Source: Ginglymostoma cirratum
Taxonomy: Eukaryota
NCBI GenBank assembly: GCA_024137785.1
Contig: JAHRHZ010000143.1
Location: 1 to 64,000 of the forward strand
DNA: 64,000 nt
Direction: 5' to 3'
This document shows, piece after piece, positions 1 to 64,000 of the stretch. Below the pieces are notes generated by a model. That model did not search any database, was not told where the DNA came from, and worked only from the letters and a program-made list of their open reading frames with translations. Positions within the stretch are counted from its first letter, which is position 1, and every line of letters begins with the position of its first letter. A program made the position numbers and the translations under genes.

Positions 1-46
1 CTGCTTGACCTGCTGTGTTCATCCAGCCCCACGCTTGTTATCTCAT

Positions 47-880
47 CCATCACCCAGTTCGCCACACCCCCTTCTCATGCAAGCACAGGAAGTATAATAC
101 CTGCCCAGTTAGCTCCTCCCTCCTCACTATCCAGGGCATCAGGCACACCTCCAGGTAAAGCCCACTTGTACTTCACTTGATCTAAACTAACGTATTTGTT
201 GTTCACAATGTCGTCTTCTCTTCAGTGGGGAGACAAAACACAGACTGAGCGACCACTTTGCAGCACATTCTATCCCTAAAAAATGACCCTGAGCTTCCAG
301 TTACCTGCCATTTCAACACACCAGTGTTCCCAGGCCAACACCTCTGTCTCAGGTCTGCTGCACGGCTCCAGGGAGTATCAGCACAAACTGGAAGAACTAC
401 ATCTCATTTTCCGCTTGGGGACCCTGCAGGCTTCAGGACTCAATACAGATTCATTAATTCCGGGATATCAACACCACTTTCCATGTCCTTTACTCATCCT
501 CCACGCCCCGGGACACGTCATCATCTGGGCTGCATTCAGCACAGCCAAACCATTTTCACTTACATATGATTCCCGTAAGGAGCTTTTCTGTCTGCCTGTT
601 TTGCCATTATCAATCCCTTTGCCTGCAATCTGCCTTTCTCTCCTTCCGGGCTCCATCTCCACCCATTACTTCCTCCTCCTTAACTCCATCCCAAACACCA
701 CCCCAAGACCTGAGCATCTATACCAGCATTCCTGGCTATCATCAGTTCCGAAAACAGGTCATGGACCCAAAATATAAACTCTTGTTATTTTTCCCCCACA
801 CATGCTGCCAGACCTGCAGAGTTTCTCCAGTAATTTGTTTTTATTTCAATTTCCAGCATCTGCTGTTCTTTATTTTATTT
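47..880 (+). mobile_element. Decayed PLE 3' end (GIY-YIG remnant and tail)
   Basis: GETKHRLSDHF...KLEELHLIFRLGTLQASGLN frames; tail tgctgccagacctgcagagtttctccag. Positions 1-42 are the end of another PLE tail. Confidence 0.8.
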
Positions 881-1569
881 TAAGCCATAAAACAGAAAAC
901 ATTATGGTGTTCCAGCTACCAAGAACAGCAATTATCTGGAAACGTGAGATTTTCAGGAAATGCCTCCTGTGTGAAAAGTTCCAGTGTTTCTTTTTCTTGA
1001 CCTTGTCCAATGAAAAAAAAAATTCCAGACACCAACAAAACCCTCCAAATTCAAGTCCACATAATTATTAAATACAGTACATCGTCATAACAATCAAGAA
1101 TATTCTTGAACTCTCTTACAGGTTACACTACACTCTCATGCACAGAGAACTTTGAGCGCACTTAAGTCCAACCACTCAGCTCATTAGGCAGCACAGTCAC
1201 ATAATTTTGAAATTATTTCACTTGCCTGTGCTCAATCAAGAAGTTTGGTTAACCAGGGTCAACCTCTGCAGAATTGAGCAATTATGGGCATTGCTCGACA
1301 GGTTTTGCTGATGTGCTGGTGGGTATGGTTTGACACAATAAGGAACTTTGTGTCATCTGAGTTTGATTCATTGAGATTTCACCAGATACCCGAGGCATCA
1401 CATTGTGAAGGCGGGCTGCATGGGCGAGATGATGATCTTTACTGGTCAATGCTATACATTTAAGTTTTAAGAAATGACATGCAGATGATTATGGAAAAAT
1501 TCCAAGGTCAGCATAGAGACTTGTAGAAACGTCACAAATTCATGACCACCGTGTAAGTCACTGTTGCAA

Positions 1570-1795
1570 TATTGGAACCTCAGCAACCAAACCCTGCACA
1601 GCAAGTTCCCACAAACTGTAATGTGGTAATCAGCCTCATTGATGTTGGTTGAGAGATAAGTATTGGACAGGATATCAGGGCCAACTCTGCTGTTGTTCTT
1701 TTTCATTCCCCAGTGGGGAGACAGGGCTTCAAAAGATGACATTTCCTACTGTGCAGTACTTTGGCAACTACACTGAAGTCCCAACCTAGATTGTT
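1570..1795 (-). mobile_element. Possible DeuSINE (SacSINE1-like) remnant
   Basis: gatgttggttgagagataagtattggacaggatatcaggg resembles a recalled Deu-domain sequence. Confidence 0.4.
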
Positions 1796-2595
1796 AATCA
1801 TTTTGTTGATCGCACAATGAAGGCAAATTTTATTTTCTTTGTTATTCAATACAACACTGAAATGTTGTCACAAGCTATGTGCTGCATGCTATATACATTT
1901 TTTACAACACAAAAATCAGTTAAGCCAATATATTTTTGCATCATATACTCCTTGGACAAACAATCTTTATCTTTGGCTATCCCCAGCACTACTTCACTTC
2001 AATGCTACAGTTAGAAATGCTCCCTCTAAACACAATTCGAGTATCAAAAAACAAAATCTGTAACTGTGCTACTTTCTGGTTTCAGCAATACAAGAGAAAT
2101 GTTGCAAATTTTCATGCATCCATTCGTAAGCTGTACCAATTTCCTAACAAGCCCAGACTGTCACATTCAACCAATCTCGCAGGTTGCTGAATTGTAGATC
2201 TGTAATTTAGTTCAATGTTTTAAATGTAAAGTCATTAGATTAAAAAGGATATGGGGCAAAATGTTTTGTCACGACTGAAAATTCTCAATCACAAAAGCAG
2301 GTGGAATAATCATTTTTGCCCAAAATTATCCCCAATATTCTTAAAATCCTCACTTGCACATCACCAATGGAAATTTTCCTGACACTAGACTCATCAAAAT
2401 CTCTCATACTATAAAGATTAATTCATAACTGATAATGAGAAAAAAAAGGATGAAAAGAAATAAAAGAATAAAAGTTGTAAAATAACACAAGGTCATGTCT
2501 GACTTGTACAGCTTTCTTGCCTTCAATTACAGAACTCCTTTCTCTTGAACATGCCCCAACCACTTAGCTCATTCCACAAAACAAAAACTGCTTAC

Positions 2596-2657
2596 AGTCG
2601 TCCCCCATTATTTTTTGGTTCTCTCGAAGTGATGGAAAAGTAGTTCGAGAGGAGCAT
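2596..2657 (-). CDS. Candidate alternative first coding exon of the minus-strand gene (MLLSNYFSITSREPKNNGGR+CT, phase 2)
   Basis: Open from ATG (2657) to a CT|gtaagc donor, same phase 2 as the 20236 exon. Non-repetitive and locally CpG-retaining. Confidence 0.45.
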
Positions 2658-2759
2658 ATTTAAAGAATAATGTATAATCCAGCACCGCCATCGTCTACCT
2701 GGCTGAAACTGCTCTCACATAAGCAAATCGCTAAATTTGACTCCTTCAAATATAAACAA

Positions 2760-3930
2760 TTGTGTCACTATATTGCACCTTTAATAGAATGTAAATGTGC
2801 CAAATCAGTTCAAAAGGAGCATTAGTAATAAAGTCTGACAATTAGATGTGAGGAAATTTAGGTCAGTGGTCAAAAGATTGAATAAAGTAATCGGTTTTAA
2901 GGGGCATCCTAAAAGGAAGGCAGGGGCAGAGGGACAGAAAGAGTTGGGAAGGGAATTCCAGAGCAAAGTCTTGGTAGCTTAAAATGTAGCCCAAAATAGC
3001 GCAGTGATTAAAATCAGAGTTCAAGAGGCCAGAATACTTCAAAAGATTGAGAGGCTGAAGGAAATTATGGAGAGAAGGAGGCAAACCAATAAAGAGATCA
3101 GAATTTTAACTTTAAGGCATTGCTCAACTAAGCGTCAATGTAGCTCAGTGGCAATGGGTGATTGTCAGTTGGTGCAAGTTAGAAAATTAGCAACATAGGT
3201 TTGGCTGACCACATGGTAGAGGTCAATCAGAAGCGTATTAAATTATTCCAGATTACACCTGACAAACCGAGGCATGAGGGGTTCAACAAGAGATAAACTA
3301 AACAGAGGCAGAGTCAAGCAATGTTACCAAAGGTAGAAACATAAGGTCATGCAATTCTTTTCTGAAACACACTGACAGTGTACATGCAAAAGACAGGCTG
3401 CAGGCTTTCAAGAAAGGACACTGACTACCACCTAAAGGGCAATTAACTTTGGGAAAGAAATGATGTCTTTTCTAGCAATGCTCATGTAAAATGCAAAACA
3501 AAAACCACCAAGGCTGCAAACAAACAGTCTGGTTTCTCTTCAATCAGTTGCCAGGGAGACAGATCATCACCTTCAGGACTTTTCAATATTTAGTTCGAAG
3601 AGATTTCTACACATCTCGCATTGTACATCAGTCCGACAATCTAGAGACAGCAAAGAGTTGAAAGAGAAGCAAGGTGGTGATGAAACAGAACAGGAGGTTA
3701 TCAGTCCACGTGGGAAAGGACACAGCACCTGGAGGATCTCACCAAGGGTATAGATAAAAGTTAAGAGGGGGCCAAGGACAGATACTAAGGGGTCACTGGA
3801 GAGAACAGTGCAAGAGCAGGAAGAGAAACCAACAATGATTATTCTCCATTTATGATCAGATGAAATGAAGCCAGGCAAGTGAAGTACAGCAGAGACAAGT
3901 TGGAGGGGGTAATGGTCAACCACAAAAGAC
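2760..3930 (-). mobile_element. L2 LINE remnants
   Basis: SVLGPLLTFIYTLG RT motif (ORF 3573-3923) and L2-type 3' region; similar fragment at 20975-21320. Confidence 0.6.
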
Positions 3931-4554
3931 TGCTGACAAATATTTTACCTCTATCACAGCTAAAAAGAATATAAAGAAAAAAAAAATCCTTTGCCAGTCC
4001 TTTCATGGGATGTGTGGAAAATTATTGATTCAATTCCAATTCCAGCCTCTTCCTCCACCATTTTCTTCAAAACATCTGATGCAGTTTCCTGAGCTCCACC
4101 CTAAAAATGGCAAAATATCAACTTGGCCTCCAACTTCCACCCCTTGTTCTGTTCGACACGGTTCATTTTTCATTCTTCATTCTTCCCATCCCCGACCTCT
4201 CCATCACCATTTCTGAAGGTAGCTGAATGTTTCCCATCAATTCCTTGGCCAAACTTCCTTATACCCGACATCCTGGAGGAAGTCCACTACATTCTCCTAG
4301 TTTCTTTTTCTCTGTAATGTCACGTAATGACAATGTCATCTGCTTTACCCATCTTTTACTCATCCTCTCACTGAGGATTTCCCTCCATCATAGCTAGCAT
4401 GGCTTTCAAACCTTGTTCATCCCAGTTCCCTCACTTCATTCTGTAGCTTTGCATTCATCGCTTCCCCTTATTCCCAAAACTACAATAAGGCTCCTCTGAT
4501 GCTGATGTTTCCCCCATTCATCCTGTCTTTTCCATGTTATTCTATCAAACATAC

Positions 4555-4837
4555 AGATTCATAGAATTCCTACAGAGTGGAAGCAGGCCATTCAGCCCAT
4601 CGCATCCACAGTGACCTTCCAGAAAGCATCCCACCAAGACCCTTTCCCTACCCTATCCCTGTGACCCTGCATTTTCCATGGCCAATCCACCTAATTTGCA
4701 CATCTCTGGACTGTGGGAGGAAACCCACGCAGACACAGGGAGAATATAAAAACTCCACATAGTTGCCCGAGGCGGGAATCGAACCCAGGTCCCAGGTGCT
4801 GTGAAGCAGCAGTGCTAACCACTGAGCCACCACACCC
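4555..4837 (-). mobile_element. HE1-type V-SINE
   Basis: Reverse-complement homolog of 5141-5459. Confidence 0.9.
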
Positions 4838-5140
4838 ACCTCCGCTTTCACCATTCCAAAGAAACCGCTCTGTCTGTTATGACGTGCTTCAAAACATCCA
4901 ACATCCTCTTTTTCCTGCTCAGAGTACATTTCCACACAAGCACAGAACATAAAATTGCCTTTTTTTACATCCTCCTTCTCTGTTTTCAAAGGACCCAGAC
5001 AACCGCTCCAGATGAAACAGTGATATACTTGTCCTTCCTTCAATTTAGTATGCCACTTTCAGTACTCACAAAGCAAAGCAGATCTGTACACTGGGGACAC
5101 AAACCCAGATTCGGTGCCCACTATGCAGAACATCATCTTT

Positions 5141-5459
5141 GGGCGGCACGGTGGCTCAGTGGTTAGCACTGCTGCCTCACAGCGCCAGGGACCCAGGTTC
5201 GATTCCAGCCTCGGGTGACTGTCTGTGTGGAGTTTGCACATTCTCCCCGTGTCTGCGTGGGTTTCCTCCGGGTGCTCCGGTTTCCTCCCACAATCCAAAG
5301 ATGTGCAGGTTAGGTGGATTGGCCTTGCTAAATTGCCCGTAGTGTTCAGGGATGTGTAGATTAGGTGGGTTACAAGGGGATGGGTGTGGTTGGGATACTC
5401 CAAGGTTCGGTGTGGACTTGTTGGGCCTAAGGGCCTGTTTCCACACTGTAGGGATTCTA
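5141..5459 (+). mobile_element. HE1-type V-SINE, full length
   Basis: tRNA head with A box (tggctcagtgg) and B box (ggttcgattcc), V-domain gtggagtttgcacattctccccgtgtctgcgtgggtttcc, CR1-type tail. Confidence 0.92.
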
Positions 5460-6467
5460 GATAATTGTAGTACACAAACGTGATCTGGAGCCACCTGTTG
5501 CTTTAATTCTCTGCTCAAACAGCATGAGACCACAGCTCTCACCTTCTTGTATGTTCCAAAGAAGCTGAATGTACACTGGAAGAGTAACGCCACATCTTTT
5601 GTTTAGATTTTACAGCTTTCTAGAGTCAACATCAAGGTTAACTATTTCAAATCAGAACACGTACCACATGTTCCAAACAGCGGGTGTAGGTGTTGATTCC
5701 GCATCATCTTTAGATAAATCATTTGTCTCTTTAGTTGTCCAATTAGCATTTCCTGTCACCTTGCACCACCATTCTGCCATTTAATTCTTCCTGCCTTCCT
5801 ACCTGCAACATCTGTAAAGTCTTCAACACAAAATGTCAATTGATTTCCTCTCTCCCCAGATATTACAAGATCTGGGGAATTTTTCCAGCATTTTCTATTT
5901 TATTTTTCACTTTCAGCATCTACATTTTGCGTGTTAAAAGATAACGATTATTTCTAGTTGATCTGAAAACTCTTCTTTGGTCTGTTTCTAGAACTGTAAA
6001 GATCCAGGGCAAAGAAAAAAGTTAAATTACTGGTGACATGAAGGAAGCAGTTATCTCTTTAGTTCTAACTATCCCAGAAGTTATCAGAACATCTAACGTA
6101 GAAGGAAGAATTATTTAACACATAGCTGTACAAAGGTTTAGACTTTTGTTGAATTGATAAAGGGATAGAAAGTAAGTACATTAAAAATAATTCAACCTGT
6201 CAAGAAGCCCTTGTTTCTTTTTTGGCAAACTTTCACTAAACCATGCATTCACAAAATATTCTTCTCTTATTTAAATGTCAACTGATGTTTAACAGATCAC
6301 CCTCAAACTTTAAATAAACAAAAATAGAATTCATCGTGCTCAAGGTGGTGGACGAACACAGACCAAACTTACCTTCACCTCCTCTCCTAGCATTCCAACA
6401 TGATCATTCTATTTGTGACAGGCTGGTCCACTCTTCAATTGCCCCCAACACAGCTTCTTGGACAAGC

Positions 6468-6826
6468 AGAGGCAATGGCCTAGTGGTATTAATTGCTAGA
6501 CTATTAATCCAAAAAAACTCAGCTAATGTTTTGGGGGCCTGGGTTCAAATCACACCATGGCAAACGGTAGAATTTGAACTCAATAAAGAATCTGGAACTA
6601 AGAGTATAATGATAACAATGAACCCATTGCCACTTTTCAGAAAAACCCACCTGGTTCACTAATGTCCTTTATGGAAGGAATTCTGCCATCCTTACCTGGT
6701 CTGCCTACATGTGACTCCAGGCCTAAAGCAATACAGTTGACTCTTAACTATCCTCTGGGCAATTAGGAAAGGGCAATAAATGCCAGCCTAACTAGAGATA
6801 CCCACATATCACGAGTCAATAAAAAC
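6468..6826 (+). mobile_element. tRNA-derived SINE, second family
   Basis: A box tggcctagtgg, B box ggttcaaatc; homologous copies at 43783-44115 and 17118-17425, fragments at 13940-14100 and 41015-41165. Confidence 0.85.
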
Positions 6827-7772
6827 AAAGCAGAAATGTAATACCTTCCATTTCACCCCTTTCCAATCATCCCAGACCCCAACATTCCTTCCAAGTGATT
6901 TAATCACAACTCTTTCAACTTGGTGTATTCTATCTGCTACTCAGTCTGACCTTCTTGACACAGGGGAACCTAAACACTGCCTGGTAACTTGCCCACTCAG
7001 TACTCAAGCCTGGCCCTGAAATGTCATTTGCCTCTTTCAACTCTCCTTACTTCTATATCTCTGACAGTTCCAGAAAGAGCATCTCCCAACTTCCAAGCAC
7101 CCTGAAGCAAAGTATATGTGATTCTACCCCCCCTGCTATGTAGTTTTAGACATTAGGTTATGCATCAGGTGCAATATAACTACAATGACCTACAGCTGCA
7201 CTTAAATCTCCATTGGGCCAATTAAACCAGCTGGACACTTTAGAAGGTTAGTATTCAATTCTGAGGTAACAAGACAATAAATCGATTCCACTTGCTTGAT
7301 CAAAAATTTTTTAAATTAGCTGTCTTGGAGTGAAATATGTGCAGAACGTCTTCATTTCAAAACACAATACATTCAGCTTACAGGAAAACCTGGGTGGGTT
7401 GCTTAGCTGTGCATCACTTTCATTCTAAAATTAGTGCAGTAGCAGCTTAATATGGATTCCATTTAGTATGAAAATGCTCTCAAGTATTATACAAGCACTG
7501 GACTGCTGGACAGAGAAACATTGCTGCAACTAAACACAAACTTCGCTGCTCACTTTGGGGAAAATGGGCTTTAATGCTTCATTTCCAAGGACTCTATTTA
7601 AAGAACAATTATTGGGTGATTAGGTATTGCTGAAAGGAAGTATGCTCAAAAAAAAAACCATTCTGAATGATAATTAGTTGTAAAATTCCAATATAACTAA
7701 CCTCATCAGAATAAGACTAAAAATTTGAATGAGAATATATCTTCGCCTTTAAAGAGAAATGATTTGAGAGTG

Positions 7773-7974
7773 TAGGAACTGCAGATGCTGGAGAATCTGA
7801 GATAACAAGGTGTGGAGCTGGATGAACACAACAGGCCAAGCAGCATCAGAGGAGCAGGAAAGCTCGACGTTTCAGGCCATTTCTGAAGGAGGGTCTAGGC
7901 CCAAGACATCAGCCTTTCTGCTCCTCTGATGCTGCTTGGCCTGCTGTGTTCATCCAGCTCCACACCTTGTTATC
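7773..7974. mobile_element. Palindromic 202-bp mini-element made of two inverted PLE tails; perfect 15-bp TSD
   Basis: aatgatttgagagtg at 7758-7772 and 7975-7989. Arms 7801-7878 and about 7900-7974 are reverse complements. Confidence 0.9.
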
Positions 7975-8222
7975 AATGATTTGAGAGTGGCGTTTTCCTC
8001 TATAGACTATTCCACTGATGTCATGGTTTAATTTTATCCATGTTTTGATAATGTTCAAACCTAACCACACTCATTGGGAAAAGTGACGCTTAGTTGCTCA
8101 TGAGGTGTGGGAGTCACTAGGCTAGGTCAGCATTTATTGTCCATTCCTAACTGCCATTGTGCCAAAGTGAGGAGGTGGCATATGTGAATGTTATTATGTA
8201 CTTTACACCTCCACCCCACCAC

Positions 8223-8263
8223 CACACACACACGCACACGCACGCACGCACACGCACACGCAC
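8223..8263. repeat. (CA)n/(CACG)n microsatellite
   Basis: cacacacacacgcacacgcacgcacgcacacgcacacgcac. Confidence 0.9.
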
Positions 8264-8554
8264 AAAAAGCAATTTTTAAATTCTGAAGTGTATCAGTGTT
8301 TTATTTTAACCATTTCTCCTTTCAGGGAAGTGGGAATTTGTCATCGTGCTTACTCAAATTTAAATGTTTTGATTTGAGTGTATCAGCCTGATGAACTGGT
8401 TGTACTTTGGGATGTGATTCAGCAGGTTGTAGACTTAAACCCACTCCACAATTTGTGCATACACCGTAGGGAAAATCCTCCACACAGATGCTCGTTATCC
8501 ATCGGACTGGAAGTTAAACCAAGGTTTTGTTCACATAGTAGGACAAAAATATGA

Positions 8555-9040
8555 AGGGCAGAGAAGATTTACAAGGATGTTGCCAGGGTTGAAGGGTTTG
8601 GAGGTACAGGGAGAGGCTGAATAGACCGGGGCTGTTTTCCCTGGAGCAGGGGCTGAGGGGTGACTTAATAGAAATTTATAAAAACCATGAGGGGAGTAGA
8701 CAGGGTGAATAGCCAAGGTCTTTTCCCCAGGGTAGCGGACTCCAAAACTAGACGGCATAGGCTCAGGATGAGAGCAGCAAGATTTGAAAGGGAGCTAAGG
8801 GGCAACTTTTTCCAAGCAGAGGGTGGTACATGTATGGAACGAGCTGCCAGAGATGGCAGTGAAGGTTGGGACAATTACAACATTTAAAAGGCATCTGGAA
8901 GGGTATATGAATAGGAAGGGTTTACAGGGACATAGGCCAAATGCTGGCAAATGGGACTAGATTTATTTCGGATATCTGGTTGGCATGGACGAGTCAGACC
9001 GAAGGGTCTGTTTCCGTGCTGTAGAACTCTACAACTCTGA
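8555..9040 (+). mobile_element. CR1 (HER1-like) LINE 3' end
   Basis: MRGVDRVNSQGLFPRVADSKTRRHRL CR1 ORF2 C-terminus and 3' UTR ending gggtctgtttccgtgctgta, the tail shared with HE1 SINEs. Confidence 0.88.
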
Positions 9041-10392
9041 CTGGAACTTGTGATTCAGCTGTACAAAGCCCTGGTCAGTCAACACCTGAAATACTATGAG
9101 CAGTTCTGGGCATCACACCTTAGGAAAGACGCAGTGCTGATTTACCAGAATGTTACTTGTTCTCACAGGATCTACGATAAAAATTTATAGAACCATGAGT
9201 GGATTCCTGGAATTTAGAAGGTGATGGGGCGATTTGATCAAAGTTTTCAGGAAATTAAGAGGAACAAATAGAGTAGATAGCAATAAATAATTTCTGCTGA
9301 CTAGAGGAGCCCTGTTATTTCTTGCTGTGTTTACACATGGCACAGGTGCATTATAAAAGGACACCGCACTGGATCTGACACCCAATGGGCAAGTTTCTGC
9401 TCAACAGCCCAACCAAAATGTCAATGGGCAACTATCAATGCAGTGAAAGGCAAGCACCTCTAACCAATAAAGCCCAAATTATTTTCAAAGGTTATATAGG
9501 TCTTTGGTCTTCCAACATTCCTCAAATGTCCAGCATCAAAACAGGTTAGTCACTCTTCGCGTTATTCTTTGTGGGGAAATTTATCATGGACAGATGGCTG
9601 CTGTGTTTGCCCAGCAAGCCGATTGTATGTAAGACATTATTAGATGCCTGAGAAATATGATGTCTGCCGCCTAGGTCCTTATTTTGCCAATTGATTTGTA
9701 CAGATTTCCCACTATTGCAAGTGGAAACTGTCTTGGATTCACAGCCATTTCTTGCTCATCTGCAATTTGCATGCGTTTTGTCCTGTATCCTCAGTGTAGG
9801 TTGTTCAAGCACTAACTGTGGGATGCTCATAAGAATTGTAGGTGACATTTATTTTGAAAATGTATAAAAACTATGTACTGTATCCATTTCTAAAAGGGCT
9901 GTTCTGGCAGAATTGTGAAATAATTTTCTCACATAGAAGAAGGGAAAAATACTACTTTGCAAATGCTTGCTGTATTTTTACTTTGAATGACAGAACAATG
10001 TACAAAATTTTGGTTTCAGTACAGTTCACTGGCAGCTTTATAAACAAAGCAGGTGTTAATGAGTTAAGAGTATGGAGCATATTGAATCTTTGAAAACAAA
10101 AACAAAAAATTCGCTGGATCGTGCAAACCTGAAGTGTGATTTTAAAAAAAGTGAAGTGCTGGAAATACTCAACAAGTTAGGCAGCATCTATGGAGACAGA
10201 AATGTTCTGGTCAATGGCCATTTGACAGAACTGGGAACGTTTAGTACATTTTCAAACAAGGCAGTAATGAGTGGAGGAAAGAATTAAAAGGATAGAAGGT
10301 GGGGAAGATTAAAATAACAAACAGATGAAAAATACATCGGGGTTTTAAATCTGAATTTGTTGACCTCAACATTGGGTCAGAAAGATTGTACA

Positions 10393-11362
10393 TCGTTAGC
10401 CGTCCCTCGCAGATGAGGAAGACTCTCTTTCGTTCTCAGGGTGAGTCCATAGGTGGCTGTACAGACCAATGCGGCTTCTGCAGGCTCTGTTAAACTTGGG
10501 GCAAGAGGTGGTCACAGAAAAGGGTGGATGGAGAATTGATGGGGCAGTGTGCTCCTTTTGCTATTTTTGTCTGGTTTCTGTTTTCTCTCCCCCGATGGCC
10601 AGTCTCAAGGTGCTCGATGCCTTCCAACATGCTCCTCCACAAATGTGGACAGTTTTGGGCCAATGATTTCCAGGTATCTGAAGGAATGCTGCACTTCATC
10701 ACCAGTGAGGCCATGAGGGTATCACTGAAGCCCTTCCTCTGTCCACCTGGGGCTTGCCTGCCATTTCAAAGCTGGGAGTAGAACACCCGCTCGGGGAGTC
10801 TCATGTCAGTGGACAATGTGCCCAGCCCATCGTAGCTGATCAAGGGTGGTCAATGTGTTGATGCTGGGGATGTTTGAGTGGTCAAGGATGCCGGTGTTGG
10901 TGCACCTTTCTTCCCAGTGGATTCACAGAACTTTGCGCAGACAACATTAATGGTACAGCTCCAGTGTCTTGAGGTGTCTGCTGTAGACAGTCCACATCTC
11001 AGAGCCATATTGGAGGACGGGAACCACCTGTAAGCTCTGTAAACCACGAGCTCGGTATCCAATCTGATGTTCTGGTCCTCAAACACCCCTTTCCTCAGGC
11101 GGCCAAAGGCTGCACTAGCACAGTGGAAGCAATGCTGGATCTCTTCATCGATAGCTGCTTTGGCTGACACGACACTCCTGAGGTAAGGCAAGTGGTCAAC
11201 ATTCTCTAAGGTCTCCCCACGGGCCTTGATGATCAGGGGTTCGCTCCAGAAAGCCAGGCCAGGTTGGTGGAGGACCTTCATTTTGCAGATGAGACCCATG
11301 CTCTCATATGCCTGCATAAAGGTGCTAACAATGGTCTGGAGTTCATCCCGAATTGCATACAT
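10393..11362 (-). mobile_element. RTE-clade (BovB-like) LINE 3' fragment
   Basis: ORF 10850-11380: LENVDHLPYLRS...IDEEIQH...ASAAFGRLRKGVF...LVVYRA, typical RTE RT C-terminus. Confidence 0.88.
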
Positions 11363-11628
11363 TGACAAGTCAAAAGACAATATGTTGTTCCTTGAGATTA
11401 CACTGGAATATTGAAGACAAAAAATTTGAGTCGGAGTGGAGCAGGCAATCGAAATAGCAGGTGATTAGAAGCTTGCTGTCCTACCTGCGGACTGACTTGA
11501 GGTATTCCACAAAACAATCACCCAATCCTGATTTGGTCTGTCTCATGTAGAAGAGATCACATTGCAAGCAGTGAAAACGTTATACTAGAAAGCACAAGTG
11601 CATCATAGTTTCAACTGGAAGGAGTGTA

Positions 11629-11816
11629 CAGGTAGTTCTCCTACAACGTACTAGTTGTGTTCTTGCGTGATCCCGAACTATAGAAAATTTCTATAGCGAA
11701 AAAGAACCGCTATACCTGTACAGTAGAAAGCTCCCGTTATCCAAACAGTGTCCACTGTTCATTATTCCTGTTACCAATTCACATTAACAAAACACACGTT
11801 ACAGCAGAACTACCTT
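11629..11816. mobile_element. Tigger/pogo-like MITE (Tc1/mariner superfamily)
   Basis: TA|caggtagttctcctacaacgt ... acgttacagcagaactacctt|TA: about 21-bp imperfect terminal inverted repeats (TIRs), TA TSD, no ORF. Confidence 0.82.
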
Positions 11817-13316
11817 TATAGGGCCTTAGATGGCAAGGGGAGTGAAGTACAAGGATAGACGCTGCATCTCCACTTCTCTGAAGAGCTATTTCGAGAAGGG
11901 GCCAAAGTCTTGGGGATGATTGATCAATGATCCAGGGTGTCACAGAAAGAACAGTCATAAGAAATGCTAAAAGGAAATGGAAGGGATAGAAGTAGGATTG
12001 TGGTATCATGTTGGAAATGGCAGGTGACCTATTGAATGCAGAGTTCGTGGAGTGTAAGGTGAAGGAAGCGGGAATGCTTTCAAGGATCTGGGAAAATGGG
12101 CTGAGTCAAGGGCCCTGTCAACTACAGCGAGGGATGAATTCTCAACTGAGGAAACAGACATATCAGAGATGCCAGTGTGCAAGGCTACATCATCAAAACA
12201 GATGCAACATAGGCAGAGAAACTCGGGGAGGGAAAAAAAGAAAGAGGTCATGCAGGAAATGTGGTGTGAGGAAATGTAGTTAAGGGAGTCAATGGGCTCA
12301 TTGTGAATTGTTGCCGATTATCTCCATTTCTACGGTTGGGCTGAGAAGTCGAGGAGGACAAGAATCAGAGATAGGCAAGGTAAGGGTGAGAGAAGTGTGG
12401 AAATTGAAGGGACTGTTGATTAAATTTTCCAGTTCTGGCCAACTGCAGGAAATGGCACCAACAGTCCATGTACGAAGATAGGAGAAGTGAAAGAGGGATA
12501 TTAAGCAAGTCTGGAATAAAGGATGTCCCAGATATCCCACAAAATAAAACAAACATAGCCAGTACCCTTACAGGTTCTCAAAGCAACGTCTCCTACTTGG
12601 AGCCATTAAACAATATCTCACATGACTCTGCTCAACGTGAGAAATATTCACACAGCTAGAGGAAGATGGTACTGCATTGGGATTGGTTCAATGTAAGACC
12701 AGAGAGCTCCTGGCTCACCAGAGTAAAGGATGGAAATATAGAGAAACTAGACATCTGCAGCAATCGGGACAGTGAAACTGCAAAAGTGGCAAAGGACATC
12801 AGAAAGGTCATGACCGAAGGTGGAAAGAGACTAGAAGGGAGGGGAGAAAATAAGTCACAACAAATGGAGTTTTGTGGGGAAAGAAGAGACAGGAGCATGG
12901 AGGGCAGATCTCTAGCTAACAGGACAACAGTGACCATCTTGGAACGAATGGTTTGGTATTCAGTGTTGTTGTCATTACCCAATGGGAACAGCATCTCTTT
13001 CAATAACATCTGGTCAGACTTAATATTAAATTGCAACAATTTACCCTCATTTTTGAGCAGTAGGTATCGGTAATGGATCTGCTAGTCCCAGTTACAATTA
13101 CTATTTCTTGACATTATCATTCATTTCCCTTGTACTATCATCCCGTGTTATTCAATTCTCCTACCACCTCCCCCACCATCACAAACTTTCCATTTTGCAC
13201 TTTGTCCCCTTCCATTAATTAGAAATTATTTCAACTTTAAGAAGTGGCCATTCAGATGAAGAATCACTGACTTGAATGTTAACCTCTGTTTCTCCCTCCA
13301 GATATGCTGCTTGATT

Positions 13317-13775
13317 TAGAGAGTCATAGAGACATACAGTATGGAAACAGACCCTTTGGTCCAACTCATCTATGAGGACCAGATAGCTTATATAAATCTA
13401 GTCCCAATATCTGTCATCCCATTCACGTACCTGTCCAAATGCCTTTTAAATGTTGTAATTGTACCAGCCTCCACCACTTCCTCTGGCAGCTCATTCCATA
13501 CACTCACCACCCTTTATGTGAAAAAGTTGCCCCTTAGATCCCTCTTAAATCTTTTCTCTCTCACCTTAAACCTATACCCTCTAGTTTTGGATTCCCCAAC
13601 CCTCAGAAAAGACCTTGTCTATTTACCCTATATATGCCCCTCATGATTTTATAAACCTCTATAACGTCACCCCTCAGCCTCTGACGCTCCAGGGAAAATA
13701 GCCCCAGCCTATTCAGTTTCTCCCTCTGGCTCAAACCCCCCAACCCTGGCATCATCCTCGTAATTTTTTCTGAAC
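13317..13775 (-). mobile_element. CR1 (HER1-like) LINE 3' end
   Basis: Reverse-complement homolog of 8590-9040. Confidence 0.85.
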
Positions 13776-14638
13776 GACTTGCTGAGAATTTCTAGCACTT
13801 TCCGAGTAAAGTTGGTTAAGTTGGGAGTGAAAAGATGTAGTGCTTTCAGGAATCAACATTTTTTGGAAAAGACACACATGGAGAAACATGAACACGAAAC
13901 ATCGTTAATATAGCCAGTGGCCCCAAGCTCATTAAGACATGTTTAAACGCCATTATGGCAGACAGTGAAATCTGAATTCAAGAAAATCTGGAATTAAAAA
14001 TTAGTCCAATGTTGGCCATGTAACCAAGGTCGTAAAAAAAAAATCTGACATAAAAGCATCCTTCAGGGAAGGAAATCTGCCATCCTTACAACGTAACTGC
14101 CCACTGAAATAGCCAAGCAAGCCACTCAATTGTATCAAACCACTACAAAGTCTAAAGAAAGGAATGAAATGGACAGACAACCGGGCATCATGCTAGGTAT
14201 CAAAAACAGTAATCAGGCCCTGTCAACCTTGCACGGTATTCCTAGGTTTGTGATAAAATAGGGAGCGCTATTCCAAAAACTAGTCAAGCAACTGGTGACA
14301 TAAATCATCCTCAGAGTGATACCTCATAGACAAGGCCCCAGACACCAGCACTACCATCCCTGGGACAGGATGTACCCAACTGCAGTACGGAAACACCAGA
14401 AGTGACAGTACGATGATATACGGTTAGGAGGAAGTTTCCCAAGGAGTCCTCAACATGGGATCTAGATCCCATAAAGTCTCATAACTTTGGGTAAAAAAAG
14501 GTGGGTAAGGAAATCTCCTCATTACTGCAAACCACCTTGAATCAGTTATGTTGAACACCATTTGGAGGAAGTACCAAGGTTGGCGAGGGCATAGAATGTA
14601 CTCTGGGTGAGAGACTGAGAGACAGAGTAGCTCAGTCA

Positions 14639-14752
14639 GAGATAGCAAGAACTGCCAATGCTGGAGTCAGAAAAAACACAGCAGGCCAGGCAGCATCGGA
14701 GGAGCAGGAAAGATGACGTTTTGTGTCGGTACCCTTCTTCAGAAAATAAAAT
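14639..14752 (-). mobile_element. 114-bp PLE-tail insert
   Basis: Tail plus hammerhead remnant; TSD gctcagtca at 14630-14638 and 14753-14761. Confidence 0.8.
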
Positions 14753-16011
14753 GCTCAGTCACACTATTACCGAGCGAGCTGGATGCATTCTAGAAGGATG
14801 TAGCTGCTAGACTGAGTATACTGCAGGTGGTTAGGGAAGCAGAGGGAAAGACCTATTTGACCTCACCCTCAGTAATCCACCTGCCACAGATATATCAGCT
14901 CAGAACAGTGCCCATGGTAGTGACCACTGCATGTTCTTTGTGGAGAACAAGTCTTTTTCACATCTGAGGCTACCCTCCATCACGCTGAGTGCCATGGTTT
15001 AAACAAATCTAGAAATTCCAAATTAGACATCCAAGGGGCACCATGGGCCATCAACAACAGAATTATATTGAACCACAATGTTGACCTCACTCCTAACTTA
15101 ACCAACCAATCTAACTATTACAATGTAGACAGACAACCAAACCAAATCATCCTTTCTACCTCTGTACTCGCAACACAGTCAAATTAAAGACAAACGAAGA
15201 TCGCCAATTGCTACTCCAATGCTTTCTAACCAGACACTAGAATAACCAATTCTAGACTTTGCAAAAAATTAATTTCATACCTGGTTTTGTATCTTTAAAA
15301 AAAAAGACAATTTATTAAATACACAATAAACTCAGTACAAAATTAAATCACAAGGTGATCAAATAAATATTTATTTTTTAAACCAAAATCATTATTTTCA
15401 GCCCCAATTCACACAAAAGACAGACAAACAAACAAAAACAGATCAGGGACGAATGAAAGAAAATGACAAAACTGACCCGAGTGCTTAAATAGATTCCACT
15501 TGTGTTAATTCACAGGCATAATGTGAATTCCTTGGTTGTTTTTCTGGAAATATGAGTCAGGGTCACTTTTCTCAGTTCACGGACATAAAAACAGTAATAT
15601 TTATAACTCAGCTTTCTACTCTTTGGGGCTTCCAGAAGCTGACGTGCGAGATCAAGCAGGGAGTTTCGAAATCTTCATGCTGCGTCTTTAACAGCCTAGC
15701 TCACCATTCCCAAAAAAAAAACACTACAGTTCAAAGAAACAGCTTCAACTCCGGTCCCATCCCGAGAGACAGAACATCTTTTTAAGATGCCTCGATTACC
15801 ACACCACGTCTGCCATCTGCTTGAATATAGGGTCTCTTCCAGACTTGCCAGAACCAATTCCCATGTACTAACCTTGTTAACAGCCAACTTCTGTTGTCTG
15901 TTTAAACACAATGCTCAGCAATGCGCCTATCGGGCCATACTTGTTAATGGTTCCCTGACCACACGGAAGTTTTTCCAGGAGGTGGAAATATTGAATAAAA
16001 TTATTTGCCCA

Positions 16012-16141
16012 CTGAGGAAGGATCACTGGACCTAAAACGTTTACTCTGTCTTTTCCTTCACAGATGTTGCTAGACCTGCTGAGCTTTTCCAGCAACTTTG
16101 TTTTTGTTCCTGATTTACAACATCCACAGTTCTTTCAGTTT
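16012..16141 (+). mobile_element. 130-bp PLE-tail insert beginning at the hammerhead core
   Basis: Starts CTGAGGAAGG; TSD ttatttgccca (16001-16011) / ttatttgcaca (16142-16152). Confidence 0.8.
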
Positions 16142-17117
16142 TTATTTGCACAATGGTATTTTCACACAGTCCCTGCACTTACACATACATAATGAGTGTT
16201 ACACGCAAAACTCCTTCCAGGATTGTTGTGTCTGTCGGAACCCTTTTATCAAAAATCAGCCTGCGATTAACCTCCAGGTCTGGCCTCACAGAACAAAAAG
16301 TGATTGTTTGATCTGTTCTCTTCCTTTTACCACAAACTGTCCCAAAGTAAACAAGTCATTTTTAGTTCAACTCCCAGTTCACAGCTCCAAACCAAAAATT
16401 TATAAAAGAACAAAAGCGAAAATAATGAAAATAGAATCAGCAAATGTTCTAATATGTTCACTATCACAATTAAGCCAGGAGATCAACCCTGGTTTAATGA
16501 AGAATGCAGGAGGGCATGCCAGACGTAGCACCAGGCATACCCAAAAATGAGGTACCAACCTGGTGAAGCTACTCAAAATTACTTGCAAAGGTAAATCACA
16601 GCCAAGTGATTCCACCAACAACAAACGAGATCTAGGCTCTGCAGTCCTGCATTTTCAGTTGTGAATGGCGGTGGGAGATTAAACAACCAACAGAAGGTGG
16701 GGATTCCACAAATATCCCCATCCTCAATTACAGGAGAGACCACCACATCAGTGTCAGAGTAGGTAGACACATTTGCATCCATCTTCAGGCAAAAGTGTGG
16801 ACTATCCACCTCAGCCTGCCGAGGTGCCCAGCATCACAGCTACCAATCTGATTAATTCCATTTGATTTCAAGAAACAACTGAAGGTCGTGGAAATTATGA
16901 AGTCTATGGGCCTGGATAACATCCACGTTCGTGCTCCAGAACGAGCTCTGCCCCGGGTGTACTGCTACAGCATACATCTACCCTACAATGTGGGTAATTG
17001 CACAGGTTTGTACTGTGCACGAAAAGCATGACAAATCCAACCTGGTCAATTATCACCCAATTAGTATAATCTTAATCATCATACACAGTGCTATCAAGCA
17101 GCACCATCCTTGGTTTG

Positions 17118-17425
17118 CTGGTTAGGCCAGCATTCACTGCCCGTGTCTAATTTCCAAGTGGGCAGTTAAAAGTCACCCAAGTTACTGAGGGTCTGAAGTT
17201 AAATGTATGCCACACCAGGTAAGGATGGCAGTTTCCTTCCCTAAAAGGACATTAGTGAACCAAATGGGTTTTTCCAACAATAGTCAACAATTGGACTCTT
17301 AATTCTAGATCTTTTAGTGAATTCAAATTCCATGTTTTGCCATGGCAGGATTTGAACTCAGGTCCCCGGACTATTACCTGGGTTCTGAATGATCAGTCCG
17401 GTGATAATACCAGTAGGCCATCGTC
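17118..17425 (-). mobile_element. tRNA-derived SINE, second family, nested in a LINE
   Basis: Reverse-complement homolog of 6468-6826. Confidence 0.8.
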
Positions 17426-18264
17426 TCCATTAAGTTGTACTTAGCGCAATAGATGCCATTCACAAAACTCGAGTCCTGAAGCAATCTCTATCCATGTGCA
17501 GCAAGGCCTGGACAACATACAAGCTTGAGCTGATAAGCTGCAGCAACTTTCACACCAACTAAGTGTCTAATCAATGACCACCTCCACTTGACATTCAGTG
17601 GTATTACCATCACTGAGTCCCCCATTACTGACATGAACATTGACCAGAAACTGAACTGGGCACAGATACTGTGACTAGGAATTCTGTGGTAATTAACTCA
17701 CTTGTGTCTTCTCAAAAACTGTCCACCATCTACAAGCCTCGAGTGTGGTGTAATACCTCCCATTTGTCTAGATGGGTGAAGATCCGTAAAACTCAAAAAC
17801 CTTGACACCATCCAGCCCATCCACCACTTTCAACTTTCACAAGAAATAGGCCATCTGGCCCCTTGAGCCTGCTCCACCTGCCTTAAAACATGCACCAATG
17901 TAGCCTCAACTGCTTCACTGGACAGGGAATTCCACAGATTCACAACCCTTTGGCAGTCCGTCACCCTCTCTACCATTATTGCACAGTGACTGCAGCATAT
18001 TCCATCAATGCAGTACAGCACAACACAACACAGACCCCTTTAACAGCACCTTCCAAACATAACTTCAACCCACCTAGAAGGGCAAGGGCAACCAATAAAT
18101 AGGACCACAACCACCCTGCAAGATTCACTGCCCCCGCTCGTCCCAGGCCATCCTGACTCGGAACTATATCATCCAGTCCTTTGCTGTTGCTGGATTGAAA
18201 ACCTGGTACTCACTTTCTACTCTTAAACCCAAAATTTGGTTAAACAGCCCTGATTAAGGAGGGC

Positions 18265-18392
18265 AGAGATAATAGGTACTGCAGATGCTGGAGAATCCGA
18301 GATAACAAGGTGTGGAGCCGGATGAACACAGCAGGCCAAGCAGCATCTTAGGAGCAGGAAAGCTTGACATTTCGGGCCTAGACCCTTCATCA
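18265..18392 (-). mobile_element. PLE-tail insert truncated inside the hammerhead core
   Basis: Near-identical to the reverse complement of 34229-34355; similarity stops at (C)TGATGA. Confidence 0.82.
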
Positions 18393-18578
18393 CTTCCTTT
18401 CTAAAAGCACCTTGGGTGGCCCTACACATCGAGGGCTGCTAACATCACCACCTTTCCAGGGTAATTACAGATAGGGATCCATTTCTTTTTATTCGTTCAG
18501 GGGATGTCTGGTTGATTTCACTGCTCCAGAAAAACTGAAATAAAATACATTCTTCCAAACAAGCTTTGCAGAATTATT

Positions 18579-18665
18579 CTGAGGAAGGGTCACCGGACCC
18601 AAAATTCACAGGTGCTGCCAGACCTACTGAGCTTTTCCAGTAATTTCTGTTTTAGTTCCTGTGTC
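18579..18665 (+). mobile_element. 87-bp PLE-tail insert beginning at the hammerhead core
   Basis: Starts CTGAGGAAGGGTCACCGGACCC; TSD tgcagaattatt (18567-18578) / tgcagaattgtt (18666-18677). Confidence 0.75.
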
Positions 18666-20099
18666 TGCAGAATTGTTTCAGGCTTCAACACAACATACCT
18701 CTGTCAGAATATTTCATGTGGTTGCCCTCACAAAATTAATATGTTTAGACTTGTATTTGTTACAGGCCTCCAATTTACACCTTTGAGGCAGGTTATGGAG
18801 GCCCAATCTATTCGAGTTCCAACAACTGGAACAAGGGATGGTGGGAATATGCAAGTAGAGTTATCATCACTCAACATCTACATACACCTACACCCAGGAT
18901 CTATGCACAGAAATGAAAAAAAAACAGGAACGTATGCAGTTTTGCTTCCGTCTAACCAAAAGTCACTAAAAAATGACCTGTAGCATTATACCCAAATTGT
19001 AGGTCAAAGATTAGTTAACTCGATCTAGAAGTCAAACCGCAGGCATTAATGATATACAACACAATATCGTTCATTCACCCACCGAATCAGTCATGGTACT
19101 GTTATCTGGTTCAATTGACAGGAAGAAAAAAAAAAATCAGGCTATAAAACAAATCATTTGTAAGTTATCTTTAACAAATACCCAAGGAAGGAAAATATGG
19201 GCAGCATTTTTTTAAAAATACATGTAACGCAGAGATATGTTCACAAAGATAATATTAAAAACTGCTACGTCAAATCTAGCATTGACACTAGGAATTAGTG
19301 AAGATCGCATGCTTCAGAATTAGACAGATATGCTTCTTGTCCCATAATTCCTAACCTCAATTGTGTCCACCAGTTCAAGTATTATATTGTTCAAAATATC
19401 CCCAAAGGACAAAACTAAGTTCAGAACAGCAAAAGTCATTAGACCGGTATTACTTTCCCTCTACGATTCAAAATCAACAGTATAAATAAACCATATGCCC
19501 ACCATTGTGCCATACCGAAATTTAGAATGGAAGCACTGAATGCAGAAGCATTAAAATTTAACACACTAAACGGTGAAATTCTAGTATCAATGCCACAAGT
19601 CAGAATACATAACTGTCATTTATGCAGTAGCTACTGTATAAAAGAGGTGCACTGATCTTCTCCAAAAATATACATTTTTTTCGAGCGTTCATTGTTTATT
19701 GTACTCGTGAAACAATTTTACAGCTCGTCCCCTCTTAAATAAAACCTAGCTCAACACGATTTCCTATATTTAATACATCTTTCAACCCAAAAAAAAGTGC
19801 AACTATATATGCATCAGAATATTCACTACAGAAACAGCTACCGGACATTCATGGACAGGTGCTCAAACCTCTGACCAACCTCACCCCCCAAAACAAAATT
19901 ATAACACCAACAGACTTATAACCCTTTGACACGACCCAATTTTCACCTCTTTCTATCCTTTTGCATATACTTAAATTGCAGCATTTCTAAAATGCTGGAA
20001 CAACCGCATTGCTATTTGCTATCAAAAACTCGAGCTTGTGCTTCCCTCGACCCCACTTCAGTTCTCCATGCATTTGGAAAGTCGCTTCTCCACAAATGA

Positions 20100-20480
20100 G
20101 AGCGGGGAGGCTCCAAGCATGACCCAGACCCTCCTTCTCCCCACCCCCCACCCTAAGCCGGGTTGTCCCTCCTGGCCGGAGTTTTCCCCCCCAGCCCTGC
20201 CCTGCCCCTGGCTGTGATTGGAGTTACAGACTCACATTTGCTGTATCTCCATTGTGTCCTCCGCCTGTTGCCGACTGCGCTGAGTGAGCTCGGCGCGCTG
20301 CACCATTCCACTCAGAGGCGCGTGGGATGCTTCCCCGTGCCCCGCGCGCGCTCCATTGTCTGCGCTGTTGCCCGGGCGGTCACTGAGGCAACGCCGGCCG
20401 CTGCTCCGACTGTCTCAGTCTGACCCTCAGGGGAAACCAGGGAGGCGGCGCTTCCCGCAAACCATCTCCTCCAATGCCCC
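20100..20480 (-). promoter_or_regulatory. CpG island / promoter and 5' UTR of the minus-strand gene
   Basis: Abrupt GC- and CpG-rich stretch (cggcgcgc, cccgcgcgcg, acgccggccg) in CpG-poor background, overlapping the first exon. Confidence 0.8.
20236..20252 (-). CDS. KLHL2: Probable first coding exon of KLHL2 (MEIQQ+AT, phase 2); in-frame upstream ATG at 20306
   Basis: Minus strand reads ACA ATG GAG ATA CAG CAA AT|gtgagt inside a CpG island. Identity inferred from the head-to-head TMEM192/KLHL2 arrangement in human and the short 'ME...' first exon. No BTB/kelch exon is visible in the window, so the name is not directly proven. Confidence 0.6.
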
Positions 20481-21361
20481 ACAATGCTCCTCTCCTCACC
20501 TCCTCCTACCACCCCCCCCGAAAGCTTCCAGTTGCCTCCCAATTTTCCAACTTTTTTATTCCGCTTCGACTGTCAAAAGTGATATTTACCAGGTAATGCT
20601 ATACCAGGAGCTCCCTCTGGGTTGGAGGACCTGGAAGAAGCAGCCCTAATATGGGAATTATAAAGGAAAGTGTGGCAGTGTATCAAAAGCCTGCCTCCAG
20701 GTTACCTTTGGCATTGAATGCTGAACTGCACTTCATATTTAAAACCATGCACTTTAGAACAAACTGCAGGATTTCTGTACTGAAATACGTGATTCTGCCA
20801 GATTTTTTAAAAAATGCATACAGCGATTGCACATCTAAAGTGAAACCAAAACTGCTCGTCAGTGTATTCAATTTGTGCAGCATAAGGTTTCGCACAACGC
20901 GCTTTTTTAGTCACTTGGTTGTTGCTGTACGTCGACACTGTTTCCTTAGCAACTATTTTATTGATTCTGTTGACAACAATAACTTGCATTTCTATACTGC
21001 CTTTAGCATAGAAACACGTTGCAACATGCTTTGCAGAATGTTGTTGAGTAAAAGTTGACACTGGCTAGCCACATCATGAGGTATTAGGTCATATAATCTA
21101 GAACTTGGTGAAAGAAACAGGTTTTATGTAGAAAATTGAAGCAAGAGAGACTGTAGTACAGGTAGAGATAATTTCCAGAGCTTAGGGCCTAACTAGTGAA
21201 GGCACTGCCATTCCTAACAAGAGTGGAACATTTGGGGATGCGTACCAGGCTAGAACTGAAGAAGCATGAGAGGCTTCTAGGGCCACTGGGGTTTCGGAGA
21301 TAAGGGCTAAGGTTACTATGAAGGTGCTGCCTCCCAACCTTATCTGAGGCATGGTGATCCT

Positions 21362-21583
21362 TTTAGTGAATATAAGGAGGTCATTAAGATAGATCCATAG
21401 AATATGAGTTCCCTGATTGGGGCTGTTAATCTGGTCCATTCAGGGAGCCCTGGCTGAAAAATATAAACAGGAGTGTCAGATGTCCTGTTCACTCTGAGGT
21501 CTAGCTCTGAGTGTCAAGTATTCTCCACGTGTAAATAAAGAGTGACTTGGTGACGGGATACTGGCCTCTGTAAAGTTATTTCA
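21362..21583 (+). repeat. 5' LTR
   Basis: Aligns by eye to 25404-25638; contains TATAAA-like and AATAAA motifs. Confidence 0.85.
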
Positions 21584-24500
21584 GTGGCAACAAGAGAAAA
21601 AAAAGTGCATCTGAAGAAATTTGTTCACAACATTCGTCTTTGATTTGGGATATGCATTTCTGGCATCATGCCATTATGTGGGAAGTTTGAGTTGTTCGAT
21701 CCTGCTGTTGAAGACTGAGCCCAGTATGTGGAAGGAATGCGTTACTTTTTCTGGGCAAATGACATCGGGGCAGGTGAAAAGCAACGAGTAATTCACCTGA
21801 CAGCTTCAGAATCTGCAGCTTTATTGTTTATTAGGAGCCTAACATTTCCTGAGGCACCAGATACTAAAACCTTTCAAGAGATGACGGATTCAGTCAAGGA
21901 TATTACAACGCCAAGCCTCCTCTAATTCTGAGATGCTATTGGTTTTACTCGGCAGTTTCAAAACCAGAGAAATCCATGTCTGGATTTTTGACAAGGTTTA
22001 GATGATTGGCAGATGTGACTTTGGTTTAACCCTCAATGAGATGCTAAGAGACTGTTTGGTATGCGGGATTAATGATTTAACCATGTAAAAGCGCCTACAT
22101 GCAGAAGCCCAGCTGCACTTCAAACAGGCACTACAACTGGCTTTGTCATTAGAAAATGTGGCAAGTGGAGCTTGGGTTACAGCGTATGCTGATGGAAGCG
22201 GACACTGTTGGCAGGCTGACTGAGCTTGGGGACCACGATTTGAGTAAAGGCAATTGCACATCCTTACACAGGACATTTCCTGAACAGAGGGACTCTAGGT
22301 CAGCCCACAGCAAAACCCCAAAACGAAGCGAAGCCTCGGCCAAACGGTTAAAATTTTCTTCACAATCAGGGCTGGCAAGCTGTTGTAGTTGCTGTTGATA
22401 TGCAGACTTGAGACAGCAAAAGAATCCCATTAGACCTGAATTGAGTAAAATAACTCAATGGTTGGTATCCAGGAGGATGCAATTCCTGGAAAACCCAACT
22501 ATATTTGGCTTGGAACAGTTAAATTGCTTAGTAACATCCAAATCAGAACCAATCAAAATAAACATCTGGTTAAATGGTCACCTAGTTTAAATGGAGGTTG
22601 ATACCGACACGGCTGTATCAGTGATTGCAGAACCAGTCTGTAACAAAATTCACTCCAACCCTTGAGTTTGTATTAGATCTCGGCTAGACTGAGAACCTAT
22701 ATCAGGGAACTTTACAAATTAAGGGTATATCTTCAGTTTTGGTCTCATATGAGAAACCGCCGGTTCAGTTACCACTGATTGTAGTAAAAGGCTGACACCC
22801 AAGCTTGATGGGGCAAAATTGGTTGAGAAAGATTTACCTAGATCAGTTCAACATTTTTCGATTAGAAAGCAGATATGTGGGTGAAGTCTTAATTAATGCC
22901 CGGAAATTTTTCAGGAAGGTATAAGGACTATCAAAGGAGCCAACGCCACCTTGCCTGTTGACCAGGAAGCAATTCTATGATTCTGCAAGGCCCGCTCAGT
23001 GCCATTTGCCTTACGGGCAAAAGCGGAGGCAGAATAAGGAAGATGGAAAGCAAAGGAATCATCAAACTAGATTAATTTTAGGAATGGGCAGCACCGGTCG
23101 TACCAATTGTGAAGCCTGATGGGTCATTTCATCTTTGTGGAAATTTCAAACAAAGGGTGAACAGCCTCTCACAGCTTGATAAATACCCAATCCCTCACAT
23201 GGAGGACTTATACGCAAAGATGGTGGGGGGTGGGGGGTTTTCAGGCACCCCAAGTGACGTACTTGGGCTACAGAGTTGACAAGACTGAGTTATATCTGTG
23301 AAAGATAAAGTGATGGCGATGAATGGTGCCCCAGCTCCCACGTCTGTACCGGAGCTGAGGTCTTTCCTTGGATTAGTGAATTATTATGGAAAGTTCATAC
23401 ATAACCTGCCCCATCTTGGCACCCTTACACCTGCTTTTGAAAAAGGGTCAGTCTTGGAAATAGTCTCCTAGCCAAGACGTAGCCTTTAGGGAAGTGAAAA
23501 AGCAGCTATCATTGTCTAAGGTGTCGGCACACTATGATCCCAAAAGAGATCTCGTGCTGACATGCGATGTCTCCCCATACGGTATCAGGGTAGTGATGGC
23601 TTACAGATGGCCCAAGGAGAGGAATGTCCAATAGTGTATGCTTCCCAGACTTTAGCTGATGCAGGCTGCAAATATGCCCAAATAGAGAAGGAAAGTTTGG
23701 TGGTCATCTTTGGTGTGCGAAAGTTCCACCAACACCTTAACAGACATTAATTTGTAACAGTAACAGACCACAAACCCCAGCTAGGGCTATTCAAAGAGGA
23801 CAAGGCCACATTGCCCACAGCTTCAGTTTGAATTCAGCAGTGGGGTCTCATTCTAAGTGCGTACAATTACAAGTTGGAATACCGTCCAGGAGGCCAAGTA
23901 GCTAATGCGAATGCCTTGAGCTGCCTCCCGCTGACAGGTGCTACCACTGGAAGAGTCTGTTCTGGTTTTAAATTTTCTGGACACCCTTCTGGTCCCTGCT
24001 GCTAATATCAGACTTTGGATGCAAAAAGATCTGGTCCTGGCAAAACTAAAACAGACGATGGTGATGGGGGACACAAAAGAGCCATCACAACCAGAATTGA
24101 AATCTTTCTGGACCCGATGGGACCCGATCACCATAGAGGACTACATTTTATTTTGGGGAAAAAGAGTGATTGTCCCAAGCAAAGGGTGCCGCCAGATACT
24201 GGCTGAACTGCACCAGAGTCATCCAAGGGTTTCCAAAATGAAGATGTTGGTGAGAAGTTATGTCTGGTGGCCAGGATTGGATGCAGACATAGCTGCATTG
24301 ATGGGACATTGCCCAGAGTGCCACCAAGGGTGAAAATTATCACCAGCAGATCCCCCGCATTCGTGATACTGACTGGGTAAACCCTGGACTCATTTACATG
24401 TCAACTGTGCAGGTCCTTTCATGGGCTGTATGTTCTTAATCATTGTGGATGCCCACTCAAAGTGATTGGATGTGCATAGAGTTCACTCTTCAAACACATG

Positions 24501-25403
24501 GTCAACAATAGAAAAGTTGCGAGTATCTTTTGCAATACACAGGCTCCCAGAAGTATTGGTCAAAGAGAACAGCCCATCATTTATCAGCAGGGAATTCAAG
24601 TATTTTCTAAAGTTGAATGGCATTCAGCATATAGGGATAGCTCCATAGCTTCCATCATCCAATGGCATCATGGAAAGAGCAGTCCAAACTTTGAAGGCAG
24701 GCTTAAAGGAACAGCCTACAGCTTCACTCGATACCAAATTGTCACGGTTCTTATTTGATTATCAGACCACTCCTCAATAAATCACAGGAATAGCTCCAGT
24801 AATTGCAAATGGGGAGAAGACTCCACACCACGTTAAATCTAATTTTGCCGGACCTGGGTGAAGGTGAAACTGCATCAACAATGTTAATGCTGGACGTAAG
24901 ACTCATCTAAACGAGAAGATAGTTTACTCCAGTGGACAACGTTTGGTGCCACAGAAATGGCCCTGCATGGATAAGAGGCATTTTCAATGCGAGGTCAGGT
25001 CCTCTAACATACAAAGCTCAGGTAGGTAAAGTGGTCTTGAACAGGCATGTGGACCACATGAAAGCTGCAAACTTGCAAATGTGACAGGAGCAAAACATGC
25101 CCGGCCTGTCCGAACAGCTGGAAAGGCTGTTGGAACCCCTGGGTTCATCCCTCCACTTAACGTCAAAGAAACCTCAGAGTCTGAGGTGGACATGGCAGAT
25201 GTCGCAGCTTCGACACCTTTACCGCCTGAAGAAGAGAGTGAATTTCTTCCAAGCTGCTCCGGGTGCAAGAGGCAGGCTATGGTCTAATACACACCACCTG
25301 TATCTGAGGCTGAGGCAGAGGAACAGGACCCAGTGTGTAAACGCCCCAGGAGAGGCTACAAGAAAAAGACAGACCTATATCCCCGGACTGAAAGGGGGAG
25401 GGA

Positions 25404-25638
25404 TGTAGGGATTGTAACAAGGTCAGTCAAGTGGACATCATTGAATGTGAGTTCCATGTTTTGGGGCTGTTAATGTGGTGCAATCTGGAAGCCCTTGCTG
25501 ACAGATATAAGCAGGAGCGTCAGAGATTCTGTTCAGTCTGACAACCGGCTCTGAGGAAGCCAGACCAGTGTCAAGTACTGTGCACATTTGAAAAAGGGTG
25601 ACTTGGAAATAGGGTACTAGCTCCTGTGAAGTTTTTCA
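25404..25638 (+). repeat. 3' LTR
   Basis: TG...CA, preceded by the polypurine tract. Confidence 0.88.
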
Positions 25639-25889
25639 ACCCTCAGGTTAAACTCACCATCAGTCATCTCTCTTTCTAATGAGAGAGCAGCTCTATGGCC
25701 TTCTGGGATTATGTCAACTCTTATCACAGAAAGGAATAGGCAAGTCCACTAATGTGACTTTTAAAGTTAAGGCACTACTGGACTGAAAGTCAATGTCAAT
25801 CAGCAATCACAGGGGCAAGGGTAAGTGGGACTTCATATGAGTTAGGCTATGGGCAACATTGCATTTCAACGTTGTCCACTGTCATTACT

Positions 25890-28680
25890 CAGAACATGAG
25901 ACATAGGAGACCCTACAGTCCCCTAAGTTCAGCCTCAACTCCACTTTCCCATCAGCTCCCTATTACATTTGATTCTGAGAGTTCAAAAATATGTTTATTG
26001 AAGACTTAGATCTATCCAATAATGGAACATCCACATTTTTCCTGGGTGAAAATTCCAATGCTTCACAAGCCTTTGAGTGAAAACAGTTCGCCTTATCTCA
26101 GTATAAAATGATCACACATTCTCAGACTGTGTTCCTGTTCTCTCAACTGCCCAGCTGGGGAAAACAACATTTAAGACTGTATTCTGTCAATTTCCTTCAG
26201 AATCGTGACTGTTTCAATGGGATCGTCTTTCATCCATCTAAACTCCAAACAGCATAGGCTTAATTTACTCAGTCTTTCATCATAGGACAACTTCCTTCAT
26301 TCTAGAGACCAGTGTAGTGGTCTTTCATGCTATCATCTCCAAAGCAGGTATATTCTTTCTTAAATATGGAGACGAAAACTCCATTCCAAGTGTGGTCTCA
26401 CTCAAACCTGGACAATTGTAGCAAGACTTCTTCATTTCATTACTTCAGCTCCTTGCAATAAAGGCCAACATGCACATAATCTTCCAAATTGCTTGCTGTG
26501 TTTGTATGCTAACTTTGTGTTCCTTCTTGGAGTGCACCCACATGTTGAGTGACATCAACATTCAGTTTGATGCCTTTAAAAAAGTCTGCTTTTCTATTCT
26601 TACAGCCAAAGCGAATAACCTCATATTTCCCCATACTGTATTTGATCTGCCACTATGTGGCCCACTCACTTAACATGTTGATATCTCTTAACACCCTCTT
26701 TGTGTCCTCCTCACAGGTTACACTGCCACCTAGCTTGGTTTTATCAGCATTACGCTCAGTCTCTTCATCTAAATCATTAAGATGGTTGGTGAATATCTGA
26801 GACCCAAGCACCAACCTTTGCAACACTCCTCTAGATACAGTCTGTAAGCTTGAAAATTCACTTTTATCTGTACTTTTTACTTGCTTTCTGTTCATCACTC
26901 ATGTATCCATGCAAATATATAACCCCAATTCTGTGACTCCTAATCTTGTATATTAAACTTTTGTGTGGCTTTTACTGAAAGCCTTTTCAAAATCTAAGTG
27001 TACTACATGTAATAATACCCCATTCTCTCCTCTACAATTTTCATCCTCAAAAACTCTAATGTATTTGTCAAGAGATAGCAAGAACTGCAGATGCTGGAGT
27101 CAAAGACAACACAGTATGGAGCTGGAGGAACACAACAGGCCAAACAGCATCAGAGGAGCAGGAAAGCTGACGTTTCGGGTCAGGACCCTTCTTCAAAAAT
27201 GGGGAGGGGGATGGGATCTAGGAAATAAATAGCGAGAGGACGGGTGTGGCAGGGGAAGGTAGGTGGAACGGTGATAGGTGAGTGGTGGGGACTGTTCAGT
27301 GGGATGGGTGGGGCGGGTAGGTGGGAGAGAAGACGGACAGATTTTGTGTCAGGTCAAGGAGGCGGAATTGAGAAGGAGGCTTGGACATGAGATGAGGCTG
27401 GGAGTGGGGAGATTTTAAAACTGGTAAATTCCATGTTTAGGCCATCAGGCTGTCAGCTCCCCAGATGGAATATGAAGTGCTGCTCCTCCAGTTTGCAGGT
27501 GGTGTCATTGTGACACTGGAGGAGGCCCAGGATTGACATGTCACCCAGGGAATGGGAGTGGGAGATAAAATGGTTGGCGACCAGAACGTGTTGTAGTTTG
27601 TCATATATAGAACGCAGATGCTCTACAAAACGGTATGCAAGTCTATGCATACCTTTGCAAGTCTATCAGCTCACAGATATAGAGGAGGCCACATCAGGAG
27701 CAGTAGATATAGTAGACCAAGTAGTAGACAGACGTGCAGGTGAACCCTGTTGGATATGGAAGTTTTGTTTTGTGCCTTGAATGGAGGTGAGGGGGGGAGC
27801 TGTAGGAGCAGGTGTTGCACTTCCTGTGGTTCCAGGTAGAGGTGCCAGGGGTGATGGGGTTAGTGGGTGTGGTGGGGGTAGTGGGGACTGTGGAGCGGAT
27901 GAGGGAGTCGCAGAGAGAGCAGTTCATACAAAAGGCAGATACGGGTCAGGAGGGAAATATTTCTTCGTTTGTGGGGTCGGATTGTAGGTGCCGGAAGTGA
28001 CGGAGAATGATACGTTTGTTGCGGAGGTTGGTGGGGTGATTTGTGAAGACAAGTCTTTATTGACTTTCTCCAATTATGCTCACTCTGCTTTAATTAAGTG
28101 CATTGTTAAAGCTTCCTTAACAAGAGATTTCAGCAATTTCCTGATGTCCAATTTCAGACTAACTGACCAGTAGTTCTGTTTTCTCTCTCGCCCTCCCTTC
28201 TTGGATTGCAGAATTACAGTTTCTAAATTCCAGCCCTCTGGGGCTGCTCTACAATCTAGGGAATTTTGCAAAACCCTAACCAGTGCATCTGATATCCTGC
28301 AGCTACTTTTAGAACCCCAGGATGTACCCATCAGGTGCTGGGGTTTTTATGCCTCATTATTTTTTTTCTGCTGATATTAATTACTTTAAGATCCTCACTC
28401 TTTTTAGCCTTTTTGTTATCCATCTCCTATGTAATTTGTGTCAGTCTACTGTGAAGACAGAACAAATTATGTGTTTATTGCCTCTGCCAGTTTCCCTTTC
28501 CCTGTGACATTTTCTCCCATCTCTGCCACGAAGGAACAAACAGTCACTTTAGCTTCTGTCATGTCATTTTTGTACATGAAAAAGCTCTTGCAATTTGTTT
28601 TCATGTTATTGACTACTTCCTCCCATATGCTAATTTTCACATTTTATTAACAATTTGGATTCCCTTTGCTGATACAATTG
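25890..28680 (-). mobile_element. CR1 LINE, decayed, split by a PLE
   Basis: VSRGVLQRLVLGSQIF...NDLDE...ADKTKLGG RT motif; KKGGRERKQNYWSVSL. Confidence 0.85.
27070..28040 (-). mobile_element. Neptune-type PLE 3' fragment nested in a CR1 LINE
   Basis: GIY-YIG remnant (RLAYRFVEHL...VANHF...MSILGLLQC...EEQHFIFHLG) plus the family tail. Imperfect TSD atttgtcaaga/atttgtgaaga. Confidence 0.88.
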
Positions 28681-29418
28681 AACAACATTCTTGGTTAATT
28701 TACTGCAACTAGTCATTTGGGGAATTACCATAAAGCTCCAGGTTGCTTCAACATGTTTTAAAATACAGCTTGTGCCCTTTCGAGAAGTCATCAGAAAGCT
28801 TCTCACAGAGCTGTACCTCTTTTGCCGTATCTATGCAATTCATTCTTCTCGTGGTTAATTATCTAAAAATTACTGATGTTGTCCTGCAGTTTTACAAGCA
28901 AAATGCATTTGAACTGGCACGTCTAAACTCTGTCAAACATTGCAATGCTAGTGATACAATGAGTGGTAGAATCCTATCACAAACCTCTGTCTGTTGTTTT
29001 GTGCAGAGGAAGAGAGGATTTGGACATGTACAATTCATTTGTTTTCAAATGGCTTTTTTCCACAGTAGTCTGTAACTTTAAAAATGGGAAATTCTATAGT
29101 TGGTTACAGAAATAAAAACGTTACTGTTTGGGTATCAGGACAGGGCTCAAAGCCACTAAAAACTCAACAGGGTCAAAAATAGTCACAGGTCTTTTTGGTC
29201 ACATTGTTTGTTAGAACTATGTGAGTGTTACTGCAACCATGGCATCCCGAAAAGACGAAGGATTAACAAATGCAGTGATGTTAGTTGAGCTTTAATTGCT
29301 GCCACTGTCTCCGAGATCTAAATTGGTTCAGTCAGTAACCACAGACAAGATGTTGCTTCTGAACATGGGCCTGTCAGATCATTTGCAACAATGAAATATC
29401 TATCAATACTTATGGCTT

Positions 29419-29550
29419 GGAGACAGTAAGGACTGCAAATGGTGGAAGCTAGCGTCAATAAATGTAGAGCTGGAAAAGCACAGCTGATCAGACAGCATCT
29501 GCGGAATAGGAAAGTCAACGTTTCAGGCCAAAACCCTTCGTCAGGACTCT
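29419..29550 (-). mobile_element. PLE-tail insert with hammerhead
   Basis: Diverged tail of the same layout; weak flanking repeat cttatggc/cttacggc. Confidence 0.72.
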
Positions 29551-29551
29551 T
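29511..29551 (-). ncRNA. Minimal type I hammerhead ribozyme motif
   Basis: AGAGUC-CUGACGA-A-GGGU-uuug-GCCU-GAAA-CGUU-GACUUU: 6-bp stem I, GUU site. Confidence 0.75.
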
Positions 29552-29569
29552 ACGGCAATCCCTGAGTTT

Positions 29570-30723
29570 TCAATAGTTATTTCTAAGTGGACTGGAGGCC
29601 AAAGATAGACCACATCCGCAGCAACACCATGTACAAAGCTCTAGATGGGGGTGCAGGAAGGATATACCCAATGCTGCCCTCATCCTGATAGCCATCTTTG
29701 TACGCAGCTGTATCAAGCTGTGTGTAGACTGTTGAAATGCAAACACTAAGTGGTAATACATACTGATGTTCTACCTGTCTTTAGTGTTGCAATGGATAGG
29801 CCTGGCCTTGTTGCCATGGAATGTTTCAAGTAGTCAAACCGTTTTGTATCACCTGTCCTTCATGGAAGTATTTGCAAAAGGCAACACCTTTGACCACAAC
29901 TCCATCAGGAAGTGGTCAGCACATAATGTCCTCAAGACCCTGCAGGAAAAGGACAAGTTTGATACTGTTGGGTGGTTCCCAGAGCAGACTGTCAAAGTCA
30001 CTTGGTAGAATGCCTCATCATCAGAACTTTCCAACAAGCAACTAGATCTAGCTTGGCTGGTGGTGAGAAGGGCACTACCCATCAGATCTTTCATGTACAC
30101 CTGGGCTCTCTCTGCCACCACACTCTGCCCTTGAAGCGGCAATGCTGGCAAAGAGACTGTTGCACATCTCCTTCTGGAATGTGCCTTTGCAAGGAGAGAT
30201 GAATAGCTTTTGTCATCCTGAGCAGCTCTGTGATGCAGGACTCAGTGCTTTGTGGGCTATTCTCCTGGACACACACCGAGACAAATATTGACTGCGCCTG
30301 GAGGATGTCAGCTCAGTGAAAGATGCTGTTTGGTCTGTCCAAAACTTATTGGTCTTCCAGTGCAAAGAGTTGACCTCAATCAAGTGTTGCAGACTGGTAC
30401 ATTCCAAGGTCCAGGACTATGTGCTAATGGACACACAAAAACCGAGGACAACTACTGTCAAGTTGCAGTGAGGTAAAGCCACAGTCTCAGATCTTTTGGT
30501 CAAAATATGATAATAATCTGTTACATCTGAGGTCATTGCCTTAATTGAAATGTAATTAGTTTCTTTTCATAATCAGAAAATGCTTTTTGTTGCAACTAAA
30601 TTGAAGATGTAATGAGGAATGTCAAAATTCCACTCTATTTTATACAAAGTCTGATCTGAACTGTTTTTAGATATTTGTACTTAAAGAGAATTCAAGAATA
30701 AAATATATAATTACAAAAAAAAA
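29570..30723 (+). mobile_element. L1/Tx1-clade LINE ORF2 3' end with poly(A)
   Basis: FDHNSIRKWSA...WFPEQTVK...LAWLVVRRALP...ETVAHLLLEC zinc-finger region; AATAAA and A-run at 30697-30723. Confidence 0.82.
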
Positions 30724-31199
30724 TTAATGGATCTAGTTCATATCTTACTGATGCACTGTTAGATATTGGGAATTTGTAAAAGAAAAGTAGCTCAATTTCA
30801 TAGAAATGACATGTTCTAAGAAAAACCTATATAAATCCCACATGCACGTTATTTGTGTTGTAGCTTTAACAGTTTGGCATCACATTTTAGTGTATATGCT
30901 GCTCCTGACATTTTCCAGCACTTGTCTGAAGGTCTTCTTAGTTGACTTTTCTGTAGTGGTTGCAAACAACTGAGTGGATTACTAGGAGCTGAAGCTTACA
31001 TTTTTTGGCTAAGTCCAAGTTACGTTGAGACTTCAGAAGTATTTTTCACTTTGAGGCCCAGAGTGTTTTCTTGTCATATCTTACCAAACTCAGCTTATTA
31101 GTTACCTACCATGTCCAATGGCATCACTCACATCTGATTTCTGTCCTATCGCACTACGTACAGTTCCTCAACTCACCCCTTCAGTGGATATCCACCAAA

Positions 31200-32330
31200 A
31201 GGCCAGCATCACTCATATCCTCAGTATCTTTAAAAGGCTGCTGTGCGCCTAGACAAGCACCAGCATTCCAAAGCTGCCCTGCTGGTCAAGAATCAGTACA
31301 TGCTGGAGACAGGAAGATGGCATCACAATTCTCCAACAGGGACCTGGAGGTGCAGGTCAATCGGGTGGTCCGCAGGATAGGCGTCCTCAGAGAACTATAT
31401 TTTAGTCATGCCAACTATCATGATGCACTGTCCCCGGTCAAGTCAGGGTGATGAATGCTGATGAACATCTTCCCATAGTTCATTGGAAGAGTTAGTTTAC
31501 TATCATCTCACACCCTTTCACAATTATTGTTCTCTCTGCTCCCTCTCATCACCACAACTGACTTCCCCAACCTGCCTACCCCAGCAGTGGTCTCTGAATA
31601 CCCCCCTTGACTTTCAGTGAGCAAAACGTCAGGATTGACAGTATACTATCAAGATATGGTAGAAGGACAGTTCTAACTAATGAGTGACTAGACTCCTGAT
31701 CTCTGAACTGTGTGCAGCTCCCCAACAGAGAGTCAGTGCTGATTCCGTGTCTGCTTGTACCGGCTCTGCAGGACTGACTGTAGTCCAGTCCACAGACTAA
31801 TTTAGTTTTAGTGCAGAAGCATTTAGCTGTGTAAACTGCTGGCACATGTAGTTATGACACTTGTATAGCATGGTGCTGTACAGCAACATGTCCGTCTCTT
31901 GACTGATCACTGCTCACATGACAAGCTACCCGGCTTTGAGTCTGCCCGAAAAGGCAAGGCAAAACATAAGTACTATGATCTTATACATTGTGAATCTGGC
32001 AGCAAAGCACAAAATGGCAAGGCAAGGGTAAAGATGCTGTGAGCACAAAGTGATGAGCACCACGAAAGCAGGCAAAGATGCACTCTTCTGCAACGCATTA
32101 GATCAGTGGTGCAACATTGAAGTGGATAACCATATTCCAGTGAGTCAGAGATGAGCCATGATGATCTGGTGAGGCTGGTGCATGGCCAGTGCCAAACTGC
32201 AAAGATAAAGAATGCAGGCAATGGATGCCTATGGAAATGTTGAGGACTGCTGGCCAAAATGGCAATCTACAAGAGCAAGCAAATAGCTGGAAGTGCCAGG
32301 TACCCACTTTGACTTTCATGTTGGGAATTG
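31200..32330. mobile_element. Possible Harbinger remnant (Myb/SANT-like start on +, transposase traces on -)
   Basis: KMASQFSNRDLEVQVNRV resembles the N-terminus of Harbinger Myb-like proteins; highly decayed. Confidence 0.4.
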
Positions 32331-32460
32331 TCATTTAGTTTCTCACTGCTATGTGGAAGAATTGCAAACTGCAAATAAATGAGATGAGAATAGGTTATAG
32401 ATAACAAGGTGTGGAGCTGGATGAACACAGCAGGCCAAGCAGCATCATAGGAGCAGGAAA

Positions 32461-32496
32461 GCTTGACGTTTCGGGCCGAGACCCTTCTTCAGAAAT
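32461..32496 (-). ncRNA. Minimal hammerhead motif (intact core, weak stem I)
   Basis: CUGAAGA-A-GGGU-cucg-GCCC-GAAA-CGUC. Confidence 0.7.
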
Positions 32497-34224
32497 GGGG
32501 TAGGGGAAGAGGGTTCTGAAATAAATAGGGAGAGAGGGGGAGGCGGATAGAGGATGGATAGAGGAGAGGATAGGTGGAGAGGAGGCAGACAAGTCAAAGA
32601 TGCGGGGATGGAGCCAGTAAAGGTGAGTGTAGGTGGGGAGGTAGGGAGGAGATAAGTAAGTCCAGGGAGGACGGACAGGTCAAGGGGGCAGGATGAGGTT
32701 AGTAGATAGGAGATGGGGGTGCGGCTTGAGGTGGGAGGAGGGGTTAGGTGAGAGGAAGAACAGGTTAGGGAGGCGGGGACGAGCTGGGCTGGTTTTGGGA
32801 TGCGGTTGGGGAGGGGAGATTTTGAAGCTTGTGAAATCCACATTGATGCCATTGGGCTGCAGGGTTCCCAGGCTGAATATGATTTGCTGTTCCTGCAGCC
32901 TTCGGGTGGCATCATTGTGGCATTGCAGGAGGCCCAGGATGGACATGTCGTCTGAGGAATGGGAGGGGGAGTTGAAATGGTTTGTGACTGGGAGGTGCAG
33001 TTGTTTGTTGCGAACTGAGCGCAGGTGTTCTGCAAAGCGTCCCCAACCCTCCGCTGGGTTTCCCCGATGGAAAGGAGGCCACAACGGGTACACCTATTCC
33101 CAATTCCTTCGCCTCCGCTGCATCTGCTCCCAGGATGAGGCATTCCACTCCCGTACATCTCAGATGTCCTCATTCTTCAAGGACCGCAACTTCCCCCCCG
33201 CAGTGGTCGAGAACGCCCTCGACTGTGTCTCCCGCATTTCCCACAACTCATCCCTCACACCCCGTCCCCACAATAACAACCAAAAAAGAATCCCCCTCGT
33301 CCTCACGTACCACCCCACCAACCTCCGGATCCAACGCATCATCCTCCAACACTTCTGCCATCTGTAATCCGACCCCACCACCAAAGACATTTTTCCCTCC
33401 CCACCCTTGTCTGCTTTCCGGAGGGACCACTCTCTCTGTGACTCCCTTGTCCGCTCCACACTCCCCTCCTGCCCCACCACACCCGGCACTTTTCCCTGCA
33501 ACCGCAGGAAGTGCTACACCTGCCCCCACACCTCCTCCCTCACCCCCATCCCAGGCCCCAAGAAGACTTTCCACATCAAGCACTTGTTCACCTGCACATC
33601 TGCTAATGTGGTATACTGCATCTGCTGTACCTGTTGTGGCCTCCTCTACATCGGGGAAACCAAGCGGAGGCTTGGGGACCGCTTTGCAGAACACCTGTGC
33701 TCGGTTCGCAACAAACAACTGCACCTCCCAGTCGCAAACCATTTCAACTCCCCCTCCCATTCCTCAGACGACATGTCCATCCTGGGCCTCCAGTAGTGCC
33801 ACAACGATGCCACCCGAAGGCTGCAGGAACAGCAAGTCATATTCAGCCTGGGAACCCTGCAGCCCAATGGTATCAATGTGGATTTCACAAGCTTCAAAAT
33901 CTCCCCTCCCCCTACTGCATCCCAAAACCAGCCCAGCTCGTCCCCGCCTCCCTAACCTGTTCTTCCACTTGCCTATCCCCTCCTCCCACCTCAAGCCGCA
34001 CCCCGATTTCCTACCTACTGACCTCATCCCGCCCCCTTGACCTGTCCGTCCTCCCTGGACTGACTTATCGCCTCCCTACCTCCCCATCTACACTCACCTT
34101 TACTGGCTCCATCCCCGCCTCTTTGACTTGTCTGTCTTCTCTCCACCTATCCTCACCTCTATCCAACTTCTATCCGCCTCCCCCTCTCTCCCTATTTATT
34201 TCAGAACCCTCTTCCCCTCCCCCA

Positions 34225-34258
34225 TTTCTGATGAAGGGTCTAGGCCCGAAACATCAAG
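34225..34258 (+). ncRNA. Minimal hammerhead motif (core intact, stem III altered)
   Basis: CUGAUGA-A-GGGU-cuag-GCCC-GAAA-CAUC. Confidence 0.65.
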
Positions 34259-36424
34259 CTTTCCTGCTCCTATGATGCTGCTCGGCCTGCTGTGTTCATC
34301 CAGCTCCACACCTTGTTATCTCAGATTCTCCAGCATGTGCGGTACCTATTATCTAAGAATAGGTTATAATGTTAATGCCTCTCACTGTTCACTAGCAAGA
34401 TTCTTGTGTTACTGTTCAAACCTTGGGGGCAAAATCAGAACTTTCTTTGCCAACATCAAGCATTTAAATTTTCCAATCTCACTGTATTTTCCCAACTCAC
34501 TCACCATTGCCAACATTGTTCAGGAGCTAGGAGGATTCTGCCCAGGTAATTGGTAGGATACTGCAGACATAAGTGACCAGTTTAGAGCTTTTCTAAAAAT
34601 CCATTCTTTCTTTTTGTATCAACATTGGTGTGTTATCTTTCACGCAATAAATTATATCATTTTCCTGCAGCAATGTGCAGACAGCAATGAGCAGCAAACA
34701 CTTCAGAAGATCAGCCATTATTGTACTGAGTGACCAAGCAGGCTGAACAGGCCATATTACCTACTCCTCGTCTTGTTTTTATATTCTTAAAATAACGTTC
34801 TGGAATACAGTATCGGAGGAATTTGAGACATAATGTACTTAAGAGATCAGGTGACTTTAAACTGATGATTTCAAGATGTTTTTACCAGTGGCTGTTTTTC
34901 TTGACTCTTGGTGAATGTATTGTAGATAATTGTTAGAGATTTATTGCCATGATTTGTCAATAACTCCATCATTGTTATATCATGTAACTATCAGAATTGT
35001 AAAAGGTACATTAGGTGGGCTATTGTATATGTTCACCATACAAATCCTATAGTCTCTGCAGTTAAGATTTGTAATTTTATTTAATATATTTTGTTTTTGT
35101 GTTGCCTGTACAGGATCAAAAATAAAAATATAATAAAAATACAGGAATAATTAATCATTTCAAATTAGTTGTTAATTTTTGTCTCCATGTAAAATATACT
35201 TCTCACTACGCATTAAATAGAACTGAGCGAATTCTGCTCTCAGACTCCCACTGTTGCCACTTATACAAGCATATGAATAAGGAAGTCTTTCAGTCCCTGA
35301 AGCTTCTCTATTCTAAATATGGTTCAGTAAGGATCTTTATTTCTTTCCTGTTGGGAAAATACTGTGTACTTCCTGGGTTTAGCAGCTCAATAGCATCTAA
35401 GGGAAAGCTGCTACATGCAGTGTAAATGGACACTTGAGTTCCACTTCAGTTTTGCACCTGAATAACATTGGAGCTAAATTTCCTCTTTTTTTTTGAAAAT
35501 AGTGCCTGACTGTGTCTGATAATGTCAGTTTTATATAATTGAAGGTTAGAGATCTATGGACTCAGATTTCAATTTGGAATGTTGAGTCTAGTTGAAACTA
35601 AACAGCTCCTAGAAAAATCTGGCACAACAGCTTGCAGTGCCTGGGCTTCCCCTGAACCACTGACAGCTGCTCCCTCCTAAACAATATGAAACGCATCAGA
35701 AAAAACAAGTGGAAGCTGGGTCTTTGAACGCATTCAAAGCAAGATAGGTTTTTAATATTCAAGGAAATCAAGGGTTATGCAGGTTAGACAGGAAAGTGGA
35801 GTTGAGACCACAACCAGATCAGCCATGATCCCATTGAAAGGCGGAAAAGGCACAAAGGATCAAATGACCTATTCTTGTTCCCAAGTCCCATCTTTCTACG
35901 TAGAATGTTCCATGTCTGTACCGTCAACTTTTATACAGAGACATGTTTCCCCTGTTCCTCGACCTGCTGCTTTGGCACAATGACAACACTCCCTCATCAG
36001 CTGTCTACAAGGTCGATGACAGAGGTCCAATTAAATATTATGCCAAGTTTGGATTTCAGTTCCAAGTCCATCCATGCCACAGCAGTACAAACCTATTCAC
36101 AAGGGACGGAAGCTTTGAACGAACATGACAACCTCCAACATGTAAATCATGACTGCCAGCATATATAAATTACATCAGAAACAAAGGACAAGCCATTCTT
36201 AAACGTTCAGATAGAAATCCCATAACTGGACAAAATCAAAAGGTTGACTGTCCTATAGGGCTTTCATTGATTGTATGTGCTCCTTTCATGGTACTGATGC
36301 TACTAAGGTCTAAAATGAGCTTTCAAGATGGCACCAACACAAGGCAATTCTCTGCGAGCTCTCTACAGCAGATCCTATTCTCACATTTCTTACAATCATT
36401 GCACAATTTTCTCTGTCCAATCAC

Positions 36425-36527
36425 CCTATGATCTGGTTGTCCTTGTATGTTATGATCTGCCTTAACTGGACACAAACCAAAGCTTTTCACTGTACTTAGG
36501 TACATGTGACAACAATCAATCAATCAA
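36425..36527 (+). mobile_element. LINE 3' tail (Rex1/Babar-like) ending in (CAAT)n
   Basis: aagcttttcactgtacttaggtacatgtgacaacaatcaatcaatcaa; family assignment from recall. Confidence 0.5.
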
Positions 36528-38689
36528 GTCGATTTCAATCCCTGTGCCCAACACGCATTTTCAGCAGCACCCAAAGTTTATCTTCGTCATTTTAATGAGG
36601 GCCACAAGGAAATCCTAAGTGTTCAGTGCAATTCTGCAAAAATACTCTCATTGTACCCTCAGTGACAGGTCAGAAACATCAATTATGAAACACAACTGAA
36701 CTTTACTAATGATTTGTAAAAGTTTAACATTATTCCTTTTGCTTTTATACTCCATATCCTTATTTATAAAGTCAAGTATCAATGTAATGTCTTTTTTACC
36801 TTTATCAATTTAACCTACTTTGAAAGCTTTATGAGGGTGATCCCTGCAGATTTTTATTCTTTTATGACACTGCATAATATCTTTGTGTTAAAATTCAAAG
36901 CTATGTCCTATGAAATAAGCCATTTAATAGCTCCTGAAAAGATAAACAATTATCAATAAAATCAGTATTTAAAGAGTTCCCATAAATAGAAAATAGTCCC
37001 TAAATTGCTACTCAGCATTCATTTGTAATATTTTTAAATGCCAATATTGTACACCTTCTACAATGAAGAAGTGGAGCAAACCCCTAATTACCATCCTACC
37101 TCCACCCCATTGAATTAGGATTGCCTTGTTCTACATGGTAACCTCCAGCTTCAAATGTAGAGATTCACTGCAGTATCAAACTGGTCTAATTAAGTATGAG
37201 TTATCTCATCCTTGATGTTGACAAATAATCAACATCAGTACCATACTGGTACTGGCAGCATCATTCAGTGAAAGTACAGATTGGGAATGAGAGACAATCA
37301 CACCAATCTGATAAGTGTTCTCTTCTGAAGGAGAGATTTTGATACACTTGGCATAATATTTAATTAGTGGAATCAGTGCTTTTGTTGGTAATAGCTTCAT
37401 TTGCTGTTTTCCATTTTAGGCTTCTATCATTGCATTGGCAGTAGGAGGACGCTGCTGTCATTGTGACATCTACCAAAGAGAATCAATGGAAGATGACTTC
37501 CCTCAATCCTGTTTGGTCCCAATGCTGACAGTGAGAAAAACAAATTAAAACAAGTATTGTCTCTAATGACACAAAGAAATATTTCCTCTTCACTATGACT
37601 CTTACAGGATATTCACAAATCTAACTTAGAAAGATCTTCATGAATTAATACTTAACATGCAGCCAGAATTATGTCCCAGTATGCTAAGTGCTTTGAAATA
37701 AATGAAAACTTCCCCTTCAAATAGGTACAAAAACTCTAATGCTTTTCCTTTGCTACCCACTTTGTGGACTTTGTTGCCATGGGGTAATATCAGCTGACTT
37801 AGCAAAGAATGGATGAAGAAGTCTGGATGTTGCATTCTGCTGCCAGGTCTTCACAGCCTGAAATTTTGGTTTGTTTCTTTCCAAAGATGCCGTCTGACCT
37901 CCTGGGGGAAGGAAAGGGTATGAGGAATTAACCCTGACTGAATTTCCAATATTCTTCACAACTTGAGAGGAAGAGCTGTGGAAACAATGAAATCAGCACA
38001 AGCATTATTGACATCAACTTTGAACAGATTTCACTGCTCTTCCACTGGAGAAATGACAGATTGGCAGGTAAATGCCCCCAGGAAAGTCATCTCATGTCTC
38101 CAAATTATTAGACCAGCCTTAGTTGAATTACCTCTCTTGAAGTGGCATCCACAAAAGAAAGTGATTGCAAATTTCATGTATGTCCAAATTTCTCCCAACA
38201 AATAGTAATAGAAGTAGCCACACTCCAGACAGATTATTCATAAAATATTAGTCTTTACATTTGAGAACCAAGACTAAAATGCCTACAAGACATCCGCTCT
38301 GTTGCAAATCATAAGGCCATCCCTGTTTACATGCAAGATTGCCAAGTTTCACTCACTAGGACCAAGGTTTAAAAAATTGACCATTTTGATGTGTTTTTTT
38401 CTCTTAACATGTTTAAAGTGGGCTTGTGATCTGTCTTACTTGATATTTCATGCTGTACATGAAATGTACCAAGCCATCTAATTCACAGTATTCACCCAAT
38501 TAAAGAAAATAATTCGATGAGAAAGTGCTAGTCAGGTATTGAAACACCTAGGACTAAATTTTATGAAGAATCAGCAGCGTCAATTTTGGGAATTTCTTGG
38601 GTGGTTTCCTTCCATGTGCTCCAGTAAGTTATTTTACGCAGTTCTCTGCTTGTCACCTGATTATACATGCACCATACATCTATGTTACT

Positions 38690-39520
38690 GTGTTCATGCT
38701 GTCATGTGCTCACCCAAAGTGGAAGTGATTGGTGTTGCTGGGACCATTGGGGTTTCCTGCCCCAGCACTATGTTTAAAGCCCAGCTATTCACCGGGTCAA
38801 GTGCTGCCAGCCAGTAATGGTCGTTCGCAGTAAAGTTGGGATAAACCTCTAAGATATGGTACAGGTAATTTATTGATGACATGTTCTTTGACCAGATGTA
38901 ATCCTTTCCTATTGATGAAGTCATACGAGATACGACATGGTGCTCTCTAAAGTGTGTTTAAAATCTATTGTGTCTTGCAACTTGGGGAAGTAATTTATGT
39001 TGGCAGAGCCTACTACCTGGGACATATTACTGACTTCACATTTGAAAATGACTCTATAAATGAGATGAAGCAGTGTGATCTTGCATTAGTAACAATCTTG
39101 AAACATTTGTGGATTGGCAATTGAGAGATCCCTCACAGGACCCAGAGAATTCTTGGACGCACTTGTTGATTAAAAAAAGTGTAGCTGTTACCTCGATGAC
39201 CACCAGAATAGGATGGTCATCCATTCTGTCAGATCACAAGCTTTGCTCCAGCATGTGACACTGTCCTGTTATGGCGTCCTAGAACATCGTCAATTTGCGG
39301 CCTCACTGCAACTCATTGATCTGAAGGAAATGGTATCAAGGATTCTTGGCCTCCTATACCTCTTCCACATCTTAAGGGGGCCTTTTGCTGGGATTTCTTC
39401 ATGTTGAGACTGTTCAGCAGCCACTGAATGTGCCGCTGATTCTGGGCTTCCGGGCAGATTTCTTGCTGCTCAATTTGTCTGCACTGTTGTTGTGCATCAG
39501 CCACAGCAACAATAAACACT
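38690..39520 (-). mobile_element. PIF/Harbinger transposase remnant
   Basis: Manual minus-strand translation FLQINELQ*GRKL..HPILVVIEVTATL and FINRKGLH resembles HARBI1-like motifs (NRKGFHS). Confidence 0.62.
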
Positions 39521-40656
39521 TGCTGCGGCTGGATCCATTGGTAACGATTCCAATCACCCTGTGAAAGGGATATCAGAAACGGAACAGTTCCTTAGTAATG
39601 AGAGCAGTCAGTATTTGCATCACACGCAAATGACAGCTTACCACAGTAGGCCATGGAGGACTCTGACAAGAAGGGCCATGGGATGCCCATACATGGAACC
39701 TTAGCTTGTAAACTTTATTCCAATGTATGCAACATGAGCCATGTCTCACAAGTACCTAAGTGATTGCAAGCCTGGTAGTATTACTGAAACAATCTTCCCC
39801 CATCCCCTACATAACACAAGAAAGGCAGAATTGTATTTAATAGCATGTTACTGAATACATACGGTTCAAGGTAAGAAGAAATCAGCTCCATGACCTTGTG
39901 CAGCTTATGAGCTCTGAGAATATCTTTGTGAATTGTAGCCCACAGTTGATACTTTAAAGATTGACTGATTGCTTCTGCTGCACAGAGATAATTAGGATTA
40001 AATGTGATGGTGGCTTGTGGCCGTGATCAATATTCAATGTAGTTGGTCATTGCAAATCGTTCACTTCCCAACCAGAATTCTATGATTAAACATGCCTTTA
40101 ACTTGTACTGTGTAAGTGCCTGATCAATGCAATTGTCCTTTGAAAGGTCTCATGTTGCTCACAAATACAGTCCAAGTCTTCAGGCAGAGAAAAACTCTTA
40201 GTCCACCCACTCTGGGTGTAACAGCAGCCATTTCTCATTTCCATTGTATAACTGCAATTCAACTGAGGATTGAAGGTAACGCAGGTAGTGCCACACGGTG
40301 TGACTCACAAGTTCAGCCTATCAATCTAGATATTGCTCCCAAAAGCTAATGTTGCTTTCTTCCTTGTACCTGTCATCACATCAGGTTTGAGTTTCCATAC
40401 ATTTCCACCTAAGTCTTTGATTTAACTCTTCATCTTCCAACATTATCACCTGAACTCCAGGCCTCCAATTCTTACAACTGACTTCCCCAACTTCAGTGAA
40501 TAGAAAGCAGGATTGACCATGGAGTATGCCCTGAGATTCTGAGAAATGTTGAGGTGGATGGAGGCCTGGAGAAGCAAGTGTCAAGCTAGATATGCCATGT
40601 ACCCATTCTGCCTTTTGTATTGGGAACTGTCACCATCCAATTTTTTTTTTTGCTTA

Positions 40657-40962
40657 TATAGAATCCCTACAATGTGGAAACAGGCCCTTCGGCCCAACAA
40701 GTCCACACTGACACACAGAGCATCCCACCCAGACCTATCCCCCTAATCTACACATCCCTGAACACTATGGGCAGTTTAGCATGGCCAATCCACCTAGCCT
40801 GCACATCTTTGGATTGTGGGAGGTAACCAGAGCACCTGGCGGAAACCCAAGCAGACGCAGGGAGAATGTGCAAACTCCACATAGACAATCGCCCAAGAGT
40901 GGAATCAAACCCAGGTCCCTGGCACTGTGAGGCAGCAGTGTTAACCACTGAACCACCATGCC
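40657..40962 (-). mobile_element. HE1-type V-SINE
   Basis: Reverse-complement homolog of 5141-5459. Confidence 0.9.
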
Positions 40963-42079
40963 AGTTCCAGAAAAAAACTGGGAAAATAACACCTTGCATA
41001 TACGACTGTCCTTTAGGGAAGGACACTGTCATTTCTTACCTAGCCTGGCCTACATGTGACTCCAGACCCAGAGCAATGTGGTTGACCCTTAACTGCCCTG
41101 TGGACAACTAGGGATGGACAATAAATGCTGGCCTAGCCAGCGACGCCCACAACCTGTGAATGATTTTTTTTTAAATGAGATGAGAATAGGTAATAATGTG
41201 ATGCTAAAGCATGAAAATATCCCTTTAGTACTCATGAACAAGATACTCATCTTGATATTAGGTGGAAAATCAATTTTTTGAATAGCGAGAATCTCATTTT
41301 TGCAATCTCGCAATATTTTTCCAACTGACTTGACACTGTCTGCATTGGTCTGGGTTGGGGAAATTCTGCCTCTAGTCTGGAGCTGCCTGAACAGCAGGGT
41401 GATTCTCCCATTGAGGGTAATTTCATCATCAACTAAATAAGACAACATGCCAGAGATCATTATACTGACAGCAACTTCCAAAAATAAAATTTGGTAGCAT
41501 TATTGTTTGCCACCTGGTGAGTTTTTACCAGCTCATTAGTATTTTGAAACTGCAACTAACAGTTTTAGGTCACAATATTGCACCTGTTTTAGTCTAAATG
41601 CTTTATGTCATATTTTAATGTTTCATGGAATTTCATTGCCAGTTCAAATGCAGTCAGCAACAATATTAAAAACCAAGCTGGGCTGGTGTAAAAAGCAGTG
41701 TATTAGTCATACACTACTTTTCTGCTAGCAGGTAAAACAATTTTATCATTTTCATTTATCTAATGTTTTATCACTAAATTGGCCTTTCATACAGAGATAG
41801 TTTTAAATAAGTTAGAAAATTTGTCTTGAAGGCATGGAAAACACAACTGTAAAATTTAAAATATTCTTTGCTAACTTGCAGAAATTTTTCATTGATTATG
41901 AAATTCTGCTGCAGAAGGGAGCAAGCCATTATATTAGTGATAACTTTCCATCCTAAGCCTCTGAATAACATGCATTCAATATTTAATGAACTGAATTCAA
42001 ATTCCCAAGGTGCTGGTATTTGAACTCATGTTTCCAGAACTACAATCTTAAGCATTCATGCCTTAACCACCAACAAACT

Positions 42080-42440
42080 GTAGCAGCAATGTGTACCAGC
42101 AAATACTGCAGCAACTCACCAAGTTCCCCTGACAGTGTTTTCTAAGCTCATAAACTCCACAACATTGAAGGACCAGGGCAGCAGATGCAGGAGAATACTT
42201 CCACCTGCAAACTCCCTTTCAAAGGTACACATCATTCTGATTAGGAACTGTCTCACAGTTCCTTCACTGCACCTGGGTCAAAGTCCTGGAAGTCTCTTCC
42301 TAACAGCACTGTGAGTGTACCTACACTACATAGACTGCAGCCTTAAGAAGGTAGCTGACCACCACCTTCTAAAGTGTAATTAAGGATAGGCAATAAACGC
42401 TGGCCTTGTTAGCGGTGCCCACACCCAAGAAAGAACAAAA
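42080..42440 (+). mobile_element. 3' end of the same LINE family
   Basis: Similar to 18020-18220 and 18400-18470; ends in the ggcaataaacgctggcc tail. Confidence 0.65.
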
Positions 42441-43369
42441 ATGAAATTCTACATCTATTAGCTTGTTAGCCATCCTTCCATTGCTTCACAATGTTCTTCA
42501 AAACAAATATAAGTGTTGAAAAGCAACAATCAACAGAAGAAGAAAGCTGCGTGGGTAGTCGTGGGAAAGAGACACTCAATCACCCTGACATATTTCAATC
42601 TTTAAGAATAAACATAGCTTCAGACCTTTAATGAGATTTGTAGTTTGCCTTCATGATCACAAATCTCACTCTTAACCTGGGAGTGTAGGAGGAAAGCGTG
42701 TAAATTTGTCTCATCCCCATCACAACTGGAGAAGGATTTTCAAACTAGCACTAGCTCATCACCATTTAGCACTTACAGAAAGGAACTGGAACAGGTTACA
42801 ATGTCTATGCACTTGATTTCTGTTCAGAAGCATGGATAATGGGAAGGAAAGAGCCAATGATGAGATTGAAAGGGACTAAATTAGTCATATTTTGTAACAT
42901 ATCAGGGCACTTTTCAGAATTAACACCATCAGTTATATTCTTGCTGCTGACTCTTCTTTCTGTACGATTCTCTGTCAATATTTATCAGTAGTTGCGTATC
43001 TGCACATGTACCTTCTCCTTCCTTCTTTGTTTTTATGTTTCTCTTTCTTACTAACTACATTTCCCTAGTAAATTCTTGGTCTTTGCAGCAAATGTCTCTC
43101 TGTCAGTCTCTATCAGTCTCTTTATCTGTAGGTCTTACTCTCTCTGTGACTGTGTAAACTTCTAACTACATATATCTTGCCTGCTTCTCTCTTTGCTATT
43201 ACATTAATCTCACTCTCTGCATATTTCCGTTTTAACTATTTCAGGATCATTCTGCAATGCAAAGATAACCTTTGGCTTCTGTTCTCAATTACAATCTGCT
43301 TTTTAGAACATATGTACCTTGCCCAACAGGCTGAACTCCAACAGTAAGTGCAATGACCTCATGGACTTG

Positions 43370-44820
43370 TCATTGGGACCAGCTATGGATGTAGTGTCTT
43401 TAGATGTCCCAAAAGCATTTGACAGTGTCACATGAAAGATTACTTGACAAATAAGAAATAAGACAAGGTTGTGTGTGTGTGTGCGCGCGCGGTAGGCAAG
43501 TAAACATATTAGTATGGATGGAGGACTGGTTAGCTGACAGGAAATAGAGCGTCGACATAACGGAGTCATTTTCTAATAGTAAAGAGGTAACAAGTAGAGT
43601 CCAAAAAAATCATCAATTAAGCATCGACTATTAAAATATCCACAACTTAAACATTAACCAAACCTATAACAAACATATAAAGAGTAGTATCAGGATGCTT
43701 GTGGCACAGTGGTAGCGTCCCTGCCTCTGGATGAGAAGGCATGGGTTCAAGTCCAACTGCTCCACAGATGAGTCAGAGTAGGGGGGAGGCAATGGCCAAG
43801 TGATATTATTACTAGACTATTAATCCAGAGATTCCAGTAATGATTTTGAGAATCTGGGTTCAAATCCCATCATGGCAGATGGTGGAATTTGGATTCAATT
43901 AAAAATCTGGAATAAACAGTCTCAGGATGACCAATGTTGATAGTCAGGAAAAACCCAATTGGTTTACGAATGAGAAGGCAACAGCCGTTCTTACCTGATC
44001 TGGCGTACCTTTGATTCCAGACCCACAGCAATATGGTTGACTCTTAACTGCCCTCTGAATGTGAGCAATAAATGCTGGTCTACCAAAAAATGCCCACATC
44101 CAATGAATAAATTTAAAAAAGGTTGGATTTAAACATTTCTATGAGTAGTCTAAAGGCCCTTGTGGAACAGTGGTAGTGTCCCTAATTGCTATCTGGGACT
44201 CTGCCGAAAATGGAGGTGGAGGTGGTAAGTTGTGAAGATGATCTGAAAAGGTATATAGAAATTTTAAGTGAGTGGGCCAAGATTTGACAATGAAGTACAA
44301 TGTTAGATAATGTGAACATGGTCCATTTTGGGAAGAAGAATAGGAAAACAAGGTATTATTTAAATTGAGTTAGATTGCAGAAGACTGAGGTACACAGAGA
44401 TCCAGGCATCCTACTAACTGCTATATGCAGGAATGGCAAATAACTAGAAAGGCAAATAGAATGTTGATATTATTGCAAGGATAATAGAATATGAAAGTAG
44501 GGGGGTTTTGCTGCAGTGTACAGGATATTGATAAGATCACATTTAGGGTACTGCATACAGTTTTGGTCTCCTTATTTAAGAAAGGACATAACTGCATTTG
44601 ATGCAGTTCAGAGAAGGTTCACTCAACTGATTCCTGGGTTGAGGAGATTAATATATTAGGAAAGGATGGACAAGTTGGACCCATATCCATGTGAGTGAAT
44701 GAGAGGTGACCTTATTGAAAAATATAAGCTCCTGAGGGGATGTAACAATGTGGGAAAATGAACAGATGTTTCCCCTGTGAAAGAGACTTGAAATTGAGTG
44801 ACACGGTTTGAAAACATCAT
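43370..44820 (+). mobile_element. CR1 LINE fragments with nested SINEs
   Basis: DVVSLDVPKAFDSVT and YCIQFWSPYLRKD...AVQRRFT motifs. Confidence 0.78.
43783..44115 (+). mobile_element. tRNA-derived SINE, second family
   Basis: Colinear with 6468-6826; sits next to another tRNA-like head (43698-43770) inside CR1. Confidence 0.85.
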
Positions 44821-45889
44821 GCCAACTCATTCCAATGTAATGTTCCACATTCCACCCTTTCCTCCTTCAACTAATTTGCCAACTTACTGAATATTCACCT
44901 GTTTACCTGCACACAGGAGGAAAACTATGGATCTATTTCTTATGCAAACTACTGAGAAACTGTTTATTTATACATAAAAGCACATCTTGACAGTTCTCGA
45001 CGCTTTGACAGTTCCAAGGGGGTGATGTACCTTTCAGGCACAAGAGGCTCTACTGTTAATAATCCTGAAGGATAAATGACTTTAGGGTACCTGACTTTCA
45101 CGCTGATTCACAATATATCCCAGGATCATCATCAATAGGAATGCCATATTCCTCCAAAGGGATCTCCTGTTTATCCAAATTAGTCCACCAAGTTCAGACC
45201 TGCCCTTAGCACATTTAATGTGCACACTGTGTTCCACACTGCAGGGATTCCAAATTCCCATTTCAATGGAGGTAGCTGATAAGTTAAATGGCTGCCCCCG
45301 TAAAATGTGCATGCACACTGACTCACACTCCAGTGAAAATGGGAAGCAATGTTTTTGGGGTGTGACTTGCTATTTGAACCCAGCAATTTCCTATTTAAGA
45401 TGGAGATGAGGAGACTTGTCCTCTCTGTGTTCATTTTGTCCTGCTCCCTTCATTTTATTTCCTACCAAAGTGCAGATCATTCAACTTCCCTTCCTCGCCC
45501 ACCTGCTAGAAAATATTGCCAAAATTTCCATTTCCTCCAGTGCATTTCCTATCACTTTCAAGTCAGCCAGCATAACCCCTCACAAGAAAACTACTCCTGA
45601 AAAATCTGAGCTTGCAAACTACTTTTTTAAAAAAAATATACTTTACCCTTAAAAAAACTTTATATGCATACATAGTCACTGAAGCAGTTCAGTTTTGTAC
45701 AGCAGCATATGAAGTAACCAACAAACATTGGAGTTTGAGTCTATCCAACAAACGAACCAAAGTCATTTCCTTCTTGTACAAGAATATATTTACATATATT
45801 CGAGGCACAGGGAAATGTGTGTGTTTGTGTACGTCCAATAACTGAACGCATTCCCATTTAACTTTGGTAGAAAGACCTTAGACGGTGTT

Positions 45890-46140
45890 CTTTCCACACT
45901 GTGCCTTGGTGGCAGTTGTCCCAAGCTTTAGCGCGTTCGTCAGCACATAGTCCTCAACCTGGGAATGGGCCAGCCTGCAACACTTGATCAAGGTTAATTC
46001 CTTGTTCTGGAAGACCAGCATGTATCAGGCAGACCAGAGAGCATCATTCACCAAGTTGATAGTTCTCCAGGTGCAGTCAATATTTGTTTAAGTATACATC
46101 CATAGAGCAGATAGTAGAGCACAGAGTCCTGTGGCACACA
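45890..46140 (-). mobile_element. Tx1-like LINE fragment
   Basis: Reverse-complement similarity to 30230-30480. Confidence 0.6.
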
Positions 46141-46452
46141 GCTGCTTGGAACTTTCACTCCTAACAAACATCCCTTTCCTCTGAAATCCATGACTGACCA
46201 CTTCTAATCAGGTTTCTGCCCTTGCCATTCCATCAGCAGTACACTGCCTATGACTGTGTTCATGGTAAACCATGCCACCGCATCATTCTTGATTTGGCTG
46301 TTGCCTTTGGCATGAATAATTATACCATCTTCTCCAATGCCTTTCCTCCTTCATTCAGATGAATGAAATTGCCCACAACTATTTCCATATTTATTTCTCA
46401 AATCACAGTCAGCGAATCACCTACCATTACTTGTCTCTTATGTACCACTACT

Positions 46453-47493
46453 CTATTGTTTTGGAGTAGATCTGTAGCTCGGGTTGTGGGTGTTGAGGTT
46501 GGTTGGCTCGCTGAGCTGGTTTGTTGTTTCGCAGACGTTTCATTACCGTGCTGTGTAACATCCTCAGTGCAGCCTCTGGTGAAGCGTCGGTGTGTTTTCC
46601 CGCCTGGTTTTTAAACTCTGGGGTCCGTTGAGATGGATTGCCTCACTTCCGGGTTTCCTCCCTAGTGGAATGTATATGGGGTCAAGTTCAATGTGTTTAT
46701 TAATAGCATGCTTCGTGGAGTGCCATGCTTCCAGGAATTCTCGTGCCTGTCTCTGCCTAGCCTGTCCCAGGATCTTGGTGTTGTCCCAGTCGAAGTCGTG
46801 GTTCTCCTTGTCCATGTGGATTGAGATGAGTGAGTATTGGCCGTGTCCTTTTGTAGCCAGTCGGTGTTCATGTACTCGTGTTGTTAGTTTCCTTCCTGTT
46901 TGTCTGATGTAGTGTTTCTCGCAGTCTCTGCAGGGGATCTTGTAGATGACATTGGTCCTGTCCATGGCAGGGAGTGGGTCTTTAGCTCGGGTTAGCACTT
47001 GTCGTAGGGTTGACGTGGGCTTGTGTGCCACTCTGATGCCCAGCAGTCGTGGGAGTCTTGTGGTGAGTTCCGACAAGTTCCTGATGTAGGGTAGTGTGAT
47101 GAGTGTGTCGGTGCGTGTAGAATCTTTCTGATGCTGTTCCTGTAGGCATCTCCTGACCCAGTTCTTTGGATATCCATTATCCTTGAAAACCTGGAAGAGG
47201 TATTCTTCTTCCTCTTGGCATAGTTACCATAGTACAGTGTGCTGTTGCCCTTTTAAATAGTGTTCGCACGCAGCTTCGTTTGTGACTACTGGGATGGTTA
47301 CTATTGAAGTTCAGTACCTGGTTTGTGTGTGTGGCTTTAAGGTGTACTTTCGTTTGCAGTTCCCCATTTGTCTTGCGCTCTACCATGTCGTCCAGGAATG
47401 GGAGCTTTTTGTTCTTCTCTTCTTCTCTGTTGAATTTTATTCTGGTGAGGGTGTTGTTTATAAGTTTGTGTGTCTCCTCTAATTTGGTCCATT
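46453..47493 (-). mobile_element. Penelope-like element (Penelope/Poseidon-type), 5'-truncated
   Basis: ORFs 47177-47542 (RT: IKFNREEEKNKKLPFLD...KATHTNQVLNFNSNHP) and 46564-47076 (GIY-YIG: NVIYKIPCRDCEKHYIRQTGRKL). Flanking direct repeat taccactact at 46443-46452 and 47494-47503. Confidence 0.92.
46530..46571 (-). ncRNA. Minimal type I hammerhead ribozyme motif (intact core)
   Basis: Minus strand UGCA-CUGAGGA-U-GUUAC-acagcacg-GUAAU-GAAA-CGUC-UGCG: 4-bp stem I, 5-bp stem II, GUC site. Confidence 0.82.
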
Positions 47494-47579
47494 TACCACT
47501 ACTTCTGGAGCTCCTCAAGGTGCAGCATTGGCTCCTACCCATTTCAAATCTACATGCATGCCCTTGACAGCATCATCAA

Positions 47580-48650
47580 ATAACACTGTGCCAGGTTCCA
47601 CATGTATATTGACAATATTCGTCTTTAATTTGCTACCACCTTCCTTACCCTTCCACTGACTCTGATTTGTCAGACTGCTTATTGGATCTAGGTTCCTGGA
47701 TGAGCTTAAATTTTCTCCAGGTATTGAGATGACCAGTCATTAACTTCAATCTCCTTGCAGACTATGATCACTAAACACTAACTCCAACCTTCCCTCTGTC
47801 ATTACCAAAGGTTAATCTAGATCATTTGCTACCTTGGAGTCATATTTGATCCCAAGAAGATCTTCCAACTATATATCAATTCAATAATCTACATAGCTTA
47901 CTTCCACCTCTGTAACATCACCCATCTCCATCCTACTTTAGCTTATCTAATGCTGAAACCTGCATTCATGCCTTTCTTACCACTGCACTTAATTAGTCTC
48001 ATGTTGTCATGGATGGCCTCCCATCTTCCACAAACTTGACGTCATCTAAAGCTACCCATCTCCCAACTCACACTTAGCCCCGTTCACCCATTCACACTGT
48101 GTTTGCTGACAACATTCCCTTGAATTTTCTTGCTGGCTGCAATGGCCTCTGAGGCCCATTCATGGCAGTGACTCCCAGGACCAGAAGTTAATGCCGCGAT
48201 TGCTGTGCCAACACTGATTGCCATGCACAGAGCTTTGGGGTGGCTGCATGCTTGCTGGCTGACTTACATTGGTTTCAGCTCCAGTAATGCCTCAATTTTA
48301 AAATCTCTCCAGGGCCTCGCCCTTCCTATCGCTAAGACCTCCTCCAAGCCTTTGAGATCTCCGTAGTCTTGTAGATCTCTCATCTTATTCAGTCCACCCT
48401 TGGCACCAATGCCTTCAGCTGCCGAGGATCTTAACTCTGGAATTCATTTCCTGAATCTCTCCAGCTCCCCATCTCTCTTCTTGAAGACCTTCCTTAAAAC
48501 TTACTTCTTTGACCAAACTTTAGGTTAGCTGTCCTAATCTGTTTTCTAATGCCTCAGTATCAGGCTTTGTATGATTCTCACTCAAATGTAACGTCTGGAA
48601 ATGTTTTTCTATGTTTAATCATTATAAAAATAAGAGTTATTGTTGTCGCT
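47580..48650 (+). mobile_element. L2 LINE 3' remnant
   Basis: AYFHLCNI...AETCIHAFLT type frames and ccttaaaacttacttctttgaccaa tail. Confidence 0.65.
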
Positions 48651-50169
48651 CTCTATATTTTGATCTTTTTGTTCCTCAGACCACAATCTTATCTGGGAAA
48701 TGGGATCAGAGCTGTTGGATCCAATATCAAGTGGGAAACCTGGAAAAGTTAAGCATATTTGTCAGTGTCTTTCAATGAAGCCACTGATAGAACACATGAG
48801 ATTAACAAGCCAAGCTATTTAAGGTGATCCTTTCATATTAAAAAGTTGGGTTATTGAAGGGTTTTTAAATCATGGAAATGATCAGTGGGCAACTCATCAA
48901 AAGATGGCTGCATGCCACATGTAAGAACACTCCTGTGACCACAGCAGAACTGTTTAAGTAAATCAAGGTGGAAGGTAATACCTTTTGTAAAGGCTACAAT
49001 AATGGATGCCTCACAGGAGCCATTAACGATCAAGGATGCCATATGTATCCAGTACAAAGTGTGTCCCCTTATGTTGCCACAGCTGCATCTAATAATTGCC
49101 TCGAAGGTCAAAATAAATGATGTAAAAGGTCAGAAGATTGAAACCTTAGGTGACATCTCTGTAATTTGAAAATGGGTTTTGTATATTAGCTAATGATTGG
49201 TTTGGTAAGTCGTAATAGTTTTTGAGTTATAATAGGAGATTTTAAAAATGGAGATTGTGTGACCTACAATTATATAATTGTTATCTACACCTACGTTTTC
49301 CATGTAAGACTTTGTAAGTTGGTGAATAATAAATAGTGCACTTGGAAATGTTGATTGTTTAACATCTTTTGTAACAACTCCATACATTAGGAAAAGTCAG
49401 ATCAAGATCAACTACCTCATCATTATTTTACTTCCATGTTTGCCATTCAATTAACAGCAGGGGCGCAATATTGCCAAATGAGATGATTGACTCTTTTAAT
49501 AAACATAAAACAAGTTAGTCAGCCCCTGGTGGGGTAATGAAACTAAAATCTAAACTAATCTAAAACAAAACTAAAATGGTCAAAGGAAACTTACATAACT
49601 GCAACACAAATCTATCAAACTAAATTGAAATGTCATCTTCAGGAGTGATGATGCACCCAAATCCTTTATGGAGACGAGTCCCTGAAAGCCCACAACATAT
49701 TCTAACCTCAAGTATTTAAAAGTACAATCTAAAGGTGTCAATTGAGGATATTAGAGCTGGGAAGAAATGAACAAAGTGAAAGACAAAAAGCAGAAATGAA
49801 ATGGCTACAACCCGTTTTAAAGATGGCTCACTAAATGTGCTGCATAGAGCTGTGAGCGGCCCAAAGGATAAACTATATCTCAGTGATGGAAGCAAGCCTA
49901 AAGGAAAGATCAAGAAGATGTAGTTGGAGGTGGCTAAGAATGTAGGCAGCAGTAGTGGAGTATCATGATCCTATATGCACTCCACGAAGGGACTTGAATG
50001 GCCCAGCCGTGACAAATTTGAAGACTTTATGACTATAACTCAATGTACCTACACCCTGCTGTAAACACCAGCCTGCCTCCCCATTCTACCTTCCTAAGAG
50101 GCCTCACCATACCCACTTGCCTCACAGCAGCATGTTTCCTAGCAACCACCCAGTAATTCTGCTTACAGC

Positions 50170-50500
50170 AACAAAGATATCAGGAAGGTTGGTCTGCCAC
50201 GGGACGAAAGCATCATAGCAATTGGCCAGAAATCTTATATAATGATCTTTTTGCAGTTACATACACACTAACGGATTTTTCAAACATTCCTGGATGACCC
50301 ATAGGTGTCCTAACTCCTTGTGTATACAATTGGTGATGCCCCTGCACCTGTGGGAATCCAGCCAGAGCTGCAAACACAAGTGTCCACTCATTCTGACTGG
50401 CACTGTCACAGGCAAAATTGATATAATTGGTGGTTCAGGAGAAATAGACCTTTATGATGCATTCATGGTCCATCAACTGTGAGATTCTGCAAAATATCTC
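50170..50500 (-). mobile_element. PIF/Harbinger transposase remnant
   Basis: Minus strand NYINF...FAALAGFPQVQG, matching the GFPxVxGxIDCTH motif region. Confidence 0.65.
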
Positions 50501-50504
50501 CAGC

Positions 50505-51400
50505 AGACAAAGTGAACATATTTGAAGAATGAGGCTGGAAAATTAATATTGGAGAAATGGCAGAGGACCTGATAAGTATTTTGCATCAGTCCTCATGTAG
50601 GGGATATGAATATCATTCCAAAAGTACAGAATAATTACAGGGCTATCACTAGAGAAAAAGTGCTTGGGAAACTAATGGGATTAAAGGCCAAAAAGTCTCC
50701 TGGACCTGATGGGTTGCACCCTAAGATATTAAAGGAAGTAGCTATAGAGATAGCAGATGAACTGTTGCAATTTTCCAAGAATCCTTAGAATCAGGAAATG
50801 TCTCAGTGGATTGGAAAATTGTCAATGTAGCAACCTTATTCAAAAAAAGGAGACAAGGAACAGGTAACTATAAGCTAATTAGCTTAACATCTGTCATTAG
50901 GAAGATGATAGAGTATATTATAAAGGATGTAATAGCTTAGCATTTTACATTATATAATCAAGCAAAGTCAACACAGCTTTATGAAGAGGAAATCATGTCT
51001 GGTAGACTTAATGCAGTTCTTTGAGGAGATAACAAACAGGATACGTAAAAGGGAATCAGATGTTGTAAAGCATTTGGATTTCCAAAAGGCATTAAATAAG
51101 GTACCATACATAAGGCCATAACCTTTAGGTAAGGGGTCACACATATAAGACAGCAGAGGAGGATTTCTTTTCTCTCAGAGTGTAGTCAGTCAATCTGTTA
51201 TTTCGTGCAGAAGCTGTAGAGACTGGATTGTTGAATGTATGGAAGACTGAGGTACTGATTTGAAATCAGAATAAGGGAATCAAGGGTTAAGGGGCTAAAG
51301 CATGAAAGTAGAGTTGAGGTTAATTAGATCAGCCACAATCTCATTGCATGGCGGAGCAGACTCACTGGGCTGAACTGCCTGCTTCTTCTCTTAAGTCTTC
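50505..51400 (+). mobile_element. CR1 LINE fragment
   Basis: LKAKKSPGPDGLHPKILKE; GNYKLISLTS; LDFQKA. Confidence 0.85.
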
Positions 51401-52439
51401 TGGTTATATGGTAATCAGAGCAATGGCAGGTTCAACCAGCAGTACATCTTCTTCCTGCAGATATCTACTACCACCTGATCTGATGTTGCTCTGAGATATG
51501 AAGAAAGCTGATCATTGACCCATGGGCCGCTTGTGGCCTTCTTGTGGGATGCAGTTTTCTGCTGCCCTTCTCTCTCCACAGGTCTACGCTCAGCAGGTTA
51601 CTACTGGTGCTGTTATGTCGGTCATCTTGGTCCTTATCTGAGATGCAATCTAAAATAGTTTAAAAGTGCCTTCAATGCTGATGTGATAGGTTATTCCTCC
51701 AAAGTAGAGAAGAAACTTCCAAAAGATGGAAGAAGCCAATTGCTTCAGGTGGGTTTGTGGAAGCCTGTGAAACCCATGGCTCACATTAAACCAAATAATA
51801 CTGCAATAAAGTTCTTATAGAGTGATTAGCATGTGGTGTTTGGTAGCTGTTTTATCTGAGGAGGATGAGGACATGCAGATTTATGAACTGGAGTGTGGCC
51901 TAGAATTTGATTGGTTTTCTGATGCATTACCAATTTCACTAGCTTAAGCCCCAAAGAACTATGCTCTGCCATTTTAATATTAAACCCTTTTCCTTTGTCA
52001 CTTGGTGTGGATACCTTACTGTGCATCTCCCTATAATTCTTCCTCTCCATTTTCCTCCATCCTCCTCTTTTTGTACCCCATTTCTTTCTCTCCATATTCC
52101 TTCCATATTTGTACTTCGTATCTCTGTCTCACTGCATTATCTCTCTTTATCCACCTCTCTCATATGCCTCTGTCATTTCTCCCCTCACTTTTCTGACTCT
52201 TTTTCTTTTTCTCCCTCATATCAGGCTCTACATCTCTTCTCTATTGTTTGCTCTCCATAGCTCCCATTTCTGTAGTTCCACTTCTCACTGTTGGTCTTAA
52301 TGACAGCAGTATTCTCTTGGCAAAATGTCTAAAACACAGCCTTACCCACAACTGACATCTTGCTCCAACTAGAGACAAGTACAAGGCCTCAAAACAACAC
52401 TCTTGCTTCAAGCTCTGGCACCTCCTTAACTAGGTCAAT

Positions 52440-53560
52440 CATCCTACTGAGGGACCACAAAGATGTGCGTATTACAATACCATAACGGGAGCCCACAACT
52501 GCTCTTTTCATTCTTCTTTGCTAAAGTGTGCCACTATACATATAGCAAGCTACAACAGTGGAGCTAATCTACACGACAAATGGGAACCTGTTCATCTACC
52601 ACCTGCAGGCCAGATCCAAGGTTGTCTCATCCTCTGTCACTGAACTACAGCTTGCCAAAGATATTTGCATCTATGCACACTCGGAGACCAAGTTCCATGC
52701 TGATCTTCACTGAGACCTGTGAGAATGTAGACTTTACCCTAACTTTAAGACAAAAGTTCTCTTACCAAATTACCCCACCACATTGCACTGCCTTTCAGTA
52801 ATCAAAATCCACAACGAAACCTTACACACTGTGGACCACTTTGCATACCTTGGGAGTCTACTGTCAAGATGGACAGACATTAACAACGAGGTCAACACAA
52901 CATCAGAGAAGAAAGTCTTTGAAGAATATGACTCAAGCCCACCACCAAACGCTTGGTTTGTCTTGCAGTAGTGATACCCACCCTCCTATGTACAGGAGGT
53001 ACCTCAAAACCCTGGAGAAGTACTACCAGCGTTGCCTCCACAAGATCTTACAAATCTATCGACAGAATACATGCAGCAGCATCAGTATTCTCACTCAGGT
53101 CAATATCTCCAACATCAAAGCACTGACCACACTTATCAGCCCCACTAGACTGGCCACATCATCTACATGCCTGGCAGGAGACTTCCAAAACAAACACTAT
53201 TTGAAACTTCAACAGGGCAAGTGAGATCCAAGACAGCAAAGGAAAAACTTCAAGGACACCCTCAAAGCCCCTTTAACAAAGTGCAACATCCCCATTGGCA
53301 CCTGGAAATCTGGCATCCATGACCATCAATGTGGACGGATAGCACCTGGGAAAGGTCTGTTTAGCTCAAGTCTCATTGCTGACAAGCTGAAGTCATGCAT
53401 CAACAGAGAAAAGATTGGGTAGCAAATCCATAAATTCCATCTTCCCATTTCCCCCAACCACCATTTGCTCCAACTGAGACAAAGATTGTAGGGACTCTCC
53501 AGTCACCTGAGAACTTTAATGTGGAAGCATGCTATTGTCGACCACCAGGGAATGCCTGTG
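52440..53560 (+). mobile_element. RTE-clade LINE 3' fragment (decayed)
   Basis: VELIYTTNGNLF...VTELQ...TLHTVDHFAYLGSLLS...LEKYYQRCLHKIL. Confidence 0.82.
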
Positions 53561-53769
53561 AGGGATATTACATGCCCTCTGTGACGTGACTCCCCCCCAT
53601 CTCTGTCTCTGTAACACACACCCCTACCTCCCCCTATCTCTGTAACAACCTTGGTAATATGTCCCCATCCTCTCTCCCCATGTAACATCCTCCCCTTCTC
53701 TCCTTTTGTATCCTGTTTCTCCATTTCATTCTCTCTGCACTCTGCTCTATTCCTACTTTCCCCACTGAG

Positions 53770-53890
53770 TTCCTTCTTTCTGTAAAAGCAACATGAAGAT
53801 CTGGAGATGCTGGGACTCTGAAACAAAACGGAGATACTGGAGAAACTCAGCAGGTCTGGCAGCTTCTGTGGAGAGAGAAACAGAAGTGTC
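53770..53890 (-). mobile_element. PLE tail fragment (second family)
   Basis: tactggagaaactcagcaggtctggcagc matches the tail family at 54900-54950. Confidence 0.7.
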
Positions 53891-53909
53891 ACTAGGCTGT
53901 TTTATTTCC

Positions 53910-54385
53910 CTCTCTAACATGCTGCTCAGTTTCTCTAGGATTCTTTCTAACATACTACTGTTTCTCCAGGACTCTCTGTTTCTCTCTTTCTGTTGTAACG
54001 CTGAGTTTCTCTGGGAACCTGTGTTTCTCTCTCTCTCTCTAATATATTGCCCAGTTTCTCCAGGACTGTTTTTTCCCCTTTTTAATATATTGCGCAGTTT
54101 CTCCAGGATTCTGTGTTTATCTCTCTAATATATTGCCCAGTTTCTCCAGGCCTCTGTGTTTTTCTCTCTCTCTTTAATATATTGCCCAGTTTCTCCAGGA
54201 TTCTGATTTTTTCCTTTTTTTCAATATATTGCTCAGTTTCTCCACAACTCTGTGTTTATGTCTCTCTCTGATATATTGCTCAATTTCTCCAGAACTCTGT
54301 GTTTTTGTCTCTAATATATTGCTCAGTTTCTGCAGGACTCTCTTTGGTTTTTCCTCTTTCCAACATGCTGCTCAGTTTCTCTGTT
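53910..54385 (+). repeat. Minisatellite, about 11 units of about 40-48 bp, upstream of TMEM192
   Basis: Recurrent ctctctaatatattgc(c/t)cagtttctccagga(c/t)tctgtgttt. Confidence 0.9.
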
Positions 54386-54409
54386 TTTTCTGTCTTTCAG
54401 GACAGTCTC

Positions 54410-54790
54410 TGCTCCCACGTGCGCCAGCAGTTTGCAGCTCGGGAACAATTTAAATGCGGAACCTAGAAACCGTACCTGCTGAGGGGGTCAGGACGGGGTT
54501 GCGTGGCGGACGAGGGAAGTACCAGATTAGTAGGACGCCGAGCGGCAGTGTGGAGCCTGTCATCCTGGGGAATCAGTTAACTCCACCTCGTTCTTTCCTG
54601 TTTCTGTATTTTCTCACGCCTACTACTCAGGATGAACCCGGAGCCGAGGGACCGGCAGGAGGTGAGTCAGCAGCGGGCAAAAGTTCCGTTTTAGCTCACG
54701 GCTTTGCTGGGACCGCTCCCGATGACGTCGGGGTGGGGTGGCTGTCAATCACCCATGTTCCCCCCCTCCCATCCCATCCTAGACGTGCAG
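54410..54790 (+). promoter_or_regulatory. CpG island / TMEM192 promoter region
   Basis: CpG-rich stretch around exon 1; CRE-like TGACGTC at about 54723. Confidence 0.75.
54632..54661 (+). CDS. TMEM192: TMEM192 coding exon 1 (MNPEPRDRQE)
   Basis: ATG at 54632 in a CpG-rich region; 10 codons then GAG|gtgagt donor, phase 0, compatible with the phase-0 exon at 60575. The human first coding exon is similarly short (MAAGGRMED, recalled). Confidence 0.8.
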
Positions 54791-54863
54791 CAGGATTTCA
54801 CTGAATCATTGCTCATTCTTCCCCACTGCCTGGCTCTTTTCAATGCACATGAAGAAAACTTGG

Positions 54864-55125
54864 AATAAAAACAGAATGAACAGCGGATGCTATAAGTCAG
54901 GAACAAAAGCAGAAGTTGCTGGAGAAGCTCAGCAGGTCTGGCAGCATCTGAAGAAGAAAACAAAATCAGAGTGAATGTTCTGGGTCTGGTGACCCTTCCT
55001 GTGAGGAGAGGTCATTAACTGTTTTGTTATTCCTTCTACACAGATGCTGCCAGACCTGCTGAGATTTTCCAGCAACTTCTGTGTTTTGTTCCTGATTTAC
55101 AGCATCTGCAGTTCTTTTGGGTTTT
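54864..55125. mobile_element. Palindromic mini-element from a second PLE tail family, TMEM192 intron 1
   Basis: agaagttgctggagaagctcagcaggtctggcagcatctg mirrored by cagatgctgccagacctgctgagattttccagcaacttct. The arms meet at broken hammerhead cores near 55000. Confidence 0.8.
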
Positions 55126-56754
55126 ATAACCTATGCAAGGATATGAGAAAGAGGAATCCAGGATAAGAACAAAAGACAGAAAGAGAAGTAAGAAAAGTGA
55201 TGGTTAGAGAAATCAAAGGCTAGCATCAAACAAGACTACAGTGAAAATAATAGAAACAGGACACCATTAAAAGAAAAGGCCTAAGGTGTTGTGCCTTAAT
55301 GTGTCAAGCATTGGCAATTAAGTGGATGAATTAATTAAACAAATAGGTGAAAGTGGGTATGATATTATCAGGATTACAGAAACCAAGCAGCAAGGTGACC
55401 AAGGATGGGAAACAAACATCTATGGGACTCTGTATTTAGGAAGGACAGACTAAAAGGAAAAGATGGTGGAGTCGTACCTCTGGTTAAAGGAAATATTGAA
55501 TGCAATACTGAGGAGGAGTATTAGCTCTAACCATGTGGAATCTGAAGAGCTGAGTAACGCTAAGGGGCAAAATACATTGGTGGTTGTATGTAGACCCCCA
55601 AACTGTAGGGGTGATTTTGGAAATGGCATTAAACAGGAAATTAGATTCACATGCAATATTGGAATATCTGGAACTTATGGGTGACTTTAATCTGCATATA
55701 GATTGGGCAAATCAAATCAGAAGCAACACTGTGTTGTGGAGGAATTCCTGGAGTGTATACAAGATAATTTTTTCCACCAATATGTGGAGGGACCAACTGG
55801 AGCCAGAGTAATTAAAAAAGGAATAATTGGCAGTCTAGTTGTGCGAAGCCCCTTGAGGACAAGTAAGGATAATATGATCATTCTTCATCAAGCTGGAGAG
55901 TAATGTAGTTGATTCTGAGATGATAGTCCTGAATCTAAATAGACAAAACTATAATATTATGAGATATTGACTGATGGATTGAGCAATTTTATTTAAAGGG
56001 ATGACAATAGCAAACATTCAAATGACAGGCAGTGACTAGTGGGGTAACATAAGGATCGGAGTTTGAACCCCAGCTATTTGCAATACATGTTAATGATTTT
56101 AGATGAAGAAACTAAACATAATATCTCCAAAATTGCAGATAACACAAAGCTGAGTGGGAAGGTGAACTATGAGGAGGATGCAGTGATGCTTCAGTGTGAC
56201 TTTTTAAAAAATTTTGGCGAGCTAAGTGAGTGGGCAAATGCAGTATAATGTGGTTAAATGTGAGGTTATTCACTTTTTGGTATCAAAAATGGGAAGCTTA
56301 TTATGTAGATGGCTATAAATTGAAAGACAGAAATGTTCAATAAGACCTGGGTGTCCTCATACACCAATGGCAGCAGGTAAGCATGCATGTGCAACAGGCA
56401 GTGAAGAAAGCAAATAGTATGTTGGCCTTCATAGTGACAGGTTTCAAGTACAAGACCAGGGACGACCTGTTGCAATTATACATGACCTCTTGTGAGACCT
56501 TGCCTGGCATATTGTGTGCAGTCCTAGTCTCCTTAATTGAGGAAGGAAGAGAGTGCAGCGAAGGTTTACCAGATTGATTCCTGGGATGGCAGATCAGAGG
56601 TTGAAGCAGTCAGAATTGTATTTGCTGGAGTTCAGAAGAATGAAAGGAGCATCTCAGAAATCTATAAAATTTCAAAAGGACCAGACAGAGTAGATACAGG
56701 AACAATCTTCCTGATAGAAGGGGAATCCAAAATTAGGTGTCACTGTCTAAGGAT

Positions 56755-57005
56755 GTTGAGGTGCCAATGTTGGACTGGGATGGACAAGGTCTGAAGCCAC
56801 ACAACACCAGGTTATAGGCCAACAGGTTTTTTGAAATCACCAAGCTTTTGGAGCACTGCTCCTTTGTCAGGTGAAGTGAAGAGAAGCACGCAGGCATATA
56901 ATAACACAACTGTACAAACTAATTAAGGTTGGTAGATCATAAGTTACCAAGGTGATAGTATCAAAACAGGACACTAAGGAAGATCTTACAGATACAGAAG
57001 CTCCC
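56755..57005 (-). mobile_element. 3' end of a further PLE lineage inserted in CR1
   Basis: Distinct tail (cacacaacaccaggttatag...aacagg) with a degenerate hammerhead; interrupts CR1 sequence that resumes near 57010. Confidence 0.65.
56838..56873 (-). ncRNA. Degenerate hammerhead motif
   Basis: CAC-CUGACAA-A-GGAGC-agu-GCUCC-AAAA-GCUU-GGUG: stems kept, two core G>A changes. Confidence 0.5.
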
Positions 57006-58232
57006 AGAGAGTGGCCAGTCTGTGAAACTTCTACCACAGAAAGCTGTAAGGCCAAAACATTGCATGACTTTCAAGAAGAACTTGATTCCAGTATTTTGAG
57101 GCTGAAGGGATCAAAGGACATGGCGGTGGAGGGGGATAATCAAGAATAGGTTGAGTTGGATGACCAGCCATCATCATAATGAATGTAGAGCAGGCTCGAA
57201 GGGCCAAATGGTTTCCTCCTATTTTTACGTAATACTGGCAGCTGCTGCTAATAAAACAGATGTGGTTGCTATGATCTGAAATTGTTGAGTCTGACAGACC
57301 AGAAAGGAAGTGGAATGCAATGAAGATGAACAAAATAGAGACCAGTTGAAATGGTGTCAGGAAGAAGAACAGAGCTCCTTGGTGACAGTGAATAAATCAC
57401 TATTACAAAAGCAAAATGCTGCAGATGCTAGAAACTGCAATGTAAGTAGACATTGCTGTAAATATATAGCAGGCAAGGCACTATTTTGGTGTTCATTAAT
57501 CACTCCTGTTTATGCCAGCAGTACCTTTTCACTTTGCTTTCTGCACATTTTGCAGTGCTCAAACTACAAAATGTTAGTTGTGTAACGCTGAACCTTGGGA
57601 TCGATCTATGCTGCAAAATGTCCACCACTCCCCAGCAAATTGTTCCCAGATTTGATTGTTGCTAACCACCAACTATCTTTAACTGGAATTTTAAAAATTG
57701 AGCTATTTGTCACTGATCTACGTGCTGTTATATCTCAGAGACCCCCAGTTTTTTAAATACAATATGAAATATGGTTATTTACTGAAAGAATGAAACTATA
57801 AATTTCTACAGTTTAAAGCAAGATTATTGACACTCGAATGGTTTCTTTTTTTTAAAAAAAAGCAAACACAAAGTACTCTTTATCCTATACACTTAACATG
57901 CAGCAGCAACATGAGCTAAACATGAATGAACAGGCAAATTGTGGTTGAAATATGAGTAGTGTATTTAAATATAACTGAAGCAGATCTTATAAATTTGGCT
58001 CAGGAGTCCATTAGACTTTGGCAATTGCACTCTGTCATAAAGTCCTTTTAAGCTCTGTCTTCCTCAGGAGGAACTTCAGCTCCTTTCATTCTAGGAGTTA
58101 ATTTGATTCCCAGCTGACAGCAGCACACAACTAATCTAAATTCCACCGTCCCAGTCTTTATCACAATGGCTCATAATTGTTGACTCTGCTTGTCTTGATG
58201 CTGTATGTCCACCGAACAGCTCAGTATCTTTT

Positions 58233-58263
58233 TAGATCCTAGATCCTAGATCCTGGATCTGGA
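58233..58263. repeat. Short (TAGATCC)n tandem
   Basis: tagatcctagatcctagatcctggatctgga. Confidence 0.8.
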
Positions 58264-60574
58264 CTGTTGTCTTTAAGCTTGTTTATACTGGTACAGGCAA
58301 ATGTCCTTTCTATATCTTTTAAACAAGTCAGTTTATTGAAAGTTTTTTTGATTTCCAAACTTCAGTTTGTTTTTGCTTCCTGAGAAACTGGGAGAGTCAG
58401 TTTCCTTTCTTTTATTACAGTTTTGTTTCTATGTTATCTGTTCTATTCTCTTTCCTTTTCAATGTATGCTGTTTTAGTCAGGGTCTGCCTCAAACTAAGC
58501 TAAATCGGAAGCTACAAATTTCCACACAATGGTGACTACTTCAGAAATTAATCCATAAAATATTTTTTTAAAAATCTGACTATTTTAAGAAATGAAACTT
58601 ATTGCTTCTATAAATTGTGTGTATAATAACTCGTATGTCGCAGGCTTGCAACACCTGCCTGGTCTGCTAGTAAATCCATATAATAACTGTACTTCTGTTG
58701 TACACTTTCCTCATTAAAGTTTTTTTGCATTTTCTGATAAATCAGAAATACTATAATATATTTTCAACTCTTTCATAAGTTTGAAAATGTAATAGAAACT
58801 AAACTAAACCGATCTATAATCATTTAATACAATTTTCCAACAAACGTGCCTGACTTGATCAAAACTATAGCTGTAATTGTAAATCTCAGGCCAACCTTGA
58901 ATGCTTGAGAAATCTGTACTTTACAATCAGTTACACATCAGAGAGGTAGTGTAGCTTAATGGGAATTTCCCATGTCGAGCTGCAATGATGTTGTTCAACT
59001 GTCTTGAGGAGCTAATCACCACTAATTTTCAGAACAAATCAGGAAATAAAAATCAAAGCTTCTGAAAATCTTTTAGTGAAATAAAGATTTAGTGCATACA
59101 GGTGATTGAAGCTGAAATGCCATGAAGGTGATGAATTATTGTAGACCAACTTTTTTTTTTGCCAAAAAAACTAATGATTATTTACACCACTTTTTTAAAA
59201 GGGGCTGATTAGTTGTTCAACAGTTGGTATTACTCAGATCACTGACATTTTAATAATCCGGTAACCGCTGCTGAACGTGTTTTTTCTGGTATGATCAGGG
59301 AGATGGAAATGGGGTGGGTGACAAATGGGCAACTTCAGGATTTTACCTTTTATAATCTACTCGCACCAAATCCTGCGGTCTAATTTGAGAGCAGTAATGA
59401 CATTGTATGCTAACCATTTGCTATTTTAAAAACTCAATTGTACAAATTTCAAGTTAGGGCCTTTAATTTGATTAACAATTGCATTAATATGGTTCACCTA
59501 ACTAAAAAGTGTTTTGTGAATATTTTTGATTTATGTTTTTATTCCCTCAAAAAGTCAGAATTTTGACTTTGCTTTTTGTCTGTATTACTACCATTAATGA
59601 ACGGAATTATTACTTGTGGTTGCAATTCCTCAAGTGCCAATGATTTTCTGGGAAGTGATAATGCAATTCGAAGTCTGCCTTTTCTTGCATTGTAGTTTGT
59701 GCTTTTTGTTTTCCTGAATGGTTTCAACCAATGTAATGCTTTTGAGAATTTCACAGGACAACTATCTAATTTTTACAAGCTAGACAACTGAAACAGCGAA
59801 TAATAATTTGAGCACCTTTTTTCGTTTTCCTTTAACATCAGAATTTTAAAACACTTTCTTAGAGAAATTACTTCCTTGACCATAGAATCTGAAATTTGTA
59901 TTTAGCTGAATTTTTAATTATATCAGCATGTCCATCTAAATATTTTAACCAAACCTGAAAGCTAATTTACTTGCCACAAAGCAACCGTCATTGATTTATG
60001 GTTTTATCTGAATTCTGAGTAATGTTGGACCTTGATTTTTGAAGGTCGTGTGAACATTTTTGTCCTCCAGCAGCCTATATACTTAAAATTATTGAATTTG
60101 AAATTTTGTGCAACTGATCTGTTCCCTTCTGAATTGTTTTAAATGTAACAATAGAGAAGTCCTTTGTCTTCTGAGATGTTTAAATGCAAACCAAGTTTGT
60201 ATTGGCGGATCTATCATTGTACTGTTAATATGTTGTCAGGGTCCTTGTGCCTGTTTCTTCACACTGCTAAAGAAAGGAACTTGTACCCTAATGAGCTGTG
60301 GATGGTGTGTAATGCATTTAATATGCACCTGGATCTCTTTCATCAGGAAAGTGTTTGTGCTGTCTGAGGGGTGATGTGGGAAAACAGGATGTGAAGATTT
60401 TACTGTTAAATGTCACCTTTTGTGCAGTTAAGACACAAAGCTGAAAGTGTGTTTATTGCAGACTATCAATGCCAAACATGATTGCTCTAAGTGGTGTAAG
60501 CAAACATCCTGTTGGACAAAGGATATAATCAGGTGTCTTCAGTATATTTTTTTCATGCATCGTTTTTTTTCCAG

Positions 60575-60724
60575 AACTTATTCACGGATGCAACCCAAAG
60601 TGTGGAAGAGGATCCACTAATAGACCATTGCCTTCTTTATGGTGATGCTCTAGTTGGTGATATGCGAGCTCATTTCAAAGGTGTGCCAACAGTCTGTTGG
60701 GGAATTCTGTTAGCATTTCTGCAT
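60575..60724 (+). CDS. TMEM192: TMEM192 coding exon 2 (NLFTDATQSVEEDPLIDHCLL...PTVCWGILLAFLH)
   Basis: Acceptor ttttttttccag, donor CAT|gtgagt, 150 nt. Matches recalled human TMEM192 'DITQSIEDDPLLDAQLL...RFHPLPTVIIVNLLWFIH'. Confidence 0.95.
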
Positions 60725-61579
60725 GTGAGTGTTAGATTTCCTACACAGGAACCTCTCTGATTAGAGATTATTTGACTTGTATTGCAGTGCAATGTTGGTT
60801 TTCTTAGTGTGTAATGCTATACTGAAAATGCTGCAAAAAGTAATAAATCTTAACAATTGCTACTTTTACTAGGACATTCTGACAACATAATATCTTTTGA
60901 AAATAGAATAAAATTTATTTCATGACATAAATATTCCCTAGTAAACAATGTAGCAAATGATGTCATAGTTTACATTCACTTCATTTTAAGTGACTTTTTT
61001 AAACCCTGTGTAGTTGATATTTATTTTGTAGGGTGAATAGAGAAACTACCCATGCTTTATTTAAAAAGCAAAATTGTCGGTGTAGGTAGTATATTTTTGG
61101 CACAGACCCGATGGGCTGAAGCACCTCTTCTACACTGTATGATTCCATGATTCTTCTAAAATGGACATTATTGACAGAATAACGCTTCTATCTGCTCAAT
61201 GATGACTATCTTCAATGTGACATGTATGACAAAATTTCTTAAAGTGAAACTTTAATAAAAGCATTTTTTGTTTTTGTCTGCTAAAAGCACACCATTGTGG
61301 ACTTTAAAAGTACTGTATTCTTAAAACAACTTTTTTAAAACGCCAATTTCACCCCATAAACCCAAATCTTAACTCTGCAGTTTCCTGAAATCTTATGATC
61401 AGAACATTTAGAGTTTATGATTGGCCTGAATTAAAGTTGACTTGCATATGAAATAATAAACTGAGGTTGTTGAAATCATTTTTTGTAAACCATTTTTTGT
61501 GACCTAAGTGACAGTAATTTTCACAAAACAGGGCCCCATTATCAGAAACATGAATCTCTAACTTTATAGAGTCACTCAC

Positions 61580-61690
61580 TAGAGTGTAAAGGCAAGCCAT
61601 TCGGCCCATTGAGTCCACGCTGACCCTGCTAAGAGCATCCCACTCTTCTGTCTTCCCCCCGCTCCCCCATTAAAAATCCCTGCATTTCCC
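61580..61690 (-). mobile_element. HE1-type SINE 3' fragment
   Basis: gccattcggcccattgagtccacgctgaccc...agagcatccca matches the tails at 4580-4640 and 40680-40730. Confidence 0.65.
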
Positions 61691-62048
61691 AACTTGTAAC
61701 CATTGAAGTCAATTTAACCTTTGATACACACGATGTGTTCCAGGTATTATTAAATATGGCCATGGATGAAGGCTTTCACTTTCATTTTGAAATGAAACCG
61801 ACATGGGAATATTCTTGAGTAAGAAATAACTGACCCTACAAATAAATGCAAGACTACTGAGGTTTAGATAAGAAACACTTCTAAAATCTTTCTACATGAC
61901 ATTTCTGTTAATAGTGAACTTGTGCAGTTAAACCATATATGCAAAACTAAAGCATTATGTGGATTCATTGGTTTTAACAAAATAAATTTGCTTTGCTATC
62001 AAATTCCATATCCTTTTTTTAATGGAGTAAGTATCTTCTTTGTTCTAG

Positions 62049-62301
62049 GTTGCTTTTGTAGTTTTGGCATTCCTTTTGGTCTTTTTGTGTGAAACACCAG
62101 CTGAACTTTGCAGAAGCGTCCTTGGGTCCTTCAACGCTGTGATCATTATAACAATTACAAAAGTTATCCTTTGGGCTGTCTATGCTGTCTTTGAATATTA
62201 CTTGCAAGTTCAGCATTCCAAGTTCAGAACGAGAGGCTATCTGGAATTGTACCGCTCCATAAGGCATCTGAAGCGCCTGCCGCTACTTATTCATTCTGCA
62301 G
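62049..62301 (+). CDS. TMEM192: TMEM192 coding exon 3 (VAFVVLAFLLVFLC...KVILW...HSKFRTRGYLELYRSIRHLKRLPLLIHSAG)
   Basis: Acceptor cttctttgttctag, donor CAG|gtgagg, 253 nt (ends phase 1). Matches recalled human 'LVFVVLAFL...KVILW...[31 protein letters not shown]'. Later exons lie beyond the window. Confidence 0.96.
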
Positions 62302-63377
62302 GTGAGGAAGTAATTGCCAGGATAAGGGTGTTTGGGTACTTAACTAATACCTATGACATGCAAAGTTCCTTGGAGGATAAAGGCATCACCTGATACACTG
62401 TTAAGTTATGTGGATTTGAAAATCACATTTGCTTGCATTCTCATACAAGAGAATGCTCTGCTTTGAAGGTAGAAAGTGGTAACACACCTTGAACTGCAAA
62501 CTAACTGGAGGAGATAGCAAAATTCTTTCTGTTGCAGCACACTGAACTGGAAAGAAGTTTGCTCCAGTCATCTTGCATCATTTTGAGGTGGTGGCCTTCA
62601 GCAAAATATCACTAATCTCCACATCTAGCCAAATGTATACATACACTTACTTCTCGGATATGGTGTAAAAACTTTGTAAACTACTCCATGGCATAAATGG
62701 GGCAGTTATTTCATGCAGGGGATTCTGCTTATAACACTGTTACATCATGTTGTAGAAAATTGCGCTATAGAAATAACGGGGCTTATAGGAAAAGTGAGGT
62801 TAAGGGCAGACCACCAAAAAACGTCACTCAAAATCACAGAAAATTCTTCCTCATCACTCTCCCATAAGTATTGGTGCCATGTCCGTCACTTGTGTGAGCC
62901 TTGAAACTTCTAATCAAATAAAATCTATTCACTTGCAACATAGTCTGCATCACAGCCTAGCCCATTGCTGATCTGACTTGACATTCCGTCAGCACAGACT
63001 TCTGGATAGATTGTCAGATAAGTGAGGCAGAGGAATCTGACCTTTCTTCCGTATGTAGCCCATTGACATTGAAGTTAATTGTTGGATTAAAATGTGTGAT
63101 AAACCTGAGTAACATTGTATTCAAAATAGTGCTGGTAAAGAGCAGGTTGTAACAGACAACTTATTTTGTTATAAATGATTTACATGGGCAAGTTCAAAAG
63201 TTCTCACATATTTAATATGTAACAAAATCTAGGCAGAAATAATACACACAAAGGTGCATGTTTTATCAGCATTCATTATTTTAAACTATACTTCATTAAA
63301 TGCCAAAAAGTGTTCAGCATAAACTCTTCAAACTAAGACGTCACGTATTTTCTTAATAAGACAATTGTTCTCTATGA

Positions 63378-63549
63378 GATAACAAGGTGTAGAGCTGGAT
63401 GAATACAGCAGGCCCAGCAGCATCAGAGGAGCAGGAAAGCTGACGTTTTGGGTCTGGACCCTTCTTCAGTGGATCTCTCTCCCACTGCAACCCTCTTGTA
63501 ATCACCTTGTTATCTCAGATTCTCCAGCATCTGCAGTTCCTACTGTCTC
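63378..63549. mobile_element. Inverted two-arm PLE-tail mini-element in TMEM192 intron 3
   Basis: Minus arm 63378-63469, short filler, plus arm 63503-63549. Imperfect TSD tgttctctatga/tgttctctgtaa. Confidence 0.82.
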
Positions 63550-64000
63550 TGTTCTCTGTAAGAGATTTCATTTGAGGTTTATGACATACAATCCAACTAC
63601 CATTTTCAAATGAGCTCATTATGTCTTACTCTGAACATTTTCAATCCTAGTAGGTGGTGTTTTAAAAAAAAAAGGAAATTTTTCTTTGACAAAGCCCGTG
63701 ACATCAATGCTTACTCGATGGAATCACGTTATAGCTAACACAAGTTCGCGTTTTAGAAATAATGTTTCCCCTATTCATCAATTGCGTTATATCCAATTCG
63801 CATTGCTGGAACACATGTTATTAGCAGAACTCCCTGCAGTGTAAATGGAATAGTTACTTCAACTCTTAAAGACTGCAGCTGACCTTTGCAGCATCATTTC
63901 CTGAAGCACTATGAAAACGATATTAACAAAGTGAGTGTTTTTGTTGTTACTAACAATTGCTATTACAGTGCTGAATCTGTTTGTTTTTTTTCTTGTCAAA

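Follow-up and report, generated by a model that had tools for sequence, protein, structure and literature searches.

A 202-bp palindromic insert in Ginglymostoma cirratum composed of two head-to-head Penelope-like element ends

The 64,000-nt stretch of Ginglymostoma cirratum DNA analysed here (the window) contains a short palindromic insert that mimics a MITE but is flanked by a 15-bp target site duplication (TSD). The question raised by this locus was whether the palindrome is the product of a DDE transposase, a replicating family of its own, or an insertion product of a Penelope-like element (PLE). Published articles are cited by PMC number.

Structure and genomic setting of the focal insert

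The insert at 7773-7974 comprised 202 bp and was flanked by a perfect 15-bp direct repeat (Table 1), as an earlier sequence-only reading had proposed. Exact recurrence of a 15-mer 150-300 nt downstream was found at only three positions in the 64-kb window, one of which was the focal site. Arm comparison also upheld the unequal length of the two arms. One arm stopped at CCTTGTTATC and the opposite arm continued 28 nt beyond. The inverted arms at 7794-7864 and 7911-7981 were 71 nt long and 92% complementary. The RNA fold reached -148.7 kcal/mol with z = -16.1, and 0 of 200 shuffles were equally stable. The stem that had been predicted was present, with a measured length of about 71 bp in place of the proposed 75 bp.

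Arm positions are given relative to the inner TTATC site (= 0). In minus-strand orientation, the focal site consisted of the TSD, a reversed tail-less arm (-98 to 0), a 2-nt microhomology, a forward arm (-77 to +28) and the second TSD copy. The tail of the family measured 33 nt and was bounded by two TATC(TC) sites. The final bases of the focal tail were either absent or identical to the first bases of the duplicated target. The two arms differed at a subfamily indel, and locus L003 had the same asymmetry and the same junction.

Table 1. Coordinates of the focal insert, its parts and the long family member in the window
Feature	Position	Strand	Basis
TSD, left copy, 15 bp	7758..7772	.	one copy only at the orthologous empty site of both relatives
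PLE tail on this arm only; 28 nt, versus 33-35 nt in the family	7773..7800	-	arm comparison; tail as defined in PMC8557442 and PMC11167929
pLTR end forming the body of the tailed arm, truncated on its 5' side at -77	7801..7878	-	arm comparison
3' half only of a minimal hammerhead (end of helix II, GAAAC, GTC)	7866..7878	-	sequence versus motif of PMC4209133
Head-to-head junction, 2-nt microhomology common to both arms	7877..7878	.	arm overlap of 2
Tail-less arm, from -98 (common 5' stop zone of the family) to the inner TTATC site	7877..7974	+	arm comparison
Full-length minimal hammerhead remnant	7883..7910	+	both core boxes and cleavage triplet deviate from the family motif
TSD, right copy, 15 bp	7975..7989	.	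direct repeat; empty site in relatives
Long family member: tail-less inverted arm 32400-33092 and tailed forward arm 33093-34355, 13-bp TSD	32400..34355	+	GIY-YIG fragment with CX4CX2C linker

By eye, the family motif fitted the minimal hammerhead of PMC4209133, with CUGANGA, an extra nucleotide, a G10.1-C11.1 helix II, GAAA, a palindromic 15.2-16.2 and NUH. Both remnants in the focal insert were broken, with an intact core in neither. The full-length remnant was predicted to be inactive because its core boxes and cleavage triplet deviate from the family motif. A search of the whole window with Rfam at the gathering threshold gave no matches. The description of the insert as two PLE tails joined over hammerhead remnants was correct for the PLE ends and for both remnants. 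A tail of the 33-nt type was present on one arm only.

The orthologous site, proposed earlier as a check, was recovered from two relatives. One 1,212-nt contig of organism B aligned to 7300-7757 and 7975-8149, with adjacent coordinates in the record and 217 bases skipped, equal to 202 + 15. One contig of organism C aligned to 7300-7765 and 7985-8500, with 219 bases skipped. In both relatives the site lacked the insert and contained one 15-mer, not two, and their flanks differed from the window at 24-28 of about 455 bases. Since the empty site held a single 15-mer in both, the TSD is real and was made on insertion, which bore out the proposal of target-primed insertion. The absence of the insert from both contigs dates the insertion after the split from these organisms, and it is lineage-specific. 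Flank contigs of the same species (runs X1 and X2) were identical to the window, and none spanned the insertion site. A 16-nt stretch present in both relatives was absent from the window at 8087-8088. The focal locus is a single insertion of two head-to-head PLE end pieces and an ordinary dead stub.

A location in the intron of a minus-strand gene, as claimed before, was not confirmed. Pfam gave nothing above the cut-off for a host exon around the focal site in 140 of the 217 ORFs of at least 45 aa in positions 1-22000, splice-site scans and ORF reading gave no host gene, and a homolog search with ORF 12656-13081 was empty. A CpG-rich stretch at about 20200-20600 may be a promoter, with no gene tied to it. 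The plus strand at 23935-24333 contained an integrase zinc-binding domain (PF17921, E 5.7e-12), the remnant of an LTR retroelement.

The parent Penelope-like family

The focal arms were 91-92% identical to the end of a 1.96-kb insert in the same window, the long family member of Table 1. The two inserts had the same layout, which together with the arm identity corroborated the earlier view of the focal insert as a short form of this architecture. An ORF in the long copy matched GIY-YIG just below the Pfam cut-off. RT motifs including YIDD were detected in another family copy, on a 191-aa RT fragment that was not recognised by Pfam and was identified from its motifs and homologs. The proteins closest to the family RT were those of whale shark with 90% and zebra shark with 87% identity, and the top homolog showed RVT_1 (below cut-off) followed by GIY-YIG.

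The RT with a C-terminal GIY-YIG nuclease that characterises EN+ PLEs was present, as seen in the family copies and the top homolog. An inverted 5'-truncated copy adjoining a direct pLTR, with a tail at one end, was also found, the tail comprising 28 nt at the focal site and 33 nt in the family. TSD formation on insertion was evident from the empty site and from family TSDs compared with a null. The proposed PLE origin was upheld, the arms being the pLTR of an RT/GIY-YIG family. Beyond the tail, a common continuation in 16 of 30 loci matched the N-termini of homologous proteins. The ORF N-terminus lies shortly downstream of the tail, in a partial-tandem pLTR-ORF organisation. A linker with CNRRKCYTC and inner cysteines was found in ORF 33368-33796 and in P0001, and its CX4CX2C pattern fits the Neptune/Nematis definition of PMC8557442. 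The family is putatively Neptune-like, judged by its cysteine linker.

Further copies of the family in the window were a copy cut by the window edge (1-45), an older stub (14675-14745), a solo tailed stub (18267-18392) and an older long copy (27073-28053). ORF fragments on the minus strand at 46564-47572 look like the nuclease and the end of the RT of another PLE; they lack the cysteine linker and are Poseidon-like by eye, and Pfam found nothing above the cut-off in these ORFs. A distantly related stub resembling a PLE end was located at about 54990-55160, and an exact 15-mer recurred at 54036-54122.

The layout of EN+ PLEs given in PMC8557442 (Fig. 2) and PMC3846280 comprises an inverted 5'-truncated copy, a tail of 30-40 bp at one end and a TSD. 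Pen2a_Av of Adineta vaga has an inverted pLTR, a 31-bp tail and a 9-bp TSD (PMC3846280). The layout of the focal insert is already published in this sense. As in Pen2a_Av and in Penelope of D. virilis (Fig. 1C of PMC2377424), an inverted 5'-truncated pLTR adjoins the direct one, with one tail, a TSD and a head-to-head junction. Differences from this layout were the lack of an ORF between the focal arms, which measured 202 bp in all, and the very high number of stubs, at about 21 per Mb in the sample. The focal TSD of 15 bp was longer than the 8-10 bp given for A. vaga. Truncated PLEs (PMC4209133) also carry a minimal hammerhead in the pLTR, and those of Schistosoma have opposite-strand motif pairs with a spacing of about 100-700 bp, whereas the focal motifs abut and are both broken or partial.

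Copy statistics and the origin of the palindromes

Family copies were counted in six hand-picked regions including this window, with 806 kb of readable sequence; two of eight regions (200 kb) were unreadable and left out. The sample held 111 arms, forming 19 head-to-head pairs and 73 unpaired arms. Seventeen pairs were short, with 115-236 bp, a density of about 21 per Mb (95% interval 12-34). On the assumption of a typical sample, this gives roughly 50,000-150,000 short palindromes in the genome. A tail was present on exactly one arm in 16 of the 19 pairs and on both arms in none (P = 0.0016 versus independent choice). In a wider set of 91 pairs, which omitted loci L001-030 and L201-230 because of how they had been picked, 64 of 67 clearly scored pairs had one tail and 24 were unclear. 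Two-tailed exceptions were one pair of the wider set and locus L004. The unpaired arms included 40 without and 29 with a tail, so that both RT start sites are also used singly.

TSDs of at least 10 bp flanked 12 of the 14 sampled palindromes that were readable. The figure was 14 of 21 among palindromes picked by pattern and 23 of 24 among those picked by BLAST, versus 4 of 580 mismatched flank pairs. The TSDs were long and variable, mostly 10-18 bp. Divergence within a pair was 6.1%, compared with 12.1% in permuted pairs, and 0 of 1,864 permutations were as low. The arms of one pair belong to one subfamily, and such matching could also arise by conversion between the arms after insertion. Five tailed arms of the sample were very short, and every one lay close to a tail-less arm of opposite orientation; this may reflect an RT that stalled behind its partner.

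The best explanation, which we consider probable, is that both cut target strands primed the copying of PLE RNA and that the two short cDNAs were joined. In vitro, a PLE protein nicks and extends both strands and is a predicted dimer, and its RT starts at two internal sites bracketing the tail, with ribozyme cleavage being unnecessary (PMC11167929). The GIY-YIG nuclease would nick both target strands about 13-17 bp apart. From each 3'-OH, RT would start at one or the other of two internal sites separated by 33 nt, yielding one tailed and one tail-less arm. For most cDNAs the template would be the pLTR at the 5' end of the RNA, with run-off after about 95-130 nt, shortly before the hammerhead. 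Their ends would be trimmed and joined by microhomology or filler, leaving a centre that differs from copy to copy. Two-sided priming accounts for the TSD, the one-tail rule, both solo types, the matched arms and the variable centre.

The 5' ends were profiled for 97 of the 111 arms; 14 were left out owing to an unreadable flank, a region edge or a position beyond the reference. Forty-seven arms ended at -99 to -90, a 10-nt zone just before the ribozyme and not at its cleavage site. A further 24 ended at -89 to -70, 12 at -69 to -30, five at -150 to -100 and nine further upstream. Ribozyme cleavage was rejected as the source of the 5' ends, with 2 of 97 at -69 to -60 and a predicted cut near -65. 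Genome-wide, 41,841 exact matches were obtained from -95 and 20,852 extended four template bases further; about half of the young copies go past the stop zone. Sixteen units ran into the ORF start, and 13 of the 15 readable ones began at or 3' of -99. The sequence at the stop zone resembles an initiator. An internal promoter within the pLTR has been described for Penelope (PMC2377424). It is plausible, and on the whole favoured by us, that the stop zone represents the 5' end of the RNA.

Two-sided priming may also be true with a stop zone produced by fall-off of RT at a C-run or at the ribozyme fold, and not by the RNA start. A C-rich tract was located directly upstream of the zone and the ends trailed from -98 to -70, both in agreement with fall-off. 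The bases preceding the ends were equivocal. A cap G has been described for L1 (PMC11702581), and copying of a cap would enrich G directly ahead of the end. Among the first 100 listed matches, counted by hand, G stood before -96 in 47, before -97 in 39 and before -98 in 23, with an expectation of 26%, and ends at -95 to -88 had a preceding G in 9 of 35. By eye, many of these Gs could stem from the opposite arm or a local duplication, and 12 of 16 G cases in the first 30 loci were derivable from element sequence or local duplication, confounding the count and leaving room for fall-off. However, a structural block should halt RT 3' of the fold, at about -60, where ends were rare. Copies past the zone ran for hundreds of bases through more C-runs, and the units with an ORF start mostly began within the zone. 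Fall-off is therefore regarded as possible but rather unlikely.

Loci L209, L210, L216, L217, L227 and L230 were mini partial tandems, in which a unit beginning in the stop zone followed one that carries the initial 35-300 nt of the ORF, as though RT had returned to the RNA after run-off. L276, L278 and L288 had a duplication of the initial 6-7 bases of the stub at the 5' end, which suggests slippage or re-priming at the stop zone.

A mirror arm could form without a second priming event if a single cDNA folded back and was copied, or if an antisense RNA did so, which is the proposal of PMC3846280. Junction palindromes are interpreted there as self-priming, and the origin of PLE inverted repeats and tail was called undefined in PMC8557442. 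The subfamily-matched arms agree with fold-back, as do short palindromic words near the junction zone. It predicts that one fixed arm is the longer one, whereas in the wider set 27 pairs had the longer arm on the tail-less side, 25 had it on the tailed side and 8 were tied. It also gives no reason for a mirror arm ending at the TTATC site where 40 solo copies end, and junction filler from elsewhere in the element occurs (63470-63502), which speaks against it as well. We consider fold-back improbable. The locus with this filler, at 63375-63548, consisted of a tail-less arm (-92 to +3), a 33-nt filler matching the 5' region of the element and an arm of little more than the tail (-11 to +34).

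Replication of the palindrome as a unit, transcribed and re-inserted as a non-autonomous element, was addressed through the central junctions, as had been suggested earlier. A junction-blind pattern gave 1,853 exact matches genome-wide, some loci being counted on both strands, and 30 loci fetched had 29 distinct junctions. With a looser pattern, the focal junction type had 22 exact matches genome-wide, and the focal junction was present in 15 of the 30 best BLAST loci, as unit replication would have it. L001 and L003 moreover had the junction, a rare variant and the arm asymmetry in common, and a common donor is possible for these two. Against this stood the diversity of the 30 loci, the focal sub-type, in which 2 of 88 matches had the focal junction, and the spread of the 15 BLAST loci over at least three sequence types. 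Arm differences common to same-junction copies were mostly at CpG or known variant sites, and a 2-nt microhomology junction can recur. Variable junctions and same-junction copies in different sequence types indicate that the palindrome does not propagate as a unit, and the search for a replicating family came out against one. Unit replication is accordingly held to be very unlikely, and the focal stub is very probably a one-off PLE insertion product.

MITEs are small, hairpin-forming, abundant and non-coding, with a short TSD of fixed length for each DDE superfamily. The shark stubs share smallness, hairpin formation, high copy number and lack of coding capacity with them, but mobilisation of the focal insert by a DDE transposase, doubted from the outset, is hardly conceivable given ends made asymmetric by a 28-nt unpaired tail that separates the inverted repeat from one terminus, a TSD that is long (15 bp here) and not of fixed length across copies, arms that are both the pLTR of an RT/GIY-YIG element, and non-uniform sizes and centres.

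Comparison with other retroelements and meaning for the family

A close biochemical parallel was Poseidon of Anolis carolinensis (PAc, PMC11167929). Two internal RT starts bracket the tail in PAc, the ribozyme lies near the ORF start and its cut does not mark the ends, all as in the shark family. The continuation of the element past the tail into the ORF N-terminus is common to the shark family, PAc and Pen2a_Av. PAc belongs to the Poseidon clade, whereas the linker of the shark family is the CX2-5CxxC type of Neptune/Nematis. The shark copies show a 5' stop zone and inverted products, neither of which is described for PAc in the available portion of that article. Twin priming of LINE-1 (PMC11702581) is similar in that the second target strand primes RT, with a discrete TSD of 12-18 bp and end joining by microhomology. 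In contrast, the L1 cDNAs copy adjacent, nearly non-overlapping stretches of RNA from a variable second site, while in the shark family one and the same stretch is copied into both arms, starting at two fixed sites. No account of the shark stubs or of a PLE 5' stop zone was found in the literature searched, which excluded Repbase, Dfam and key subscription papers.

The focal locus is of value as part of a natural sample of very large size. Two-sided priming is favoured by the copy statistics (a single tail per pair, arms that match, no arm-length bias and a stop zone bordering the ribozyme on its 5' side), which also provide sharp predictions for an existing in vitro system. Automatic annotation may label such stubs as MITEs. 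At about 21 per Mb, they could supply double-stranded RNA where transcribed. A wider reading, put forward tentatively and with some doubt, is a strong-stop-like step in PLEs. A dimeric enzyme would use two fixed sites of the 5' pLTR to prime both target strands, and both cDNAs would run off at the capped start of the RNA after about 95-130 nt, generating tens of thousands of 200-bp palindromes. Given internal RT starts and a promoter that may likewise be internal, solo stubs of 130 nt could themselves form a SINE-like class able to propagate on its own. If true, the strong-stop-like step would replace the antisense self-priming account of PLE inverted repeats.

Follow-up and report, generated by a model that had tools for sequence, protein, structure and literature searches.

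Short hammerhead-bearing inserts of Penelope-like elements in Ginglymostoma cirratum end just upstream of the ribozyme core, probably at the start of a capped RNA

The window analysed here, a stretch of 64,000 nucleotides of Ginglymostoma cirratum (contig JAHRHZ010000143.1), contains several short inserts that begin near the core of a hammerhead ribozyme. Positions are numbered from the C of the core CTGANGA (+1), negative positions lying upstream, and junctions in the window were set by alignment to long copies. Two plus-strand inserts of family A lie between target-site duplications (TSDs), as the initial annotation had reported. The first (16012..16141) extends from +1 to the tail end at about +130/137 and is flanked by an 11-bp duplication with one mismatch (TTATTTGCCCA at 16001-16011, TTATTTGCACA at 16142-16152). 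The second (18579..18665) spans +1 (or -2) to roughly +102 but has lost about +26..+45 internally, and with it the cleavage triplet; it is flanked by a 12-bp duplication, again with one mismatch (TGCAGAATTATT at 18567-18578, TGCAGAATTGTT at 18666-18677). A start exactly at the core C had been claimed for both and holds for the first; since the terminal TT of the second duplication equals element positions -2 and -1 too, that junction resolves only to -2..+1.

Two further junctions align where they had originally been placed, one nucleotide inside the core for a minus-strand family B insert without a called duplication (18264..18392, +2 to +130) and at the core for a family B insert at 63375..63551, whose +1 lies at 63469 on the minus strand and which continues into an inverted segment derived from the ORF-start region and the tail. 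Other junctions are indeed near the core, at positions that differ from those first given. The one assigned to 29550, 4-6 nt before the core, aligns to 29546 (near -2) in a minus-strand, B-related insert of type C (29425..29546) that was aligned without a long copy of its own type. The one at 14752 belongs to a minus-strand, B-related insert (14639..14752) with a 9-bp duplication recognized by eye at 14753-14761 and 14630-14638; it had been put 10 nt before the core because about 7 nt of A/T filler had been counted, and homology begins at -3 (14745). In the inverted family B pair at 7773..7974 the 7878 junction, described as about 5 nt before the core, joins a plus arm from -6 (7877) to a minus arm from +16 (7878), and in the inverted family A pair at 54864..55127 the arms, described as starting 1-3 nt inside the core, align from +4 (55000, minus) and +2 (55002, plus). 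By itself, the CTGANGA motif occurs in the window about as often as expected (46 vs 43).

The inserts are indeed pieces of the pseudo-LTR of Penelope-like elements (PLEs) with minimal hammerheads, as first proposed. A long inverted insertion of family B (32399..34354), our reference for the upstream pseudo-LTR, carries a plus-strand ORF remnant (33368..33796) with a CxxC linker and a GIY-YIG endonuclease (Pfam PF01541, E 2.8e-4, 21.6 bits, just below the curated cut-off of 22.6), and its orientation identifies the hammerhead strand as the sense strand. The hammerhead predicted at 34228..34261 (plus) has the core CTGATGA, stem II, GAAA and a cleavage triplet ending at +28, decayed in this copy. 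CUGANGA, stem II, GAAA, an NUH triplet and a short helix I characterize the predicted ribozyme as a minimal type I hammerhead, and an Rfam scan of the window returned no model at its gathering score. The 5' strand of helix I occupies -4..-1 in family A and -3..-1 in family B. The unit consists of pseudo-LTR, hammerhead, tail to +130 and an ORF start at +168; the stretch -4..+130 is repeated at the 3' end, which makes the element terminally redundant, and 3' ends fall into two peaks, near +95 and +130. RT motifs, recognized by eye in natural copies, precede the GIY-YIG domain, and pseudo-LTRs, inverted 5' segments and an optional 30-40 bp tail are present. Judged by these sequence features, the elements belong to a class already described, the EN+ PLEs, and their CxxC-type motif likens them to the Neptune clade as described in PMC8557442, by features rather than by an RT tree.

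In line with what had been proposed from the window, the junctions are not random across the genome. In a systematic sample of 140 stretches of 10 kb (1.4 Mb, of which 825 kb unmasked), 229 of 230 copies were mapped, and 35/50 core-reaching copies of family A and 29/62 of family B ended at -6..-1. The end rate per base was 0.163 (A) and 0.104 (B) there, compared with 0.0029 (A) and 0.0018 (B) over -300..-11 and with 0.011 (A) and 0.012 (B) over +1..+40, an enrichment of about 57-fold over the upstream rate. The expected peak therefore exists, but its mode is -3 rather than the core C and a wall stands at about -5, so the pile-up lies just upstream of the core and not exactly at it. In both families the wall is one-sided, with a tail of ends toward 3'. 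Arms of A and B together amount to about 267 per unmasked Mb of the sample, and 64/220 end at the wall. The same wall appeared in 87 young copies collected with downstream-only queries (13/20 main arms reaching -1 in A and 12/32 in B ended at -6..-1). Arms of inverted pairs make up about half of the copies with clean upstream DNA (64/146) and are not simple TSD-flanked inserts. Among 38 ORF-linked copies reaching -1, 17 start at the wall, 18 run seamlessly upstream and three were assigned to neither class; the loci L347 and L209 each hold two segments ending at -5..-3, one of which continues into the ORF start. Ends do not peak at the ribozyme cut (within 3 nt past it, 0 in A and 4 in B vs 2.5 expected), which bears out the earlier statement that cleavage does not account for the junctions. 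Head-to-tail re-initiation was likewise not apparent, a direct tail piece preceding the short copy in only 1/209 cases. In the literature covered, outside which lie subscription papers and Repbase, we found neither such a pile-up nor a trace of a copied cap reported for PLEs.

In Pol II core promoters, a TATA-like box precedes a pyrimidine-A start by about 30 nt, and this layout is found in both families. Family A has TATAAA at -33 in 4/4 long references, with two other TATA-like matches in 5.2 kb. In family B, TATTTAT at -35 is the sole TATA-like match in 1,050 nt, although this motif joined the scan post hoc, after it had been noticed. In the reference copy it occupies 34193..34199 (plus), its first T lying 31 nt before the putative start within the initiator-like CCATTT at 34222..34227 (plus), where the A at 34224 (-4) and the second C at 34223 (-5) are the candidate start bases. 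The distance from TATA to start is 29 nt in A and 31 nt in B, with an initiator-like A at -4, and the spacing is preserved in older subfamilies; short copies lack the TATA box. This arrangement points to a transcription start of A and B element RNA at -4/-5, which is also the 5' edge of helix I, so that position alone cannot separate promoter from ribozyme. A transcription start was an option absent from the initial annotation.

Full-length L1 5' ends carry an extra G, the cap being copied as G. Exact counts over the whole genome gave 1120 occurrences of G-ATTTCTGA and 1095 of the same string preceded by A or T, that is, a G share of 51% before the A at -4 compared with 25% from flank composition. 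In the analysed loci a G adjoins 20/41 ends at -4/-5 and 11/87 other ends (P 2e-5), and long copies have G at that position in 1/59 (B) and 0/22 (A) cases. Such an excess is the expected trace of a copied cap. Duplication-resolved junctions, of which few were informative, included no clean extra G. Among copies ending at -3, 23/32 have T at -4 (41% expected, P 3e-4). Non-templated addition of G and T also occurs in R2 in the absence of a cap, according to the accessible part of PMC13000458, and the extra G is thus not proof of a cap.

We consider it probable that the short A and B inserts are PLE pieces whose junctions at -6..-1 arise from a capped Pol II RNA starting at -4/-5 and, in all likelihood, from run-off of the RT at its end. 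The TATA-like box and initiator would direct initiation to the 5' border of helix I. By analogy with in vitro data on an anole element, +95 and +130 may represent two internal reverse-transcription starts; the protein would prime within the 5' one of the two redundant stretches, or on RNA of a solo pseudo-LTR, and only 100-135 nt would be copied. At the cap, the RT could add a C opposite it and so leave the genomic extra G, or it could stop one base short and add an A, which would appear in the genome as T at -4. Where both DNA strands have primed such a cDNA, the two may join head to head to form the inverted pairs. The products would be strong-stop-like inserts, and short copies, lacking the TATA box, would be dead ends. 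Against this model stand the mode at -3, not -4, the rarity of direct tail-to-core junctions (1/209), and Drosophila Penelope, which is TATA-less with a start further upstream (PMC2377424). Family D, a control family discussed below, carries TTTAAAA at -48, yet its ends at -28..-1 exceed expectation only weakly (6 vs 3.0, P 0.08). Moreover, RNA from -4 cannot template the ORF-linked copies that continue seamlessly upstream, and a second route is needed.

Retroviral minus-strand strong-stop DNA is primed near the RNA 5' end and runs off to the cap. The short cDNA here would, in contrast, be target-primed and stay in the chromosome, with neither tRNA primer nor integrase. A tentative and rather doubtful extension is that the -4..+130 redundancy is used like a retroviral R region: transcription would start exactly at the first base of the ribozyme, short inserts would be strong-stop cDNAs left stranded, and in the remaining half of events the end of the cDNA would transfer by homology to the 3' copy, continue upstream and rebuild the promoter-bearing pseudo-LTR seamlessly.

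Alternatively, a barrier at helix I formed by RNA structure or by a bound protein, or a weak hairpin (-30..-22/-8..+5), could stop 40-65% of RT passes along a longer RNA, like the template boundary of telomerase. The wall falls on the 5' strand of helix I, young A and B copies are predicted to form the hairpin, 3' copies (12/32) and ORF-linked copies show like stop fractions that suit a constant barrier, and in A a minor cluster of ends at the base of stem II on its 3' side (+23..+26) comprises 8/26 ends of +11..+60. However, older long copies no longer form the hairpin (0 to -1.6 kcal/mol) while they keep the TATA spacing, and in B it should stop the RT at +5/+6, not at -3. An extra G is not predicted, and stutter repeats at the wall are not in excess (2/111 vs 8/534 control windows). 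Family D also speaks against a barrier, being a control without pile-up that is represented in the window by a minus-strand PLE copy at 46440..47400 (core 46561-46567, upstream limit approximate). Its predicted folds are strong (stem II mean -6.3, upstream fold -6.9 kcal/mol), with stems equal to or stronger than those of A and B, yet 0/37 main arms and 1/10 inverted arms end at -6..-1, as counted with collinear references because shared inverted arms confound otherwise. These arm counts do not support the original suggestion that the folded ribozyme blocks reverse transcription, and neither does the position of the wall 5' of the whole fold, which a polymerase moving 3' to 5' has by then already passed. 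Overall, a barrier on longer RNA appears distinctly unlikely.

An RNA 5' end at -4 could also be produced by splicing, at a branch point or by a nuclease, hence by processing instead of initiation, which we judge very unlikely. In Drosophila virilis the intron extends to the 5' boundary of helix I (PMC4209133), a CAG occupies -5..-3 in family A with CTGAC 22 nt upstream, and a branch at A-4 would halt the cDNA at -3, the observed mode. Family B, however, has no AG in the 20 nt upstream, no acceptor follows A-4 at branch-point distance, and reference-free clustering of 146 upstream flanks revealed no common first exon. RNA contigs, whose RNA type was guessed and whose depth does not mark a start, contained no GT-AG joint among the joints listed, and the extra G favours a cap.

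It is extremely improbable that the short copies form an independent, self-copying family of non-autonomous, hammerhead-headed retroposons of ~100 nt, the distinct class considered at the outset. They are very numerous and have ends in common, 14/66 non-inverted short copies have duplications compared with 0/62 control windows, and non-autonomous PLE derivatives are known from the available part of bioRxiv 2026.07.22.740005. On trees of 90-nt alignments, which have limited power, short and long copies are nevertheless intermixed, with label changes as in shuffles (A 9 vs 10.3, P 0.14; B 26 vs 27.9, P 0.27); no short-only clade with diagnostic substitutions emerged, and every alignment column is common to both. 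The wall is shared by several subfamilies and by copies that continue into the ORF, and short copies lack a TATA box. An alignment artefact, by which upstream homology merely drops between subfamilies, has a negligible chance: older subfamilies do differ upstream and local alignment misplaces ends in deleted copies (18579 scored +46), but it is refuted by reference-free flanks (64 inverted arms and 46 unique among 146), by duplications adjoining the junction and by the same wall in young copies of 95-99% identity.

EN+ Neptune-type PLEs are alike in RT with C-terminal GIY-YIG, linker cysteine motif, pseudo-LTR hammerhead, inverted 5' segments, 5' truncation and optional 30-40 bp tail; the part of PMC8557442 at hand describes variable 5' truncation, whereas a fixed 5' wall and a putative cap trace are features of the copies here. 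Poseidon PAc of Anolis carolinensis likewise has two internal reverse-transcription starts that define the tail, and both DNA strands are cut and extended; its main template is uncleaved RNA, with no reads ending at the ribozyme cut in the accessible sections, and its ORF starts within the hammerhead rather than at +168 (PMC11167929). Drosophila virilis Penelope also has promoter and start in the pseudo-LTR, and partial tandems form the active unit, like HeT-A. Its internal promoter is described as TATA-less, with a start 46 bp before a 75-bp intron ending at helix I (PMC2377424, in part), whereas A and B have a TATA-like box, a putative start at helix I and no intron seen. Pen2a of Adineta vaga shares a putative TATA box and initiator in the pseudo-LTR and head-to-head palindromic junctions, explained in the available text by self-priming on an antisense template, whereas our data fit a sense, capped one (PMC3846280). 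Non-LTR retrozymes are also short hammerhead-bearing sequences from PLE pseudo-LTRs, but the accessible account has them as tandem arrays of hammerhead units (bioRxiv 2026.07.22.740005), and we rejected this identity since the copies here are dispersed monomers and inverted pairs without a lineage of their own, with a direct tail piece in the single case among 209.

These results bear on PLE replication in vivo, namely on which polarity the template has, what the hammerhead does and how the pseudo-LTR arose. If the proposed start is right, the genome records a large share of insertions copied from sense, capped and uncleaved RNA, in agreement with the anole in vitro result in the part of PMC11167929 available, which argues against cleaved, circular or antisense templates for wall-ending events. 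It would also yield a base-exact start site, make PLE promoters mappable from DNA alone by wall and extra G, and explain a major repeat class of this genome. Should the R-region-like transfer prove true, it would supply the missing mechanism of pseudo-LTR regeneration.

We found that copies of two families of Penelope-like retrotransposons (PLEs) share a 5' wall at the hammerhead, a real feature in a known element class. The families carry our own labels A (core CTGAGGAAGGGTCAC) and B (CTGATGAAGGGTCTAGG; variants C and E), with D as a third, and positions are counted from the C of the core CTGANGA as +1, the preceding base being -1. From the genome searched (289 contigs, 4.36 Gb), the sample for the chance test comprised 140 evenly spaced 10-kb stretches, with 575 of 1,400 kb masked; it held 230 copies, 229 of which could be placed by comparison with panels of natural long copies. 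Among copies reaching -1, an end at -6 to -1 is seen in 35 of 50 for family A and in 29 of 62 for family B, where masking censored 6. Counting both arms of inverted pairs, the end rate per base is 0.163 (A) and 0.104 (B) at these positions. Upstream it is 0.0029 (A) and 0.0018 (B), and at +1 to +40 it is 0.011 and 0.012, the downstream rate being inflated by local alignment that misplaces ends in deletion-bearing copies. The pooled histogram of ends has its mode at -3, falls steeply past -6 and has a long downstream tail. Restricted to non-inverted uncensored copies, the count at -6 to -1 is 15 of 42 for A and 10 of 45 for B. When 146 clean upstream flanks were sorted without a reference, 64 came out as inverted arms, 46 as unique, 30 as long A/B and 6 as long D, which agrees with the mapped ends. 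Target-site duplications could be assigned to 14 of the 66 short copies that are not inverted and to 0 of 62 control windows. A second sample of 87 young copies, retrieved with queries covering +35 onward, reproduces the wall: of the main arms that reach -1, 13 of the 20 in A and 12 of the 32 in B have such ends, with 11 B copies censored by masking. Within the window, the inserts at 16012-16141 and 18579-18665, which the initial annotation described as starting at the core, are present with their 11-12 bp duplications, and the remaining junctions it named map to -6 to +4.

On the hammerhead strand, long copies encode a reverse transcriptase (RT) ORF with a cysteine motif in the linker and a GIY-YIG domain; by this anatomy A and B belong with the Neptune-type PLEs. 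Their ORFs are about 65% identical. Near-full-length B copies read pseudo-LTR, hammerhead, tail to +130 and ORF from +168, which places the stretch -4 to +130 at both unit ends. General PLE structure is taken from PMC8557442; minimal hammerheads in pseudo-LTRs and dispersed single copies were already described (PMC4209133), as were retrozymes as PLE derivatives in tandem (bioRxiv 2026.07.22.740005). In the 140-stretch sample, 3' ends form two peaks, near +95 and +130, matching two internal reverse-transcription starts of an anole element in vitro (PMC11167929). The main ORF of the anole element begins inside the hammerhead, whereas that of family B begins at +168, preceded by a 14-codon upstream frame opened by an ATG within the core (window 34231-34275, +). 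The B ORF also contains an Ala/Asp/Thr/Pro-rich tandem-repeat linker between the N-terminal region and RT that differs from copy to copy (L282 oriented 2853-2990, L291-L295). Further long PLE copies, of family A and an older B-related subfamily, lie in the window at 150-880 (+) and 27072-27793 (-). Two crossed searches yielded 39 ORF-linked copies: 17 end at -8 to -2, 18 run on upstream, 1 ends at +4 and 3 are uncalled. Copies running into the ORF can thus also begin at the wall. Two loci (L347:1183-1777; L209:1464-1941) each hold two direct segments ending at -5 to -3, the upstream one with 340-490 nt of the ORF start, followed by a short one. We read these as template jumps, landing at about +494 and +338, and the enzyme seems to have arrived twice at one end.

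The initial annotation had proposed that the folded ribozyme blocks RT. Family D has predicted stems as strong as or stronger than those of A and B, yet in its 39 young copies none of the 37 main arms that reach -1 has an end at -6 to -1 (Fisher P 3e-8 versus A, 3e-5 versus B), which argues against a block, D being an imperfect control because it is a separate PLE lineage with a different enzyme. Family D carries TTTAAAA at -48 and shows a slight surplus of ends between -28 and -6 (L306-L344); it may start at around -13 to -17. A weak hairpin of -30 to -22 with -8 to +5 is predicted for young A and B and is gone from older long copies. A weak upstream inverted repeat can base-pair with helix I in A and with the core in B (window 34198-34232, +; L115:1590-1690, -) and is not conserved in older subfamilies; it could silence the ribozyme in read-through RNA and leave it active in RNA that begins at -4. 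The second proposal, an independent short family, is not supported either: on trees of +6 to +95 short and long labels are intermixed, with 9 label changes versus 10.3 shuffled in A (51 short, 11 long) and 26 versus 27.9 in B (44 short, 41 long), and no column of these alignments telling short from long survives correction, the power of the trees being limited by the short alignments. Cleavage, already doubted in the annotation, does not explain the wall, as ends after the cut show no peak (A 0, B 4 versus 2.5).

Long A copies carry TATAAA at -33 and TCAGTT with its A at -4, and long B copies TATTTAT at -35 and CCATTT with its A at -4. By consensus motifs we take these to be TATA-like and initiator-like; TATTTAT joined the scan only after being seen. 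The TATA motifs are almost the sole TATA-like matches in the 1.0-1.3 kb upstream element, and their spacing is maintained in diverged subfamilies. A putative TATA box and initiator are described for a rotifer Penelope (PMC3846280). Genome-wide, the base before the exact 29-base B stretch from A-4 is G in 1120 matches versus A or T in 1095, a tally of matches alone that covers the classes G, A and T; flank composition predicts 25% G. At individual loci, G adjoins 12 of 18 ends at -4, 8 of 23 at -5 (B 8/13, A 0/10) and 11 of 87 other ends, and occurs at that position in 1 of 59 (B) and 0 of 22 (A) long copies. T stands at -4 in 23 of 32 copies ending at -3, a pattern spotted post hoc that fits an untemplated A added after a stop one base early. 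In L1, the cap is reportedly copied as G. Addition of untemplated G and T does not require a cap in R2 (PMC13000458), whereas the G of A and B is specific to position, adjoining 12 of 79 ends between +5 and +40.

Alongside the observed anatomy, wall, its absence in D, motifs and G and T biases, we consider the following mechanism probable as a whole. Polymerase II would start the RNA at -4/-5, where helix I has its 5' edge; priming by the protein would take place at +95 or +130, either within the 5' copy or on solo pseudo-LTR RNA; RT would run to the cap and leave an insert of 100-135 nt; and priming from both DNA strands would give head-to-head pairs. In the rotifer Penelope, head-to-head junctions were read as antisense-RNA self-priming (PMC3846280). 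Seamless upstream continuation, seen in about half of the ORF-linked copies, lies outside the run-to-cap account, and direct tail-to-core junctions are rare (1/209). Read-through multimers, circles or homologous transfer within -4 to +130 could supply the seamless copies, and the data do not choose between them. No GT-AG intron occurs among the joints listed for RNA contigs, which carry no start signal. Just 3' of the cut, families A and C contain what looks like a strong splice acceptor (L115 oriented +31 to +52; window 16041-16064, +, and 29493-29517, -), made up of branch-like TTAAC/TTGAC, pyrimidine run, CAG and ATG. Where a copy sits in an intron, this stretch could trap host splicing; no matching donor fits within the short leader. 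None of the papers listed by our literature searches describes a fixed 5' wall in PLEs or a trace of the cap, and supplements or subscription papers could hold such a report. Together, the wall and the proposed cap trace are likely a new read-out of PLE replication.
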